Shown piece after piece: positions 1-64,000 of a DNA stretch of 64,000 nt (position 1 is the stretch's first letter; every line of letters begins with the position of its first letter). The notes beneath the pieces were generated by a model. That model did no database searches. It was not told the DNA's origin and saw only the letters and a list, made by a program, of their open reading frames with translations. The stretch is from Myxococcota bacterium (lineage in GTDB: Bacteria > Myxococcota_A > Bradymonadia > UBA7976 > UBA1532), in the NCBI GenBank assembly GCA_036337435.1, contig JAYZEG010000062.1, positions 130,817-194,816 on the forward strand, given 5' to 3'. A program made the position numbers and the translations under genes.

Positions 1-1583
1 TATCGGTAGGCGATCAAATAGGCATCACGCCATTCATTATCACCGATCAAAAATTGTTCGACTGGCCCCAATGTTTGGAACCGGCTTCTCAATATTTTGG
101 TTTCATCAGCTGTGCTGCAGCAGAGTCCATCGTCAATTAAGCCATCACAGTCTTGGTCCTGGCGATCGCATGATTCTGGTTTTGGTGAACATGCAATATC
201 TACATCGAAAATGGTTGCCGTCGAGCGAAGCCTTCGCTCGATGAGCGGAACATATTCAATGACAGGCGTGGGCTCTTGTGTAAACCGAACGACAAGTGCA
301 TGCCGCGTTTGCGCGGCATCATTACAAACCGCATTTTCACCGCAATCACTGTCGCTCGAACAGGCTGTTTGGCCGTCCTCGCATAGCCCATCAACGCGTC
401 TGTCTGGTAAATCCGCGAATCCGATTGAACGGGTATCGGCCCAGGGCCAGCCTCCATCCCATGTGACCATGGATTCCCAGAGGCTCTGTGTTCCAACGAA
501 ATAGAGTTGCATATCACCTTGGCGCGGTTGGGGTGTCGTCATTGTTCGACGTCCAATGAGTGGCTTTTGGCCCCGGTAGACTTGAGATGAGATCAGCTCT
601 GTGATGTCAAACTTGCCGACTCTGAGTACCCCGTCGCGATCGTAGAGGGATCTAAGGCTCATAAATTGTTCTGCTCCGAGCTGCTCTAGATGCCACAGGA
701 GTGTTTGACCGCCATCCGATATGAGCTCTCCCCGTTCGGTTCGACAGGGTAAATTCCCCTGCGCAAGCCAAGTACTTGAATTGATGAACACGCATTGACC
801 CGACTCTCCGAACCGAAGCAACACACCGCCCGTCGTCGTGGCAACGCTGTCTGGCTTTGGCAGTCCGGAACTGTCAACAGTTGTTGGACCCAGGACACTC
901 AGATCTGACTGAAATACGTGCCAGGAGACAGCGCCGTCCACTGTTTCGCCAACAACGACCAGCTGACCGTCTGCCTCAGCAAGCATGGGTTGGCCCACTA
1001 AGGTTGCATCGGGATTACTCAGACTCATCAGACTCTCCGATGGTCTGTGTGCCTGGTAAATTCGGATCGGCACCTCGGGTCCACCATAGGCAACCCATGT
1101 TGTTCCGCCTGCCCTGAGCGTCGTGACCCATTGGATTCCGGTCAGTGACTCTACGAGAAGACGGGGGGAATCGAAGGCGGCATCGCGACCCATTCGGCAT
1201 TGGTTTAGGCCTGATTCGTCTGCCCAGACCAGGTACGATGCTTGGCCACCGTAGGCCATGGCAACTTGTTGATAGGACGGGACGCTAAAGGCACCCGATT
1301 GCGTCTCAGTTCTCAAGCAATTGGTGGTTGCCAAACCCATGTCTGAATTCATATCGATCGCGGACCCGTCGGCCGAGTTCATGTCAAGCAGTTGTGATGC
1401 GTCAGCCGCGTCGACCGGCTGAGTCATATCTCGGCCCACATCGGGGAGCGCATCATTGACTCGAACATCCATCGTGCCTGAATCCGTGATGGGCAGTTGC
1501 GAGTCCTCGGCGGCGAGGGGAAGAGTTTCGGGGGTAGTACACCCTCCAATAGAAAAAATGAGTACCGTTAGCAGACCGCGCAT
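1..1583 (-). CDS. Cys-rich lipoprotein with a MopE-like (CDxxDxDCDGxxD) metal-binding motif; runs off the left edge (partial)
   Basis: Translated by hand because it is absent from the ORF track (no stop in window). Open from ATG 1583 to base 1. MRGLLTVLIFSIGGC is a lipobox signal; contains CEDGQTACSSDSDCGENAVC and PKPESCDRQDQDCDGLIDDGLCC. Confidence 0.8.
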   Translation of the reverse strand, partial: MRGLLTVLIFSIGGCTTPETLPLAAEDSQLPITDSGTMDVRVNDALPDVGRDMTQPVDAADASQLLDMNSADGSAIDMNSDMGLATTNCLRTETQSGAFSVPSYQQVAMAYGGQASYLVWADESGLNQCRMGRDAAFDSPRLLVESLTGIQWVTTLRAGGTTWVAYGGPEVPIRIYQAHRPSESLMSLSNPDATLVGQPMLAEADGQLVVVGETVDGAVSWHVFQSDLSVLGPTTVDSSGLPKPDSVATTTGGVLLRFGESGQCVFINSSTWLAQGNLPCRTERGELISDGGQTLLWHLEQLGAEQFMSLRSLYDRDGVLRVGKFDITELISSQVYRGQKPLIGRRTMTTPQPRQGDMQLYFVGTQSLWESMVTWDGGWPWADTRSIGFADLPDRRVDGLCEDGQTACSSDSDCGENAVCNDAAQTRHALVVRFTQEPTPVIEYVPLIERRLRSTATIFDVDIACSPKPESCDRQDQDCDGLIDDGLCCSTADETKILRSRFQTLGPVEQFLIGDNEWRDAYLIAYR

Positions 1584-1719
1584 AAGTCAGAAAAGCTCTG
1601 TAGCCAAGTTAATCACGTCCACAGAGTATTACAGACAACGCCATCATTGCATCTTCGTTTTGTCTCTTTGAACGATTATCTTTCCATCGGTTTGCTCAGA
1701 ACACTTACTTGACAGGCGG

Positions 1720-3315
1720 ATGGGCAGGTCGTACCTGACCACTATGATTTTTAGGAATCGATACCAAACCCAAACATCTGTCGTCTTGTTAGGACTCGTC
1801 TCATTCGCGGTATGGTTGCGCTGGCCGGCATTGGGGACAGCCGGATTTCATAATGAAGATGTTGCCGGTATCACATTAAATGCAGATCTCATCTTGCGCG
1901 GCGAGCTGCCTTTGATCGACAACCTAGAGTACAAAGCACCGGGTACTTTCTATTTGACGGCGATGCTTTGGACACTCCTCGATCGTTCGATGTTTACGTT
2001 GCAATGTTTCGGCATTGGTATGGCCTGTTTTGCATTGCTCGGCGTCTTCTGCCTTGGTCGAATTCTTTATGGGCGAGACTGCGGACTGGTCGCAGCCACA
2101 CTCTACGCAGCGCTATCGCCAATTACCGACAGCATCGACGTCAACTACGGGTCGTGGATGATCGGCCCCTACATCTGGGCAACGGTCTGTTGTCTGTTAG
2201 CGGTGAAAAGTGGTCGGCTTCGATGGTTTTTTTGGACCGGGGTGATTCTTGCCATCGCGGGTGTCTTAAAGCGTCAGGCAGCGGTTTTATTTCCGCTGTT
2301 TGCGTTGATGCCCTTGATCGGTCAGCGATTGAGTTGGCCCGATGACTGGGTGGGCATTCTCGAGCCCAAGAAGGCTTTGGGCCTATTCTTTGTTGGCCTC
2401 GGAGCCGGCTTTGCGCCGATTCTTTTTTGGTATGCACTAAACGGGGAACTGTTTAGTTTCATGGGCAGCTATTTTTTCTCGGAAAGTGGTTGGAAATACG
2501 TCCGAGGTCAGACGTCGTGGACTGATCGAGGCTTGCGTCTTGGCGATGGCTTTCTTGGTTTCGCGATGTATGCAGCGACCCCCAGTTTACTTGCAATATT
2601 GGCCATATTCCGAAATGTCACACCGGGAACTCCGTGGACCGGACGCGGGCTTTTTATTTCGCTGCACCTCATTCTCAGTTTTTTGGGTGCCGCCCTCGGT
2701 CTTCGTTTTTTCAAAGGCTATTACCTCCAGCTGCTGCCCATATTGGTGATTATTGCAGCTCACCCCAACGGGGTTCTCATGCCTTGGATTCGTCGTTCAA
2801 GTTGGACTCGATTGGGGTCTCGTGTGCGCCCGTTAATCGTTCTGCTTTGCTCGACTCTTCTCATCTCTCCGGCGTTGATTCATGATGCCGATCAAGTCGC
2901 TAAGATTCGAAAACGGCGGCAGCATGCACGTGATCCAGTGGCTCAAAAAATTGGACGATACATCCGAGATAACAGTCGAGCAGACGAGCCAATTTGGGTA
3001 TGGGGTCGATGGGCTTGGCCAGTCTACTTCCACGCCAATCGCCCAATCGCGACGCACTTCCCGAAATCTCTGGGTGTTTTTACATCTACCTTAACCAATA
3101 CTTGGCGTCGCCCAACGAAGAATACGGCTTTCGATCCGAAAAGCCCTTGGCCAACCCTGATTAAGCAGCTCAAGGCTGAAAAACCGAAGTTTTTGGTCTT
3201 ATCTCACAATGAAAGTTATCGAAAATTTAGAGCTCTCAATGCCTTATTGCGCTCTGACTATAAAGCCGTCAAGACCATCAAGACGGCTGGATTTTCTTTC
3301 TATCAAAAGAAATAA
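1720..3315 (+). CDS. GT-C fold integral-membrane glycosyltransferase (ArnT/PMT-like)
   Basis: Many TM segments; acidic loop FHNEDVA followed by EYKAPG; KRQAA motif; C-terminal IWVWGRWAWPVYF domain. The start may be ATG 1744. Confidence 0.75.
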   Translation: MGRSYLTTMIFRNRYQTQTSVVLLGLVSFAVWLRWPALGTAGFHNEDVAGITLNADLILRGELPLIDNLEYKAPGTFYLTAMLWTLLDRSMFTLQCFGIGMACFALLGVFCLGRILYGRDCGLVAATLYAALSPITDSIDVNYGSWMIGPYIWATVCCLLAVKSGRLRWFFWTGVILAIAGVLKRQAAVLFPLFALMPLIGQRLSWPDDWVGILEPKKALGLFFVGLGAGFAPILFWYALNGELFSFMGSYFFSESGWKYVRGQTSWTDRGLRLGDGFLGFAMYAATPSLLAILAIFRNVTPGTPWTGRGLFISLHLILSFLGAALGLRFFKGYYLQLLPILVIIAAHPNGVLMPWIRRSSWTRLGSRVRPLIVLLCSTLLISPALIHDADQVAKIRKRRQHARDPVAQKIGRYIRDNSRADEPIWVWGRWAWPVYFHANRPIATHFPKSLGVFTSTLTNTWRRPTKNTAFDPKSPWPTLIKQLKAEKPKFLVLSHNESYRKFRALNALLRSDYKAVKTIKTAGFSFYQKK

Positions 3316-3392
3316 ATGACCGAAAACAGGTCGACTTATACTTTTCCAAGTCCGTGTGTATTCAACCAAATTGACTGCTTTGTCGACATCAT

Positions 3393-4415
3393 TCAGGCAG
3401 ACTGTTCCACGTCGCTGCCCATCTTTATAGCCTCGCTGTTTTCGTGTCCGGACGGTCCATTTGGTTTAGATCCAGGGCCGATCACCGTCTGTCGAATTGT
3501 ATAAGTCCGTTTTCCTTGTGACTCATGATAGGTGCGCGTCAAAAGGTCGGCCAATAATCCAAACGACAGAAGCTGCACGCCGACGATGATCAAGAGGACG
3601 CCTAGGAGTAGGAGTGGTCGGCTGGCAAGGGGGGTTCCTAAAATCAGTTTCTCTGCCGCAAGCCACCCACAGATTCCAAATCCACTGAGTCCGCTCACCA
3701 GACCAGCAAGGCCGAACACCTGCATCGGCTTCACTAAGAAACCTTGTATGAACAAGATGACCATCAGATCGAGGATGACTCGGACGGTGCGGCTAATTCC
3801 ATATTTTGAAATGCCGAATTGTCGAGCTCGATGGTTGACTTTCATTTCGTGAATTCGAGCACCAGACCAATTGGCGATAGCAGGAATGAACCGGTGCATT
3901 TCTCCATAGAGCCTGAGTGCCTTTGCGACATCCCGCGTCATCACTTTCAACGTGCATCCATAATCGTGTAGATGAACTTTTGTGGTCACGCTGATGAGCT
4001 TGTTGGCGATAATCGATGGCAGTCTGCGGTTGATAAATGTGTCTTTTCTGTCGGCCCGCCAGCCCGCCACCAGGTCATAACCCTCCTGCAGCTTACTCAC
4101 CATGGCAGGAATATCGCTCGGGTCATTTTGCAAGTCCGCATCCATCAGGGCGATCATATCTCCACGAGCGTGGTCTAGGCCGGCCTGCATGGCAGCGGTC
4201 TGACCGAAATTTCTGCGAAAACTGACGATTACGAGCGATGGATCAGACTCGGCGAGCCCCGATAAGACTTGGAGGCTCGCATCGCTCGAGCCGTCGTCGA
4301 CCAAAACAATCTCATAGGCCAGTTCGGCTGGTTTCATTGCCGAATGAATTTCCGAGATGAGAAGCGGGAGGCTCTCTTCCTCATTAAAGACAGGTACTAC
4401 GATTGACAAGTGCAC
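3393..4415 (-). CDS. Family 2 polyprenyl-phosphate glycosyltransferase (ArnC/DPM1-like)
   Basis: LSIVVPVFNEEESL, VDDGSSD, RNFGQTAAM, MDADLQNDP, DYGCTLK, GEMHRFIP; two C-terminal TM helices. Confidence 0.92.
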   Translation of the reverse strand: MHLSIVVPVFNEEESLPLLISEIHSAMKPAELAYEIVLVDDGSSDASLQVLSGLAESDPSLVIVSFRRNFGQTAAMQAGLDHARGDMIALMDADLQNDPSDIPAMVSKLQEGYDLVAGWRADRKDTFINRRLPSIIANKLISVTTKVHLHDYGCTLKVMTRDVAKALRLYGEMHRFIPAIANWSGARIHEMKVNHRARQFGISKYGISRTVRVILDLMVILFIQGFLVKPMQVFGLAGLVSGLSGFGICGWLAAEKLILGTPLASRPLLLLGVLLIIVGVQLLSFGLLADLLTRTYHESQGKRTYTIRQTVIGPGSKPNGPSGHENSEAIKMGSDVEQSA

Positions 4416-4505
4416 GTTTAAGATCCTCGCATGGGCGCCGCACCATATCCTTTTCGCGTAGAAAAAAACAAGAATGGTCAGACGATCCGTACAGCACTTA
4501 TTGAA

Positions 4506-5225
4506 TTAACGGTCTAAATACACCGGGATTCGAGTCTTTAATTCTAATGTTGGAAGGTCGATCTCGAGCCGATATGCGATGACCTCGACCCCGGTTTTAT
4601 GGGCTTCTATTAATGTGTTTGCATAGATTGGGTCGATGTCTGCGGCTGGTTCAAATTCGGTTGCACCCGTTCTGGCAATACAGAAGACCAGCACGGATCG
4701 GTGGCCATCTTTGACCATAGTCATCAATTCTCTCAGGTGCTTCGTCCCCCTTGACGTGACTGAATCGGGAAAGCGGACCAATCCATTTTCACCGGGCAGC
4801 GTTACATTTTTTACCTCAACATAGCAGGTCGAGTTGTCCGTCGAGAGCAACAAGTCGATACGAGAATTTTCGTCTCCGTATCGAACCTCTCGTTTTATGT
4901 TCTCATAGCCTTTGAGTTCTTCGATAACACCATTGAGGACCGCCTCTTCGACCAGGCTGTTGGGACGCTGGGTGTTTACGCAGATCTTTTCGTCATTATG
5001 TTCAATAATTTCGAGTGTATGCCTGAGTTTCCGCTTTGGGTTCTCGGAGTCGCTTACCCAGGCCCATGCGCCCTCGATAGCGCAGCCTTTCATCGACCCA
5101 CTATTCGGGCAATGAACGGTGAGTATATCACCGGATTCTAACTCTATGTCTGCAAAGAAGCGTTTGTAACGACGCACAAAACGTCCACGGATTAGGGGGC
5201 GATTGATCTTCACGACGAGTCTCAC
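4506..5225 (-). CDS. sfsA: DNA/RNA nuclease SfsA
   Basis: RRYKRFFADI, HCPNSGSM, SRIDLLL, YVEVKNVTL, FPDSVTSRGTKHLREL. Confidence 0.95.
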   Translation of the reverse strand: MRLVVKINRPLIRGRFVRRYKRFFADIELESGDILTVHCPNSGSMKGCAIEGAWAWVSDSENPKRKLRHTLEIIEHNDEKICVNTQRPNSLVEEAVLNGVIEELKGYENIKREVRYGDENSRIDLLLSTDNSTCYVEVKNVTLPGENGLVRFPDSVTSRGTKHLRELMTMVKDGHRSVLVFCIARTGATEFEPAADIDPIYANTLIEAHKTGVEVIAYRLEIDLPTLELKTRIPVYLDR

Positions 5226-5239
5226 TTTTCCAACAGGGC

Positions 5240-5268
5240 TTGAGAATTGGCCGAGTTCGCATCATAAT
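5240..5268 (+). promoter_or_regulatory. Candidate sigma70-type promoter for the flagellin gene
   Basis: TTGAGA-N17-CATAAT, followed by a GGAGG SD before ATG 5314. Confidence 0.45.
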
Positions 5269-5313
5269 ACGGAGTGATAAGACTTCCAAGAGTCGCACCA
5301 CGGAGGGTGAATA

Positions 5314-6729
5314 ATGGGTATCAAGGTAAACGACCGAACGCGTGCGCTTCAGGCGCAGCGCAACCTCAATCTCAACAAGCTACTTCTTTCCAAGAACTTC
5401 GAACGGTTGAGTAGCGGCTTGCGTATCAACCGGGCAAGCGACGATGCGGCCGGGCTGTCCATTAGCAGTCGAATCGACAGTCAGGTTCGCGGTATCGGTC
5501 AAGCGATGCGCAACGCGAGCGATGGGGTCTCTGCAGCGCAAACAGCGGACGCTGGTCTCAATAGTGTGACCGAGAACTTACAACGTATGAGAGAGTTGGC
5601 CGTCCAAGCATCCAACGGCACACTTACATCGTCCGACCGGAAGGCGATCCAGAGTGAAATCAATCAGCTCGGCGATGAAATCGGTTCCATCGGTGAACGA
5701 ACAACCTTCAATGGTCGAAAATTGATTGGAGGACAGGCAAGCCCCTTCCGTTTGCAGGTGGGCGCTAATTCAAGTGAATCGGTCGACCTGCCCAACGCGG
5801 ATGTACGAACCAATCAATTGGGGTCGACACCTGAGGTGACCTCTGCATCCATTGGCGGTAATGGGGTCCAGGCGGGTGACCTGTCCATAAATGGGGTCAG
5901 CATTAGAGCAACTCAGGCTGTCGATGATCAAGTATCGACGGTTCAATCGAGCGGGAGTGCCATTGCTGTCGCGGCAGCCATCAATGACTCAACGCCGAAC
6001 ACGGGTGTCTCTGCAATCGTTAATGAAACGGTGACCGCGGGCGGGCAAGTCGCTGGTGGTGGACTCGACTCTCAAAACCAGTTAACCATAAACGGGACTG
6101 CCATTACTGGAGTTCAGGTCGCAGCTGGCGACGCTGGAAATTCCCTGATTTCTGCAATCAACGCTCAATCCGACCTAACGGGTGTCACCGCATCGAGAGA
6201 TCGTTCGGGGGGCGTTGAATTGTTGGCTCAAGACGGCCGAAATATAGATGTTCAGGCGACCGGAAATGCGGAGGCCATCACGGGCCTTTCGGCGGGCACT
6301 ACCCAGGGCACGGTTACGCTCCGCGGAGATGCTCAATTCGATATTGCTGGTGCCGATCCGGCCGCCGCAGGACTTTCCGCCGGTACGGTCGGGTCGACGC
6401 AGGGCACCGCTGTAGCTGCAATTGATGTGACTACGCAAGCGGGTGCGAATGACGCTCTGGAGACCATTGATCGAGCACTCGAGCAGGTGACGAGTCAGCG
6501 TGCTCGATTCGGAGCGACCCAAAATCGATTGGAATCGACCATCAACAATTTGGCGAATACATCGGTGAACTTACAAGAATCCAATAGCCGCATTCGAGAT
6601 GCTGATTTTGCAAAAGAAGCATCGGAACTTCTTCGACGCCAAATACTGGAGCAGGCACAAATTTCTATCCTCGGGCAGTCGAACAATCTGTCAAAACAAA
6701 GTGCGATCAAGCTCCTTGGTGGAGCCTGA
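5314..6729 (+). CDS. fliC: Flagellin
   Basis: N-terminal ERLSSGLRINRASDDAAGL and LQRMRELAVQASNGT; C-terminal RARFGATQNRLE and SRIRDADFAKE; two central 'IN' motifs (LSINGVSI...AAAIN, LTINGTAI...SAIN). Confidence 0.96.
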   Translation: MGIKVNDRTRALQAQRNLNLNKLLLSKNFERLSSGLRINRASDDAAGLSISSRIDSQVRGIGQAMRNASDGVSAAQTADAGLNSVTENLQRMRELAVQASNGTLTSSDRKAIQSEINQLGDEIGSIGERTTFNGRKLIGGQASPFRLQVGANSSESVDLPNADVRTNQLGSTPEVTSASIGGNGVQAGDLSINGVSIRATQAVDDQVSTVQSSGSAIAVAAAINDSTPNTGVSAIVNETVTAGGQVAGGGLDSQNQLTINGTAITGVQVAAGDAGNSLISAINAQSDLTGVTASRDRSGGVELLAQDGRNIDVQATGNAEAITGLSAGTTQGTVTLRGDAQFDIAGADPAAAGLSAGTVGSTQGTAVAAIDVTTQAGANDALETIDRALEQVTSQRARFGATQNRLESTINNLANTSVNLQESNSRIRDADFAKEASELLRRQILEQAQISILGQSNNLSKQSAIKLLGGA

Positions 6730-6742
6730 TGGCGTATTTGAT

Positions 6743-8032
6743 CTAGTGAGATGAGGGACGCCGCCGATTCTGATGGCGGCTGGACCGTTGGCCTTTGTTT
6801 TTTCGATTGTTTGAACGGGGTTTAGGTTCGAAAAGCGGCGGTGGAACAAACTCTTGTTCCAATTCGTGCCATTTCCTCGCACTGTCAGGAGAGAGATGCC
6901 CTGCATGGGCCCGAATCTGCGCAAACAGGACCGCTGACGCATAATTTGGACTCTTAGCAAAAGAGTGTCGCGAATTTTTTTTATTGACCAAACGGGCAAA
7001 TCGCAATTGCGACAGCAAAACCATGATGGTTGATTCCATGACCTTTCTCGGAATGCAAACTCGGATGGCCAGTGGTCTCGTCAGCTCTTCGACCAAGTAC
7101 CGAAGTCGCGAGTTTTGAATTGGTTCAGACAGAGAACCGATGACGGCTTCAACCACAGGCCACATAAGAACGGCGATGATAATGCCATTGGGCATCCGCG
7201 GAATCTTCGCCATCTGAGTATCCAGTGCGTGGAACAAACGATCGATTCGCTCGCGCTCTGACTGGCTCAGTCTAGACAATGTTGCGGCGAGCTCTGGAAT
7301 TAAAATTTCGAGTAAGCGCAGTTCGTCAAGCAATCTAACCGTCTCGACACAGGCTCCACCGCCAGCGAGTCTGAGTAGTTCTTCGTAGAGTCGTGGCAGC
7401 GCAGCTTTCCCGATCTCTGCTCGCTCATTGAGAATGGCTGTCCGGGTTTCTGATTCAATTTCGAAATCAAGTCGAGCCGCGAACTTAACCGCCCGCAACA
7501 TTCTCACAGGGTCTTCTCTAAACCGCGTTGTTGGATCGCCAATGGTTCTCAAAAGGCCGGCTTCGAGATCCGTCAACCCATTCACGTAGTCGATGACCTC
7601 ATCTCGATGCGCGTCATAGAAAAGTGCGTTGACAGTGAAATCCCGTCTCAACGCGTCAGATTTTGGCGTGCCAAACTGGTTATCATCAAAAATGATTTGT
7701 CCATGCTCTAGGTTCTTCGGTTTAGCCCGGAAGGTCGCTGTCTCAATAATTTTTCCGCCCTCTCCAAGGATGTGTGCGAGTCGGAATCGTCGGCCAATTA
7801 GGCGACAGCGCCTAAACAATCGCTTTATTTCCCTTGGCTGCGCGGATGTGACCACATCAAAATCTTTTGGTTTTCGACCGATCAGCAGGTCCCGAACGCT
7901 TCCACCCACCAGATACGCATAGAAACCGTAGTCATGGAGTCGCCTTAGTACGCGAAGCGCATCACGGTCAATGTTCTTTTGCCGGATGCAATGGTCACTC
8001 ATTCGGTTGGGTTCGATTTCTAACATGGCCAC
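6743..8032 (-). CDS. pcnB: Poly(A) polymerase I
   Basis: LVGGSVRDLL, KDFDV, the PAP-specific signature LIGRRFRLAHI, DALRRDFTVNAL, EDPVRMLRAVKF; basic C-tail. Confidence 0.92.
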   Translation of the reverse strand: MAMLEIEPNRMSDHCIRQKNIDRDALRVLRRLHDYGFYAYLVGGSVRDLLIGRKPKDFDVVTSAQPREIKRLFRRCRLIGRRFRLAHILGEGGKIIETATFRAKPKNLEHGQIIFDDNQFGTPKSDALRRDFTVNALFYDAHRDEVIDYVNGLTDLEAGLLRTIGDPTTRFREDPVRMLRAVKFAARLDFEIESETRTAILNERAEIGKAALPRLYEELLRLAGGGACVETVRLLDELRLLEILIPELAATLSRLSQSERERIDRLFHALDTQMAKIPRMPNGIIIAVLMWPVVEAVIGSLSEPIQNSRLRYLVEELTRPLAIRVCIPRKVMESTIMVLLSQLRFARLVNKKNSRHSFAKSPNYASAVLFAQIRAHAGHLSPDSARKWHELEQEFVPPPLFEPKPRSNNRKNKGQRSSRHQNRRRPSSH

Positions 8033-8132
8033 GAAAAAATCCTAAATGGAACGGAATTGCAACGCAAACATCAGTCATTTTTGTTCAACGCCTACAAAAT
8101 CTACAAAAAACGACCTAAACCGCAACATGCAC

Positions 8133-8151
8133 TGTCAATGCTCGATTGACA
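8133..8151. promoter_or_regulatory. Inverted repeat TGTCAAT-gctcg-ATTGACA between divergent pcnB and ssb (back-to-back -35 hexamers or an operator)
   Basis: Perfect 7-bp inverted repeat; each arm reads TTGACA outward. Confidence 0.45.
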
Positions 8152-8241
8152 CATGAGCAGGGAGTTGAAATGCTGCCCAGCAAGTTTTTACCGTGACCAA
8201 CGAATTACCGTTATTTCAGAATCAGATGAGGGAGGCAGAAA

Positions 8242-8883
8242 ATGTCTAGTGTCAATAAAGTGATCTTGGTTGGGAATCTAGGAGCTGATCCAGAGATTAG
8301 ATACACACAGGGTGGGCAAGCCGTGTGCAATTTGAGAATTGCAACCTCTGAGAACTGGAATGATCGAGATGGTAACCGCCAGGAACGTACAGAATGGCAT
8401 AGCGTTTCAGTTTGGGGCAAACAGGCTGAAATCTGTGGTCAGTATTTAGCCAAGGGTCGGAAGGTCTATTTAGAAGGTCGATTGCAAAGTCGCGAATATA
8501 CAGACCGAGAAGGCGTAAACCGACGCGCTTGGGATGTTGTGGCAAACAATGTTGTTTTCTTAAGCGGTCGAGATGATGGCGGCGGCGGTGGCGGCGGCTG
8601 GGGTGGAAATAAGAATCAAAGCGGCGGCGGCTGGGGCGGCGGTCAGAATCAGGGCGGCGGAGGCGGCGGCGGGGGCGGCGGTCAGAACCACGGCAGCGGA
8701 GGCGGCGGCGGCTGGGGCGGCGGTCAGAATCAGGGCGGCGGCGGCGGCTGGGGCGGCGGTCAGAATCAGGGCGGCGGAGGCGGCGGCTGGGGCGGCGGTC
8801 AGAGCAGCCAACCGCCGAGCCAAGGGACACCTCAACCATCGGGATCTAACGATTCAGATGGTGATGACCCTATTCCATTCTAA
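8242..8883 (+). CDS. ssb: Single-stranded DNA-binding protein with a long Gly-rich linker
   Basis: [34 protein letters not shown]; acidic tip DDPIPF. Confidence 0.97.
8578..8802 (+). repeat. Degenerate coding tandem repeat (GGC)n-TGG-GGC-GGC-GGT-CAG-AAT-CAG encoding G(n)WGGGQNQ
   Basis: Five GGWGG and four GGGQN[QH] units within the ssb linker. Confidence 0.9.
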
Positions 8884-8910
8884 ACGGAGCTCCTACCAGA
8901 CATTCTGTGC

Positions 8911-9360
8911 CTATGGCCACTTCACCTTCTTTTCCGTATCGGGAACGGGGCTCGGTTTAAGGTCCGGCTTGGAGGGCACTTGCTTCTCTTCGTCGACAAG
9001 GCGCCATCCCATCCGAGAGTGGTGCCATGTTTGGAGCCAGTTCGCTTGCTGAACTCTCATATCTGACGTTCGATACCAAGTAATGGAGATCATGACTTTT
9101 GCTTTTGTCGCACGAGGCCCATCGCTCACCACTTGGACTAATCGGACATCACTCAGCTTTAGATTCTGGGCGTTTGCGATTCGTTGAGTCAGCCATTTTT
9201 CTCGTTTCTCTTTGGAAACATGAGACGATGCAGCAGGCCACATCCCCCATCGCACCTGCTGATTAAATGTACGCAATGTATCCCTTAAATGGGTCATTCG
9301 ATTTGGCGTTGAACACGCGAGGACGCCCAATAAGCTTAGACAGATCACAGTGATTCGCAT
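8911..9360 (-). CDS. Hypothetical lipoprotein
   Basis: MRITVICLSLLGVLAC lipobox (start moved to ATG 9360). Confidence 0.75.
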   Translation of the reverse strand: MRITVICLSLLGVLACSTPNRMTHLRDTLRTFNQQVRWGMWPAASSHVSKEKREKWLTQRIANAQNLKLSDVRLVQVVSDGPRATKAKVMISITWYRTSDMRVQQANWLQTWHHSRMGWRLVDEEKQVPSKPDLKPSPVPDTEKKVKWP

Positions 9361-9404
9361 GATTTTTTTCTTTCTCCAAATCTGGACCGATCCCGAGATA
9401 CAAT

Positions 9405-10940
9405 TCACTTCTTACCCCTGAGGACTTGCGTAAATCGAGCTTTGTCTTCAGCCCCAAACTCTCCGGTTATAACCAGCCCTACGAAGAACAGTAATCCGGC
9501 TACGACAGAGACGGTAAGAGCCATTACTTTGCCCATATCGGGTAGTTGCCGTCCGACCAGCGTAATGACAATACCAACCGATAAGACGCGAATGACCGTT
9601 GCCATTGGCATCGGCGAACCAAATCGCTTCCAAAGGGCAGCCAAGCCAAGGGCTAATCCGATTGTAAATGTTGCAAAGGTTCCAATTGCTGATAGGCGGA
9701 TTAAACTCTCTTTCGACGTAATTACATCAGAACCTAACTGCTGCATGACGACGAAGTAAATGATTGTCAGGGCAATGGTGACACACCCGACAACCAAAGC
9801 TTGTCCCGCCCTGTTCGATGACATAAGGAGTGTATTTACGATATTGAATAAACTGAATGAAAAGTAGGCTGGGGCCAACCAAACCAACGCGATGGCACCA
9901 GCTTCATAACCCTTCGGAAGGATGGAAAAAATGGCATCAGGCATCGCCATCAATACGACGACGGCGGAGCCAACCAGAATTGTTGAATATCTGAGTGTTT
10001 GGCGAATGTAGACTCGAGCTCGGCTCAAATCTTGAGTAAAAGTCGCTTCGCTCATCATCGGAAAAATGACGAACGTAATCGCGATCGTAGCTTGCCATGG
10101 CAAACGACTGACATTGACAGCCATCCCATAGTCGGCCATGACACCGTCTGCATTTCCAAAAAGGTTTGCGGCTATTGGCTTTAGAAACAGTGCGTCCAAT
10201 TTGAAGATCAGATTAAAAACGAGTGTGTACAACATGACCTTTGCTGCAAATAAATACAGTTCAGAAATTGGTTCGCCGGGCTTGAGTGAACGTCTAACAT
10301 AGAGAATTGCGATAACCATGATGATGACCGCAGCACTCGCGAAACCATAGAACGCGCCTAAGACACCGAGTCCAGCAGCAGCCATCCCGAGAACAAGGGT
10401 CGCTTTTAGAGTGGTAAAGCCGATGTCAAACATGGCTTGATTCAAAAATCGTTTCTGCCCGTTAAGGGCCCCTATGTATACGGTATAAATTCCATAGCAA
10501 AATAGAATAACACCGGCTGCCCGATAGCCATTACCCAAATCTGGATTGTTTCGACTTTCGGCTAGAAAATCGCCGCTTAGAATGAAGCCAAGACCAACAA
10601 TTCCGCCAACGACAAGCATCATTTTCTGAGCTTGAGCGACAACCCCAGCCGCTGACTCAGGGCGTTCGGCCACAAATCGAGAGACCGTTTGCATAACTCC
10701 AGTGACCATCATCATGCTGAATATGCTCAGAATGTTATTCAAGTCGTAGTATTGTCCATACAGCTTACGGCCATCACCACTAAATGCTTGAAAGATGAAC
10801 GGCAGGCCAAATGTTATGAGTGCGCCGCCCACCATGAACCATAATTTTGCTCCGGTGATTAATAAGAAGCCTCGACCGGCGACAGTCGCGTCGTTTTTCC
10901 TCGACGGGGCAGGTTTCTCCTGTTGTGAGATCGGTTCCAT
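9405..10940 (-). CDS. MOP-superfamily oligosaccharide/lipid flippase (Wzx/SpoVB/MurJ-like)
   Basis: About 14 TM segments; AGRGFLLIT, LYGQY, ADYGMAVNVSRLP, VIFPMMS. Start moved to MEPISQ (ATG 10940). Confidence 0.75.
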   Translation of the reverse strand: MEPISQQEKPAPSRKNDATVAGRGFLLITGAKLWFMVGGALITFGLPFIFQAFSGDGRKLYGQYYDLNNILSIFSMMMVTGVMQTVSRFVAERPESAAGVVAQAQKMMLVVGGIVGLGFILSGDFLAESRNNPDLGNGYRAAGVILFCYGIYTVYIGALNGQKRFLNQAMFDIGFTTLKATLVLGMAAAGLGVLGAFYGFASAAVIIMVIAILYVRRSLKPGEPISELYLFAAKVMLYTLVFNLIFKLDALFLKPIAANLFGNADGVMADYGMAVNVSRLPWQATIAITFVIFPMMSEATFTQDLSRARVYIRQTLRYSTILVGSAVVVLMAMPDAIFSILPKGYEAGAIALVWLAPAYFSFSLFNIVNTLLMSSNRAGQALVVGCVTIALTIIYFVVMQQLGSDVITSKESLIRLSAIGTFATFTIGLALGLAALWKRFGSPMPMATVIRVLSVGIVITLVGRQLPDMGKVMALTVSVVAGLLFFVGLVITGEFGAEDKARFTQVLRGKK

Positions 10941-11013
10941 TTTCGCTCGTTTGTCGTTTCTCGGGCGGACGATAGAAAATCGATACCTCCAGTGCAAGCA
11001 CCCATTCAGAACT

Positions 11014-12156
11014 TTGTCCATTTCCAATCAATTAAAACGGGGCTTATCATTTCTTCTTCTCTCTTTCTCTCTGTCTGCCTGCTCGACGCCAAAGCAATCC
11101 GACATAATCGCAATCAACATCGTTCCACAGGGCTTCGACCAGTGGTCAGTGAGGGCTACGGGACCATCTAAACTGGTCATCGATGGAGTCGAACAGAAAG
11201 ACAATTATCAACGCGTTAATGGGTCGACAACTCGGGTTGTTCAGTTTGCTGAGAAGGTGTATCGGCTGCCACCGCGTCGTTCAGATGGTTGTGGACGCGT
11301 CCGGTTTGTTGCCTTGGGTGACGGGCGCGCACACGTTGACCATATTGGCCCGTCCGCGTACTGGCCAGGTCTGCTCCAAGAGGTGTACCAGAGAACGCCC
11401 GCATTCATATTAAATACGGGCGACCTCGTTAAGCGTGGCCATCGAATTCATGAGTGGGCCAACTTTTTTCGTCAGACCAAGGTCATTCCACCCATGGTAT
11501 CTGTTCGAGGTAATCACGACCGAGGTGGTCTTTTTGAAGAGCTCATCGCTGTGGATCGCTTTGTTCATTGGTTTAGATGGGAATCAGTTGGCATTATTGG
11601 TTTCGATACTGAGGTCTTGGACAATGAACTGGACCACGCACTCACTTTGCTTGACAGAAGCCTTGCGTCTCTCGACAGTCATTGGAAAGTTTTGTTTCTT
11701 CATCGACCGATTTGGTCCAGGGGCAATCATGGTTCAAATGAACGAGGATGGAACGAAAAACTGATTCCGATTATCGACCGACATTCGATCGATCTTGTGC
11801 TCGCCGGTCACGACCATAATTATGAGCGGTTTTGTGCGAGCCGTGGTGCTAAAGCATCCAGCCGTTGCTCGGGTCCGGGTCTTGGGACCACGTATGTCGT
11901 GACCGGCGGCGCAGCGACGTTCACTAACCCAGTACCCGGTGTATCAAGAAAAGTAGACCGTGCGGTAAAAAATGCCGATGCCAGTGCCAGCAGAATTTTT
12001 TCAGGCGCGCACCATTTTATCGAATTGTCAGTGTCCGCACATCGGCTTAGTGCAATCGTTCATCGGACGCGAACGGGTAATCTTTTTGGTGCGAGTATCA
12101 TGGATAAATTTACGTTGAACAAGAAGAACGAACGATGCCAAAAGACGTCGAGATAA
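11014..12156 (+). CDS. Calcineurin-like metallophosphoesterase lipoprotein (purple acid phosphatase-like)
   Basis: FVALGDGR, NTGDLV, RGNHD, FLHRP, LAGHDHNYER; lipobox LSAC. The start (TTG 11014) is uncertain. Confidence 0.85.
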   Translation: MSISNQLKRGLSFLLLSFSLSACSTPKQSDIIAINIVPQGFDQWSVRATGPSKLVIDGVEQKDNYQRVNGSTTRVVQFAEKVYRLPPRRSDGCGRVRFVALGDGRAHVDHIGPSAYWPGLLQEVYQRTPAFILNTGDLVKRGHRIHEWANFFRQTKVIPPMVSVRGNHDRGGLFEELIAVDRFVHWFRWESVGIIGFDTEVLDNELDHALTLLDRSLASLDSHWKVLFLHRPIWSRGNHGSNERGWNEKLIPIIDRHSIDLVLAGHDHNYERFCASRGAKASSRCSGPGLGTTYVVTGGAATFTNPVPGVSRKVDRAVKNADASASRIFSGAHHFIELSVSAHRLSAIVHRTRTGNLFGASIMDKFTLNKKNERCQKTSR

Positions 12157-12437
12157 GTTTCATACCCTTTGGCACAAAACTAAATGTGCCGAGGGGACTA
12201 TCGATTCTAAAGGCGATTCAGCGGGCTGGATATCCCGTAGGTTATTCTTGTCGTGGCCAAGGCGTTTGCGTCGCATGTTCTGTGTGGGTGAAGGGTGATG
12301 TCTCTGAGCAAACCCCTAGAGAGATACAGCTCCTTCAGGAGCGGGCTGACACTCAAAAACGAGGCGACTTTAGCTTGAGACTATCGTGTTTGACTCAAGT
12401 GACGGGGCCAGTTTGTGTAACAACCGATTACTGGTAA
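12135..12437 (+). CDS. 2Fe-2S ferredoxin-type protein
   Basis: SCRGQGVCVAC...RLSC; ends in DYW; overlaps the upstream gene. Confidence 0.88.
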   Translation: MPKDVEISFIPFGTKLNVPRGLSILKAIQRAGYPVGYSCRGQGVCVACSVWVKGDVSEQTPREIQLLQERADTQKRGDFSLRLSCLTQVTGPVCVTTDYW

Positions 12438-12491
12438 TTTAACGTCCGAGCTGCTCGCATAGTTTTCTCGGCTGAAGAGCAAAAATTTATT

Positions 12492-12507
12492 TGTCAAAAT
12501 CTTGACA
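12492..12507. promoter_or_regulatory. Palindrome TGTCAA-aatc-TTGACA (TGT-N10-ACA), possible enhancer-binding-protein site
   Basis: Perfect 6-bp inverted repeat in an AT-rich intergenic region upstream of a candidate sigma54 promoter. Confidence 0.4.
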
Positions 12508-12850
12508 GAATTATGGGTGTTTTTTCCTGCAAAAACTTCATGTTCGCGATCTAAATGTCGTGGTTATGGATTGTTTAATCCCGCGAAAGACAGAAAAGAC
12601 TGCCTGAACTGATGGACGGTTTGAGTTTACTGAACGCGGTCACACCCTTACATAAATCATTTGTTAGCCTATTTCTTTTTCTAAGAAAGTCTGTTTGATT
12701 TCAGCACTTTGTACGTCTAGTTAATACATAGAAACGTAAGCTGCTTCCCGCTCATACATGTAAATCACTCGATGCTAGAAGCCTGAATCTATGTGCCTGG
12801 TGTTTCTTGAAGGGGTCGATGTGTGAAATTAAGTCACCCGATGGAAAATA

Positions 12851-12867
12851 TTGGCATGGCAATCGCA
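12851..12867 (+). promoter_or_regulatory. Candidate sigma54 (-24/-12) promoter for the ECF sigma gene
   Basis: TTGGCATGGCAATCGCA, exact GG-N10-GC spacing, about 100 nt before the ATG. Confidence 0.5.
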
Positions 12868-12967
12868 TGCTTATACTCCCTGTAAGAACGGAGGCTTAAA
12901 AAGATTGGTTTCGGGGAATGATTTAATTCGCTCGATCTATTGCAGTATTACAGATGGAGGGTCCGCC

Positions 12968-13567
12968 ATGGTCACTAAAAAACAAGAAATGGAGCTCGTA
13001 GACAGAGCCTTGCTGGGAGATGAGCAGGCCTTTACCAACCTCATCAAACCGCTCAGGGATAAAATCTATTGGCGTGCAGTGAAGGCTCTACGCGACCTCG
13101 ATCAGGCCGAAGATGTGACGCAAGAAACGATGATTCGAGCGTTCACTCGTCTGAGCACCTTCCGCGGAGAATCACGATTCAGTTCTTGGCTTTATATGGT
13201 CGCCAGCAATTGTATTCGAATGCATATCAGGTCGGCCAAACGTAAAGGGGCACTCCGCCTTGACGATAATATCACCCAAGTTGAGACACAGAGCCACAAT
13301 GTCCTTCTGCTCCCTTCCAAATTGCCTGATGAAGCCGCTGAAGATACTCAAATCTTCACGGCCATCGAGGAAGCCATAGACACGCTTCCCGAACAATATG
13401 GTGCCATCTTGAGGCTATGGGTTGAAGATGGACTTGATCTGCGCGAGATTCATGAGGAGTCAGGTCTTTCCATCGCAGCGATCAAGTCACGCTTGCATCG
13501 GGCTAGACGGCGTTTGAAAGAGCAACTTGATGCTCGGTATGGAGAGGGTACGCTGCTCGCCGCATAG
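12968..13567 (+). CDS. ECF-family sigma70 factor
   Basis: GDEQAF, AEDVTQE, FRGESRFSSWLY, region 4 AAIKSRLHRARRRLKE; GGAGG SD before ATG 12968. Confidence 0.93.
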   Translation: MVTKKQEMELVDRALLGDEQAFTNLIKPLRDKIYWRAVKALRDLDQAEDVTQETMIRAFTRLSTFRGESRFSSWLYMVASNCIRMHIRSAKRKGALRLDDNITQVETQSHNVLLLPSKLPDEAAEDTQIFTAIEEAIDTLPEQYGAILRLWVEDGLDLREIHEESGLSIAAIKSRLHRARRRLKEQLDARYGEGTLLAA

Positions 13568-13573
13568 CGACGC

Positions 13574-13599
13574 GCTGCCCTCCGAGGAGGCAGCCTTTT
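13574..13599 (+). terminator. Intrinsic-terminator-like hairpin that contains the SD of the next gene
   Basis: GCTGCC...GGCAGC stem followed by CTTTT; GAGGAGG lies in the loop and 3' arm. Confidence 0.55.
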
Positions 13600-14389
13600 G
13601 GTCGCGACAAAAACTACTCTACTCGTTCCGCTCACATTCGTGCTTGCCGTTTTTCTATTCTGGTTTAGGCCAGGTGGAATAGACGGCCCACGAGTTGACC
13701 CGATCCCTATGAAGGGAAAAGGGTTCGATCATTCGTTATTGAGCAAAGTGTATGCCCAGGTTGTGGATGAGGCGGGGGAAGTTGACTATGCAGCACTCAA
13801 GGCTCAACCAGATACGCTCGATCGATACCTTGGTCATATTGCAGCAACGAGTCCGAAAAATGCACCTCATCGTTTTCGCAGCATAGACGATAGGCTGGCT
13901 TACTACCTGAATGCTTACAATGCGTTCGTGCTTGCCGCGGTCAGGGACCACTGTCCCATCGAAAATGTTGATGACGAATATATCGGGGGTGGTTTTTTTT
14001 GGCGGGTATCGTTTCTTATGGGTGGCGAATCAATCACGCTAACGCGGTTACAGTCAGAACGTATTCGTCCGGTTATGCAGAGAAATCCATCTGTTCATTT
14101 TGCCCTTGTCGGTGGTGCTAAGGGACATCTGAGTCCATCGGGTTACGCATTTACAGGACCCTCGCTAAAACAGCAGCTCAACTCTCTTGAACAGCGGGTT
14201 ATTATGGATTCACGTTTCGTAGAAAAACAGAATGGCGTGCTTAATTTAAGCAAGATTTTCGAATGGTATAAGTCCGATTTTATTGATCCTAAACAGTGGG
14301 TTGGGCGATTGGCACCCGATAAGATAGACGGCGTTGAATCGGTTCGATTTAGACCATTCGACTGGAATCTCAATGGACGCTGCCCCTAG
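13598..14389 (+). CDS. DUF547 domain protein
   Basis: GEVDYAALK, LAYYLNAYNA, VHFALV, LSKIFEWYKSDF, FDWNLN. Confidence 0.85.
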   Translation: MVATKTTLLVPLTFVLAVFLFWFRPGGIDGPRVDPIPMKGKGFDHSLLSKVYAQVVDEAGEVDYAALKAQPDTLDRYLGHIAATSPKNAPHRFRSIDDRLAYYLNAYNAFVLAAVRDHCPIENVDDEYIGGGFFWRVSFLMGGESITLTRLQSERIRPVMQRNPSVHFALVGGAKGHLSPSGYAFTGPSLKQQLNSLEQRVIMDSRFVEKQNGVLNLSKIFEWYKSDFIDPKQWVGRLAPDKIDGVESVRFRPFDWNLNGRCP

Positions 14390-14467
14390 GTGTGACAAGT
14401 CGATTCTTGCATTTCCAGGGTGTCGGTGCATTAATTCGATGGTTCGAGTCCCTATCGGTTTTCAGGA

Positions 14468-15601
14468 GTGAAAATAATGACCCAGCGAATTGCTCTGGCT
14501 GAGCATAGTGTCACGATTCGACATGCCGTTCGGGTTTCGTTGAGTAGCCTGGGTTTCGACTTAATTGAGGTGGCGACAGCACCTGAACTCTTGGATGTAT
14601 TACGCAGCGATACGATCACATTATGTATTTTGAACAGCTGCCTGCCCGAGATAGATGCGAACTCCCTGAGGGATTTGATAGACGAACTAAAGGTTCCGAT
14701 TTTATGCCTTGAGGACGGTGAGAGTGATGCACTGGTTGCTGTATTTGGCTCTCAACAAACTCAGCTTCAGATTCCTTTTGAATCCCAAGTTTTGGTAGAA
14801 GCTGTTTGCGCCATGCTCAATCTCGATGTGCCAGATCAAGACTTATATGCCCCCTATCGAATTGATGTACCGTTGGCTCATAAAGGCGATGAGGGAGCCA
14901 AAAATGAAGATGGACAGACCGTAGAACTGACTCCGATTTCAGACGAAGCTGAATCGGTCGATGCAAGTGCGGACTTTGACGAAAGCGTTCATACGGACAC
15001 GATGTCCGAACGAGAAGAGTCCAAGTCAACTGTCGGGATAGTCGATCAAACGCTTGTCGGAGAAAATGAGTCACAATCCCATGGAATAGTTCGAACTGAG
15101 ACATATGAGGTATCACCCGAGCAGGTTCTTGATGCGATGGCGGAGTCGGCAGACTTTGACGAAGCGGATTCAGTCACAAACCCCATCGACGCCCTCGATG
15201 CGGAAGCAGCGGTTCTTCCCATTTTGGAAGATCCTCAAAATGAACCGCTGGCCATTGATGAGAGTAGACCTCCGACTCTTAAGATAGATGAAGCCGATGA
15301 TGAATCACCTGGCGATTCACTGACCCCGGAGTTAGTCCATGATCACGACTCAGATTTGGTCTCTGATCTCGAACGGAGCCCGCATCAGAGTGCGTCTGTA
15401 GCGGAGTCGCAATCGGCAACCAGCCTAGTTAAGCTGCCCGAGAGATTAGCGGACTTAGAGACGCTTCAAGCCCTCAATGTATCGAAAGAAGTCGTTGAGA
15501 GGGTTGCCTGGGCAGTTGTTCCCGTGCTCGCTGAAGCCATCATCAAAGAAGAGGTCAGAAAACTTTTGGATTCGAAGGCCTCGGACGACAACTCCATCTA
15601 A
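14468..15601 (+). CDS. romR: RomR-like polarity regulator (degenerate receiver, acidic linker, RomR C-terminal helix)
   Basis: N-terminal receiver-like fold (IALAEHSVTIR); C-terminal SKEVVERVAWAVVPVLAEAIIKEEV matches the conserved RomR tail as I recall it. Confidence 0.75.
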   Translation: MKIMTQRIALAEHSVTIRHAVRVSLSSLGFDLIEVATAPELLDVLRSDTITLCILNSCLPEIDANSLRDLIDELKVPILCLEDGESDALVAVFGSQQTQLQIPFESQVLVEAVCAMLNLDVPDQDLYAPYRIDVPLAHKGDEGAKNEDGQTVELTPISDEAESVDASADFDESVHTDTMSEREESKSTVGIVDQTLVGENESQSHGIVRTETYEVSPEQVLDAMAESADFDEADSVTNPIDALDAEAAVLPILEDPQNEPLAIDESRPPTLKIDEADDESPGDSLTPELVHDHDSDLVSDLERSPHQSASVAESQSATSLVKLPERLADLETLQALNVSKEVVERVAWAVVPVLAEAIIKEEVRKLLDSKASDDNSI

Positions 15602-15650
15602 CGCAAGCTGCCCTCCAGTGAGTTGAGTGATACCAAAACGCGTATTGGAG

Positions 15651-15676
15651 ACCACTGCGCTTTCCGGCGCAGTGGT
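15651..15676. terminator. Hairpin between convergent genes (probable bidirectional terminator)
   Basis: Perfect 10-bp stem ACCACTGCGC/GCGCAGTGGT with a 6-nt loop. Confidence 0.7.
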
Positions 15677-15703
15677 GGATTTGAATCACCTTATTTCGAC
15701 AAA

Positions 15704-17761
15704 TTAGCGAGGCTGTGCTGCGCCGCAGCTATTCTGAGGGTTTCTTGGTGCGCAGACGAAGTTGATGTTACTGACAGCACCGCCCTCACCCACGTGGGCT
15801 GAACATTCAAATCCATCGCCACAGGTGGCGTCACCAGGGCCATCACATGGCTGCAGACAGGCATTGCCTGTTCCGGCACTCCCGTATTGGACTTCGCTGC
15901 AGACGAGATCACCGCCACAGACAGCAGTTCTGTCGAAGGCGCATGGTGTGCAAACAGCGGTCGGCCGACAAACTTTCGCTTCAGCACCGCTTGCTGCGTC
16001 CATGACTTGGCGACTACAGGAGTATCCTTCGCCACCGCAGTCATCAGCCGACCGACAGGTGGCAAGACAGTAGCCTGCGACAGCACTATCCGTAGACAGT
16101 GGCAGGCATGTTTCTGATTGGCAGTCCATATCTGAGCTGCATTCGCTGCCCGCACTGCCCGCCCCTTCGTTGGTCATGCATAGTGTTTCTACTACCGGTG
16201 GGTCTGAGCCAATGATGTTAATGCCACAATGTTCACCTTCGCCGCAGTCCGCATCTCTGCGACAGGAGGTGAGGCTTGCCTCCGGCATGCCCAAAAGCCG
16301 ATTCTCAACGCAGGAGCCGCCTTCTAGGTCAGCTGTCAGGCCAATTCCGAAACATAGACTTCCTTCGGCGCAATCCCGGCTGTTACGGCATGGTTCTCCG
16401 CAGAAGCCAGAGCCGCCGGCATTCAGGCAAAGGGATGGGTTTGTACATTCACCAGACAATCCACCGCACTCTTCACCGTAGCCAACAGCATTGATCGGAA
16501 TGGTTGCACAACGGCCAGACGCTGTAATTTCGCTTACTGTTCGACCGGCTTCAATCTCGCCCCTGATGACGTAGTCACACGCTTCATCGGGGATATCGCC
16601 CTCGGCCGCACAGTCTGCATTTGTCTGGCATGGACGCCCAGATCCTGATCCTTTTCGACAAATCTGAGCTGGTGCTGAACCCGGCTCAGCACTGATACCG
16701 AAGTTAATAATTGTGCAGTAGTCTTCGTCTGGGCAATCGTCGTCTGTGTTGCACATGCCTGAGCAATAGCCGTTGCCATTCTCGTCGTCAAAGCATGTGG
16801 CACCTTGGCATGCAACTTCCGGAAATTGGGCAGTACACTCGTCTGTTACGCAGCATTCGCCGCCGGCGGTCACCGATCCATCTTCCTTTGGAAGACAAAT
16901 GCCCCGCAGGATATTGTTTCTATTGAATTCGAATCCGAGCACGCATGCGAAGTCATCCGGGCAGTCCGTATCCGTTTCGCAATATTGAGGCATGCAAATA
17001 TCGACGTTGTAACTGCTGTCGGTCCCAAATGGATACCATTCTTCAAAGCATCTATAGCCCGTTGGACAAGGTGATTCGGCTGCATCTGGGTCGCAAAACG
17101 AAGTGCAGACATCGTATAGGCACATGTCGTTCGCGCAGAAGACACCAGCTTCTTCGTCACAGGACTCACCAATCTCGCGGCCGTCGGGTGTGCGCGGCTG
17201 GCAAACAGCACCGTAGAATGTGTCAGGCGCAAAGATCAGTTGGTACTTGCAGGCTTCTTCCGGATCGTCACACTGGCCGTTTCGTGAATAATCGCATCGG
17301 TCGTTGGATCCTGGCGCGCAGGTTCCACTCACGCCGTCTGTCAAGCACTTAAACTCCGTGCCATAGGGTCCATTAGGCACAGCATTTTCGCACTGCGTAT
17401 CATCGATACAACTTCGTGTGCAGAATCCGTACTGAGTTGTAAACACCGGGTATGAACAATCGCCTGTATTGCATTCGATGTTCAAACAGTCTGGCCAGTC
17501 AGCTGAGTCTGAATCGCAATTATCTGGTCGGTAACATGCATCCCCGAAATCGTATTCATCGCCGGGCGCGACAGGCATGTAGGGCTTCGTATTTTCACCC
17601 TCGATTCGTTCTGGCCAATCGTTGGTTGGCCAGTCGAGTGTTTCAGTCCTTGATTGGTCTACATGTTGGACTGCGCGTGCACCCGTCGGCACCGCCTTTC
17701 TGTCTGCGCATCCTGTGAAGACCAATGTCACCGCCAAGAGTGTAAAAAATGTAAGACGCAT
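15704..17761 (-). CDS. Large Cys-rich repeat lipoprotein
   Basis: MRLTFFTLLAVTLVFTGC lipobox; repeated G[YF]CxxxCxxxxDC modules. Confidence 0.85.
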   Translation of the reverse strand: MRLTFFTLLAVTLVFTGCADRKAVPTGARAVQHVDQSRTETLDWPTNDWPERIEGENTKPYMPVAPGDEYDFGDACYRPDNCDSDSADWPDCLNIECNTGDCSYPVFTTQYGFCTRSCIDDTQCENAVPNGPYGTEFKCLTDGVSGTCAPGSNDRCDYSRNGQCDDPEEACKYQLIFAPDTFYGAVCQPRTPDGREIGESCDEEAGVFCANDMCLYDVCTSFCDPDAAESPCPTGYRCFEEWYPFGTDSSYNVDICMPQYCETDTDCPDDFACVLGFEFNRNNILRGICLPKEDGSVTAGGECCVTDECTAQFPEVACQGATCFDDENGNGYCSGMCNTDDDCPDEDYCTIINFGISAEPGSAPAQICRKGSGSGRPCQTNADCAAEGDIPDEACDYVIRGEIEAGRTVSEITASGRCATIPINAVGYGEECGGLSGECTNPSLCLNAGGSGFCGEPCRNSRDCAEGSLCFGIGLTADLEGGSCVENRLLGMPEASLTSCRRDADCGEGEHCGINIIGSDPPVVETLCMTNEGAGSAGSECSSDMDCQSETCLPLSTDSAVAGYCLATCRSADDCGGEGYSCSRQVMDAASGAEAKVCRPTAVCTPCAFDRTAVCGGDLVCSEVQYGSAGTGNACLQPCDGPGDATCGDGFECSAHVGEGGAVSNINFVCAPRNPQNSCGAAQPR

Positions 17762-17992
17762 GCGGATCCCCTTCGAGTCGAGCAACTGCCAATTCTGAAA
17801 GCCAGAAGTCCGGCGAATCCTAGTGATCAGTTGCCCTCTTCGTCAAGGAGATCCTGTTATGTTGCATAAAGATCTTTTGTTGGAAGTACCTCGAAAAAGG
17901 GATATGAACATATTCCAATGATTGCCGATATTGGTAGAGGTTGATACTGTACCCCCGGCGGAATAGACGGAAAGTAGGCGTCGACGACATCA

Positions 17993-20215
17993 ATGAAGTT
18001 CACTTGCGACCAGTGTAGTACGCGTTATTCGATCTCTGACGAGAAGGTCGATGGCAAAGTTTTGAAGATCAGATGTAAGGTCTGCGAATTTACGATGGTG
18101 GTGCGCGGAAGTGATTCTCGGACGGGCGGTTCGGTGAGTGCCGTCACAGCTGCGGCCTCGAGCATCATGGAGCCGATCTACGAGATAGAATGGTATGCAG
18201 CACCGGATGGACAGCAGGTCGGTCCTGTTCCGCTGGAGCGGATTCGAGCCATGATTCGGTCGGGAATATTGACTGCTGAGAGCGTTGTATGGAACGAAAA
18301 CCTGTCAGACTGGACGCCGGCAGCCGAGATCGACGAACTCAAAGCGATGTTCGCCAGCAAACAAAAAGCCCCGCCACCTCTACCTCCGAAGCTCCAAAAG
18401 GCTGATGTAGCAAGCCCGGTCTCGCTTACGCCAACAGAGCCCTCGGTTGCCCCGGCCGGACGAATGGTCTCGCCCGATGCTACCATTCCAAATCAGCAGA
18501 GCGAGCGGGGAGATGCAACGACAGCCTTGTCGGTAGACAGTCCTCAAAGTGCTGTTGGACCCGTAACGGATCGGGCGACGCTTCAGTATTCGTCCCCCGA
18601 TCATTCAGAGCCAGGACTTCCATCGAGTGAAAGCCTCGTACCCGCGGCTGACGCTCTGTATGTCCCGGCGGCAACCCTCGATTTACCTGAGTCGGACGAT
18701 GAGCCATCTGCTCCAAGCGACACCTTTGCATCCTTGAGCAGTGAGTCTTCGTCTGGAGCAACATCGGGACAGGCTTCGTTGGTCAGCCAGGCCGACGGTC
18801 CAGAAGACGTTGGTGATTCAACCGAGTTAATGAGTCTAGTTGGCTTGACTGATGGGGGTGGTCATTCGGGGACTCAGGAGGCTGTTCCTGAGTACGGTGG
18901 GGCGGCCTTAAAAGACCAGTCAACCAGAAAAATTGAACGGCCAGAGTCCGATAGAGAGGGCTCTGTAGCTCCATTGGCAGCCGATCCAGTTAAACAGGCA
19001 GATGGCATAGAATCTGACTCTGTGAGCGCGCTCTCGATCCATGGATTACCGGCGATCGATGACGTGTCTGACGCGCCTGTGGCCGTCGATCAGGTCGAGG
19101 CAATGCCCGACGATGTGCCTACATTGAATATCTCGTCTCAGTCCAACGCAATAAACATTTCGAGCGAACCGTTACCCACATTCCCAACACAGCCGTCGTC
19201 TGTGGCGACAGAGCGTAGGGCTGGTCCTAAGGTTGGTAAATCATCTTCTTCGGTGTCCCCAGGGCTCGTTGTTGCTGCCTGTTTGATCGGCACTACGGCC
19301 ATGATTTGTGCTGTGATCTATTTCTCGGCGTATCGGGACAAAGTGGAGAGGAAGCGGGGCGTTGTTGTTCAAACTCAGGTGGATGCGTCGACCAGGGTCG
19401 CGTCTGCGCAAATCGTCGATGCGGGTCTGTCAGCCCCTTCGGTCAAACCGATGGTATTGCCAAGGGGTGCCGGTCAAGACGAGACAGATTCAAAGCAACG
19501 GCTAAAAACTGAAGCGGACAAACCGGTTGTTAAGTTGAAACCATCTGAAGTCGACCGTCGAAAATCTATCGAAGGGAAGTCCACTGCGAAAGCCGCTAAG
19601 CCAGATCGGAAAAAGTCGGACAAGGATAGGCCTAGGGGCGTGAGAAAAGGGGCGACTAAAACACGGTCCAGTAAAGCTAAGGCGTCGCGAACCCAGGAGA
19701 AAGCACGGCCAAGTGAGTCGAAAAAAAATGCTGTTGCGAGTTCGCCAAAGTCGAAATCGTCTTCAAAAGAACAGATATCATCGAAGCAAAAGAAGAAGGC
19801 AGAGCCGAGGACTCGTCGAAACTTTATGCTCGCCGGCGGTCCTTCGTCTAGTATTCCCGACCCGACGCTGAAGACACAGAAACAAGCTGCGAATCCAGGC
19901 CGCCAGACGAATGGCCTATCTCAAGGTGTCGTAAATGGTGTAGCAAGCCGGTACGTGGGTGCGATGCAGGGCTGTTACAACCGCCATTTGAAAAAGGACC
20001 CAACCTTCAATCCGGGGCGGTTGATGCTCAGGTTTCAGATTAGGCCGACAGGCTTGACGGCCAACGTACGAGTTCTGGGAAAAGGTGGCTCGTCACTGTC
20101 TAGCGGGATTTTGTCTAAGTGTTTGAAAAGACTCGTCAAGAGATGGAGGTTTCCGACGTTTCAAGGGGCTCCGTTCGATACACACTTCCCATTGGTCTTC
20201 CAGCGGCAATTCTAG
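17993..20215 (+). CDS. gltJ: GltJ/AgmX-family gliding motility protein (zinc ribbon, GYF_2, disordered linker, TM, TonB-C-like AgmX/PglI C-terminus)
   Basis: MKFTCDQCSTRYSISDEKV...IRCKVC; WY...QVGP...VWNENLSDW; one TM helix; GCYNRHLKKDP...CLKRLVKRWRFP. Confidence 0.75.
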   Translation: MKFTCDQCSTRYSISDEKVDGKVLKIRCKVCEFTMVVRGSDSRTGGSVSAVTAAASSIMEPIYEIEWYAAPDGQQVGPVPLERIRAMIRSGILTAESVVWNENLSDWTPAAEIDELKAMFASKQKAPPPLPPKLQKADVASPVSLTPTEPSVAPAGRMVSPDATIPNQQSERGDATTALSVDSPQSAVGPVTDRATLQYSSPDHSEPGLPSSESLVPAADALYVPAATLDLPESDDEPSAPSDTFASLSSESSSGATSGQASLVSQADGPEDVGDSTELMSLVGLTDGGGHSGTQEAVPEYGGAALKDQSTRKIERPESDREGSVAPLAADPVKQADGIESDSVSALSIHGLPAIDDVSDAPVAVDQVEAMPDDVPTLNISSQSNAINISSEPLPTFPTQPSSVATERRAGPKVGKSSSSVSPGLVVAACLIGTTAMICAVIYFSAYRDKVERKRGVVVQTQVDASTRVASAQIVDAGLSAPSVKPMVLPRGAGQDETDSKQRLKTEADKPVVKLKPSEVDRRKSIEGKSTAKAAKPDRKKSDKDRPRGVRKGATKTRSSKAKASRTQEKARPSESKKNAVASSPKSKSSSKEQISSKQKKKAEPRTRRNFMLAGGPSSSIPDPTLKTQKQAANPGRQTNGLSQGVVNGVASRYVGAMQGCYNRHLKKDPTFNPGRLMLRFQIRPTGLTANVRVLGKGGSSLSSGILSKCLKRLVKRWRFPTFQGAPFDTHFPLVFQRQF

Positions 20216-20276
20216 TGTGGGATAAATTGAACACCGCACTGGTTAAAATGCTCTGCGCAGGCTAGGATAGAGACCT

Positions 20277-21194
20277 ATGAACGATGAACAACTAGTTGAG
20301 CTTATTGCGAGTCGTGTCCGTGCCAGGTTAATGGCAGGCGGTGCCGGCCAGGGTTACACTCGGACTCACGGCGATGCGCCTAGCCATTCACAGCCTGGTT
20401 ACTCGCAGACGAATTTATCCGGACAGCACAACGACATGCCAGACGGTACAAACGAGTGCGGAATGTGTGCTGTCCAACGTCCTGATGGCACTTATGGTGC
20501 CGGTCACATCGGCCATGTTGGCGAATTGACGGGTGAAATAGCGAGCTATATCGATCACACATTGCTCAAACCTGAAGCGACTAAGGATCAGCTCTTCAAA
20601 CTTGCTGAAGAAGCTCGTAAACACCAATTCGCTACGGTTTGTGTCAATTCAGTCAACGTCCATATGATGGCGAGATTTCTGAATGGTAGTGGTGTACCTG
20701 TTTGCGCGGTTGTTGGCTTTCCCCTTGGTGCCATGAGCCCTCGTTCAAAAGCGTATGAGACTCGCGAAGCGATTCGTTGTGGTGCTGGTGAAATCGACAT
20801 GGTCATCAATATCGGAGCACTCAAAAGCGGTGACTACGAATTGGTTTTGAGGGACATAAAGGCCGTCGTTGAAGCCGCCAAGCCAATTGGCGTCAAAGTG
20901 ATCCTGGAGACGACAAAACTCGAACATAACGAGAAAGTCATCGCCTGTGCCTTGTCCAAAGCAGCCGGTGCGGCTTTTGTTAAAACCAGCACGGGTTTTG
21001 GCGGCGGAGGTGCAACCGTCGAAGACGTGACTCTCATGCGTGAGCTCGTTGGAACAGAAATGGGCGTGAAAGCATCCGGTGGTGTTCGAAGTAAGGAAGA
21101 TGTGAACGCAATGATCCGAGCGGGAGCCAATCGGATTGGTGCTTCGGCGAGTGTCGCGATCGTAACCGGTGGGAAGGCGACGGGGACCTATTAA
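20277..21194 (+). CDS. deoC: Deoxyribose-phosphate aldolase with an N-terminal extension of about 85 aa
   Basis: [53 protein letters not shown]. Confidence 0.96.
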
Positions 21195-21223
21195 AGGACT
21201 TCAGACCTCACCTTAAAACCCGT

Positions 21224-22600
21224 TTATCGAGGTCCACAATCCGCGCAATCAGTGCCGAATTCACAGACAGAAAAAGCAGCGTCAGGACCGCCATCGTCGC
21301 ATGCGCCGTCGTCGGCGAATGCACATGTATTCTCGCAAAGACCGTCGACATTGGGATTGCCCGGGGCTGCTTCAGCCGACGCGATTTCAATCATGACAGC
21401 ACCTGCTGAGTTTAGTCCGTAACCGTGGACGGTGATGAAATAGATTTGTCCAGCTTGAACCTGCATTGTTAGCCTTGAGGTGGTTCCGTTCCCTCCATCA
21501 TCATCGCAGGCCATTTCACTATTTGCATCGTTACACTGAGTCCGAGCCGTCAGCACGGTATCGAAACTAGAGCCGCTGGTATCGACTGAAATGATTTGAG
21601 TGTCAGGCAGCATCAATTGAAACACCAGGTCTGGTCCTATACCGCGATTTCCACAACTGGAGGTCAGGTCGTTGGGTGCTCCATTTGTGTTCGCCATGTA
21701 GAGACCCAGTGCATTGATTTGTTGCGGTGCTTGGCAGCTCGCACGGCCGTCTTGTGGCGGAACATCTCGACAAATGGTTAGGATGCAGTTCGGATCGTTG
21801 GCCGGGCAAGCGCACAGTTGGTCTGCTGGGCAATCCTCATCAAAAAAACACACGCCTCGGCACGTTCCATCAGCGCAAGTTAGGCCGAGAATGCAGTCGA
21901 AAGATGAAACGCATCTCTCTCCAAGTCCGGCGCCCTCTGAGCCGCCAGGTGCTCCATTATTTCCGCCGGTGGTTGCGCCGCCAACACATTCATTGGCGAT
22001 ACACTGGGCTCTTGGCGGGCAGTGATAATCTTCTGTGCAGCATCGTCGGTTTGGAAAGTCCTCGTCTGGTGTCCCGTCACAATCGTTATCTAAACCATCA
22101 CACCGTTCAGGTGTCGGGGTTGTATCGGCAACCTGACATTCCACAACTCCGGTTTCCAGATTGCATGCAAGTGTTCCAATACCCGTGCAACCGTTATCGA
22201 GTCGGTCTGTACAATTCATTCCGAGTCCCAGTCCTTCATCAGTCTGTCCATCACAGTCATCGTCGTGGGCGTTGCATCTTTCTAAAGTCGACATGCAGTC
22301 ACTCCATTGCCCATCAGTACAGCTTTGTTGACCGCACATTGAACCACAGGCTCGTCGCTGATCTGTTTGACACGCCTGTTCCGGTGTCGCTTCATCCGTG
22401 AGATTGCCCTGGGGGTCTGTTTGAATGGTTGGTAAGTCGGCCCCATCCATAGGCGTCGAATTGGGTGGTGGCTCCGCGTTCAAAACCGGCCGATCTACGG
22501 GTGCTTCGATTTGAATGACGCCCCCGTTTTGCTCCTCTGCGCCACAGCCTGTGAACAACACCCACACATACAAACAACTGTGAATTCCTAGCTTTCTCAT
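21224..22600 (-). CDS. Cys-rich lipoprotein with MopE-like repeats, a PPC-like domain and a C-terminal CDDGG module
   Basis: Lipobox LFTGC (start ATG 22600); ERCNAHDDDCDGQTDE, ERCDGLDNDCDGTPDE; DTSGSSFDTVL...CDDD...YFITVHGY. Confidence 0.85.
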   Translation of the reverse strand: MRKLGIHSCLYVWVLFTGCGAEEQNGGVIQIEAPVDRPVLNAEPPPNSTPMDGADLPTIQTDPQGNLTDEATPEQACQTDQRRACGSMCGQQSCTDGQWSDCMSTLERCNAHDDDCDGQTDEGLGLGMNCTDRLDNGCTGIGTLACNLETGVVECQVADTTPTPERCDGLDNDCDGTPDEDFPNRRCCTEDYHCPPRAQCIANECVGGATTGGNNGAPGGSEGAGLGERCVSSFDCILGLTCADGTCRGVCFFDEDCPADQLCACPANDPNCILTICRDVPPQDGRASCQAPQQINALGLYMANTNGAPNDLTSSCGNRGIGPDLVFQLMLPDTQIISVDTSGSSFDTVLTARTQCNDANSEMACDDDGGNGTTSRLTMQVQAGQIYFITVHGYGLNSAGAVMIEIASAEAAPGNPNVDGLCENTCAFADDGACDDGGPDAAFSVCEFGTDCADCGPR

Positions 22601-22685
22601 CTTATCACGTGCTCTCGGTGCCTTCTTTGCCTCGGTGATATACGTCTCAGAGTTGCGCTGAGTTAACTTTATGCTGACTGATAAT

Positions 22686-24404
22686 TTAGGTGCCTTCCTC
22701 GAGATTCTTTGCGCCAAGGGACATTGAAACTCGATACGTCAGCCACAAAACGACCAATAAGATGAGCGTACAACCAACCATCCAACTCAGCCGATTATAT
22801 GAAGGCACCGTGTTGTATGCCAAGAAATCGCGAATTCCAAGGAGCATTGGTGCGCTAAGCGTCGCTGTCAGAATCAGTAAAGAAGCACCTAATAACATGA
22901 AAAAAACACCACCAATGCTGCTGGCAATTCGTGTGGGGTTGTCCAGATGAAATGCGGGCCAAAGGGCACCTAGGCCAACGGCCATGCCGACAAGACTCAA
23001 GGTCGTTAGAGTGGCGATAACGACAGAAAATAAGAGCATCCAAGTAGGCAAATCTGTGATCCACCCGCTGCCTAAGGCCAGGATGACACTTAAAATAACC
23101 AACGGCCCACTGCCCCAAACGACTTTTGCCCAGAGCAAAGTTTGTGCAGGAAAGGGAGCAACACGGACGGTCCAAAACGCTTTGCCCTCAAGACTGATCG
23201 CTGGAAAGAGAAATCGAACAGCCAGGGTTGTCACCACCAGGCCGCTCAACGCGTAATTGACAAAGAAGATGCCGACGGAGTTGATTATCTTCGCATCTTG
23301 AAGTGACCGAAAATGTTTAAAATTAAACAAGTAAACGATCACTAACGCACCGATAAGTAGAAGCTGTGTCCACTGGGACGTGGTCCTGAAAAACAGTCGA
23401 TTGTCTCTGGCGATCAGTGATTTTAGAGGACCGTTCGGATAGGTCATTATAAACCAAGCTGCTTTGACGGATCCATCGTCTCGCTGCTGGTTTTGCCGGC
23501 CCATTTGTGCTGTGTCGTACGCTCTCAAATAGATACTCTTCGACACCCAAGCACTCAGTGCAAGGCACGAGATCGCTCCGGAGAGCAGCGTGATTAATGG
23601 TAATAGGACTTGGTTTGATTGGCCTTTAGCGAGCGCGAGTAATGCCTCAAGTGACCAGGTTGTTGGCACAAATACGTTTTCGCCCCCACCCAGTCCGGAA
23701 ATCAAGGACACGAGATCTTCAAATCCGTCAGGTTGTAGGAAACGTTCGGGCTCTGCGAGCCTGAAGGCCACGTAAAGAAAAAGAAATCCGACTACGGCCA
23801 GGACAATGAGTACATCTCGTGTCTTCTTAGCGGGAAGCCATGTTGCTAAAGAAAGAGTTGCCAAGCATCCCAACGCTGTTGCCATCACAGTGAAGGGGAA
23901 TAAGACGATTGGGATGCCCATGTAAAACCACCACGGCGCGTCTAGTACGGGGCCAACAGCCGCAAAAACAGGCACACCAAAAACCAAAACCATCCATGAT
24001 GATTGGGACCATGTGAAGACGAGGCGAGTCAGGAATAATCGACCGCTTGGTATTGGAGAAGACATCAATAATGTCAGATCATCGGCGAGCAAGAGCGTTG
24101 TAAAGCCTGCGATCAAATTTGAGAAAAGAAGCAAGCCGAAAAAGAAAACCAATATGATGTCTAGGGTGCGTCGAATCAGAATTTCAGCGAGGAATTCTGC
24201 TTGTAGAAATTGGCCAAATAACCAGTATGCACCAGCACCAGTCAGCCCCATAAATCCGATGCCCAGGATGGCAAAGAAAAAGAGTCTCAGCCGTTCTTTC
24301 GATCGGCCGGCCTTTGATTGGTTGACCAATCCACGTAATGCGGGCCAGATTAAATGCGAAAAACCCCTCAGCGGTGGAGGATATCCTTGTGTTTCTCTCG
24401 TCAT
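22686..24404 (-). CDS. Putative ABC exporter permease (ABC-2 type)
   Basis: Two TM bundles; DDLTLLMSSPI, RFLFPAISLEGKAFW. Confidence 0.8.
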   Translation of the reverse strand: MTRETQGYPPPLRGFSHLIWPALRGLVNQSKAGRSKERLRLFFFAILGIGFMGLTGAGAYWLFGQFLQAEFLAEILIRRTLDIILVFFFGLLLFSNLIAGFTTLLLADDLTLLMSSPIPSGRLFLTRLVFTWSQSSWMVLVFGVPVFAAVGPVLDAPWWFYMGIPIVLFPFTVMATALGCLATLSLATWLPAKKTRDVLIVLAVVGFLFLYVAFRLAEPERFLQPDGFEDLVSLISGLGGGENVFVPTTWSLEALLALAKGQSNQVLLPLITLLSGAISCLALSAWVSKSIYLRAYDTAQMGRQNQQRDDGSVKAAWFIMTYPNGPLKSLIARDNRLFFRTTSQWTQLLLIGALVIVYLFNFKHFRSLQDAKIINSVGIFFVNYALSGLVVTTLAVRFLFPAISLEGKAFWTVRVAPFPAQTLLWAKVVWGSGPLVILSVILALGSGWITDLPTWMLLFSVVIATLTTLSLVGMAVGLGALWPAFHLDNPTRIASSIGGVFFMLLGASLLILTATLSAPMLLGIRDFLAYNTVPSYNRLSWMVGCTLILLVVLWLTYRVSMSLGAKNLEEGT

Positions 24405-25172
24405 CTACGCTGCCGTGTATCCACCGTCAATAATGATTGATTGTCCGGTCAAATAGGCGGACTCATCGGAGGCTAGAAAAACAGCTGTACCTGCGATTTC
24501 ATCGGGCTGACCAAATCGCCCAAGGGCCGCACGGTCGGTGTATGATTTGGAAAACTCTGGATTATCAGTCAACAGTGATGCCAGTTTGGTTGCAACGAGG
24601 CCAGGGCAGATTGCATTGACTCTAATGTCAGCTTGGCCGAGCTCCAAAGCGAGTGTTTTCGTCATCGATACAAGGGCTGATTTAGTGAGCCCGTACACGC
24701 CTTGTAATGGTGACCCCAGGTGACCTTGGATCGATGCAATGTTGATGATTGACCCACCTTTTCCGGCGTCTAGAAGAGATTTGGCAACGCACCGTGTCGC
24801 CCAAAAAGGGCCCTTTAGATTTACGTCGAACGTTTTGTCCCAAAGTACGTCGGGTGCATCGAGCAATGGTCCAAAGTATGGACTGGTTCCTGCGTTGTTC
24901 ACCAAAATGTCAGGCGTGCCGATAGCCTCTCTCATTCGCGCGTAGGTTGTCTCGACATCCGATTGGCGACCGGTATGGCAACTGTATGCCCGAACGGGTC
25001 TTTGGTGAGACTCAGACAGTGTTTCGGCCACTTTGAGAATGGCATCGTGCTTGCGTGATGAAATAGCACATACTGCGCCTTCGGCCACAAAAGCGTCGGC
25101 GATCGCGAGGCCAATACCTCGGCTTGCGCCATTTATCCACGCGACCTTGCCGTCGAGACGACCCGCCATCAT
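24405..25172 (-). CDS. Short-chain dehydrogenase/reductase (DHRS4-like)
   Basis: GASRGIG, LVNNAG, YGLTK, IRVNAICPG. Confidence 0.93.
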   Translation of the reverse strand: MMAGRLDGKVAWINGASRGIGLAIADAFVAEGAVCAISSRKHDAILKVAETLSESHQRPVRAYSCHTGRQSDVETTYARMREAIGTPDILVNNAGTSPYFGPLLDAPDVLWDKTFDVNLKGPFWATRCVAKSLLDAGKGGSIINIASIQGHLGSPLQGVYGLTKSALVSMTKTLALELGQADIRVNAICPGLVATKLASLLTDNPEFSKSYTDRAALGRFGQPDEIAGTAVFLASDESAYLTGQSIIIDGGYTAA

Positions 25173-25252
25173 TTTCTCCTCAACCCAGCTATCAGTGCTT
25201 GGGACTTGACTTAAAATCTTGTTTCGTGACCATAGAGGCGGCCGAGACGTGT

Positions 25253-25843
25253 ATGCCCGATGTCTGGTGCCGCCAAATTAAACGGAGTTCCTCTTTGTTA
25301 CGATTGCCGATACGCCAAGCCTTCACCGCTTTCGCTTTTCTGTTCGTTTGTACCACATCTCAGTTAAATGCACAGAGTCCAAGCGCGACGGGCAGCGCAG
25401 ACAGCCCAGCGAACCGTGGTCAACTCGATAAAGTGGCCCAGCGGGTGAGTCGGCTGTCGGACCAAATGAACAGCCCTTATTGCAAGGGCAAGACCCTCAA
25501 GACCTGTACGAGTCCCAATGCGGCGACGTTGAGGCGTGAAATAGAAGTGATGATGAGGCGTGGTCTATCCGACGACGAGGTGATCAAACAGCTACAAGTT
25601 CGCTTTCCGGAAACAACGCTCAGCAACCCCGAACAACCCTGGTACACATTTTTTGTGCCATTTTTTCCGTATATTTTTGGCGCGAGCATCATTTTGGTCG
25701 TGCTGATGGCTTGGCGACGGGGTGATCAACCAGAACGAGTCGCGATGGCCGACGTTGACACGGAGACTTCTGGCCGAGGCACCAATGAAGAGAGAGAAGA
25801 CAGATTGGCCAGATTGCGGTCACGTGTGCATGGCGATGATTGA
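25253..25843 (+). CDS. ccmH: CcmH/CycL-like cytochrome c biogenesis protein
   Basis: Signal peptide; MNSPYCKGKTLKTCTSPNAATLRREI...GLSDDEVI; C-terminal TM helix. The start is uncertain. Confidence 0.65.
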   Translation: MPDVWCRQIKRSSSLLRLPIRQAFTAFAFLFVCTTSQLNAQSPSATGSADSPANRGQLDKVAQRVSRLSDQMNSPYCKGKTLKTCTSPNAATLRREIEVMMRRGLSDDEVIKQLQVRFPETTLSNPEQPWYTFFVPFFPYIFGASIILVVLMAWRRGDQPERVAMADVDTETSGRGTNEEREDRLARLRSRVHGDD

Positions 25844-25870
25844 AGATTGCCAAAGAGAAGGAGCATAGAG

Positions 25871-26470
25871 ATGAGATCGATTTTATTAATGAGTGTTTGT
25901 TTTGGTATCGTCGCTTGCCAAAAGAAGGCGGATGACGCGACCAAACAACCTGCTGTGAGCGCAAAAAAGGGCCAGCTGACCCAGGCTCCCGTCCAGAAAG
26001 CCACCATCAAGCCCAGACCCAATCCACATGCGCAAAAACCGACGTCGATGCCGACGTCAATGCCGACGTCAATGCCAACCTCGATGCCATCCAAGCCAAC
26101 GGGTCAGAGTGGCGCGATTGAGGGGACGATTTCCCTCGCTCCAGGCCTTGAGAAAAATGTGCGTGCGGGGCAAACCCTGTTCATCTCTGTTCGCCAGGAC
26201 GCAGGTGAAGGGAAGAAAGGAATGATGCTTGCCGCGCAGAAGGTCGACGTGACAGGTCCCCAGATCTTCCCACTCAAGTATCGGGTGAGCGGACGTGATG
26301 TTATGATGCAGGGCACTGTGCTTGCCGGTCCAATTCGCGTTTACGCCCGAATCGATCAAGACGGCGATGCGATGAGTAAGCAGCCTGGAGATCTGACTGG
26401 GTTTGTCCAAGGGGTCCGAAAAGTCGGTGACAAAGGCGTCGACATGCTCCTTGATTTCATCATTAAGTAG
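25871..26470 (+). CDS. Lipoprotein with a CcmI/CycH C-terminal-like Ig domain
   Basis: Lipobox IVAC; IEGTISL, TLFISVR, LAAQK, FPLKY, ARIDQDGDA, PGDL. Confidence 0.7.
   Translation: MRSILLMSVCFGIVACQKKADDATKQPAVSAKKGQLTQAPVQKATIKPRPNPHAQKPTSMPTSMPTSMPTSMPSKPTGQSGAIEGTISLAPGLEKNVRAGQTLFISVRQDAGEGKKGMMLAAQKVDVTGPQIFPLKYRVSGRDVMMQGTVLAGPIRVYARIDQDGDAMSKQPGDLTGFVQGVRKVGDKGVDMLLDFIIK
26039..26089 (+). repeat. 12-bp coding tandem repeat, 4 copies (PTSM)
   Basis: ccgacgtcgatg ccgacgtcaatg ccgacgtcaatg ccaacctcgatg cca. Confidence 0.9.
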
Positions 26471-27059
26471 TCTCGAATTCTTTTTTTTCGAGGTGGGCTT
26501 GGGGTGAATACCCAAGCTCTTTCGCGGACTCGATGTCGTTCATATTGTAGAACGCCGCCGGATTGTCGGCCCTCAGCCAATCTACCCTCAAACCGCCGAG
26601 CAGTTCTTTGAAACTTACATCGTCGTTGCGAACTCGCTCAAGGAGCTCCAGTCCGATTGTGCTGCGCCATAAACTGACCAGATATTGGGGGTGTCCATCT
26701 GCTCGGTAAAGGCGCACGTCGACTTTTGAACATGGGTGGAGTCCATCCAGTGTGTCTTTCTCAATACAGGGCAGGTCGCAGGCCAAGACCCGGACCCACT
26801 CGGTTTTAGCGGCGAGCAGTGCCGTCACCAGTGCGCCCGGCGCCCCTTTTCCAATGACTTTATCTTCGATAATCGGCAGGCCAAGCCCTAGATAAGGTGC
26901 TTTCTCATTCCCGACCAGAAAAGTGGACTCCCGATCACACAAACTGACCGTTCTCTCTATGACCGAGACGCCGTTGCGAGTGAACAGGGCCTTTCTTAGG
27001 CCTCCCATACGCTGTGCGCGACCGCCCATCAAAATTGCCGTTGAGATCTCTTGAGCCAC
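26463..27059 (-). CDS. mobA: Molybdenum cofactor guanylyltransferase
   Basis: AILMGGRAQRMGGLRKA, GKGAPGAL, LACDLP, FYNMN. Confidence 0.8.
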   Translation of the reverse strand: MAQEISTAILMGGRAQRMGGLRKALFTRNGVSVIERTVSLCDRESTFLVGNEKAPYLGLGLPIIEDKVIGKGAPGALVTALLAAKTEWVRVLACDLPCIEKDTLDGLHPCSKVDVRLYRADGHPQYLVSLWRSTIGLELLERVRNDDVSFKELLGGLRVDWLRADNPAAFYNMNDIESAKELGYSPQAHLEKKEFETT

Positions 27060-27067
27060 AGTGATCG

Positions 27068-27784
27068 CTACACTTTGCCTGCAGCAAAATCGTGGAGGAA
27101 GTTTCTCATGATGAGTCGACCTGTCGATACAGGCTTAAGGGATTTCAAAAGGTGAGACGCATGACCTGGGCCAAATTCAGAATCGATCGCCTCGGCCCGA
27201 ACTGTGATGTAATGCCCGATAATGTCCACATCGAATTCTGGATGCCACTGAACAGTTCTGGTTCGTTTACCGATGGCCATCGCTTGATTTTCAGTATTTT
27301 CGTTCGATGCGATAATCGTCCCAACGCTCGGCGGCTCTAGGACGGCATCAACATGGGTTTGTATGACCGGGAACGACCGTGGTAATCCCTCAAAAATTGG
27401 GTCTTCGCCGTTCTGGGTGACGACTGAAATGCCGATCTCTCGTCCTGCTGGATTGACGCCTACAGTGCCACCGAGGCAGTCACCGATCAATTGGTGTCCA
27501 TAACAGATCCCGAGAGTCGGGATTCCTGCGTTGACAACCTCTGTCATAAATCGTCCCGACGCAACGGACCAGTCCTCATAATCCACCACGCAATGTGCAC
27601 TGCCACTCACGATCAGTGCATCGACATTGTGTGGATGTGGCAGAGTCTCACCTCCAACGGCATCGACAACGTGGAAGCGGTCGGGTGACCACCCTGCCAG
27701 TTGTGCATACCAAAGGTCGAAATCACCTCGCCTTGCAGCGAGTTCGGGCATCGTATGCCCTGTCATGAGGATTACAGGTTTCAT
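27068..27784 (-). CDS. Class I glutamine amidotransferase-like protein
   Basis: LGICYGHQL and VQWHPEF catalytic-triad motifs. Confidence 0.9.
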   Translation of the reverse strand: MKPVILMTGHTMPELAARRGDFDLWYAQLAGWSPDRFHVVDAVGGETLPHPHNVDALIVSGSAHCVVDYEDWSVASGRFMTEVVNAGIPTLGICYGHQLIGDCLGGTVGVNPAGREIGISVVTQNGEDPIFEGLPRSFPVIQTHVDAVLEPPSVGTIIASNENTENQAMAIGKRTRTVQWHPEFDVDIIGHYITVRAEAIDSEFGPGHASHLLKSLKPVSTGRLIMRNFLHDFAAGKV

Positions 27785-27926
27785 TTCATTAGCATGAGTG
27801 AGTCTTTGCCTTTGATCAAACCGTTATCTCAATTAGACGTTTAACGCGCCGTACTTTGTAGTCGTAAATTGACGGGATATCGGTGTATTTTTGCTTCGGT
27901 CATCCACGGCCTGATGGTGAGATTAC

Positions 27927-28691
27927 GTGACTGATATCGGTCTATCGGTGGGTTTTTTGCTTGTACTCGGTGGTGTTTTTGCAGGCTACGTGAACGCAGT
28001 TGCTGGTGGTGGATCGGCGCTAACAATTCCCCTTTTCATGTATTGTGGATTAGATGCATCCCTCGCAAACGGAACCAATCGTGTCTCGGTGGGAATCCAG
28101 GCACTTTCGGCCAACTTATCCTTTAAGAAAGCGGGGGTTAAGACGGACAAAGCCGTCTTATGGCCCATTGTTTGGGTGATCATCGGTGCCACTCTTGGTG
28201 CATTCGTTGCCGTTTTGCTTCCCGCTGATTTTCTCAACATTGTGTTCTCGATCATCTTCCTCGTCTTGGCAGCCGTAATTGCCCGGGGCCCTGCACTCCT
28301 AAATCCGCCAAAGAGCACGGCCAACAGACATCCGTGGAGCACGGCCATCAGTTATACCCTTATCGGGGCTTATGGGGGGGCTTTTCAGGCTGGAGTTGGC
28401 GTTCCTTTACTCTTGGCACTCGTTCAATTGGGTGGGTTAGATGTGATCAAGGGGAATGCATTTAAAGCCCTGATCATTTTTGTTTACACAGCCATTGTTT
28501 TGTTGATTTTTAACGGCGTCGGCCAGGTCGTCTGGTTACCAGGTCTCTTGGTTGGAATGGGTGGCGTTTTTGGCAGTGTGATCGGTGCCAGTCATGTGAT
28601 TTCTAAGGGGTCGAATTTAGTGAGATGGGTGGTCATTATCATCTTATCAATCTCCGGTCTCAGAGGTCTTTGGACTGGATTGATTCACTGA
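27927..28691 (+). CDS. TauE/SafE family sulfite/anion exporter
   Basis: AGYVNAVAGGGS, ANGTNR, GAYGGAFQAGVG. Confidence 0.88.
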   Translation: MTDIGLSVGFLLVLGGVFAGYVNAVAGGGSALTIPLFMYCGLDASLANGTNRVSVGIQALSANLSFKKAGVKTDKAVLWPIVWVIIGATLGAFVAVLLPADFLNIVFSIIFLVLAAVIARGPALLNPPKSTANRHPWSTAISYTLIGAYGGAFQAGVGVPLLLALVQLGGLDVIKGNAFKALIIFVYTAIVLLIFNGVGQVVWLPGLLVGMGGVFGSVIGASHVISKGSNLVRWVVIIILSISGLRGLWTGLIH

Positions 28692-28780
28692 ACCTAAGCA
28701 AGACTTAGCCGTGAACACTTGACAGGGTAGCGTTGAGCGCTTACCAATTCGGCCGCGCATATGTGGACACGGAGGCATCG

Positions 28781-29014
28781 ATGCCGATTTATAAATACCG
28801 CTGTCAGACCTGTGGAGAAGTGACCGAAGTCATTGCCAAGATGTCGGATAAACCGCCAACCGAATGCAAATCCTGCGGTTCAGCCAAGCTCGAAAAAATC
28901 GTCGCGCGCACCGCGTTCCGATTGTCTGGTGGCGGTTGGTATGCTCACGGGTATGACGGTGCGTCCAATTCTACGACAGCCGTTTCGAGCAGCGACACGT
29001 CAAGCGATGATTAG
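28781..29014 (+). CDS. FmdB-family zinc-ribbon protein
   Basis: MPIYKYRCQTCG...CKSCG...FRLSGGGWY; GGAGG SD; TTGACA-N17-TACCAA upstream (28719-28747). Confidence 0.9.
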   Translation: MPIYKYRCQTCGEVTEVIAKMSDKPPTECKSCGSAKLEKIVARTAFRLSGGGWYAHGYDGASNSTTAVSSSDTSSDD

Positions 29015-29519
29015 TCGCGTCTTAGGCGTGACTCTGGCGTTCATCATGTCCCTCGGTTGCGGCTCATCAACCCAGAGTGAACAATCTCTTTGTGGATCTG
29101 GAGACGCACGGTTATCGATTGGGACTGGCGATCCCATGGTCGCTCTGGCCGACGAAGGGATTGCAGTCGAAGAAGGTCTACAGGGAGGCTATCATATTGA
29201 TGTCTCTCTCTCAGTCTCTGGTGTTTTGGACCCGGACCAAGCAGATATCACCTTGGCCCTTTGGTTGGACGAAAGTCTACTTGCACGACATCGAACGGAC
29301 AATTGGCTACTTAAGCTCTATGACGATCCTCATTGCGAATATCCCGAGGCGCGTTTGGTTTTTTCAAAAAGAGATGGCAGCTTGTTGGAATTGGGTGAGG
29401 TCATGGCACTGATTGGGCAAACCGTTCGCCTGGAGGCTGCAATCGAGACGCCGACAGGCAGCGCAACGGGTGTGTTCAACTTCGACCTCTCAGTGCTGAT
29501 TCGGCAGCAAACTGAGTAG
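29007..29519 (+). CDS. Hypothetical lipoprotein
   Basis: MISRVLGVTLAFIMSLGC lipobox; LSIGTG...GLQGGYHI; overlaps the FmdB gene stop. Confidence 0.7.
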   Translation: MISRVLGVTLAFIMSLGCGSSTQSEQSLCGSGDARLSIGTGDPMVALADEGIAVEEGLQGGYHIDVSLSVSGVLDPDQADITLALWLDESLLARHRTDNWLLKLYDDPHCEYPEARLVFSKRDGSLLELGEVMALIGQTVRLEAAIETPTGSATGVFNFDLSVLIRQQTE

Positions 29520-29595
29520 AATTCACTAAAAAATTAGCCGACTCTTGCGAGTTTCACTCGCCCAAAAGTCAAACGACACTTATAATGGCGGCCTC

Positions 29596-30684
29596 ATGAC
29601 GACTCAAAATATCCAAAATCTCCGTAAGCGAGAAGCTCAACTCAATCAGCGATACGAATATTATTTTGCTGGTCAGCCAAGGCATTCTCGAAATCCATCG
29701 TTGCTCGATGAAATGCTCACTGAGGCGAAATCGCTCGTTTCAGATGCGCGCAAAATAGATGATCGAGTATGCGTTGAGTTAGCTGAGGCTGTCTCAAAGC
29801 AGGCGAAACTTTACCAAAGTGAAGTGCAGCAGATTCGAGAAATTCAAGCGTCGAGCACAGAAGTTTTTCTGAGCCACGAGTATCGGTCTTGGGCTCGTAT
29901 CGTATTCGATCGCTACGAGCGAAACTTTGCTGGTCAGTCACGGGCGTCAAGAGATGCAGGCCTACTGGCAGGGATGGTCAGTCAACTCCAATGGCTTGAT
30001 GACGCCTTGGCTAAACTAGAGGGTCGTGTGGATGATGATGAAATTTGCACTGATACCCGAGGTAGGATTCAGTCAAACCTGCAGCTCTATCGAAGTGAAC
30101 GCAAGCAAATCACATCGACCCGACTGTCCGGTGATTTAGATGACCGAGCGAATATGTTGGCCAGTGCTGCGAATGTCCAGTTTGAACAATATCGTATCCA
30201 CTACGCGGGCAAGAAGCGTCTCTCTAGGAGCCTCACCCGTTTGGACAATATCATCGTCGAGCTAGAGAGCATCGTCGACCAGATGCGCGCACTGGGTCCG
30301 CAGGGTTTTGCCAACGAATCCAATGAGAAAAATATTGAGATCGTATCCGGCCGACTCGACGTTTATCGAAAAGAAGTGTCGGCGATCAAGACGGCCCGAG
30401 GTCAGGCATCATTCTCTGAGTTTGTCAGCGAATTAGGCCGATCGGCTAATGAAATTTTTGAACGCTATCGAGCAAACTACGCAGGGCAGCGGCGAGAGAC
30501 TCGAAACTTGAAAGAGTTGATTGATTTGACCGAGGGACTCTACGACCTCGCGGAAGAGATGAATCGACTTGATCGGGTTCGGGATGATGATAATAACCAA
30601 CATAATTTAGCGGTCGTTCTCGACCAATTACGTATGTACCATCGTGAATACGTCGAGATTGGCAAAGTACAGAAACGGAGCTGA
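29596..30684 (+). CDS. Hypothetical all-helical protein with four repeats of about 90 aa
   Basis: YFAGQPRHSR, NFAGQSRASR, HYAGKKRLSR and NYAGQRRETR, spaced 87/92/92 aa. Confidence 0.85.
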   Translation: MTTQNIQNLRKREAQLNQRYEYYFAGQPRHSRNPSLLDEMLTEAKSLVSDARKIDDRVCVELAEAVSKQAKLYQSEVQQIREIQASSTEVFLSHEYRSWARIVFDRYERNFAGQSRASRDAGLLAGMVSQLQWLDDALAKLEGRVDDDEICTDTRGRIQSNLQLYRSERKQITSTRLSGDLDDRANMLASAANVQFEQYRIHYAGKKRLSRSLTRLDNIIVELESIVDQMRALGPQGFANESNEKNIEIVSGRLDVYRKEVSAIKTARGQASFSEFVSELGRSANEIFERYRANYAGQRRETRNLKELIDLTEGLYDLAEEMNRLDRVRDDDNNQHNLAVVLDQLRMYHREYVEIGKVQKRS

Positions 30685-30687
30685 GCA

Positions 30688-30960
30688 ATGGAAAGACTTG
30701 TTGTTCGTGTGCGAGGTAAGGTTCAGGGCGTCTGGTATCGGGCTAGCGCTCGTGAAGAAGCGGGCAAACTTGGGCTTAACGGGTGGGTCGCAAATCGCCC
30801 TGACGGGTCAGTCGAAGTTTGTGTTGAAGGACCACGCCCTAAACTGGAGCGCTTGCTTGCATGGTGTCACCAAGGACCACCCGCCGCAGGGGTAAACCTG
30901 GTTGACCCGGAATGGCTACCAGCGACTCATGAATTCACACAATTTGAGATCATTCGATAA
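30688..30960 (+). CDS. acyP: Acylphosphatase
   Basis: VRGKVQGVWYR, GWVANRPDGSVE, WCHQGPPAA. Confidence 0.95.
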   Translation: MERLVVRVRGKVQGVWYRASAREEAGKLGLNGWVANRPDGSVEVCVEGPRPKLERLLAWCHQGPPAAGVNLVDPEWLPATHEFTQFEIIR

Positions 30961-31031
30961 GTGGGCAGAGCCGGATTGGCTCTTCCCGCGAGTCAACAGA
31001 CGCCTTCGACCCCAACAGACGGATTACCTCA

Positions 31032-31463
31032 ATGATCAATATCCCAAATGCCTGCTGGCCCAAAGATGACCTTCTTGTCGGTGGTCAGCCCTCTCGAGAC
31101 GACTTAAACGCCGCGAGAGACGCGGGTTTCAAAACCATTGTTAACATCCGCGGCCTTGGCGAAGACGGGACCGATTGGGAGCCTGACTTCGTGAATGGAT
31201 TGGGTCTAAATTATCACCACATCCCAGTGTCTGGCCCGATGGATCTGACCGAAGAAAAAGCGCAGTTATTGATGGAAACAATAGAGTCCAGCCGTTATCC
31301 ATTGATGATTCACTGCGCCAGTGGAAACCGTGTGGGAGCCCTCTTTGCCATCAATGCGTTCATACGTGGCGGAGTGAGTCGGGCAGATGCACTACAAATT
31401 GGGACCGACGCGGGATTGACCAAATTAAGACCCTTTGTCGAGGGGCTTTTGGGTGATTTGTAG
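31032..31463 (+). CDS. DUF442/BLH-like PTP-fold sulfur transferase or phosphatase
   Basis: GGQP, GFKTIVNIR, YHHIPV, HCASGNR (CX5R). Confidence 0.85.
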   Translation: MINIPNACWPKDDLLVGGQPSRDDLNAARDAGFKTIVNIRGLGEDGTDWEPDFVNGLGLNYHHIPVSGPMDLTEEKAQLLMETIESSRYPLMIHCASGNRVGALFAINAFIRGGVSRADALQIGTDAGLTKLRPFVEGLLGDL

Positions 31464-31553
31464 CCGGCCATTCTGCGGGTCCCATTAGGCTAAGTTTGCG
31501 ACCTCACCCAAGTGGATACGCCTCATAGCGGGCCGAACCAGTCAAACAAAAAC

Positions 31554-32216
31554 TCACTCGGCGTCGGCACCATCCTCAATCATTTCATCGGTGCTGCCAG
31601 TGTCACATGAGTCACAGGTCAGCTGCGGCGTGAGTGCAGAGAATTCCTCGCCGTCCGCCCAGACCAATCCAACGGTTGTGCCCGCGAGATCGAAGGACGT
31701 GGGCTGGATTAAATCACCAACGATTTCGCCGCAAATCGACGTCTCTGACCTCACTTGGCCCTTCAAGGTCAGATCCGCTTCGATATCGCTCCCGCTAATC
31801 GGGTTGGCATCGCCGGTGACCTTGACATTACCAAAGGGCAATTCAAATGATCCATCGGCCGCTAGGTCGACATACTCAGTCTCAATGGTCTCCCCAATGG
31901 GCTCGCGGCCGTCTACGGACAGGGGCGTCAAAGTCATTTTGATCTTCGGTGCGGCCGGGTCTGTGTCTAGCCCTGTTACGTCGACAATCGTGCGCATCAA
32001 GAGGGGTTTCGATTGATCGAGTGGTGTCAGGACTGCGATCATGTATGTCCCGGTGGCGTCCATTAGCATGGGACAGTATGGGACAACTTCTTGGACCTCA
32101 GGCAGCTGGTCGCGAGCTTCTGAAAATTCATCAACAGCTTTGTCTGGGTCCGGACAGCCTGTCAGGAAAAGAGCCCCGAGCGATAGCGAAACCATCAGCG
32201 TAATTTTTTTCATCAT
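31554..32216 (-). CDS. Hypothetical lipoprotein divergent from the FadL gene
   Basis: MKKITLMVSLSLGALFLTGC lipobox; beta-rich; ANPISGSDI...ICGEIVG. Confidence 0.8.
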   Translation of the reverse strand: MMKKITLMVSLSLGALFLTGCPDPDKAVDEFSEARDQLPEVQEVVPYCPMLMDATGTYMIAVLTPLDQSKPLLMRTIVDVTGLDTDPAAPKIKMTLTPLSVDGREPIGETIETEYVDLAADGSFELPFGNVKVTGDANPISGSDIEADLTLKGQVRSETSICGEIVGDLIQPTSFDLAGTTVGLVWADGEEFSALTPQLTCDSCDTGSTDEMIEDGADAE

Positions 32217-32346
32217 CTTTTATCCTCATGCCCCAGGTTTACTGGTTTCAGGGTGGACTATTTTGTCGGAGTCTGCGACGCTTCTGGCCACTGTGTCAAT
32301 GAATCCAAGCAGATAAAGAGTCTAATTTAGACGTGGAGGGGTCTCT

Positions 32347-33792
32347 GTGAAGCGATTTTTTACCACTTTTATGGTCCTGATGGTTTTCGGGCTGATTCCG
32401 TCTGCATCTTGGTCAAGTGGATTTTTTGTTGCTCGTTTTGGTGGGCCGCACGGGCATCCCACGACCGATAATCTCACAGCGATGTACTATAATCCCGCCG
32501 GGTTGAGTCTTGGTGAAGGGACACGGCTGTATCTCGATGGGAATTTTGCCCGACGCTTAGTCACGTACACCAGACCCGAAGGTGCCGTTGGTAATATCAT
32601 CGACGACGGATGCCTTAACTGTTCTGGGACGCCTCGCGCAGACCTCGCGGCCAATACCGGTGAGGGTACGCTGGAGAATTACATCGCAAGCCCCTTCATT
32701 GGTGTTGCCTCAGATTTCGGTCTTAAAAATGTTGGTTTCGGTCTGAGTTTATACGCGCCTTTCGGCGGCACCAGCGTTTACGATGAGGTGCCTCAGGTCG
32801 GTCCCCACATCGGTTCAGTCAATGGACCCCAACGGTGGTGGGCCATTGAAGGCACAATTAAGAGTGTCTTTATCACGGGTGCTGCAGCTTACCGAATGCC
32901 GGACCTCGGGCTGTCCTTTGGCATTGGACTCAACTTGGTCAAAAACCAGGTGTTCACTGCGCGTGCTAAAACGTCTCCTAATACCGACGATCTAATCGAC
33001 ACCTCAGGCTCTGGGTTTCGAGTTGCTGAGAATCAATTAATCAAAGAAGGTCGTGCCATCATCGATGTAGAAAGCACGGAGTTCTCTCTTGGTGTCGGGG
33101 TGATTTACGAGCCTGCCGATGATGTTTGGATTGGGCTGTCCTATCAGAGTTCGCCCGGATTCGGTGAAAACAAGCTCGAAGGAAAATCACGCCTGATTTT
33201 GGGTTCAACGCCAGAAGAGATCGAGAAAGCCGTTTTGTACCAATACCTGCCCGACGTGTGGCAGTTTGGTGCGCGCTGGCGGCCCAATGAAACGACAGAA
33301 CTCCGTTTTTCGGGAAATTACATTCGGTGGAGTGTGCTCCAAGAGCATTGTGCACTCGGTTTGCCTGAAGGCAGCTCTGACGCGCGTGAAAATTGCGATG
33401 CTGGACCCTTATTCATTGCCCCCAGAAACTGGGAAGATGCCATGGCGTTTCGACTTGGTGGCTCCTATTGGTTTAGCAAGGGTTCAGAGGTGATGGTTGG
33501 CGCGGGTTTCGACCAAAATGCAGTTCCCGACTCAACCCTGGAGCCAGCACTTATCGATATGGATAAAGTCACGGCCTCTCTCGGGGCTCGCTTCACGTTT
33601 TTTGACGATGCATTTGCGGTCGCGACAACCTTTACTCAGGTGATTTATTTTGCTCGAGATATCGATCCAAGCGTTCAAGAACCGGCTTTGTTGAAAAACC
33701 CAGAAACGGGTACGAGACATGGGCCCAACGCGGGTGGTAAGTACGAGCAATCAATCAGTCTTCTGAATCTCAACCTTGAGTATAAATTCTAG
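32347..33792 (+). CDS. fadL: FadL/OmpP1/TodX family outer-membrane transporter for hydrophobic compounds
   Basis: Signal peptide followed by SGF; hatch motif AMYYNPAGL; GLSLYAPFG; C-terminal YKF. Confidence 0.82.
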   Translation: MKRFFTTFMVLMVFGLIPSASWSSGFFVARFGGPHGHPTTDNLTAMYYNPAGLSLGEGTRLYLDGNFARRLVTYTRPEGAVGNIIDDGCLNCSGTPRADLAANTGEGTLENYIASPFIGVASDFGLKNVGFGLSLYAPFGGTSVYDEVPQVGPHIGSVNGPQRWWAIEGTIKSVFITGAAAYRMPDLGLSFGIGLNLVKNQVFTARAKTSPNTDDLIDTSGSGFRVAENQLIKEGRAIIDVESTEFSLGVGVIYEPADDVWIGLSYQSSPGFGENKLEGKSRLILGSTPEEIEKAVLYQYLPDVWQFGARWRPNETTELRFSGNYIRWSVLQEHCALGLPEGSSDARENCDAGPLFIAPRNWEDAMAFRLGGSYWFSKGSEVMVGAGFDQNAVPDSTLEPALIDMDKVTASLGARFTFFDDAFAVATTFTQVIYFARDIDPSVQEPALLKNPETGTRHGPNAGGKYEQSISLLNLNLEYKF

Positions 33793-33804
33793 GCATTACG
33801 ATTC

Positions 33805-34839
33805 ATGAGCTTTGAGTCTATTCGTGGCCAGGAACATGGTGTCGAGGTCCTAAAGCGCGCTCTGGGACGTAACCGCCTACATCACGCCTATCTATTCGCA
33901 GGTCCACTCGGTGTGGGCAAAGAACGAACGGCTCGAGCGTTTGCGTCGGCCCTTCTGTGTGTGCAACCGACACCGGACAAATTGGCCTGTAATGTCTGCC
34001 ATGCGTGTCGACGTTTGGCTGAGGGTCAGCACCCTGATTTTCATTTGGTTGAACGACTGGACAAAAAAGACGGTGGCACCGAACGGTTCATCAAGATTGA
34101 GCAAATTCGGACTTTACAGCGGTCCCTGAGTTTTAAAGCCTATGAGGGCCAGCGCCGAGTCGTCTTAATTCTCGAGCCGGAGTATATGACGGATTCGACG
34201 TCCAATGCCCTGCTCAAGACCCTCGAGGAGCCCGGTGAACAGACGCATTTCATTCTCGTCAGTGCAGGTGTTCATCGCTTATTACCGACGATCATTTCTC
34301 GTTGTCAGAGAGTCCGGTTTGGTCCTTTAAAAGAGGAGCACATCATTCATTTACTGGATGAGTCAGGGATTCAGGACGTGGACTTGATGAAGACGGTGGC
34401 GCGGCTCTCAGAGGGCTCCATTGGTCGCGCATTGATGATGTTAGAAGAAGATGTTGTTCCCTTGCGAGGCCTGATTTTGGCGGCTTTGGATGCAGACGAG
34501 CATCCACCCCTGTCAGAAACCTTAGATTTGGCAGAAGATCTCGCGAAGCCGGCCCAAAGAAAGCGACTCAAACAAGCGTTTCATATTCTGCGAACATGGT
34601 ATCGAGACCTCCTTGTGGTAAAGATGGGTGGTGACGGACGCCAAATTTTGAATATTGATCAGCATGCGCGCCTGAGCAGTCGAGCTGATCGATTGACCAC
34701 AGGTGTGATACAAGAACGCCTAAAGCGGACAGGGGAGGCCGAAGTTGCGATTTGGGAGCGAATGGCAAACACTCGACTTGTGTTGGAATCGCTATTCGTT
34801 TTCCTAGCGGGGCGCGTGCCCACGGAGCTGAGCCAATGA
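33805..34839 (+). CDS. holB: DNA polymerase III subunit delta'
   Basis: HAYLFAGPLGVGK, CNVCHAC, HPDF, NALLKTLEEP, LLPTIISRCQ. Confidence 0.93.
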   Translation: MSFESIRGQEHGVEVLKRALGRNRLHHAYLFAGPLGVGKERTARAFASALLCVQPTPDKLACNVCHACRRLAEGQHPDFHLVERLDKKDGGTERFIKIEQIRTLQRSLSFKAYEGQRRVVLILEPEYMTDSTSNALLKTLEEPGEQTHFILVSAGVHRLLPTIISRCQRVRFGPLKEEHIIHLLDESGIQDVDLMKTVARLSEGSIGRALMMLEEDVVPLRGLILAALDADEHPPLSETLDLAEDLAKPAQRKRLKQAFHILRTWYRDLLVVKMGGDGRQILNIDQHARLSSRADRLTTGVIQERLKRTGEAEVAIWERMANTRLVLESLFVFLAGRVPTELSQ

Positions 34840-35312
34840 CAGACGAACGCATATCGTTTTTAGACATCGTGGATTCAATTGTCAGTCCTCGCGCTAAGCC
34901 GAAACCTAAACCTCGACCCGAAAGGCCCAAGGTTATTGTAGAGGCTGATGAGGGGGTGGATGATGATGAGAGCCTTGCCGACTTTTCAGCAGACCGACCT
35001 CGGCATCCGACGAAACCCGCGCGAGATGAACGTGCTCGAGAGGCGGGTCGACACGGTCAGAGTGGCGGCCGTAATCGTCGTAATTCAAGACGGAGAAATT
35101 CCCGTCAACAGACCGACAAGAAACCAAATCGAAACGAACAAGAGAAAGCGGACGCAAAGGGGCGCAGCCCCAAAGCTCGTGCGGATAGTAAACACCCGCC
35201 CGGTAGTCAGCAGAAGAATGCAGAGGGTGAGCGAAAGCGCCGGCGGCGGAGGCGTCCGAGAAAGCCGAAGACAGATGGTGGAGGCCAACCGAGTGGTTCA
35301 GGGGCCCACTAG
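34836..35312 (+). CDS. Small Arg/Lys-rich disordered protein
   Basis: ATGA overlap with the holB stop and a GGAG SD; RKRRRRRRPRKPK. Confidence 0.6.
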   Translation: MTDERISFLDIVDSIVSPRAKPKPKPRPERPKVIVEADEGVDDDESLADFSADRPRHPTKPARDERAREAGRHGQSGGRNRRNSRRRNSRQQTDKKPNRNEQEKADAKGRSPKARADSKHPPGSQQKNAEGERKRRRRRRPRKPKTDGGGQPSGSGAH

Positions 35313-35321
35313 GATTGCCCC

Positions 35322-36476
35322 TTATTTGACTCGAATCTTTGGCCGTCTATGTCCGACGATTAGTTTCTTACCGATTCTCAAATTAGAGTTCTTTCGCAAT
35401 CGATTCCATTGGCGCAGTTTTTTGACTGTGACGCGATGTCGCTTAGCTAGGCGCCAGAGGCTATCACCCTTTTTAATCCGCTTGTAGACGGGCAGGGGCT
35501 TTAAAGCTTGGTTGCCATGTTTTGCAATAAATTGGCTGACCGCGGCCACGGATTCGGGCGCGTGAAACCGGATATGCAAATGGTCTGCATGGCCCTTTAA
35601 ATGGCGCATAATTTTCGGTCGACCACCGGGTGGCTGGAAGATCGTATGAAGCTTTTCTTTTGGAATCTTCTTCACATTCAGTGCGTAGCGATAAAGTAAT
35701 CGCATGAGTCGCCGATCAGAGAAGATGTATTCGACCTTGTTGTCCGCCACCAATGATTCGATGAATGTCCATGTTCTCGGCACATCAAGTGTACGCACTC
35801 GCGCCAGACGTAACCGGGTTGGAGAATGCCCCTCCTTCAAATAGTAGCCGATGTCAGCATCTCGACCCGACTGATGTGACTTATGCGGGGGAAACCGCCC
35901 TCCGTGCTCTCGGGAGAGATTACCAATTGCCAAGACGGGCGTATTGGGATGTTCCGCGTGAACTGCATCAACTGCATCGATGATGGCTTGCACCATCTCC
36001 TCGGTTCCAAAATTCTTGTTCCTTCGGCTGGTGAGTCGGTCGCTCGTTTCCAGACGCATTGGATAAGCCAACCAGCCCCGATTTGGTTTGCCGATAGAGA
36101 CACTGCGTGGCCAGCGATTTTTGTCCTTTTTGAGGACTTTCTTTTCGACTGGCGATGGCACCTCTTTCTTCATGGGGACAGGTGGTCTCACAACCCCAAT
36201 TTGACCGGCGATTGAGGCCTCCTGAGTTTTTTTTCCCGGAAACCACAATTGGCCATTTGATTTGGCGACCAACCACTGGTCGATCTCAGCATCCCATGCT
36301 GGATCTGACGGGTTGAGCTGGCCAGTCGTCAGGTTGCAATCACCCTCGAACTCGCATCGATAATCAAGTGAATCGGTGGTGTCATCAGCGTAACTAACGA
36401 TGGACCAAACAATGCTTGCGGCCACGATTAAGAGAAGCCCAATGCGCACACCTGTTTGTGATGGAAGCAATCTCAT
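35322..36476 (-). CDS. MepA-family penicillin-insensitive murein endopeptidase with C-terminal LysM
   Basis: SIGKPNRGWL, HKSHQSGRDAD, GHADHLHIRF; LysM IKKGDSLWRLAKRH. Confidence 0.88.
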   Translation of the reverse strand: MRLLPSQTGVRIGLLLIVAASIVWSIVSYADDTTDSLDYRCEFEGDCNLTTGQLNPSDPAWDAEIDQWLVAKSNGQLWFPGKKTQEASIAGQIGVVRPPVPMKKEVPSPVEKKVLKKDKNRWPRSVSIGKPNRGWLAYPMRLETSDRLTSRRNKNFGTEEMVQAIIDAVDAVHAEHPNTPVLAIGNLSREHGGRFPPHKSHQSGRDADIGYYLKEGHSPTRLRLARVRTLDVPRTWTFIESLVADNKVEYIFSDRRLMRLLYRYALNVKKIPKEKLHTIFQPPGGRPKIMRHLKGHADHLHIRFHAPESVAAVSQFIAKHGNQALKPLPVYKRIKKGDSLWRLAKRHRVTVKKLRQWNRLRKNSNLRIGKKLIVGHRRPKIRVK

Positions 36477-36538
36477 AAGACAACATGTTGCTGTGAAATC
36501 GGGCGGACTATGACAGAAATTGATCGAAAAAGCCAGGG

Positions 36539-37810
36539 CTAGGGATTTGAGTCGATTTCCGATGCATTCTTTTGAGTATCTCCGAGCCCGAGACGCATGA
36601 GCGCAAAAAGCATTGCCCAGATGGCGGTGAGCGTGAGTCGGGGCAAGAGAGGCCCGTTCAACTCACTGACAACAAATCCAAGACCCAGCAAAGAGATCGA
36701 TACGATTAAATGCAGCTTCAAATACTTGAGGATGAATGGACTTGTCTCGGTCTTGCCAAGCAGCATGCGCCATCCCGGCTTGCAGAGGATGACATCCGTC
36801 GGCCATACAACAAAAATCAATAGGTTTTGGCGAATTTCTGGCCATTGACTGACCATGTGGAGATAGAGCAAAGCAGTCGCGAAAGCACTAAAAATAAGCC
36901 CTAAAATGATGAACAGCCCCCCGTAAAAAGGCACTGGGAGACGGCGTCTGTATGTCACAAAAAGTAGTGCTGACAACATGATCAGAGATAGACTTATGGG
37001 ATACCATCTGACTGGATTGCCAATGGGTTTGGGCCCCATTCGTTGATGGTCAAAAACAGCAGCACCAAATAGTTTTCTGCCCCCATCAGTTTCTAGATTT
37101 TTGAGTCGGGATTCGAATGCAATCGGGTCACCACTCTTAAGATATCCGTCGGGTTTCAAATCCATCTTACGGCCGAGAACCCATTGAAAGGCGACGTAGA
37201 ATAATGGGTGATTGGAATAGCCAACCTCTGAGCGTTTTCGAAATGTCTCAGGATCCATGTTTTGGGTCCAGCGAGCCTTCATGATGCCTCCAAGATGCGA
37301 ATCGATTAGATCACGGATCTTGGTGACGCAGTTGACCCGAAATAAGTCGTAGACAAACTCACGCGAGTCCTTTTTCACCATCTTGTCCAAGTCAGATTTT
37401 ATCGCGCGGGCAATCTCTGGCGCGACCAGCAGCTGATACCGTCTGATCGTCCTGTCATTTCGTGTCCACTTACTACGTTGATACCCGTACGAACGTCGAT
37501 TACCCCAGTAGACTGACTCACCCATAATGAAGTTGTAGATGAAAGCGGGATCACCCAATTTTGTGACACCGAAATTGTAGACTTTTGCCTCATCTAAAGG
37601 CTGGGCTTGATCATCGCGAACAACAACTGCTGTGTGGCCAAAGACGGTGTAGAAGGCATCGCCTGGACCGACGATGGCGACATCAATGATCGGGGTTGCA
37701 AACGAATTTGTTGCTGGTGACCGGGGACTGGCGTTCGCACTTGCATTTGTGAGCCCAATTGAAAGGACAACAATGGCACTGGCGAACCAGGAATTCGAGG
37801 CGCGGATCAC
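36539..37810 (-). CDS. DUF4105 / Lnb-like membrane protein (candidate lipoprotein N-acyltransferase)
   Basis: GPGD..YTVFGHTA, YNFG, YDLFRVNCVTKIRD; C-terminal TM bundle; GTGA overlap with the upstream gene. Confidence 0.72.
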   Translation of the reverse strand: MIRASNSWFASAIVVLSIGLTNASANASPRSPATNSFATPIIDVAIVGPGDAFYTVFGHTAVVVRDDQAQPLDEAKVYNFGVTKLGDPAFIYNFIMGESVYWGNRRSYGYQRSKWTRNDRTIRRYQLLVAPEIARAIKSDLDKMVKKDSREFVYDLFRVNCVTKIRDLIDSHLGGIMKARWTQNMDPETFRKRSEVGYSNHPLFYVAFQWVLGRKMDLKPDGYLKSGDPIAFESRLKNLETDGGRKLFGAAVFDHQRMGPKPIGNPVRWYPISLSLIMLSALLFVTYRRRLPVPFYGGLFIILGLIFSAFATALLYLHMVSQWPEIRQNLLIFVVWPTDVILCKPGWRMLLGKTETSPFILKYLKLHLIVSISLLGLGFVVSELNGPLLPRLTLTAIWAMLFALMRLGLGDTQKNASEIDSNP

Positions 37811-39066
37811 GGTGGGCAGAGTTGATTCACACCGCACACCCCATCGGTGCATTGGCCGCTGTAACAGGCATCATTCGTTTGGCAGACTTCACCGAGGCGG
37901 CCCCTCGGTTTACAGACGTCGCCATCGCAGATATTACCCAATTCGCAGACTTTGAATGCGGGTGCTTGACCACATGGTTGGCCCTCACCGGGTAGGGCTC
38001 TACACCGGCCATCTAAGTCAGGCGGAAACCCATTGATGTCGGTCCCACCGCAATATAATCCGTCGCCGCAATGGTCAGGGAATCCAGGGGCACAGGTCGC
38101 ATTTTCCGCCACACGGGCGCGACATCGAAACTCCGCGCTCAAACCACGAACTTCGACGATACACGCCAAGCCTTCTTCGCAGAGCGGTCCTGCTGTAATG
38201 TCGCATGCTTCGCCTGCACCAACGAGACCATCGGTATAGACCTGGCAGCGCCCTCGCCCGCCATTTTCACCGTCGCAGTACAGTCCACTTTCACACGTAG
38301 GCCCATCGCCACCGCATCGCGCATTGAGTGCTGCGGGTCCGCTGCAAACACCCCCAACGCACGTCAGACCAAGTTCGCATGATGCATCGCTGGTGCAGTC
38401 TGCATCCATTGTCCCTTGGAATTCGCATCGACCTGGGCATTGGTCCGATTTCGAGCAGAACTGTCCGTCGCCGCATCCCTCATTCTCTGAACATGATTGG
38501 CCGACAGCCCGGTTGCCTTGGAAACTGTCCAAGCAGGCCGACGTTAGACTTGCAAAATCAATGGTGCATGCCAGATTGTCGATGGCTCTTATACATGATC
38601 GTGTGCCGACCGGGTTGTAAGATACTTCTCCCGATTCAATGAGTGGCTGCATCCGTGCGATGGTTGCATCCTCGAATTGTCTCGTCATGAACTCGGCACA
38701 TGGTTCGCCAACCACCCCGCTGAAAACCGCGGTAAATTGACATCGGTCTACGAATCGACAGATGGCATCAGAAAACTGTTCGGACAAATCATCCGGGATT
38801 GGAATGACCACGCCTGGAGTCCCAGAATCAGCGACATTCAATCCCCCGTCCGTCATGGGTCTCACCGTCGTTGAATCGCCGATTGCCATGGAATTTTCCC
38901 CACCGTCGGCTTGGCTTCGGTTCGGCCCCCCGTCAACCATACTTGAATTGGAATCCGCTAAATTTTCGTCGGATGTGTCATTGCCACTTGCGCAACCGAT
39001 CCAGATACAGGACATCACTAAAATAGCTGCGATACGAAAGTCTGATCTTGTGTCTGTATATCTCAT
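37807..39066 (-). CDS. Cys-rich lipoprotein
   Basis: Lipobox WIGC; ICRFVDRC...SCIRAIDNLAC helical domain, then repeated GxxC...CxxGLxC units. Confidence 0.82.
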   Translation of the reverse strand: MRYTDTRSDFRIAAILVMSCIWIGCASGNDTSDENLADSNSSMVDGGPNRSQADGGENSMAIGDSTTVRPMTDGGLNVADSGTPGVVIPIPDDLSEQFSDAICRFVDRCQFTAVFSGVVGEPCAEFMTRQFEDATIARMQPLIESGEVSYNPVGTRSCIRAIDNLACTIDFASLTSACLDSFQGNRAVGQSCSENEGCGDGQFCSKSDQCPGRCEFQGTMDADCTSDASCELGLTCVGGVCSGPAALNARCGGDGPTCESGLYCDGENGGRGRCQVYTDGLVGAGEACDITAGPLCEEGLACIVEVRGLSAEFRCRARVAENATCAPGFPDHCGDGLYCGGTDINGFPPDLDGRCRALPGEGQPCGQAPAFKVCELGNICDGDVCKPRGRLGEVCQTNDACYSGQCTDGVCGVNQLCPP

Positions 39067-39129
39067 GCCATGCACCATACATCGTTGCGGCACGGCAGCG
39101 CCAGTGAACCGTAGCAGAAGGGCCATTTC

Positions 39130-40767
39130 ATGATACAAAATCGTCTTGGCTGCCCTCGCCAGATTCTGGTGTGGCAATGGCTTACACTGGGTGTCACCCT
39201 CTTGGTGATTGGGTGCTCGACCAAGGCGAGAGCACAGGCCGATTCTCGCCCCGATTGCTCACTGGGTAAGGTGGTGACTCGCCAGACCCATGGTCATTGT
39301 TGCTGGCCCGGTCAGAGCTGGTCCAGGCAAAGTCTTGAATGCGTCGGCCCTGCACAGTGTCCGCCAAACTTTTCGCGCAGCGATGACGGTGTCGAGTGCA
39401 TGAGAGACTCATGCACAGGGGGTCGCATAGATGTCTCAGGGCGATGTTGCTGGCCCGGTCAGACTTGGTCAGAGACCGAGAATCGGTGCGATGGGCGCCC
39501 AATCTGTCCTGCAGGTCACACTGCGGTCGACCAACAATGCGTGCCACATAGACAATCCATTCAAGACCAGAAACTTGAGTATGAACCTGTCAAAGATGAC
39601 GCCTATGTTTTCGTTGAGAAAGGTGTTTATTCAAGGGGTTCCGAGAGGCGAGAGCCAGGGCGCTACAATAACGAGACAGCGCACACCGTTGCTTTAACTC
39701 GAGATATTTTGTTCAAGAAAACCGAAGTAACACAGCGGGAATGGCTCGGACTCATTCCGGCTAACCCAGCACTCTTTCAGCAATGCGGGCTAGATTGTCC
39801 GGTTGAGCGTGTCAATTGGTACGAGGTCTTAGAATGGTTGAATCGGCAATCACGGGCTGAAGGGTTGACCCCATGTTACCGCTTTGGAAAGTGCACGGGC
39901 ACATTGGGGGGTGGTTGTCAAAAGGTTGGTCAGAACCCACGTACCTGTGACGGAGATTATGTCTGCACCAACGTCAGCTTCATCGGACCTCAATGTTCAG
40001 GCTTTCGACTGCCTACCGAAGCCGAATGGGAATATGTAGCCCGGGCTGGAACCAGCACCTCAACCTACGCCGGCAACGTGACGGCCATGCCTGCTCGCGA
40101 TGCATTCGTACTGGATCCAATCGCGTGGTATGCCCGAAACGGTCAGGTGGACTATCCGTCTGGTCAAACGTGTTCTAGTCGGCTTAAGTATTCAGGGTCA
40201 GGCCCTCAATGCGGTACCCATGCCGTGGGTCAGAAAGTGCCAACGGACTGGGGGCATTTTGATATGCTGGGCAACGTCATGGAATGGGTTTGGGACGGCT
40301 TCGGACAATATCCCCGGCGCTCTGCTGTCGACCCGGTTCAACATTTTGGATTGGACCGGATTGTGAGGGGTGGAAGTTGGGCGAGTAACGGGCGCTTCTT
40401 ACGTGCGGCGTTGCGCAGTCGTATGAGTCCAGGCGGTCGGAATGCTGAAATTGGATTTCGGGCCGTGCGCACGGTGGTCAAGGGCGAGCCTAAACCCGCT
40501 CCCATACCACCCACTGATGAGGCGTTTGAAAGCGGCACAACACATCGTGAGGAGCCATCCACAGTCCCTGCAGTCAAGCCAGCTGGCCAGCTTCTGAAAG
40601 TTGAACGCGGTTTAATCCCCGTCGGGTCGGATAAGCCTGCTTCGACCATGAAAAAAAAATCCAGTTCAAAACGCGAGACCAAATCCAAGCCAGATAAAGA
40701 GGCCGACGAGACTCAGACCATTAAGCCCATTCGTCTGCAGTTAGTTACCGATCCTGACTCCGATTAG
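39130..40767 (+). CDS. FGE-sulfatase (SUMF1/EgtB/PvdO) domain protein with N-terminal Cys-rich repeats
   Basis: TEVTQ, CPVERVNW, FRLPTEAEWEYVARAG, DMLGNVMEW, RGGSW, IGFR; two CCWPGQxWS units. Confidence 0.9.
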   Translation: MIQNRLGCPRQILVWQWLTLGVTLLVIGCSTKARAQADSRPDCSLGKVVTRQTHGHCCWPGQSWSRQSLECVGPAQCPPNFSRSDDGVECMRDSCTGGRIDVSGRCCWPGQTWSETENRCDGRPICPAGHTAVDQQCVPHRQSIQDQKLEYEPVKDDAYVFVEKGVYSRGSERREPGRYNNETAHTVALTRDILFKKTEVTQREWLGLIPANPALFQQCGLDCPVERVNWYEVLEWLNRQSRAEGLTPCYRFGKCTGTLGGGCQKVGQNPRTCDGDYVCTNVSFIGPQCSGFRLPTEAEWEYVARAGTSTSTYAGNVTAMPARDAFVLDPIAWYARNGQVDYPSGQTCSSRLKYSGSGPQCGTHAVGQKVPTDWGHFDMLGNVMEWVWDGFGQYPRRSAVDPVQHFGLDRIVRGGSWASNGRFLRAALRSRMSPGGRNAEIGFRAVRTVVKGEPKPAPIPPTDEAFESGTTHREEPSTVPAVKPAGQLLKVERGLIPVGSDKPASTMKKKSSSKRETKSKPDKEADETQTIKPIRLQLVTDPDSD

Positions 40768-40993
40768 TGGCATCGCTCTGATCTGATGTCACAGAGTTGT
40801 CGGGTGGTCCGATCATGCCCAGTACAATACTGAGCAAGATGACCACGCCCATCGGAATAAAAATCCGTTTCAAATTTCGTCGATGCAGGCGCTGTAAGGT
40901 CTCTTGTTCGGCGACAGGATCAATGGGGTCATCAAACAGGTCATCCTGACATTGAATCTCATCTGATGGTTCGGGGGTCCCGTCATTTGTCAT
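40745..40993 (-). CDS. Small hypothetical membrane protein
   Basis: Acidic N-terminus and one TM helix (IFIPMGVVILLSIVLGMIG). Confidence 0.5.
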   Translation of the reverse strand: MTNDGTPEPSDEIQCQDDLFDDPIDPVAEQETLQRLHRRNLKRIFIPMGVVILLSIVLGMIGPPDNSVTSDQSDATNRSQDR

Positions 40994-41109
40994 TGGCTGT
41001 CTCCATTTCACAGCAATTCCTTATACAAACTGTCTCAATTTATTGCCTGTGGTCAAACTTGTTGCCGCGCCGTATTTTCGAGACACGACCATCTTGGCAG
41101 ACTGCGGCG

Positions 41110-43653
41110 ATGACAGAGCAGGCACTTCGTGGTACCTCTATGGCCCACAGACAAAAGGGGTTTCGATTGCTAAAAGAGCGTCCAATACGGTGGTTGATTA
41201 CATTGATCCACCGGCGTCCAGTGGTCGTACTGATCGCATCAATGGCGTTGACAGCCTGGTCGGTCTATCTCTCCCTTGGCATCGGTATCAAGAGCAAGAT
41301 GAAGGACCTGCTGCCTGAAACAGCGCCCAGTGTCGTCGCGTTGCAAGAAGTCAATGAGCGTCTTGGTTCGGCTGACAATCTGATCGTTGCACTGGTATCA
41401 GACCAATTCAAAACCTTGATCCCCCATCTCGAAGCCATCGCCGCTACGCTAGAAGCACACCCAGACATTCGGAAAGTCGAATGGCGGCAAGATGTCGAGT
41501 TAATCGACCGCAATGCTTTGATCATTTTTCCAACACTTCCGGAGTTAAAAGATCATTATCAGTCGCTCCGAGAAAGAATTAGAGACGAGGTCAAAAAACG
41601 AACCCGCTTGCTAGACGAGGACGAATCCGATGCTGAGGGGGATGAGCCGGCTTTTAAGCGATATACCTACAGCTGGGCCGAACATGAACAAGACGATGGA
41701 TTAAGCAATCTCGGTCGTACGTTCCGAAGTGGCCGAGGCAAGTATCGAGAATATTTCTACAATATGCTGCATACGGCTGTTGGGTTGAAAGTACACCCAG
41801 TTCGCTCTTCTGGTGATTTAAAGTTTTCCCGCCACATTCTCGACGTGGCAAATGACTTATTGAATCAAGAACTCGAACAACGCTTTGGCGGAGTGGGCGA
41901 GGGCCGGGTTGTCAGCCAAGTTGTTCTCGCTGGTGGCTATCGCAACACCGTTGAGCGAGCCAACCAGGTCAAAAGCGACATGCTGGGCTCAATCGGAATT
42001 GCTTTTGGCATTTTATCTCTCATCATTATGGTCTTTTTTAGAAGTGTACGGGCTCTTTTCTGTGTCCTAATCCCTGTTGCATCAGGCATCGCATGGACCG
42101 GTGGTTTCGTCGCGTTGACCATTGGCTATGTCAATCTCATTACGGCATTTATATTCGCGATACTTCTCGGTTTGGGCATCGATTTTGGGATCCATTTTTT
42201 TGCTCGCTATAAGGAAGAATATAGTCTCGGAAGAACGCCTGTGGATGCCATGGTGACGACTCATCAGCATTGTGGATCCGCCAGCATTCTCGCTGCTGTG
42301 ACCACGTCAAGTGCATTTGCCGCTCTGAGTATCGCAGACTTCCGTGGTTTCAGTCAGTTTGGTGGTGTCGCAGCAGCCGGCGTCCTTCTGAGTTTAATCG
42401 CCGTTATCGTGATCTTTACCGCGCTGGTTTTTTCAATTGAACGCGTCTCTCCCATGGGCAGACCTGCGGTCACACAAACGGCAGAGCAGGCGAGAGACAA
42501 GAATCGAAAACCTTTTCCACTCTCTGGTCGATTTGTTTTGTTTGCGCTCGGTGTGGGTGCTTTTTGTCTCGCGTCGGCAGGTCAAGTCGGTTTCGAACTG
42601 AATATGAACAAACTGATGCAAAAGGACAAAGTGAAACCGGAGTACCAAAGAGTCACATACGGCACGGTTAAATCGTCTGCTCCAGCGGTCCTTATTGCCG
42701 CCAACTCCCAGGAAGCGAGGAGCCTTCATGAACAGCTGACCGCCATAGGGAAAACGCCTGAGGGCAAACAATTCTTGAAAGAGCATCAGTCTTTATTTGC
42801 TTTGATACCCACCGAACAGAAGGACAAAATTACTTGGGTGGGTAAAATCTGCAGGAAATTAAAGCGCAAGGTTAAACTCTTCGAAGGTGATTCACGAGAA
42901 GGTGCAGATGAAATTTTAAAACGCTGCGAACCCACTGAATTTTCTGTCGGAGATTTGCCCGATTGGGTCAAAGCGAAATTTACAGATAAGACAGGAAAGG
43001 TTGGAGAGTTCATTTTCGTAACGCCAAGAGGGTCCATAAACGATGGTGAGAGAGCACTGGCTTTCCGAGATCTAATGCTTTCTTTAGAGACTCAAGCGGG
43101 TACCCCGCCCGCCGTCACAGGCAAGCCCATTGTTTGGGCCGATATCATTACCGCGATGTATGTCGATGGTAAGAAAACGACCATTGCTGCATTTATCACG
43201 GTGTTTTTACTGCTCCTTCTATTCGAAAGAAGTCTTATCGCGCTGAGCTTAATCGTTTTACCATTGGTTTTGGGGATCGCTTATACCCTCGGATTGATGG
43301 TTCTGTTGGGGATCAAGATCAACTTTTTTAACATGCTTGTCTTGCCTACGATCATCGGGATTGGTGTCGATGACGGTGTTCACATTTACCATCGGTACCG
43401 TGAACTCGGCCCAAATAGTGCTCGTTATGTTGTGCGATCGACCGGGATGGCGGCGGTACTCACCAGTCTCACAACGTCTGTTGGATTTGGAAGTTTGTTG
43501 ACCGCCAACCTCTTCGGTCTGAATTCCTTAGGTCTTTTGTCTATCATCGCCATCTTCGCGGCACTTTTTACGACCCTGTTCGTTATGCCGGCGGCAATGC
43601 AATGGCTCGACAATAGACAGCCGACCAACCCATCCGAGGTCGCTTCGGCTTGA
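41110..43653 (+). CDS. MMPL/RND-superfamily lipid exporter
   Basis: Duplicated 1+5 TM topology; GLGIDFGIH and GIGVDDGVH. Start at 41110 or 41140. Confidence 0.9.
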   Translation: MTEQALRGTSMAHRQKGFRLLKERPIRWLITLIHRRPVVVLIASMALTAWSVYLSLGIGIKSKMKDLLPETAPSVVALQEVNERLGSADNLIVALVSDQFKTLIPHLEAIAATLEAHPDIRKVEWRQDVELIDRNALIIFPTLPELKDHYQSLRERIRDEVKKRTRLLDEDESDAEGDEPAFKRYTYSWAEHEQDDGLSNLGRTFRSGRGKYREYFYNMLHTAVGLKVHPVRSSGDLKFSRHILDVANDLLNQELEQRFGGVGEGRVVSQVVLAGGYRNTVERANQVKSDMLGSIGIAFGILSLIIMVFFRSVRALFCVLIPVASGIAWTGGFVALTIGYVNLITAFIFAILLGLGIDFGIHFFARYKEEYSLGRTPVDAMVTTHQHCGSASILAAVTTSSAFAALSIADFRGFSQFGGVAAAGVLLSLIAVIVIFTALVFSIERVSPMGRPAVTQTAEQARDKNRKPFPLSGRFVLFALGVGAFCLASAGQVGFELNMNKLMQKDKVKPEYQRVTYGTVKSSAPAVLIAANSQEARSLHEQLTAIGKTPEGKQFLKEHQSLFALIPTEQKDKITWVGKICRKLKRKVKLFEGDSREGADEILKRCEPTEFSVGDLPDWVKAKFTDKTGKVGEFIFVTPRGSINDGERALAFRDLMLSLETQAGTPPAVTGKPIVWADIITAMYVDGKKTTIAAFITVFLLLLLFERSLIALSLIVLPLVLGIAYTLGLMVLLGIKINFFNMLVLPTIIGIGVDDGVHIYHRYRELGPNSARYVVRSTGMAAVLTSLTTSVGFGSLLTANLFGLNSLGLLSIIAIFAALFTTLFVMPAAMQWLDNRQPTNPSEVASA

Positions 43654-43794
43654 ACTCGTTTAGTTCGTGGTCATCAGCCGTCTCAGACAATCCCCTGTGG
43701 CCGCTCTTCGCAAAGCTGCGTTTGCCTACTTTGACTCTGATTCCGAACGTGGTACACCGATCGGCCTAACGGCACGTATACTTGGAGACAAATC

Positions 43795-45675
43795 ATGAAC
43801 GCAAACTCCTCATCCCTCGAGACCTATGCCACGATCGATCAACTGTACCTCGCAATTGAGGAAAGAACATTTCAGCCAGGCTCCCTGATCAAAGGGGCTG
43901 TCGATGGAATAGATGGTGAGTTCGCGAAGATTAAACTGACATCGGGAAGTGGCTTGGTTCCTAAGGCGGAAGTCGATGGTCTGGACCCGGCCAATGAGCA
44001 CCTATTCTTCGTCGAGTCCCAAGATGCTGAGGGCGTTCGTTTATCTTATCATAAGGCACTTCGACTCAGCCTTTGGAATTGGCTCACAGCGTGTCAGAAA
44101 AATGGATCCGCAGTCTCAGCCACCATCGTGGGGGAAGCTCGAGGAGGATTAGCCGTCGAGGTTCATGGAGTCAAAGCCACCATGTCATTGATGGACTTGG
44201 AGCCTGGTTCGTCTCGGGAACTCTCTGACCTCATTGGAAAGACAATGGATGTTCGTGTGACGAGCATTCGCGAGAAAAAGGCACAGATCCAAGTGTCGCA
44301 AAGAGCACTTACCGAGGGTGATCGTTCTGAGAGAAAAGAATTTACGCTCGCCAACCTAGACGTCGGACAGATTGTTGAAGGTGAGGTTCGGCGTCTCGCA
44401 AACTTTGGTGCGTTTGTTGACATTGGCGGCGTGGACGGCCTGTTACACGTCAAAGACATGCAATGGAAGCGTGTTGACCACCCTCGTGATTTTGTCTCGG
44501 TGGGCGATTTAATTAAAGTCAAGGTGCTCCGATTTGATTCTGAGACTGAGAAAATCGCACTGGGTACAAAGCAGCTGCTTCCCGATCCGTGGAGCGATGC
44601 AGAGGAACGATATCGTGCCGGTAAAGAGGTCAACGGTGATGTTGTTGGCCTGACCGACTTCGGTGCATTCGTTATGCTCGATGATGGGATCGAGGGTCTT
44701 GTCCATGTATCGGAAATGTCTTGGACAGAGAAAATTGCGCGATCGTCGGATGTGCTTAAGAAAGGCCAGCCGGTCAAAGCTTGGGTGATTCGGTGCGATA
44801 TCGAGCGACGTCGGTTGGGTTTGACATTGAAGAGCCCTGATGAAAACCCGTGGAAGAAGCTCAAAGAGCGGCACCCTATCGGAGATAAAATTCCGACAAA
44901 GGTCACCAGCACTGTTGAATTTGGGCTTTTTGTGTCTTTGGGTGATGGTCTCGAAGGCCTTGTCCACATCAGTGATTTTGCTTGGGGGCCAATGACGGCG
45001 ACACCCAGTGAACTTTACTCAGTTGGGGACGACATCGAAGTGATGTTGTTGGACGTCGATGAAGAAAGGGGCCGGGCCAATCTCGGCTTAAAGCAATTGA
45101 GCGATCCGGCTCAATCCGCCACATTCGAAGATTTAGAAATTGGGGCGACCATTGAGTGTGGTGTCAGCAGTGTCCAATCCTATGGCGTCTTTGTGGAACT
45201 GGAGAACGGCATTGAAGGCATGATCCACGTCAGTGCCTTCGGAGACAAACTGTCCAATCCAGTTGACGAACTGGTCACGGGCCAGCGCATTCTTGCCGAT
45301 GTGACGGCCATCGATAAGGCCGAAGGGCGTGTTAGCCTCGCTTTCAATGATTTTTTGCCCACGTCATCAGACGCCGACCTCTCGACGCCTGAGGTGTCGG
45401 AGACAGAATCAATCGAGGCTGAAACCAAGTCGGACGACGCAGCGGCTGTGGTCGATGAGAATGACGGTTCTGTTGACCCCCAAGAGGCGCAATCGGAAGC
45501 CTCAGCAGTACCAGCTGTCGAACTGAATGAAGATGCACAGAAATCGGACTCAGACAGCCCACTCGATGTTGCTGACGAAGCCAGTGCCGGCCCCGTTGAA
45601 TCAGCCGATGAGGTGGCCGTAATTGAGGCAGAGGCCTCAGTTGAGGAATCAGCTGACCCAGACCAAGACAAATAA
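43795..45675 (+). CDS. rpsA: 30S ribosomal protein S1-like protein (six S1 domains, long acidic tail)
   Basis: FGAFVDIGGVDGLLHV, FGAFVMLDDGIEGLVHVSEMSW, FGLFVSLGDGLEGLVHISD, YGVFVELENGIEGMIH; domains 1 and 2 look divergent. Confidence 0.82.
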   Translation: MNANSSSLETYATIDQLYLAIEERTFQPGSLIKGAVDGIDGEFAKIKLTSGSGLVPKAEVDGLDPANEHLFFVESQDAEGVRLSYHKALRLSLWNWLTACQKNGSAVSATIVGEARGGLAVEVHGVKATMSLMDLEPGSSRELSDLIGKTMDVRVTSIREKKAQIQVSQRALTEGDRSERKEFTLANLDVGQIVEGEVRRLANFGAFVDIGGVDGLLHVKDMQWKRVDHPRDFVSVGDLIKVKVLRFDSETEKIALGTKQLLPDPWSDAEERYRAGKEVNGDVVGLTDFGAFVMLDDGIEGLVHVSEMSWTEKIARSSDVLKKGQPVKAWVIRCDIERRRLGLTLKSPDENPWKKLKERHPIGDKIPTKVTSTVEFGLFVSLGDGLEGLVHISDFAWGPMTATPSELYSVGDDIEVMLLDVDEERGRANLGLKQLSDPAQSATFEDLEIGATIECGVSSVQSYGVFVELENGIEGMIHVSAFGDKLSNPVDELVTGQRILADVTAIDKAEGRVSLAFNDFLPTSSDADLSTPEVSETESIEAETKSDDAAAVVDENDGSVDPQEAQSEASAVPAVELNEDAQKSDSDSPLDVADEASAGPVESADEVAVIEAEASVEESADPDQDK

Positions 45676-45686
45676 CGCGAGCCCGC

Positions 45687-46349
45687 TCAGTTGCCTAAGT
45701 AGCCTTCTGAGAAGGTGCCGGGGACGGCAATGTCTTCGGGTGCCTGCCGGTAGTGTTGTCGAACAAACTCGCTGATTTCATCGGGCTGCACGCAATTGGC
45801 CTGGTAGACCCATTCCCAAGCGACGACGGCAACAGCACTTGGCAGATTAGCATAGGGTGTCATGACCCATCTAAACGGACCTGTTTCGTCTCCGGGAAAT
45901 CTACGCGCAGCATCGCGAAGTTCGTCGATTATGCTTTCGGGTGCGCAGGGGTTGTAGAGAAATGCAATGCCACCATGTTCGAGGTTGTGCAACCAGCGGG
46001 TTGCTGGGAGGAAGCTGTATTCTCCCCAGCAGGCCCACATGGGTCTATGGTCACCGGTTGCTGGCGGATTGGTCGTATACTCGATCTCATCTGGGAGCGC
46101 GATGTGCATTCGACCCAGTAGTTCCTGGCGGTCGCCCGTGCCCTGAGTGCACTCGCCAAGAATCCAGTCGGCCTGTTCGCACTGAGACGGACACGTTTGT
46201 CCAGTTGGCACATCGTCGCATGATTCCGATACGACGTCACAGGTCCAAGATTCTGACGCTGTCGAAGTTGACTCCTCGCCGGCGCACGACGCCAGACCGA
46301 CGACAACAGCACCGACGAGACCAATCGAGAAGAGACGGCACATCACCAA
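45687..46349 (-). CDS. DUF3105 lipoprotein
   Basis: Lipobox LASC; YTTNPPATGDH, LHNLEHG, VVAW. Confidence 0.82.
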   Translation of the reverse strand: MVMCRLFSIGLVGAVVVGLASCAGEESTSTASESWTCDVVSESCDDVPTGQTCPSQCEQADWILGECTQGTGDRQELLGRMHIALPDEIEYTTNPPATGDHRPMWACWGEYSFLPATRWLHNLEHGGIAFLYNPCAPESIIDELRDAARRFPGDETGPFRWVMTPYANLPSAVAVVAWEWVYQANCVQPDEISEFVRQHYRQAPEDIAVPGTFSEGYLGN

Positions 46350-46350
46350 A

Positions 46351-47118
46351 TCAGAGCCTCATTCCACCGTCGATGTCGATGCATCGGCCGGTAAAATAAT
46401 CGCATTCGATGATAAAACGTACGCCGGCAAAAATTTCATCTGCCGACCCGACACGTCGGAGTGGGACAGCCTTGAGCATCCCTTCGAGGACATCCGGTCG
46501 CATACCCTGAAGAATCGGCGTATCGACAAAGCCTGGCGCGATGGCACCGGTCCGAATGCCGTATCGAGCCAGCTCCTTGCCCCATGTGACCGTGTCGGCG
46601 ACGAGTCCAGCTTTTGCGGCGGAGTAGTTGCTCTGACCTTGGTTGCCGTATCGGGCGATACTACTGATGTTCACAATGACGCCTTGTTTTTGGCCGGTCG
46701 CAATGTGTCGTTCCGCAAATTCTCGAGTACACAGAAAAGGCCCCGTAAGATCGACGTCAATGACCATCTGCCAGTTCTTCAAGCTCATTTTTTTGACTTG
46801 TCCGGTCTCGCGGTCTTTCTTGACTAAGAGTCCATCTCTGAAAATACCTGCATTGTTGACGAGGGCATTCAATGACCCAAAATCCGCCCAAGCTTGGTCG
46901 AAAAACGCAATGACCTCCGCTTCATTTGCCACATTGGTTTTGTAGCCTCGGATCGTTCCGGGCAAGCCTTCAGCTTCTGCAACCAGGCTATCGAGACCCT
47001 CTTGATTCATGTCGCAAGCAGCGACGTTCGCTCCGGTTGACGCTAGCTTGAGACTGAAGGCGCGGCCCATACCACTCGCCCCGCCCGTTACAACAATATT
47101 CGAACCCTCTAATTTCAT
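46351..47118 (-). CDS. SDR oxidoreductase (3-oxoacyl-ACP reductase-like)
   Basis: TGGASGMG, NNAGIFRDGLL, NYSAAK. Confidence 0.92.
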   Translation of the reverse strand: MKLEGSNIVVTGGASGMGRAFSLKLASTGANVAACDMNQEGLDSLVAEAEGLPGTIRGYKTNVANEAEVIAFFDQAWADFGSLNALVNNAGIFRDGLLVKKDRETGQVKKMSLKNWQMVIDVDLTGPFLCTREFAERHIATGQKQGVIVNISSIARYGNQGQSNYSAAKAGLVADTVTWGKELARYGIRTGAIAPGFVDTPILQGMRPDVLEGMLKAVPLRRVGSADEIFAGVRFIIECDYFTGRCIDIDGGMRL

Positions 47119-47229
47119 TGAAAATCACTCCTCGTTAAATCCGCCCTTGTGGATGTCCGATCTAGCATATTCGATGCAAGTAATCATCACGAGCTTGCGG
47201 CCAGCCGAAACAGAGTCCACTATTCAATT

Positions 47230-47988
47230 ATGAACATGCCTCAATTAACCATAAAGCCCAACCCAGATGTGCCGTTTCGGATTGTAAAAAAGACCGAGCA
47301 TTTTCTGGTCGTTGAAAAACCGGCGGGGATTGTGACTCAACCTGGTCGAAAGCATCAGTCTGACACGCTGCTCAATGGGCTTTTTGCCCAGTACGGTAAA
47401 GCGTTGCAGAATCTCGGTAAGAAACGAGATTTTGGTCTGCTGCACCGTTTGGACCGGACCACCAGCGGGTTGGTGGTGGTCGGCCTCAGCATTGAGGGAT
47501 ACGATGGCATTAGACAACAGTTCGTCGACCGGTTGATCGAGAAAACATACCTGACCCTCGTTCACAACACGCCACAACCCCCAGGTGGTACAGAAGATAC
47601 ACCCATTAAAGAGGCCAGGATTCGTGGTCGAAAGCGAGCCGTGCTCGGGGGGGGTCGGGGTGCTCAAGACGCCAGAACGAAGTATTCAGTGCTCATCCAT
47701 TCCGGCCGCTTTTCATTGTTGAAGTGTCAGCCTCAAACGGGCCGATTGCACCAAATTCGTGTCCACATGGCTCATCGCGGGTGTCCCGTTGTCGGTGATT
47801 TGGAATACGGCAAGAAAACCCCAATCGATCGCCGAATGGGCTCAGATAAAATGTGTTTGCACGCCGCTAAATTGGTCTTTAGACATCCAATTAATGGTCG
47901 AACAGTCACTGCAGATTCGCCGGTTCCACCAGCGATGTTGGCTGCCATAAGCCAAGTTGGAATGACCTGTCCGAAGAAGTGGCGTTGA
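47230..47988 (+). CDS. RluA-family pseudouridine synthase
   Basis: VEKPAG, HRLDRTTSG, KTY, TGRLHQIRVH, LHA. Confidence 0.93.
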   Translation: MNMPQLTIKPNPDVPFRIVKKTEHFLVVEKPAGIVTQPGRKHQSDTLLNGLFAQYGKALQNLGKKRDFGLLHRLDRTTSGLVVVGLSIEGYDGIRQQFVDRLIEKTYLTLVHNTPQPPGGTEDTPIKEARIRGRKRAVLGGGRGAQDARTKYSVLIHSGRFSLLKCQPQTGRLHQIRVHMAHRGCPVVGDLEYGKKTPIDRRMGSDKMCLHAAKLVFRHPINGRTVTADSPVPPAMLAAISQVGMTCPKKWR

Positions 47989-49796
47989 CATCTCTAGGCC
48001 GCATCCTATGCGTCTGCCTATTGGTCAGTTTAGCCCACGCAGAGGTACATTCTTGGACAAAAGGGCTCACGGGTTATGAAATTGCCCACATCCAGCGGGT
48101 GCTTGAACTCAACGGTTTTCAAGCGCGGCCCTTGGATGGCAAGCAGGTGGTGGACTTTGTTCATATCCATCGATATCCGGTTTTAGTCGAATTCGAATCA
48201 TTACCGACCTTTCCAAACTACCTTCATGCACTCACGGACGAAGACGTGATTCGCCGTGAGGTTTTACTCAAACCGGGTTCATTATTCGAGGAAGCCCTAC
48301 TCATCGAGACTGTTCGAAACTTACGACGTCTCGGCATTTTTTCGCTGGCTGTAGCCATCCCGATTTATGACTCAAAAACGCAGCGAAATGGGCTTTTGGT
48401 TTTAACTCGAGATCTTTGGAGTTTACGACTTGAAAGTCGCTTGCAGTTTACCGGCTCATTCATCGACCAGCTGAGTGCCCAATTGACGGAAAGGAACCTC
48501 TTCGGGCGGGGTAAATTGGTTTCAGCTCGTTTCATCATGGACCCATTCACCTACACAACAGGTGCGCTGTACAGTGACCCAAGACTGGGCGGGAAGCGGT
48601 TTTCCCTCTTAGGGAGCGCGGATGCGATTTTTGAGCGCGAAACCAATCGCTATGATGGCTTCAAAACCTTCTTAAATTTTGCCAGACCCTTTTATAATTT
48701 CGGTCAAAAATGGGGTTTTAATGGATATCTTTTTTTCCAGCGGCTCAGTGGTCGTCAAGCTCGACAAGGGGTCCTTCTCGGCTATGACGACCCCGAAACT
48801 ACCGAGGTAGAGTTAATACCAAGACTTTGGGAAAGCGAAAGCATTTCGAGTGAAGTATTGGTCAGCCATCAGACGGGTAAACGGGTCATATTAAGGAGTT
48901 CTGTTGGGATTGGCGCGCTTGATTACCATGCGTACGCAGTCAAGGACTCTAAGTTGGCCGATTACAGTGCCCAAACTCAAGCGCGCTTTAGACAAGACGT
49001 GATTCCAGACGATCAACGTTGGTTCTATCCGGTCCTGGCCGCGGAGTTTTTCGAGAATCGATACAAAAGTTTTCTCAATTTAAGTGGCTACGCATTTAGC
49101 GAGTATGTACAACTTGGTCTCTCCGGACGTGCTCGAATTCGAACGCCGCTCGCCGTCTTTGGTTCGTCGCAAGATCTGGCACTACTGGGTGGCTCCTTAA
49201 CGTTTCGCGAGGCCATTTTAAAAGATGGTCTGTTCGAATTATCCGCTGGTTGCCAGTCGCGATATGATCGCGCTACCGGCCGGTTTGGAGATACGGGATA
49301 TTTATTGCGCAATCGTGTGGCGTCGCCTTGGCTTGGCGCAGGGCGGTTGGTTGCTCGTCATGACCTACTCTACTATGCCGACCCGGTCCGCCTCTACGCG
49401 CTGACCTTGGGTGGCGATAACGGATTGAGAGGGTATCCAAGCCAAAACTTTGTGTCTTTCGGTGGCGGCCGATTGAGGTCAAACGTCGAATTCAGAAGTG
49501 CGCCAGTCGAGCTTTTCACTTTCCGGGCTGGCCTCGTTGGTTTTTACGATGCCGGTATTTTATACGACGGCTCTCAGGCGACCGGGTTGAAGCAGAGTGT
49601 CGGCGCAGGTTTTCGAATGATTGTCCCACAGGCCAGCCGCTTTACATATCGACTTGATTTCGGGGTTCCTTTGGATGGGACCGGCTTTATGGTCACCATA
49701 AGTGGTGAGACCAACCAAGCCGTTCCCATGACCATTGAAGAGGACGTCATATCGCCGGACGCCACATCGGTCGGAGGTTTGGTAAACCAGCCCTAA
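47979..49796 (+). CDS. Omp85 (BamA/TamA-like) outer-membrane protein with one POTRA domain
   Basis: VIRREVLLKPG...ETVRNLRRLGIF; ERNLFGRG; LGGDNGLRGYP; RLDFGVP. Confidence 0.82.
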   Translation: MALTSLGRILCVCLLVSLAHAEVHSWTKGLTGYEIAHIQRVLELNGFQARPLDGKQVVDFVHIHRYPVLVEFESLPTFPNYLHALTDEDVIRREVLLKPGSLFEEALLIETVRNLRRLGIFSLAVAIPIYDSKTQRNGLLVLTRDLWSLRLESRLQFTGSFIDQLSAQLTERNLFGRGKLVSARFIMDPFTYTTGALYSDPRLGGKRFSLLGSADAIFERETNRYDGFKTFLNFARPFYNFGQKWGFNGYLFFQRLSGRQARQGVLLGYDDPETTEVELIPRLWESESISSEVLVSHQTGKRVILRSSVGIGALDYHAYAVKDSKLADYSAQTQARFRQDVIPDDQRWFYPVLAAEFFENRYKSFLNLSGYAFSEYVQLGLSGRARIRTPLAVFGSSQDLALLGGSLTFREAILKDGLFELSAGCQSRYDRATGRFGDTGYLLRNRVASPWLGAGRLVARHDLLYYADPVRLYALTLGGDNGLRGYPSQNFVSFGGGRLRSNVEFRSAPVELFTFRAGLVGFYDAGILYDGSQATGLKQSVGAGFRMIVPQASRFTYRLDFGVPLDGTGFMVTISGETNQAVPMTIEEDVISPDATSVGGLVNQP

Positions 49797-50329
49797 GGCC
49801 TTGACAAAGGTTGTGTCCAAGGATCCCCAGAGTACTTTTTGCTTGAGGAGAAAGTCGGCCCTGTTTTTGTCCCATTCGAGTCTGATTTTTCAGTTGTGCT
49901 CCGCGCTGTCTCGGTCTTTTTAATCCGGGCTTTAAACGGGCTGCCTGTCCATGGCTCTGTCCATGGTTCCGACTCATTGACCACCTTTTTACCGACGGTC
50001 TGTGTTGGTAAATCGATGTCTACACTCTCCGGATATTCCCACGCCCATAGAAACCCTGTGTACATGGAAATGACACCCAATCCGATGGTCGGCAAGGTCA
50101 TACTTCGGCTGATGGTGTGCGTCTCAACATGATCTCCATGTTCCACCTTGATGATGGCTGTTTCCGGAAGCCCCATCCGTTTCACCGTTGCAGTCCCTTG
50201 GCCAACATGGTCTCCATTCACATAAATGTCGCAATCGGGCTGATTGGTTTTTATGGTCATCATGCGATGACAACCGGAACAGATGAGTCCTAAAGAGATT
50301 AAGACGGCTAGTCTGACTTGAAAAGACAT
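49793..50329 (-). CDS. PEGA-like domain lipoprotein
   Basis: Lipobox CSGC; IKTNQPDCDIYVNG..VG. Confidence 0.7.
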   Translation of the reverse strand: MSFQVRLAVLISLGLICSGCHRMMTIKTNQPDCDIYVNGDHVGQGTATVKRMGLPETAIIKVEHGDHVETHTISRSMTLPTIGLGVISMYTGFLWAWEYPESVDIDLPTQTVGKKVVNESEPWTEPWTGSPFKARIKKTETARSTTEKSDSNGTKTGPTFSSSKKYSGDPWTQPLSRP

Positions 50330-50331
50330 CG

Positions 50332-51276
50332 TTAGAACCCCAACACCATATTAAAACGCATGCCGTGGACGATTGAATTATCAAGGCTATAGGTTCCAGC
50401 GAGATAACTCACCTCCGGTCGGATAGACACATCGCTGGTGCGTCCGATAATCATACCAACTGCTGCAAACAGACCGAGGCCTGACCCTGATAAATGGTCA
50501 TCATCGTTGACGTTGTCTTCCACCTCCTCAATGCTGATGGCACTCAACGAAAGGCCGCCACCGATATACGGTGTGACATCGTCATCAGCCAATGGATAGT
50601 ACGCACCCAGTGAGAATTCTGCGAAGGAGAAGTCTGTGCCCATGCCGCCCAAGCGACCGTCGGCTGTGAACAAAACGGTTCGATTATCGAACAGCCATGA
50701 TGCGCCGAGGGTTGGTAGAACCTCTGCGCCATCTACGCCAACGACCAGACCGCCAATACCGAACCCAAAATTTTGGTGTGACCGTTTGCGTTTCAAAGAG
50801 TTTTGCTCGCGTCGTGTCACGGTATGAATATTGGAGTTTCCTTGTGCTTTGGTCCGCGTGTAGAGCGCGAGAGCAAGACGCTCCATGACCGTTTCTAGGT
50901 CCGACGGGTTGGCTGCAGTCATCATGTCGGTAAAAATGGCTGACTTCTGTCCAACCGCGAATTTTTCAACCTGAACAATGGCGCGCTTACCTAAACGGGT
51001 GATGCGCCCTTTTATGTAGTGTTTAGCCCCAACAGATTTCGCGATTTCATCGGCCTGCGCTGCGGTGACTCTTCGGTCCTTAGAGTCGTTACGAATGACG
51101 TCAACGGGGTGGTTGCCGAGAAAAATCGACAATACATCTCGTGCGGCATCCAAGATTTCTGTGTGTACGGTCTGGCCCTCGAATGGCAAGATGGTGACCG
51201 TCAGCTTGGTCTTCGCATAGCTTGCATTGAGCATGACCAACATCATGATTATGCTGAGTTTGATTAAGCGTGTCAT
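50332..51276 (-). CDS. Exported protein with a TolB-N/CsgG-like alpha/beta domain and a small outer-membrane beta-barrel
   Basis: Signal peptide; VTILPFEG...AKSVGAKHYIKGRITRLG; TPYIGGG; ends in Phe. Start ATG 51276 with an AAGGGG SD. Confidence 0.65.
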   Translation of the reverse strand: MTRLIKLSIIMMLVMLNASYAKTKLTVTILPFEGQTVHTEILDAARDVLSIFLGNHPVDVIRNDSKDRRVTAAQADEIAKSVGAKHYIKGRITRLGKRAIVQVEKFAVGQKSAIFTDMMTAANPSDLETVMERLALALYTRTKAQGNSNIHTVTRREQNSLKRKRSHQNFGFGIGGLVVGVDGAEVLPTLGASWLFDNRTVLFTADGRLGGMGTDFSFAEFSLGAYYPLADDDVTPYIGGGLSLSAISIEEVEDNVNDDDHLSGSGLGLFAAVGMIIGRTSDVSIRPEVSYLAGTYSLDNSIVHGMRFNMVLGF

Positions 51277-51318
51277 TGATTTCCCCTTGATGCTTCTTTG
51301 ATTTCCTAACCCTTGGAC

Positions 51319-51335
51319 AGCAACGGCTGTGCCAA
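51319..51335 (-). promoter_or_regulatory. Sigma54 promoter
   Basis: Minus strand reads TTGGCAC-AGCCG-TTGCT, a full consensus match about 40 nt upstream of the ATG. Confidence 0.75.
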
Positions 51336-51409
51336 CCGGCAAGAATAGTGGTTTTTTGTTTTTAAATTACTAATTTTATTTGGTTTTTGTTTTTGTTTCG
51401 ATGAGGGTG

Positions 51410-51460
51410 TATCCAATAGAGTGAGAACGAATGTTCTCAATTGGATATCTAATGTTCACA
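51410..51460. promoter_or_regulatory. Palindromic upstream activator site for the sigma54 promoter
   Basis: TGAGAAC-gaat-GTTCTCA (51422-51439), flanked by TATCCAAT/ATTGGATA; separated from the promoter by an AT tract. Confidence 0.55.
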
Positions 51461-51511
51461 GCCTGGTGCAGACATGCTCCATTTTGGCGTACGTCTATGG
51501 CAGGCGTGCAG

Positions 51512-52258
51512 TCAACCCATGAGAGCTCGAACCATCAACCCAATGGCTGATACGCTTGCAACAGCTAGGACAGCCTTTCGAAACGGCTCACCTTCAATGC
51601 GTCCAATCAAAAATCGGCTCGCGTATAAACCGACTCCGATGGCGGGTACCAAAAAGACCGCCAGCACAATGTCCGTTTGCGAAATTAATCCGCCCGAAAC
51701 GCGAGCACCAATGGTCACGAAGAGGCCAATGATAAAGATTGTGGCAAGGCTTGAGCGTAGTGTGCCACCCCCCGAATCTCGATAAAGCAAAGCCAATGGC
51801 GGACCACCGATTGACGAGACCAGGGCACCCGTGCCAGACACCGTACCAGCAATGAGTTCTGTCATCGCGTTTCGTGGAATTCGTTGTATCAGTGTCAGTG
51901 AGATCACAGCGATCATGACGACCGCTGCGATGCTGATGTCCAGAATGAATTGACTGGCGACCTTGAGTAAGAGCACCCCGAGGCCCGCACCAATACCTCG
52001 ACCGAGCAAGACCCAGCCCAACCCTTTCAAATCGAGTGCCGCCCGTTCACGCCAGGCCATACTGACCGCCAGTGGTGCGATCAACAAGAGTTGCGGGACC
52101 GGTGCTAATCTTGGGTCGATGAGCGATAAGACAGGGACTGACAACACCGCAAATCCGAACCCAATAGTCGCCTGAAGCGTTGCCGCTACACTGGTGACCA
52201 AAAACGCGACACCGTAAACAGTGGGGGTGACTGGCAGCCAGTCTAGAATTGTTGACAT
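51512..52258 (-). CDS. TauE/SafE family exporter
   Basis: ATLQATIGFGFA, SSIGGPPLALLY; start moved to ATG 52258. Confidence 0.85.
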   Translation of the reverse strand: MSTILDWLPVTPTVYGVAFLVTSVAATLQATIGFGFAVLSVPVLSLIDPRLAPVPQLLLIAPLAVSMAWRERAALDLKGLGWVLLGRGIGAGLGVLLLKVASQFILDISIAAVVMIAVISLTLIQRIPRNAMTELIAGTVSGTGALVSSIGGPPLALLYRDSGGGTLRSSLATIFIIGLFVTIGARVSGGLISQTDIVLAVFLVPAIGVGLYASRFLIGRIEGEPFRKAVLAVASVSAIGLMVRALMG

Positions 52259-52421
52259 AAACTCGCTCGGGTTGGTTTGCGTCCGAAGATGTACCAGAAT
52301 CGAACCCAAGGTGGGCTCCGCCGGAAAATAGCATAGACTCGGGTTTAGGTCAGACATTTTACAGACGCGATAGGGGGTGCTATCGACCCTATTCAATTCA
52401 GCTCAGGTACGCGGTGAATTC

Positions 52422-53441
52422 ATGTATGTGTCCCAAATGCATGCGGATCAAAGAAGTCGCATTGGATTACCCAAACACATCGATCTTCTTGCTCGGTTTT
52501 GTAGCTCGGTCATCGTTGCCTCGGCGTTTGCTGTCTTTGCCCGAGCAGCTGGAGATGTCTTTGACTCTTGGGTTCCATTAAACACCTCGTTGGTGTTGGT
52601 CGGCCTCCAGGCTCTTCGATGTTTGTATTTCATGGGCGTGTGGGTATCTGAGATGGGGTTGGTCATAGACCGCTTTGGAATTTGCTATCGAGGCTTTATC
52701 AAGTCGTGGCGTATTCGCTGGACACACATTGAGTCCGTTGATGGATTGACACTGGTCCACAAGACCGGAGACCTGACTTTTGTTGGTCAGGGGTACGGTC
52801 TGTTTCAGTCAGCTCAACTCGAATCTGACTTGCGGCTCAGACACCAACAATCCCTTCACTTTGACGCCATGACCTTGCCAGTTGACCCGCCATTAATCGA
52901 GACTCATCGCCTCCAATTGAGACCGTGGGGTTTCGAGGATTTTGACTCGTTTCGTAGGCTTTACACGTCGGCAAACGTACGTCGATATAATGGTTATCGA
53001 TTCCAACGAGGCAGAGCGTTAGCCGGTCGATTTAACCGTTTGATTAAGCCTCCCTCCTCGGCTCGTGGGTGTTGTTGGAATTGGCGCATATCGATCTCTG
53101 ATCAGCAGGCGGACGAATCAATCATCGGTTTTTTCGACGCTTGGTTGGCCCCCAAAACAAACTCAGCTGTCTTCATTGCTTATGCATTGGATTTCAAATA
53201 TCAGGGCCAAGGGCTCATGAGTGAGACTTTGGACCAAATGTGTATCTTGTTTTTGGATGCCTGGGGATTTGATGCTGTTCAAGCCACTGTTTTAGTGAAC
53301 AACGAACCGAGCATAAAACTACTCGAGCGAAACGGATTTAACCCGATCACTGCGGCTGATGAAACGGGAGCAATGACCTATCGTCGACGCAGATCATCTC
53401 TGTCTCATGATCAGGTCGCCCAGAACTTCGAGGGCTTCTAG
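52422..53441 (+). CDS. Membrane-anchored RimJ/RimL-type GNAT acetyltransferase
   Basis: Two N-terminal TM helices and a PH-like segment; IETHRLQLRP, YQGQGLMSE, NEPSIKLLERNGF. Confidence 0.7.
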   Translation: MYVSQMHADQRSRIGLPKHIDLLARFCSSVIVASAFAVFARAAGDVFDSWVPLNTSLVLVGLQALRCLYFMGVWVSEMGLVIDRFGICYRGFIKSWRIRWTHIESVDGLTLVHKTGDLTFVGQGYGLFQSAQLESDLRLRHQQSLHFDAMTLPVDPPLIETHRLQLRPWGFEDFDSFRRLYTSANVRRYNGYRFQRGRALAGRFNRLIKPPSSARGCCWNWRISISDQQADESIIGFFDAWLAPKTNSAVFIAYALDFKYQGQGLMSETLDQMCILFLDAWGFDAVQATVLVNNEPSIKLLERNGFNPITAADETGAMTYRRRRSSLSHDQVAQNFEGF

Positions 53442-55358
53442 AGACTGAGGGCTGAGTTTTTTGTCATCTTCATCGTCCTCGTCTTCATCGTCTTTTTTTG
53501 ATCGTTCGGGGTCATCCAAGATCTCTGAGATTTTGATGATCCCTTTGTTCTTCCGCGCTTTGTCCAATTCTTTCTTTACTTTGAGTAGCTCGGCATTGGT
53601 CTTCTGTCTTTCCAGAGAAAGCTCATTGAGCGTTTTGATATCGCTGTCGGTGATGGCGAGCCAACGTTGCCCCTCGACGTTGACATTAACCTTCGTCCCA
53701 CGAAACGCTTCAATGGTTTTCGGTGGTAGCGCGTAGGGCTGATGTCGTTCACCATAGTCTTCATTGTTGAATCTCGAGGGGACGATAATATCGGCCGCGA
53801 CACCCTCGTTCTGGGTGGATTGCCCTCCTGGCCTGAAAAAATGCGCCGTTGTGACCTTCAACGCACCGAACCCGAGGGGCAGGCTCACAATGTTTTGAAC
53901 TGTGCCTTTCCCAAATGTGTGAACGACTCCGACGATCAATGCTCGCCGATAGTCCTTTAGCGCACCGGCTAAGATTTCTGATGCGGAGGCACTGACTCTT
54001 GATGTTGCAACCACCATTGGTCCAGCAAAATTGATGGTTTTATCGGTGTCTTCTAAAACCTGTTTGCTCCCCGTCGCAGGGCCCGCGATGGCCACGACGG
54101 GACCGGTCGCTAAGAATAAGCCAGAGATGTCGACTGACGCCTTGAGTAAACCCCCTCCGTTACGCGACAAGTCCAACATGAGGCCGTCTGCTTTCTTCTG
54201 AGCGACTTCGACCAGTAATTTCTTCATATCGGCCGTACAGTCTCGCGCCCCTTTTCTTGGGTCGCCTCCATAGAACGACGGGAGGCGGATCACCGCAATT
54301 TTGAGCTTTTTTCTGTCTCTCTCAATGGTTTTCCACTCCAGTTTTGCGGCCGACTCTTTCAGGTCGATCTTGTCCCTGGTGATGAGAAAGTGATGGGTTT
54401 CGGCTTTGTTTCGCTGCCGCAAAATCGTCAGTTTCACCTTTGTGCCTTTTTTGCCCCGAATCAGCTTCACAACTTTCCGGAGGGGCATATCAACGACATT
54501 GACCGGTTCACCATTTTCGCCCTGCGCTACAGCAATCACTTTGTCCTTTCGTTTAAGCCCGCCTTGTCGGTCTGCGGCACCACCCGGAATCACCTCGCGA
54601 ACGATGGTGTAGCCGTCGCGGCTACTGAGTTGTGCGCCAATTCCCTCCAGAGAGAGATCCATGGAAATTCGAAAATCAACCAAGTCGTCGGCAGAAAAAT
54701 AGGTTGAGTGCGGGTCCAAGGCGTTTGAAAAAGCGTTCAAGAAACCGGCGTAGACGTCCGCTAAGGTTTGTTCTTTCACATCTTTAGTCACCAACTCGTA
54801 TCGGTGAATGAGTTTTTTCTTCGCCTCCGCTAATTTGGTGCCTGCAGCCACATAGTTCGCCAGCTGGAAGTGGATGAGCTTTTTGCGCGCCTCGGCCCTG
54901 TCTCGGTTTGTCCGAGGGCGTTCTCTTTTGTCGGCATCCATCTGCAAGCTGAGGGAGCGATCGATGGTTAGAGTTGGCTCGCTCACGAGCTTTCGAACAT
55001 GGTCTTCCATTGCGGATTGCCATTTGATTTGCTCCGTACGCAACCATTCGAAAGTTTCGCAATCACCTTCCTGCACACTGGCCAATGCAATTTTAATCCG
55101 TGCTTTTACCTCAGAGAACTCGTCGGCTAGCAGCATGACTTTCGACGGGTCCATCCGCTTCGCATAAAGCTCGACAACACGCTCGTTGATCTCGCCGCTC
55201 TCCCGTCTAAATTGGACGTGGCTATCATGGTAGCGTGCCATCAGTCCTGCGAGAGACCAGCAGACCAGTGGGCTTTTTGTATCTTTTGTTTGCGCAAAAC
55301 CGTGATTGACGGTGACAAAGCTGACCGCCAAGAAAAGAGTCAGGACGCGATATTTCAT
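53394..55358 (-). CDS. prc: Carboxy-terminal processing (tail-specific) protease, S41
   Basis: LDPHSTYF, PDZ EGIGA, DLSRNGGG, SASASEI, TFGKGTVQ. Confidence 0.93.
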   Translation of the reverse strand: MKYRVLTLFLAVSFVTVNHGFAQTKDTKSPLVCWSLAGLMARYHDSHVQFRRESGEINERVVELYAKRMDPSKVMLLADEFSEVKARIKIALASVQEGDCETFEWLRTEQIKWQSAMEDHVRKLVSEPTLTIDRSLSLQMDADKRERPRTNRDRAEARKKLIHFQLANYVAAGTKLAEAKKKLIHRYELVTKDVKEQTLADVYAGFLNAFSNALDPHSTYFSADDLVDFRISMDLSLEGIGAQLSSRDGYTIVREVIPGGAADRQGGLKRKDKVIAVAQGENGEPVNVVDMPLRKVVKLIRGKKGTKVKLTILRQRNKAETHHFLITRDKIDLKESAAKLEWKTIERDRKKLKIAVIRLPSFYGGDPRKGARDCTADMKKLLVEVAQKKADGLMLDLSRNGGGLLKASVDISGLFLATGPVVAIAGPATGSKQVLEDTDKTINFAGPMVVATSRVSASASEILAGALKDYRRALIVGVVHTFGKGTVQNIVSLPLGFGALKVTTAHFFRPGGQSTQNEGVAADIIVPSRFNNEDYGERHQPYALPPKTIEAFRGTKVNVNVEGQRWLAITDSDIKTLNELSLERQKTNAELLKVKKELDKARKNKGIIKISEILDDPERSKKDDEDEDDEDDKKLSPQSLEALEVLGDLIMRQR

Positions 55359-55498
55359 AGATATGGACCCTTCACCAAGAATCTCAAGTTCCGATTGAAT
55401 GACTGAGTCTGGAAAACTTGTCAGTCCGTGTAGACAACTAACGCATCCGACCAGGTTCTTATTTCTGACGCACGAAAGGAATTGTTAGTTACGAAAAA

Positions 55499-56458
55499 CT
55501 ACATCTCGCTGACACCGTCAAATTTGAAGCATCCCCGTATGCTCGCGATTTGGCCGCCTGAAGCACGACAACTGATGTCAAATGACACATCGATACTCTG
55601 AACCGTATCGTCGACTTGTTCAAAGGTACGAATGATCAGCTCACCGGCCCATTCGCTCGTCAATGCCATATTGCATTCGTCTGGCATGTCTAAACTTTCG
55701 CGGGTGCTGACGGCGAGGTCTTGACTGGTTAAACGCTGTTGTGAGGAGCCGTCTGAGTCAGCGGCAAACCGAAATGAGACGTTGGCATTGCTGAGTTGCA
55801 GAGTGAGCTGCTCTCCCTCAGTTGAATAGGTGACTTGACCGGGGCCAAAGGTCTCGCTTGCTTCGCTGGCTCGACTCAAATCATTTCGGTACGCTACTTG
55901 GCCTACGTTTTGTTCGCACCCCTCATCGGGCACCACACTCATGAATGCAGCTGTAGGATCGACCAACTTGATAGGTTTTGAGAAGGCAAAGGGCTCGAGC
56001 GGGTTGTCTGTAAAGGCGGCGTAGAGGGTCACAAACTCGGGGCACTCCAGGGCCCCCCCTGCTCGACAAGTGACGTAGACCGTCTGCGCCAGTCCATCGA
56101 CAAATTGCACAACCGATGGGTCCATCCTGCCCGCTTCGATGGGACTGGGAAAAATAAGAAGTTCTCCCGAATAAGCCTCTCCATCAACACGTTGATTTGC
56201 CTCGATAAGGATTGGAGTGCTGTCGAGCCCGTCAGCGCGCATATATCGATCTGCAATCGTGAACGTGACATCCAGCGACCGTTCGGGTTCATTTGCTGGA
56301 GCGACCTGACATTGTCCCCCGGTACAACTGAGCCCATCTGCACACGGGTCAGCACCAATACGGCACTCTGCCCCTTCTTCGCCCGGTTGCAAAACCGCTT
56401 CGTCACAGCCAGAAGACGCGCCGATGAAAGCCAGTAAAACGAGTGTTCGATACCACAT
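55499..56458 (-). CDS. Hypothetical lipoprotein (Cys-rich N-terminus, Ig-like domain)
   Basis: MWYRTLVLLAFIGASSGC lipobox; CRIGADPCADGLSCTGGQC. Confidence 0.75.
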   Translation of the reverse strand: MWYRTLVLLAFIGASSGCDEAVLQPGEEGAECRIGADPCADGLSCTGGQCQVAPANEPERSLDVTFTIADRYMRADGLDSTPILIEANQRVDGEAYSGELLIFPSPIEAGRMDPSVVQFVDGLAQTVYVTCRAGGALECPEFVTLYAAFTDNPLEPFAFSKPIKLVDPTAAFMSVVPDEGCEQNVGQVAYRNDLSRASEASETFGPGQVTYSTEGEQLTLQLSNANVSFRFAADSDGSSQQRLTSQDLAVSTRESLDMPDECNMALTSEWAGELIIRTFEQVDDTVQSIDVSFDISCRASGGQIASIRGCFKFDGVSEM

Positions 56459-56545
56459 GCCAAACAGTGTAACTCGATTGCACCCAAAAGTGCTAATCCG
56501 CAGTGGATTCAAATTAGAGTTGCCGGATAGACCAACCACCTAGGT

Positions 56546-57442
56546 CTAGTAATACCAGGGGATTTTGCTGAAATCTCTCGGTCTTTTTTCCAAGAACGCG
56601 TTGCGGCCTTCGACTGCCTCATCGGTCATGTAGGCGAGCCTTGTCGCTTCTCCAGCCAACAATTGTTGCCCCACGAGTCCGTCATCGATCAGGTTGAATG
56701 AGTATTTTAGCATTCTTTGCGCTGTCGGACTTTTATCGTTAATTTCGGCCGCCCATTGAAGAGCCGTTGTTTCGAGCTCAGCATGGGGAATGACCGCATT
56801 GACCATGCCCATATCGTAGGCTTCGCTCGCCGAATAGTTGCGTCCGAGGAAAAAGATCTCTCTGGCCCGTTTTTGGCCCACTTGGCGGGCAAGATAGGCT
56901 GAGCCGAAGCCGCCATCGAAGCTCGCGACATCAGCATCGGTCTGCTTGAAGACCGCGTGTTCTTCGCTCGCGAGAGTCAAGTCGCAAACGACATGTAGAC
57001 TGTGTCCCCCACCAACGGCCCAACCGGGCACCACGCAGATCACCACTTTGGGCATGAACCGGATTAAACGTTGAACCTCAAGAATATGTAGACGTCCCAG
57101 TCGTGCCGGATCGGGTGCACCCGTTTCTTTGCCCTCGTATTGATAGCCAACCCGACCGCGAATTCGTTGATCACCGCCGGAGCAAAAGGCCCATCCGCCA
57201 TCCTTTTCCGACGGTCCATTGCCCGTCAGTAAAACACAGCCCACGTCACTCCATTGTCTGGCGTGATCAAGTGCCAGGTACAATTCGTCTACGGTGGCAG
57301 GTCTGAATGCATTTCGGACTTCGGGACGATTGAATGCAATTCTGACTGTGCCCTGGTTGACCGCGCGATGATAGGTAATGTCTTGGAAATTAAATCCGGG
57401 TACGTCTTGCCACTCATCAGCGTTAAAAATCGGCGAAATCAT
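56546..57442 (-). CDS. menB: 1,4-dihydroxy-2-naphthoyl-CoA synthase
   Basis: RPEVRNAFRP, FCSGGDQ, GGGHSLHVVCDLT, SFDGGFGS, GQKRAREIF. Confidence 0.96.
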   Translation of the reverse strand: MISPIFNADEWQDVPGFNFQDITYHRAVNQGTVRIAFNRPEVRNAFRPATVDELYLALDHARQWSDVGCVLLTGNGPSEKDGGWAFCSGGDQRIRGRVGYQYEGKETGAPDPARLGRLHILEVQRLIRFMPKVVICVVPGWAVGGGHSLHVVCDLTLASEEHAVFKQTDADVASFDGGFGSAYLARQVGQKRAREIFFLGRNYSASEAYDMGMVNAVIPHAELETTALQWAAEINDKSPTAQRMLKYSFNLIDDGLVGQQLLAGEATRLAYMTDEAVEGRNAFLEKRPRDFSKIPWYY

Positions 57443-57756
57443 AGCTGTTGCTCCTGCTGAATCTTTTTCCCGCTGGGAAATCTACACTGAAAAATAAGCG
57501 ATTGCATCAGCCTTGCGGAGACAGTCGTTCACTGGATGGCTTCCCGGTCCACGGTCCTCATCTCATCCCCGACCTTTGACTGGACGACCGATCGTCGGTT
57601 TTTCAAGCCCCGTACATGGTTAGATCCAGAGCCATTTTCATGACCAGAACCTGTCGATGGTTTGTTCGCAAATAGGTGGATCCAATATTTATGCGGCTAA
57701 TTTTATCTCAAGTTTTCTTAAAAAATGCCGTTGTGTTTAAGGGAGGCCAACAATAA

Positions 57757-57773
57757 TTGGCCCGGTGTTTGCT
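57757..57773 (+). promoter_or_regulatory. Candidate sigma54 promoter for the TPR-amidohydrolase-sulfotransferase gene
   Basis: TTGGCCCGGTGTTTGCT (GG-N10-GC with TTGCT at -12), preceded by an AT-rich tract. Confidence 0.6.
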
Positions 57774-57841
57774 TTACTAGCCGGTTGGAGATGCTCAACC
57801 AAGTTTGCTTGGGCGAGTGCAACGACAGTAGGGGACGTCAA

Positions 57842-60397
57842 ATGAGTACTGACTCACAGCCTAAAATTACGAACTTAGACGAGCTTATTGAGCAGGGTGA
57901 GCAACACTTTGCTCAGGGGCGGGTCGAGGATGCACAGCGCTGTTTTGCAGCCGCTTTGGAGTTAAATCCTGGTCACAGTGAAGCGCTCAATAATCTGGCG
58001 GTCTTGTGTCATCATTCTGGCGATCTGGACCAAGCGGAATTATTTTTTCTGCGCGCAGCCGCGCTCGCGACCGATCCGTCAGATGCATTGCTAAACCTGT
58101 CTTCAATCGCCTGGCAAGCTGCTCGAATTCCCGAATCAACAGGCTATCTCGAGCGGTGCCTGCGCTTGGAGGGGGAGACGCCGCGCGTGTTGGAACAGAT
58201 GAGTTTCATATGTGACTCCATGGGCGATCCCCATGCCGCCGCAGCACTGTACAAAAAGGCGCGACAGCTCAGCACCTCGACCAAGACGGACTGGTATGCG
58301 TCTTTTTGCGAAATCGACATCACGCCGGACCTCGATGACAAGCTTGAGCTCCAAGGCTATTTTGGACCCTCGCGAGTGCCCAAAGAGATTTTGAGCCCCC
58401 TCAAAGCGCAAGTATTGCTTTTTGAGGACGCCTACGGAAAACGAGCATTATTTGTGACCGCTGATATTTTCGGTTTTGGACAAGAAATGGTCGCTGTGAT
58501 CCGACAATTTGCGGCCATTTGGGGCATTGACCCGTCCGCCGTCATTTTAAATGCATCCCATACCCATTACGGTCCTGGCACTGTGTCGCACACAGTGGCC
58601 GGTTTGGGTCGATTTGATCACGAATTTGCCAACGATGTTTGTCAGGCGATTGGGAAGTGCCTTCCGTTACTCTATCAAAACCTACAGCCTGCAGAACTGC
58701 GGCATACGACAGCGGACGCACAGATCGGTTTTAATCGTCGGCGGAGTGTAGACGGTCTGGTGAAAATGGTGCCAAATCCAGAGGCTCATTACGAGACGAC
58801 AACACCTGTGATGTCAGTAAGGTTGCAGAACGGTCAACGCTTGCTGATGGTCAATCATGGGTGTCACCCAACGGGACTTGGCGCGTTGCCTGCGATCAGT
58901 GCGGACTACCCTGGAGAAATGAGAGAGGCGTTAACCCGGACTGACCACGCTGATGTGGTTATGTTTTTCCAAGGTGCCGCTGGCGATATTAAACAAGGTG
59001 TTCAAGTCGACAATCAAATTGGATGGATTGGCGATTATGAATCGGTGCAGATCCTCGGGCAACGTTTGGCTGCGTCGGTTGTCGCCAGCTTATCGGAGCT
59101 CAAGGATGTTCACGGCCCCCTTCGTGCAATGAGGCGTGAAGTCGTTGCGCCCCTGAAGGACAATCCGAGAGACCTGTCTGTTCTCGAGCGTCCAGAGAAT
59201 GCCCAAGTCAGTCGAGAAATGATCGAAAATTGGGCTGCCGTCGTCGATCTCATCCACCCTGATACCAAGGATTCCCTCTCTATAGAACTCGGCTGCGTGT
59301 CCATCGGTGATGTTCTCTTCGTGAGTATGCCCGGTGAGCCCATGGCCATCACAGCCGGCCGCTTACGAGAGATCAGTACTCGTCATGAATCCGTCTTTGC
59401 TCTTGGTTACACCAATGGCTTGGCTGCTTATTTTCCTGCCGATGAAATGATTCAAGAGGGCGGTTACGAAGCAAATAGCTCCTCATTCGTCTATTCTTTG
59501 CCGGCTCCGTTCGATGTCGGTGTAGAACATCAGATTTTAGAAGCGTCGTACATCTCTGGCATCGGCGTCGCACCGCCTGTGGAGACACCGCCCGCATTTC
59601 CGCGTGCTGATGATGTCCCTGGGTCGTTCTTTGTCATGTCGACAGGGCGTGCCGGTACGCAAACTCTCGCAGCGATGCTCAAGATGGCTCAAAATGCCAG
59701 TGTTTGGCATCATCCTCAGCCCTATATGATCCAGGAGACGCTGCATGCCTATCGTGGCGATATTGATCCAGGCCCGACCTTTTGGGCTGGTCGTGGACAA
59801 ATCATTCGAAGTGCCTGGGATCAGGGTTTAATCCACGGTGAGACCGATCATAATATGACCCCCTTCTGTGGCGAAATTGCCAAAGCGGTCCCAGGGGCCA
59901 AATTTGTTATTTTGGTCCGAGACCCAAGGGAATTCGTTCGTTCGGGAATGAGAAGAAACTATTATCGAGGCGTTGGTGAATGGGAAGAGGGTCGTCTGAG
60001 ACCGAGAGACGATGATCCTATCTTCGAGAGCTGGTCTAAGCGCAATCAGTTCGAGCAGGTGTGTTGGCTATGGCGCGAGACTTATGAGCACATTGAGCGA
60101 TTGCGTGGCGAGATCGGAGATGACCGCGTTTATGTATTGCGATTTGAGGACCTGGTTGCCAGCCCTGACGCGACGCGAGACCTTTTTAACTTCATCGGTC
60201 TTGATGGGTATGATGAAGCGCAGGCTCGAGCCATTCTCGGTAAAAAGATGAATGCTCAGCAGGTGGGTGATTTTCCCCATCCATCTCAATGGACAGATGA
60301 GTTGCACAAAGTGTGTTGGCGTGAAGTTGGCGAATTGGCCACTGTCTACGGTTACCCGGAAGAATACCCCAAGCGCCGTGCAGTGGGTGCGGCGTAG
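57842..60397 (+). CDS. Three-domain fusion: TPR + neutral/alkaline ceramidase-like amidohydrolase + sulfotransferase
   Basis: TPRs (about 57.88-58.26 kb); ASHTHYGP, NHGCHPT, ISADYPG, FFQGAAGD, PGEP, GYTNG, GGYE (about 58.3-59.55 kb); STGRAGTQTL, LVRDPREFVRS, LRFEDL (about 59.62-60.37 kb). Confidence 0.82.
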   Translation: MSTDSQPKITNLDELIEQGEQHFAQGRVEDAQRCFAAALELNPGHSEALNNLAVLCHHSGDLDQAELFFLRAAALATDPSDALLNLSSIAWQAARIPESTGYLERCLRLEGETPRVLEQMSFICDSMGDPHAAAALYKKARQLSTSTKTDWYASFCEIDITPDLDDKLELQGYFGPSRVPKEILSPLKAQVLLFEDAYGKRALFVTADIFGFGQEMVAVIRQFAAIWGIDPSAVILNASHTHYGPGTVSHTVAGLGRFDHEFANDVCQAIGKCLPLLYQNLQPAELRHTTADAQIGFNRRRSVDGLVKMVPNPEAHYETTTPVMSVRLQNGQRLLMVNHGCHPTGLGALPAISADYPGEMREALTRTDHADVVMFFQGAAGDIKQGVQVDNQIGWIGDYESVQILGQRLAASVVASLSELKDVHGPLRAMRREVVAPLKDNPRDLSVLERPENAQVSREMIENWAAVVDLIHPDTKDSLSIELGCVSIGDVLFVSMPGEPMAITAGRLREISTRHESVFALGYTNGLAAYFPADEMIQEGGYEANSSSFVYSLPAPFDVGVEHQILEASYISGIGVAPPVETPPAFPRADDVPGSFFVMSTGRAGTQTLAAMLKMAQNASVWHHPQPYMIQETLHAYRGDIDPGPTFWAGRGQIIRSAWDQGLIHGETDHNMTPFCGEIAKAVPGAKFVILVRDPREFVRSGMRRNYYRGVGEWEEGRLRPRDDDPIFESWSKRNQFEQVCWLWRETYEHIERLRGEIGDDRVYVLRFEDLVASPDATRDLFNFIGLDGYDEAQARAILGKKMNAQQVGDFPHPSQWTDELHKVCWREVGELATVYGYPEEYPKRRAVGAA

Positions 60398-60450
60398 CAC
60401 GATTTTTTTCGATGATAGAACGATTTTGCTTAATCAAGGAGTAAGAATCT

Positions 60451-61068
60451 ATGAGTGAGAATTCGGAAAATCCGGTCGATGGGATCGACTTCTCTCTTTG
60501 GACCCTCGATGGACCGGCCAAGAAGGAGCAGGTCGAGACGACTCAGTCAGATGCTCCAGACCAAGGGTTGGGAGAAATTGACATATCCGATTGGTCGTTG
60601 GGCCCTGAAGTCACGTCATCGGAAAGCATGTCTTCTGATGCGCAGGAAACACCTCATCCGACGAGCAATGATGAGTCTGACTTAAGTGCCGACGATTGGG
60701 TCGTTGGCGGTGAAGATGCGTTTAGTCGATCAGATTTGGACGAAGCCGGACGTTGCTTTGAAAGTGCACTTCTACTCGACCCCATCAATTCGATCGCGTT
60801 GAGTAATCTGGGGGTCGTGCATCATACACGCGGCGATTTAGATCAAGCGGAGAGGCTCTATTTGAAGGCAGCCGCATTCAACGAAACCCATGCAGATTCG
60901 TATTACGGCCTCGCACAGCTTTGGTGTGACCGCGGGAATCATGGATTGGCTCTTCGGTATGCTGCACGTGGCTTGACGCGGCAACCTGAGAATGAAGAAC
61001 TCATTGAGTTGGCGACTGCGTTGAGTGAAGTGATTGATGCACATTTAACTCAGCTGCACCCGAGTTAA
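60451..61068 (+). CDS. TPR protein with an acidic N-terminal tail
   Basis: AGRCFESALLLDP, ALSNLGVV, GDLDQAE; AAGGAG SD. Confidence 0.85.
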   Translation: MSENSENPVDGIDFSLWTLDGPAKKEQVETTQSDAPDQGLGEIDISDWSLGPEVTSSESMSSDAQETPHPTSNDESDLSADDWVVGGEDAFSRSDLDEAGRCFESALLLDPINSIALSNLGVVHHTRGDLDQAERLYLKAAAFNETHADSYYGLAQLWCDRGNHGLALRYAARGLTRQPENEELIELATALSEVIDAHLTQLHPS

Positions 61069-62549
61069 GACACACTTGCCCCAGCTTCTCTGAGCATGTC
61101 GATGACGTAATCTTGCTCAGCATCCGTCATTTGCGGATAGAGCGGCAGTGCGATTGAAAGTTTCTCTGCCAGCCATGCGTTCGGCAGATCCATAGGCTGA
61201 TAGCCAAACTCATTACCGTATAGAGATAGACCATGGATCGCCTGAGTCCCCTGGCGAGTTGCAATTCCTTTCTCAGCCAGTTTGTTCATCAGCGTGTTTC
61301 TCTGTCTATAGAGTTCTTCCCAATTACTCTGATTCGGCTCCTTTGGTGCGAATAAACAGACATATGCTTGGTATGAATGCTCTCCGCCCGTTTCAACCTT
61401 TGGGATTCTTAGCCAACCCATAGATCGAAGACGGTGGTCATAGCGCTTGGCCAATTGTCTTTTTCGGGCCAATATCTTGGGGAGTTTTTGCATTTGAACA
61501 CGACCCAATGCACCCTGCATGTCGGTCATCCGATAGTTGTACCCGAGGCGATCGAAGTCGCCTAGGAGGAAGCTGGGTGTCTCACTATCACCACTTTTCT
61601 GTTTCGGTGAGATGCCGTGGGACCGCAACGACCGAATCGAATCCATATACCCTGCGTTGCGGGTGATGAGCATGCCCCCTTCCCCTGTTGAAATCACTTT
61701 TCGAGGGTGGAAACTGAACACGCCAAACTCCCCAAAAGTGCCGACATGCTGGTTTTTGTACATGGTTCCCAGAGCGCACGCTGTGTCTTCTATCACAGCC
61801 AAGTTATGCTGCTGAGCGATCTCCATGATCTGAGCCATCGGTGCAGCTTGGCCAAATAAATGAACCGGCATAATTGCCTTGGTTTTGTCGCTTATAGCCG
61901 AATAAATGCTCTCGGCAGTCACATTAAACGTGTCCAGATCGATGTCGACTAAGACCGGTTTCGCTCGGTTATATAAAACTGAATTAGCACTTGCGACAAA
62001 TGAGAATGATGGCACGATGACTTCATCACCTTTGCCAATACAAAGTGCATTGAGAGCCAGGTGTAAACCCGTCGTGGCCGAGGTGCATGCCGCAGCACCA
62101 GCCGCATTCGTGAACTCACAGACGGATGTTTCAAATTTTTCTACTTCTGGTCCTTGGACAACCCAGCCGGTCTGCAAAGGTTTTTGGATGGCCTCACACT
62201 CATTCTCATCAAACCATGGTTTCGCAATAGGTATCTGCATTGTTTGAGGTCTAGATCCATCTTTGGTTGGTGCACATATGTAGGATAATGTGTTCTCTAG
62301 AGATAGGCCAGCAGTATCTACAGATTCTATAATCTGATGTCTCGTCCTCTCTTTTAATTTGAGCGGGCGCAATTGGTAGCCGACCCCAGCCTCGCCGCGG
62401 ATGGGGATCCCGGCCCCCACCAATGTTTTTATATCTCGGTATACAGTTCTCTCTGAAATACCAAAGATCCGAGCCAACTCAGTTGCTCTGACCACCTTGG
62501 GTTGTGAAAGCATTTTGATGGTTTGTAATAATCGCCTGGTTCTATGCAT
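61065..62549 (-). CDS. YafY-type HTH (HTH_11) fused in frame to a DegT/DnrJ/EryC1/StrS sugar aminotransferase
   Basis: RATELARIFGISERTVYRDIKTL...GEAGVGYQL; the aminotransferase begins at MQIPIAKP (62240) and has EDTACALG, SFHPRKVISTGEGG, GYNYRMTD. Confidence 0.85.
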   Translation of the reverse strand: MHRTRRLLQTIKMLSQPKVVRATELARIFGISERTVYRDIKTLVGAGIPIRGEAGVGYQLRPLKLKERTRHQIIESVDTAGLSLENTLSYICAPTKDGSRPQTMQIPIAKPWFDENECEAIQKPLQTGWVVQGPEVEKFETSVCEFTNAAGAAACTSATTGLHLALNALCIGKGDEVIVPSFSFVASANSVLYNRAKPVLVDIDLDTFNVTAESIYSAISDKTKAIMPVHLFGQAAPMAQIMEIAQQHNLAVIEDTACALGTMYKNQHVGTFGEFGVFSFHPRKVISTGEGGMLITRNAGYMDSIRSLRSHGISPKQKSGDSETPSFLLGDFDRLGYNYRMTDMQGALGRVQMQKLPKILARKRQLAKRYDHRLRSMGWLRIPKVETGGEHSYQAYVCLFAPKEPNQSNWEELYRQRNTLMNKLAEKGIATRQGTQAIHGLSLYGNEFGYQPMDLPNAWLAEKLSIALPLYPQMTDAEQDYVIDMLREAGASVS

Positions 62550-62654
62550 AAGTGGACCGCCCATTGGAATTGGTTGGCAACGATGATTCTGTTTTTATCT
62601 GAATATATGTTCAGTATTATGAAAAGTCCAAAAATCTATGTCAATGTGTTGATC

Positions 62655-63608
62655 ATGCAACGTGTATTTTGTGTCTTTATTACATTGCTGTCGACAGCTG
62701 TTGCTGGGCCTGCATCCAACCTGGAACATGCCGATCAAGCAACGTTCGGCTTGTTAGTCGATGGGTCGCTGACGGGCTCTGGTTTTATCGTCGACCCGTC
62801 AGGATATGCGTTGACCGCGGCACACCAAATTTCCGCAGCTCAGCCAAACCTACACGCTCAATCTAATTTTCTTGGTCGTGTGCGTCTCGACGTGGTTGCT
62901 CTCGATCGCGGGCGAGATATTGCGTTATTGAGGACACGAAATCGGAAGACACGTTACCCCTTTATTCCGCTGGCGACGCAGAGGCTTTCTATTGCGGGGT
63001 CTGTGCATTTGCTTGCGACTCCCAACTATCGACATAATCTGGTGCTTTCTGGTCGCGTCGCTCGGGTCCGAATTGGATTCGAATATTTCAAGGCACTTGG
63101 ACACTATGTGGCCGTTCAATATATTTCGGCCCACGCGCCGGCCGGGACCTCGGGAGGACCCTGGCTTAACCCAGCTGGCCAAGCTGTGGGTATGCAGGTG
63201 GGTTTGATGCATACAGGCCAAGGGGCTAAGCCCGCGCCAGCAGGCGTTGCTTATATGGTACCCGCCAACGATCTCAAGGCGGTCCTAGATAGCCGAGAGT
63301 CGATCGAGCGACCCAGCATGAGGATCGGCGTAGAGGAATTTTGGGAACAGGATGCCGACTATCGTCAGCAATTTGCTGCTGAGACGACCGGTCTCATTGT
63401 TGCTCGGATCTCAAAGTCATCAAGGGCCTATCGGTCAGGATTGCGGCGAGGTCATGTGATTCATGCGGTGGATGGTCGCAGGGTGTCTCACCGAGACGAT
63501 TTCCTAAATTTTATCGGTCAAAAACAAGTCGCTGACCGGGTTGAACTCACCCTAATTGGCAAAAACGGCCAGAATCGGACGATTTCTGTCGTACTGGAAG
63601 GTATATAA
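62655..63608 (+). CDS. Trypsin-like serine protease with PDZ (HtrA-like)
   Basis: GSGFIV, LTAAH, DIALL, GTSGGP; C-terminal PDZ (AYRSGLRRGHVI). Confidence 0.88.
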   Translation: MQRVFCVFITLLSTAVAGPASNLEHADQATFGLLVDGSLTGSGFIVDPSGYALTAAHQISAAQPNLHAQSNFLGRVRLDVVALDRGRDIALLRTRNRKTRYPFIPLATQRLSIAGSVHLLATPNYRHNLVLSGRVARVRIGFEYFKALGHYVAVQYISAHAPAGTSGGPWLNPAGQAVGMQVGLMHTGQGAKPAPAGVAYMVPANDLKAVLDSRESIERPSMRIGVEEFWEQDADYRQQFAAETTGLIVARISKSSRAYRSGLRRGHVIHAVDGRRVSHRDDFLNFIGQKQVADRVELTLIGKNGQNRTISVVLEGI

Positions 63609-63674
63609 ATCTCTATTAATTTCAGACACTAATGAATTGTTTTTAAAAAAAATGAACCGAATGCATAAAAAAGA

Positions 63675-63713
63675 TTGATCAATCAGTGTCCGAGGATCTA
63701 AAGTCGCGCGCTC
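63675..63713 (+). promoter_or_regulatory. Candidate rRNA operon promoter
   Basis: TTGATC-N18-TAAAGT with a GC-rich discriminator (CGCGCGCTC) and an A-tract UP-like element upstream. Confidence 0.5.
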
Positions 63714-63752
63714 GCCGGGCATTCCGGGGAGACTTAGGCGCAGCCTGAATCC

Positions 63753-63765
63753 GGTTCTTTGAAAA
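63753..63765 (+). promoter_or_regulatory. rrn antitermination boxA-like element
   Basis: GGTTCTTTGAAAA in the 16S leader. Confidence 0.6.
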
Positions 63766-63873
63766 TCTAGTTGAATAGAGTCTGTATAAAGTCAGGCTCT
63801 CGTCAAAACTTAATTTACTGAACGCGTGTTTGTACGAAAATTACAGGCAGCATTTATACGAAGCTATAAGATT

Positions 63874-64000
<127 letters not shown>

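Follow-up and report, generated by a model that had tools for sequence, protein, structure and literature searches.

The neutral-ceramidase fold is, to our knowledge, known solely as that of a lipid amidase. An amino-sugar N-deacetylase and a PAPS sulfotransferase are joined in one chain in the eukaryotic heparan sulfate N-deacetylase/N-sulfotransferase (NDST), a Golgi membrane enzyme that acts on a polymer. Hardly any work exists on the sulfation of bacterial protein glycans: the flagellin of C. difficile carries a sulfonated sugar for which no sulfotransferase has been identified, and in the literature searched no bacterial flagellin glycan had a PAPS sulfotransferase assigned to it. The available text on Agl30 and Agl31 of Halobacterium salinarum has them sulfating sugars of a protein-linked glycan, also on the motility filament (PMC11980604), and that on FlmG of Caulobacter crescentus finds its N-terminal TPR domain both required and sufficient for flagellin binding (PMC7591256). 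Here we analyse a gene, in a stretch of 64,000 nucleotides from a Myxococcota bacterium (the window), whose product joins a TPR domain, a ceramidase-fold amidase and a sulfotransferase. The initial annotation did not know this layout from characterised proteins, and our search of the published literature likewise found no description of an amidase-sulfotransferase architecture.

Gene, domains and catalytic residues

The fusion gene (57842..60397, + strand, stop codon included) encodes 851 residues, in agreement with the single uninterrupted frame of about 850 codons originally noted. The open frame itself (57725-60397, +) would give 890 residues counted from its first ATG. We nevertheless regard ATG 57842 as the likely true start, since a GGGGA ribosome-binding site 8 nt 5' of it is kept in the window and in two orthologous loci (L005 and L006), the frame 5' of it is not conserved among these three, and three orthologues counted from the equivalent ATG are each exactly 851 residues long. 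No transmembrane segment is predicted in the 851-residue protein (19-residue hydropathy maximum 1.54) and no signal peptide was seen by eye; we infer a cytoplasmic, soluble protein. All the motifs listed in the initial annotation (NASHTHYGP, CHPT, SADYPG, QGAAGD, PGEP, GYTNG, GGYE, STGRAGT and RDPREFVRS) are present in the translation, and Pfam and profile matches bear out the TPR, ceramidase-like and sulfotransferase assignments. Ka/Ks lies between 0.03 and 0.05 in every domain, and the recurring fusion is under purifying selection.

The N-terminal TPR domain (57842..58291, +; residues 1 to ~150) comprises about four repeats, with Pfam matches to TPR_2, TPR_16, TPR_12, TPR_1 and TPR_19 over residues ~15-150 (E down to 1e-14), PDB matches to consensus TPR proteins and, in OGT, to its TPR region, and a Ka/Ks of 0.042 against L005. 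It is optional in the family, many members of ~700-750 residues being without it, and we propose that it is a docking module for a protein partner. A co-oriented downstream gene (60451..61071, +), kept in L005, L006 and L067, encodes a 205-residue cytoplasmic TPR protein with an acidic disordered N-terminus, whose Pfam-matched TPR domain is paralogous to that of the fusion, being 32% identical to residues 10-123 of the latter (E=1.7e-12).

The amidohydrolase domain (58292..59536, +; residues ~151-565) matches Pfam Ceramidase_alk (PF04734) only weakly as a single sequence, with 33.6 bits against a cut-off of 32.1 over residues 158-319 and profile positions 8-174 only, and gives 19.4 bits against a cut-off of 1200 with the NCBIfam neutral ceramidase model NF041649. 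A profile built from 36 domain sequences makes the assignment firm, since it matches the neutral ceramidase 2zws at E=2.2e-26, over both halves, and the human enzyme 4wgk at E=1.6e-20. Counted on the profile alignment, H240, H242, R299, H342, E499, Y530 and Y542 correspond to H97, H99, R160, H204, E411, Y448 and Y460 of 2zws. We take H97, H204, E411 and Y448 of 2zws to be zinc ligands and H99, R160 and Y460 to be catalytic. This set is intact in 32 of the 36 sequences, that is, in all 20 fused and 12 stand-alone ones, and is invariant in every sulfotransferase-bearing member across 35-90% identity. As its initial placement in that family implied, sequence comparison shows the middle domain to be genuinely homologous to the catalytic domain of neutral ceramidase, and every aligned metal and catalytic residue is kept. 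An invariant cysteine immediately precedes the second histidine (CHPT), and the ceramidase tail domain PF17048 is absent from the Pfam matches at E<=1.

A proline-rich linker (59537..59626, +; residues ~566-595, GIGVAPPVETPPAFPRADDVPG; Ka/Ks 0.047) lies between the two domain alignments and leads into the PAPS-dependent sulfotransferase domain (59627..60394, +; residues ~596-851). The latter matches Sulfotransfer_3 (PF13469) with 52.9 bits against a cut-off of 27, and PF17784 with 27.5 bits, also above its cut-off; an Atlas feature search returned sulfotransferase clusters only (score 0.97). Both PAPS-binding motifs reported at the outset are confirmed: S600, G602, R603, G605, T606, R693, P695 and S701 do not vary among 34 family members, and the motifs remain invariant when stand-alone relatives are added (31-sequence alignment). 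S600, G602, R603 and T606 belong to the 5'-PSB loop, and R693, P695 and S701 to the 3'-PB element (RDPxxxxxS). H623 and E667 are likewise invariant and, by position, candidate catalytic bases. Against the PDB, the sulfotransferase profile matches the CurM sulfotransferase (4gbm, E=2.7e-9) and TPST2 (E=1e-4), and also Teg12/14 and StaL. Two APS kinase genes in the genome of origin indicate that a PAPS supply is present.

Relatives and gene context

The fusion was found in 47 loci, or 42 distinct ones after collapsing. Amidase and sulfotransferase form the family core, with variable TPR, GT2, GT4, GSCFA, methyltransferase and acyltransferase modules; fused GT2, GT4, GSCFA, FkbM and other methyltransferase and hexapeptide acyltransferase domains were confirmed on the loci. 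In a second architecture (L087, L088, L090 and L091) the same amidase, its catalytic set kept, is joined to a divergent PF13469 domain. The sole forms without a sulfotransferase (L025, L028, L029 and L030) have lost R299 and E499, and three of the four also H342. Loss of the catalytic set is thus confined to proteins that have lost the sulfotransferase, which argues that catalysis matters.

A search of the whole library with a two-domain query gave 8344 matches at E<=1e-3, hundreds of them stand-alone. Short stand-alone ceramidase-fold hydrolases (~420-470 residues) are 25-35% identical to the fusion across the whole amidase domain and have the same invariant residues, and in five of the six Bacteroidota/Lentisphaerae loci scanned (Pfam; also tblastn) they adjoin DegT-type aminotransferases. 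Unlike the fusion, they consist of one domain or have different N-terminal extensions, and they lie in catabolic loci (SusC/D, SIS, MFS); a sulfotransferase was found within 10 kb in none of 15 such loci.

In the window, the convergent gene at 61065..62564 (- strand) encodes an HTH_11 domain fused to a PseC-like DegT sugar aminotransferase (Pfam DegT, 363 bits), PseC being its best NCBIfam match at 322.6 bits, under the cut-off of 423.5. Its product is 51% identical to the DegT protein adjoining the fusion in a Rhodothermales MAG, from another phylum, and orthologues at 53-59% identity occur near the fusion in L009, L067 and L070; it is a probable partner of the fusion in the same sugar pathway. 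An SDR dehydratase/epimerase gene lies directly downstream of the fusion in L007, L068, L069 and L070, an APS kinase gene adjoins a family member in six loci (L014, L023, L087, L088, L090 and L091), and a sugar-nucleotide or glycosyltransferase gene is at most three genes away in 19 of the 20 fusion loci scanned for neighbours. The upstream crotonase-fold gene, the sole acyl-CoA-type neighbour, is MenB (579 bits, cut-off 378), a menaquinone housekeeping gene.

Seawater metagenomes and metatranscriptome libraries, from 13 studies in all, contain the fusion gene, which therefore belongs to a widespread marine lineage. Contigs from metatranscriptome libraries of two studies span most of it, so it is probably expressed.

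Flagellar loci and a promoter motif

A tie to flagella, which goes beyond what had been seen originally, comes from two sides. In the DNA around each locus, flagellar genes occur in 12 of the 42 distinct loci, 11 with flagellin, FlgK, FliD, FliW or Maf and one (L019) with a rod gene, and in two the fusion sits inside a flagellin operon, in the orders flagellin-CsrA-FliW-fusion-flagellin-flagellin (L072) and FlgK-FlgL-fusion-flagellin-FliD (L078). All 22 fusion-carrying genomes have flagellin-family genes, versus 83 of the 201 genomes sampled from the window's phylum. None of about 14 distinct loci of the clade to which the window belongs (L005-L011, L064-L071) has a flagellar gene near the fusion, and there the tie is made by a promoter motif only.

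This bipartite, promoter-like motif (TCAAGTTT-N11-GCCGTTGT; 57709..57735, +) lies 107-133 nt 5' of the ATG and is conserved before the gene in six orthologous loci, with differing spacer. The pattern TCAAGT[TA]T-N11-[GT]CCG[AT]TGT, partly post hoc because it was widened after viewing the orthologues and the k-mers upstream of flagellin genes, has five sites in the genome of origin: before flgN-flgK-flgL, two flagellin genes, the fusion gene and one SprA-related gene. Controls gave no site at nine other spacings, reversed, swapped or in 20 shuffles. The motif also precedes flgNKL and one flagellin gene in G001 and flgNKL in G002, both close kin of the source genome. In its strict form it stands at only two of the seven flagellin genes of that genome, with one further near match, and narrower scans found it at none. 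The SprA-family gene behind one of the sites looks unrelated. A FliA equivalog is encoded in the genome, and the motif before the fusion gene is a putative sigma-28-like promoter, of a type shared with late flagellar genes. Among 29 ORFs near the genome's own flagellin clusters there was no glycosyltransferase, and no Maf was found in this 87%-complete genome.

Proposed function and alternative readings

The fusion may be a soluble cytoplasmic bifunctional enzyme that tailors glycans as part of the late flagellar programme, a prediction to which we would give an even chance. The zinc amidohydrolase domain would remove an N-acyl substituent, in the simplest case N-acetyl, from an amino sugar whose synthesis involves the PseC-like aminotransferase and SDR dehydratase encoded nearby, and the tethered PAPS sulfotransferase would next sulfate the same sugar, at the freed amine or at a hydroxyl. 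The TPR domain would dock the enzyme on its client, much as that of FlmG binds flagellins; the likeliest client is flagellin before its export or a partner in flagellin glycosylation. Substrate, reaction order, N- versus O-sulfation and the binding of flagellin by the TPR domain are what we infer here, and O-sulfation, at a neighbouring hydroxyl, is an equally good fit. Both an amino-sugar glycan and an N-acyl lipid such as ceramide had been suggested as substrates in the initial annotation. We favour the glycan on account of the gene context of the relatives, the fused glycosyltransferase and sugar-methyltransferase domains and the conserved PseC-like and SDR neighbours; neither ceramide nor another N-acyl lipid has contextual support, the only acyl-CoA-type neighbour being MenB, and ceramide is an unlikely substrate.

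Several observations count against this reading, among them the loci of the window's clade that lack flagellar genes, the few flagellin genes with the motif, the site before the SprA-family gene, and the glycosyltransferase and Maf that were not found, which leaves flagellin glycosylation hypothetical in this organism. In addition, a hydrolase is odd where an aminotransferase already yields a free amine, and the nearest solved sulfotransferases act on polyketide, peptide and tyrosine rather than on sugars.

The same chemistry might serve another cytoplasmic glycan, such as a lipid-linked surface polysaccharide, a capsule or O-antigen unit or a non-flagellar glycoprotein, the flagellar neighbours in some relatives reflecting a general tendency of glycosylation islands to lie close to flagellin genes. 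This is a tentative possibility that draws on the 30 of 42 distinct loci without a flagellar gene in the surrounding DNA, on the window's clade, where the fusion stands beside menB and sugar genes only, on the Polysacc_synt_3 flippase-like, GT2 and PMT_2 genes 1.7-11 kb from the fusion in the window, and on the failure to find a flagellin glycosyltransferase near the genome's own flagellins. It accounts less well for the promoter motif common to late flagellar genes in the source genome, G001 and G002, for the two loci that embed the gene in flagellin operons and for the flagellin-family genes in every carrier genome, and a TPR docking domain is more readily understood with a protein client than with one linked to a lipid.

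We consider it improbable that the enzyme is instead directed at protein or peptide, as a TPST- or RaxST-like sulfotransferase of tyrosine (or serine/threonine) docked by its TPR domain on a client such as flagellin, with the ceramidase-fold domain taking an acyl or peptide group off that client and not off a sugar. TPST1/2 (E ~1e-4) and glycopeptide sulfotransferases are indeed among the solved relatives of the sulfotransferase, its family is PF13469, and TPR domains bind proteins, as the available text on FlmG illustrates. The fused and neighbouring domains are, however, overwhelmingly sugar enzymes, amino sugars are what the conserved DegT and SDR neighbours make, and the stand-alone amidase relatives occur, together with DegT, SIS and MFS genes, in polysaccharide-utilisation loci.

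Still less probable is a ceramidase-fold domain that is non-hydrolytic in vivo, either running in reverse to N-acylate the amine made by the aminotransferase or binding and presenting an N-acyl sugar to the sulfotransferase. It would explain a hydrolase-like domain after an aminotransferase step, where hydrolysis is unexpected; neutral ceramidases also catalyse the reverse reaction, and the Desulfamplus-type proteins without a sulfotransferase retain the domain though its catalytic residues are gone, which indicates that the fold can persist without catalysis. Yet without activation the reverse reaction, amide synthesis, is unfavourable when the substrates are soluble, and the full catalytic set is invariant in all sulfotransferase-bearing members, is lost only alongside the sulfotransferase and belongs to a domain with a Ka/Ks of 0.04.

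Scarcely to be expected is a lipid-directed enzyme that would deacylate ceramide or another N-acyl lipid and then sulfate what is left, so as to make or remodel a sulfolipid. In its favour, fold and catalytic residues match those of neutral ceramidase, and some Myxococcota produce sphingolipids; but no lipid-metabolism neighbour is conserved, the crotonase-fold gene being MenB, no membrane segment or signal peptide was seen, the ceramidase tail domain is absent, relatives carry fused glycosyltransferase and sugar-methyltransferase domains, and the wider short-form family lies in sugar loci.

An assembly chimera or two genes annotated as one, conceivable in a MAG of 95 contigs and 87% completeness, is refuted, since contigs from independent runs, >=99% alike, bridge both domain junctions whose coverage had been put forward for checking (X9 record 15, 57977-58715, for TPR/amidase; X1 record 1, 59101-60600, and X3 record 7, 59470-59679, for amidase/sulfotransferase), the frame has no internal stops and keeps its length among orthologues, and the domains are not always separate elsewhere, since genomes as well as metagenomes supply 42 distinct loci with the same fusion; the low Ka/Ks (0.03-0.05) in every domain also speaks against a chimera.

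A glycan-tailoring amidase-sulfotransferase tied to the decoration of flagella with sugars would be chemistry that nobody has studied. A conserved ceramidase-fold branch that appears catalytically intact and lies in sugar pathways suggests, for a very large and uncharacterised family of bacterial proteins, a function that can be tested. With its two activities tightly fused, its catalytic residues and sulfotransferase lost together and an APS kinase neighbour that recurs, the fusion family is a clean system for the coupling of deacylation to sulfation outside animals. A bolder and rather unlikely form of the favoured glycan-tailoring reading is an independently evolved bacterial counterpart of NDST, under sigma-28 control and guided by its TPR domain, that N-deacetylates and N-sulfates an amino sugar on cytoplasmic flagellin or a nucleotide-sugar precursor. 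If so, the flagellar filament would carry sulfamate (N-sulfo) sugars, undescribed for any bacterial flagellin, and the short ceramidase-fold hydrolases would gain their first assigned function, as sugar N-deacylases.

Compared with known systems, the fusion shares a homologous catalytic domain and its zinc and catalytic residues with the neutral/alkaline ceramidases (PaCD of P. aeruginosa, 2zws/2zxc; ASAH2, 4wgk), but its amidase domain is shorter (~415 versus ~500 residues), has the CHPT cysteine before the second histidine and is without the C-terminal tail domain (PF17048) that true ceramidases have in addition to PF04734. Neutral ceramidases are secreted or membrane-anchored, whereas the fusion is predicted to be cytoplasmic, and unlike them it is joined to a sulfotransferase in a gene context of sugars, not sphingolipids. 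With the CurM/OLS activating sulfotransferases, TPST1/2 and Teg12/Teg14/StaL it shares the PF13469/PF00685-type fold family (E 2.7e-9 to 2e-2) and the 5'-PSB and 3'-PB motifs, the likeness being local only; their acceptors are polyketide, tyrosine or glycopeptide, and none is fused to an amidase. Agl30 and Agl31, as far as the available text describes them, are prokaryotic glycan sulfotransferases too, but archaeal, of an N-glycan pathway, single-domain and without an amidase partner. NDST follows the same logic as proposed for the fusion, and the resemblance is in logic only: its deacetylase fold is unrelated, and no NDST deacetylase family is among the Pfam matches of the 851-residue protein. 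FlmG, a TPR plus GT-B flagellin O-glycosyltransferase, has a glycosyltransferase as its catalytic domain and neither amidase nor sulfotransferase, but by the available account it is soluble and cytoplasmic, with a TPR-first layout and late flagellar timing, just as we propose for the fusion.

Gene structure and domains of the fusion protein

The fusion gene, at 57842-60397 (+) in the window, is not an artefact and is under selection. It lies in a single open frame (57725-60397, +; ORF listing and translation), in which ATG 57842 is a better start than the frame's first ATG, since it is preceded by a GGGGA ribosome-binding site that is kept in the two nearest orthologous loci, and farther 5' the sequence has drifted, with indels; all three orthologues read from this ATG are exactly 851 aa long. 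Both domain junctions, for which an assembly chimera had been considered, are bridged by contigs of independent runs at ≥99% identity. The fusion stretch was found in marine and seawater runs from 13 studies, and metatranscriptome-library contigs from two studies, a library type in which DNA carry-over is possible, cover most of the gene. Ka/Ks against a 90%-identical orthologue was 0.042 for the TPR, 0.040 for the amidase, 0.047 for the linker and 0.031 for the sulfotransferase (ST). No transmembrane segment is predicted in the protein, and hence it would be cytoplasmic, as a PAPS-using enzyme must be; its own genome, the source MAG of the window, has two APS kinase genes.

The initial annotation had read TPRs, a neutral-ceramidase-like amidohydrolase and an ST from sequence motifs in one chain. 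All nine motifs that it quoted were found in the translation, and Pfam returned TPR, Ceramidase_alk and Sulfotransfer_3, all in a single chain: TPR families at residues about 15-150, Sulfotransfer_3 clearly above cut-off (52.9 versus 27 bits) and Ceramidase_alk barely so (33.6 versus 32.1 bits), over the first third of the model only. The ceramidase C-terminal domain was absent from the Pfam matches of the protein, and the NCBIfam full-length neutral-ceramidase model reached 19 bits, its cut-off being 1200; with these tail-domain and full-length-score tests failed, the middle domain is judged not to be a member of the ceramidase equivalog. That it is nevertheless of ceramidase family, as first proposed, was confirmed by a search of all PDB sequences with a profile built from 36 aligned amidase domains (the window's, 23 from locus translations and 12 from stand-alone proteins), which matched neutral ceramidases only (P. 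aeruginosa 2zws, E=2.2e-26; human 4wgk, E=1.6e-20). Counted along the printed profile alignment, window H240, H242, R299, H342, E499, Y530 and Y542 are equivalent to 2zws H97, H99, R160, H204, E411, Y448 and Y460, respectively; in 2zws, Zn is bound by H97, H204, E411 and Y448, and the catalytic residues are H99, R160 and Y460. Of the 36 domain sequences, 32 have all seven of these residues unchanged, and D208, C341 and E543 as well, and the middle domain is therefore predicted to be a shortened neutral-ceramidase homologue equipped with the catalytic residues.

The C-terminal domain is assigned by its sequence to the PF13469 sulfotransferases. Both of the PAPS-binding motifs originally noted, the 5'-phosphosulfate loop (S600, G602, R603, G605, T606) and RDPxxxxxS (R693, P695, S701), are present and invariant in 34 full-length relatives, and remain so once stand-alone sulfotransferases join the alignment. 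The closest solved STs, all weak local matches, are the CurM and OLS activating sulfotransferases, TPST1/2, Teg12/14 and StaL, homologues from which the acceptor cannot be read.

Distribution of the fusion and pairing of its two activities

The fusion gene is rare and patchy. A search over 5.8 billion proteins gave 115 matches, the first 90 of which (P0003-P0092, E≤1e-140) have the amidase-ST core in common. Many family members of ~700-750 aa are without the TPR domain, and extra domains, counted by hand from the search table, were GSCFA (24 proteins), GT2 (12), GT4-type (8), hexapeptide acyltransferase (3), SAM methyltransferase (3) and FkbM methyltransferase (2). An exhaustive representative search gave 184 matches at E≤1e-30; among the best 150, about 36 cover both domains and the others are stand-alone amidases (~420-470 aa) or sulfotransferases (~260-300 aa). 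DNA scans revealed 23 fused loci among species genomes and 25 in metagenomes, and deduplication of a set of 47 left 42 distinct loci with the amidase-ST fusion. Carriers are MAGs labelled Myxococcales/Bradymonadia, Desulfobacterales and relatives, Rhodothermales and Planctomycetota. Of 201 genomes sampled from the window's phylum, 3 had the full fusion; in the Desulfobacterales-type order of G017, the only carrier among 151 genomes was the query genome, and there was one ST-less form besides. These carriers are too few for a phyletic cross-table. In a rough neighbour-joining tree, computed without support values, the fused amidase domains fall in one clade with four ST-less forms nested within, a hint only of a single clade.

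From the sole multidomain relatives without any ST (L025, L028, L029 and L030, of Desulfamplus type), R299 and E499 have disappeared in all four cases and H342 in three, and all three residues are kept in 20/20 fused sequences. Loss of catalytic residues where the ST is absent, and their retention in all fused sequences, argues that the amidase step would be needed for sulfation, or useful only with sulfation, on the strength of one or two evolutionary events and not of statistics. No amidase was found within 10 kb of any of 14 ST-only loci, and no fusion-type ST beside any of 15 amidase-only loci by tblastn, which overlooks the divergent ST of L088-type proteins. In this second architecture (L087, L088, L090 and L091), ~200 residues lie between the amidase, which retains the catalytic set, and a divergent PF13469 domain, and an APS kinase gene lies two to three genes upstream; in two loci with the fusion itself, L014 and L023, an APS kinase gene is directly upstream. 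The L088-type proteins are giants of ~1700 aa (L088:8588-13636 (+), and likewise in the other three loci), with SAM methyltransferase, TPR, ceramidase-fold amidase, divergent PF13469 ST and FemAB-like Acetyltransf_6 domains, and their acyltransferase domain hints at a possible sequence of deacylation, re-acylation and sulfation.

Sugar-pathway neighbourhood and flagellar links

Neighbour scans showed sugar-nucleotide or glycan genes around nearly all fusion loci, at most three genes away in 19 of 20 scanned: 4,6-dehydratases, epimerases, DegT aminotransferases, dTDP-sugar isomerases, C-/O-methyltransferases (CmcI type), nucleotidyltransferases, GT2, GT4 and GT41. Dehydratase/epimerase plus PseC-like transaminase is the textbook route to 4-amino-4,6-dideoxy sugars. 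In the window, the gene downstream of the fusion encodes a small paralogue of the fusion's own TPR, and the convergent gene 61065-62564 (-) a PseC-like DegT aminotransferase with N-terminal HTH_11. The latter is 51% identical to the DegT adjoining the fusion in a Rhodothermales MAG and has orthologues (53-59%) near the fusion in L009, L067 and L070. Directly downstream of the fusion in L007, L068, L069 and L070 is an SDR gene whose product is 65-69% identical to the Rhodothermales neighbour, and L070 is a fuller island of the window's clade, with fusion, SDR, GT, TPR protein, AsnB-like amidotransferase, DegT and HTH-WYL regulator. An enoyl-CoA-hydratase/crotonase neighbour upstream in the window, considered as a link to acyl lipids, is MenB and was rejected.

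The HTH_11 is also on the DegT of the nearest orthologous loci, L005 and L006. In L070 the DegT orthologue is without it and next comes a gene of its own for an HTH_11-WYL regulator, and the DegT of L067 and L018 also lacks it, and hence the window DegT looks like a regulator's DNA-binding domain fused to a predicted enzyme. Stand-alone amidase relatives in Bacteroidota/Lentisphaerae adjoin DegT, SIS and MFS genes in SusC/D loci; the block recurring in L047, L050 and L052 (Parapedobacter, Parabacteroides) encodes a ceramidase-fold protein together with an MFS transporter, a MurQ-like SIS protein and an aminotransferase of DegT type, and looks to be a module for amino-sugar catabolism, as yet undescribed. 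Contig and window both break off inside a 16S rRNA gene, whose 5' end occupies 63874-64000 (+) (98.6 bits to Rfam SSU_rRNA_bacteria over model positions 1-127), and the contigs of L005 and L006, which stop 3.5-4.5 kb beyond the fusion gene, presumably break at the same rRNA operon, so that the locus's downstream context is missing in all three assemblies. Sulfur-related window genes at 39130-40767 (+), 27927-28691 (+) and 51512-52396 (-), for an FGE-sulfatase-type domain protein and two TauE/SafE sulfite-exporter family members, showed no tie to the fusion gene.

Genes for flagellin, FlgK, FliD, FliW or Maf occur in the DNA around the fusion in 11 of the 42 distinct loci, none of these flagellar-adjacent loci being from the window's own clade. 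The fusion lies between FliW and two flagellin genes in L072 and between FlgL and flagellin/FliD in L078; L019, with a rod gene, is a further flagellar locus. All 22 carrier genomes, which span several phyla and include kin that are not independent, have flagellin-family genes, compared to 83 of 201 in the phylum sample, and family-level relatives have 7-12 flagellin-family matches each.

The intergenic region before the fusion gene holds TCAAGTTT-N11-GCCGTTGT, which we take to resemble the sigma-28 consensus; six orthologous loci keep the bipartite motif with another spacer. That no motif was common to fusion and flagellins in 300-400-nt windows with a -10 box starting with G was overturned by a wider scan (600-nt windows, G or T at the first -10 position, as in L067). 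The widened motif has five sites in the 4.38-Mb own genome: before flgN-flgK-flgL, 344 and 327 nt before two flagellin genes, before the fusion gene and before an SprA-related gene. Controls in the same genome gave no sites at nine other spacings, with the motif reversed or swapped, or in 20 shuffles. In the relative G001 the same pattern recurs at the fusion, at one flagellin gene and at the flgNKL region, and in G002 at the flgNKL region; the reversed pattern gave none in all three relatives searched. A FliA equivalog was found in the own genome, and no sigma-54-like pattern before its flagellins. The fusion gene and the late flagellar genes appear to have one promoter class in common, as judged from a pattern partly shaped by prior observations and from replicate genomes that are close relatives.

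In the own flagellin clusters, where 29 ORFs were scanned, FliW, FliS, FliD and FlaG are present, and nothing recognisable as a glycosyltransferase; this genome, 87% complete, yielded no Maf. A NeuB match (22.3 bits) near the flagellin on contig C30 is DAHP synthase among menaquinone genes. Besides the fusion, the only non-flagellar gene with the strict motif is C26:2303-3850 (-), for a 515-aa SprA-related family protein (PF12118). A further flagellin gene, the seventh, stands alone in the window at 5314-6729 (+); its 471-aa product matches Flagellin_N, Flagellin_IN and Flagellin_C and shares 43-47% identity with the six flagellins of contigs C28 and C30. Between flagellin genes of the main cluster lie two ORFs with no Pfam match, 330 and 640 aa long (C28:46269-47258 and C28:49817-51736 (-)), which may encode chaperones or flagellin-modifying proteins that have gone unrecognised.

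Proposed role and comparison with known systems

The initial annotation had proposed a convergent N-deacylase/sulfotransferase for an amino-sugar glycan or an N-acyl lipid such as ceramide. Our reading as a whole, TPR-docked N-deacylation plus sulfation of a flagellin-glycan amino sugar, we hold to be evenly balanced between right and wrong. Late in flagellar assembly, the soluble enzyme would dock via its TPR on flagellin or a glycosylation partner, for which the TPR docking of FlmG on flagellin, as reported in PMC7591256, serves as the model. It would then strip an amino sugar, in the flagellin glycan or in an activated precursor of it, of an N-acyl group, and move sulfate from PAPS to the same sugar, either to the freed amine, as NDST does, or to a hydroxyl.

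In the literature searched we found no mention of a ceramidase-ST architecture, the best-ranked matches all being on animal sphingolipids, no ceramidase-fold enzyme in flagellin glycosylation or PULs, and no PAPS sulfotransferase assigned to a bacterial flagellin glycan. The closest precedents are the Halobacterium sulfotransferases Agl30/31 (PMC11980604) and C. difficile type B flagellin, with a sulfonated sugar and a cluster without sulfotransferase. The fusion would work like a ceramidase-type Zn amidase but fails that family's tail-domain and equivalog tests, and its likeness to NDST is in logic only. What is new is known folds in a new combination and a new context, with a substrate class that is probably new as well.
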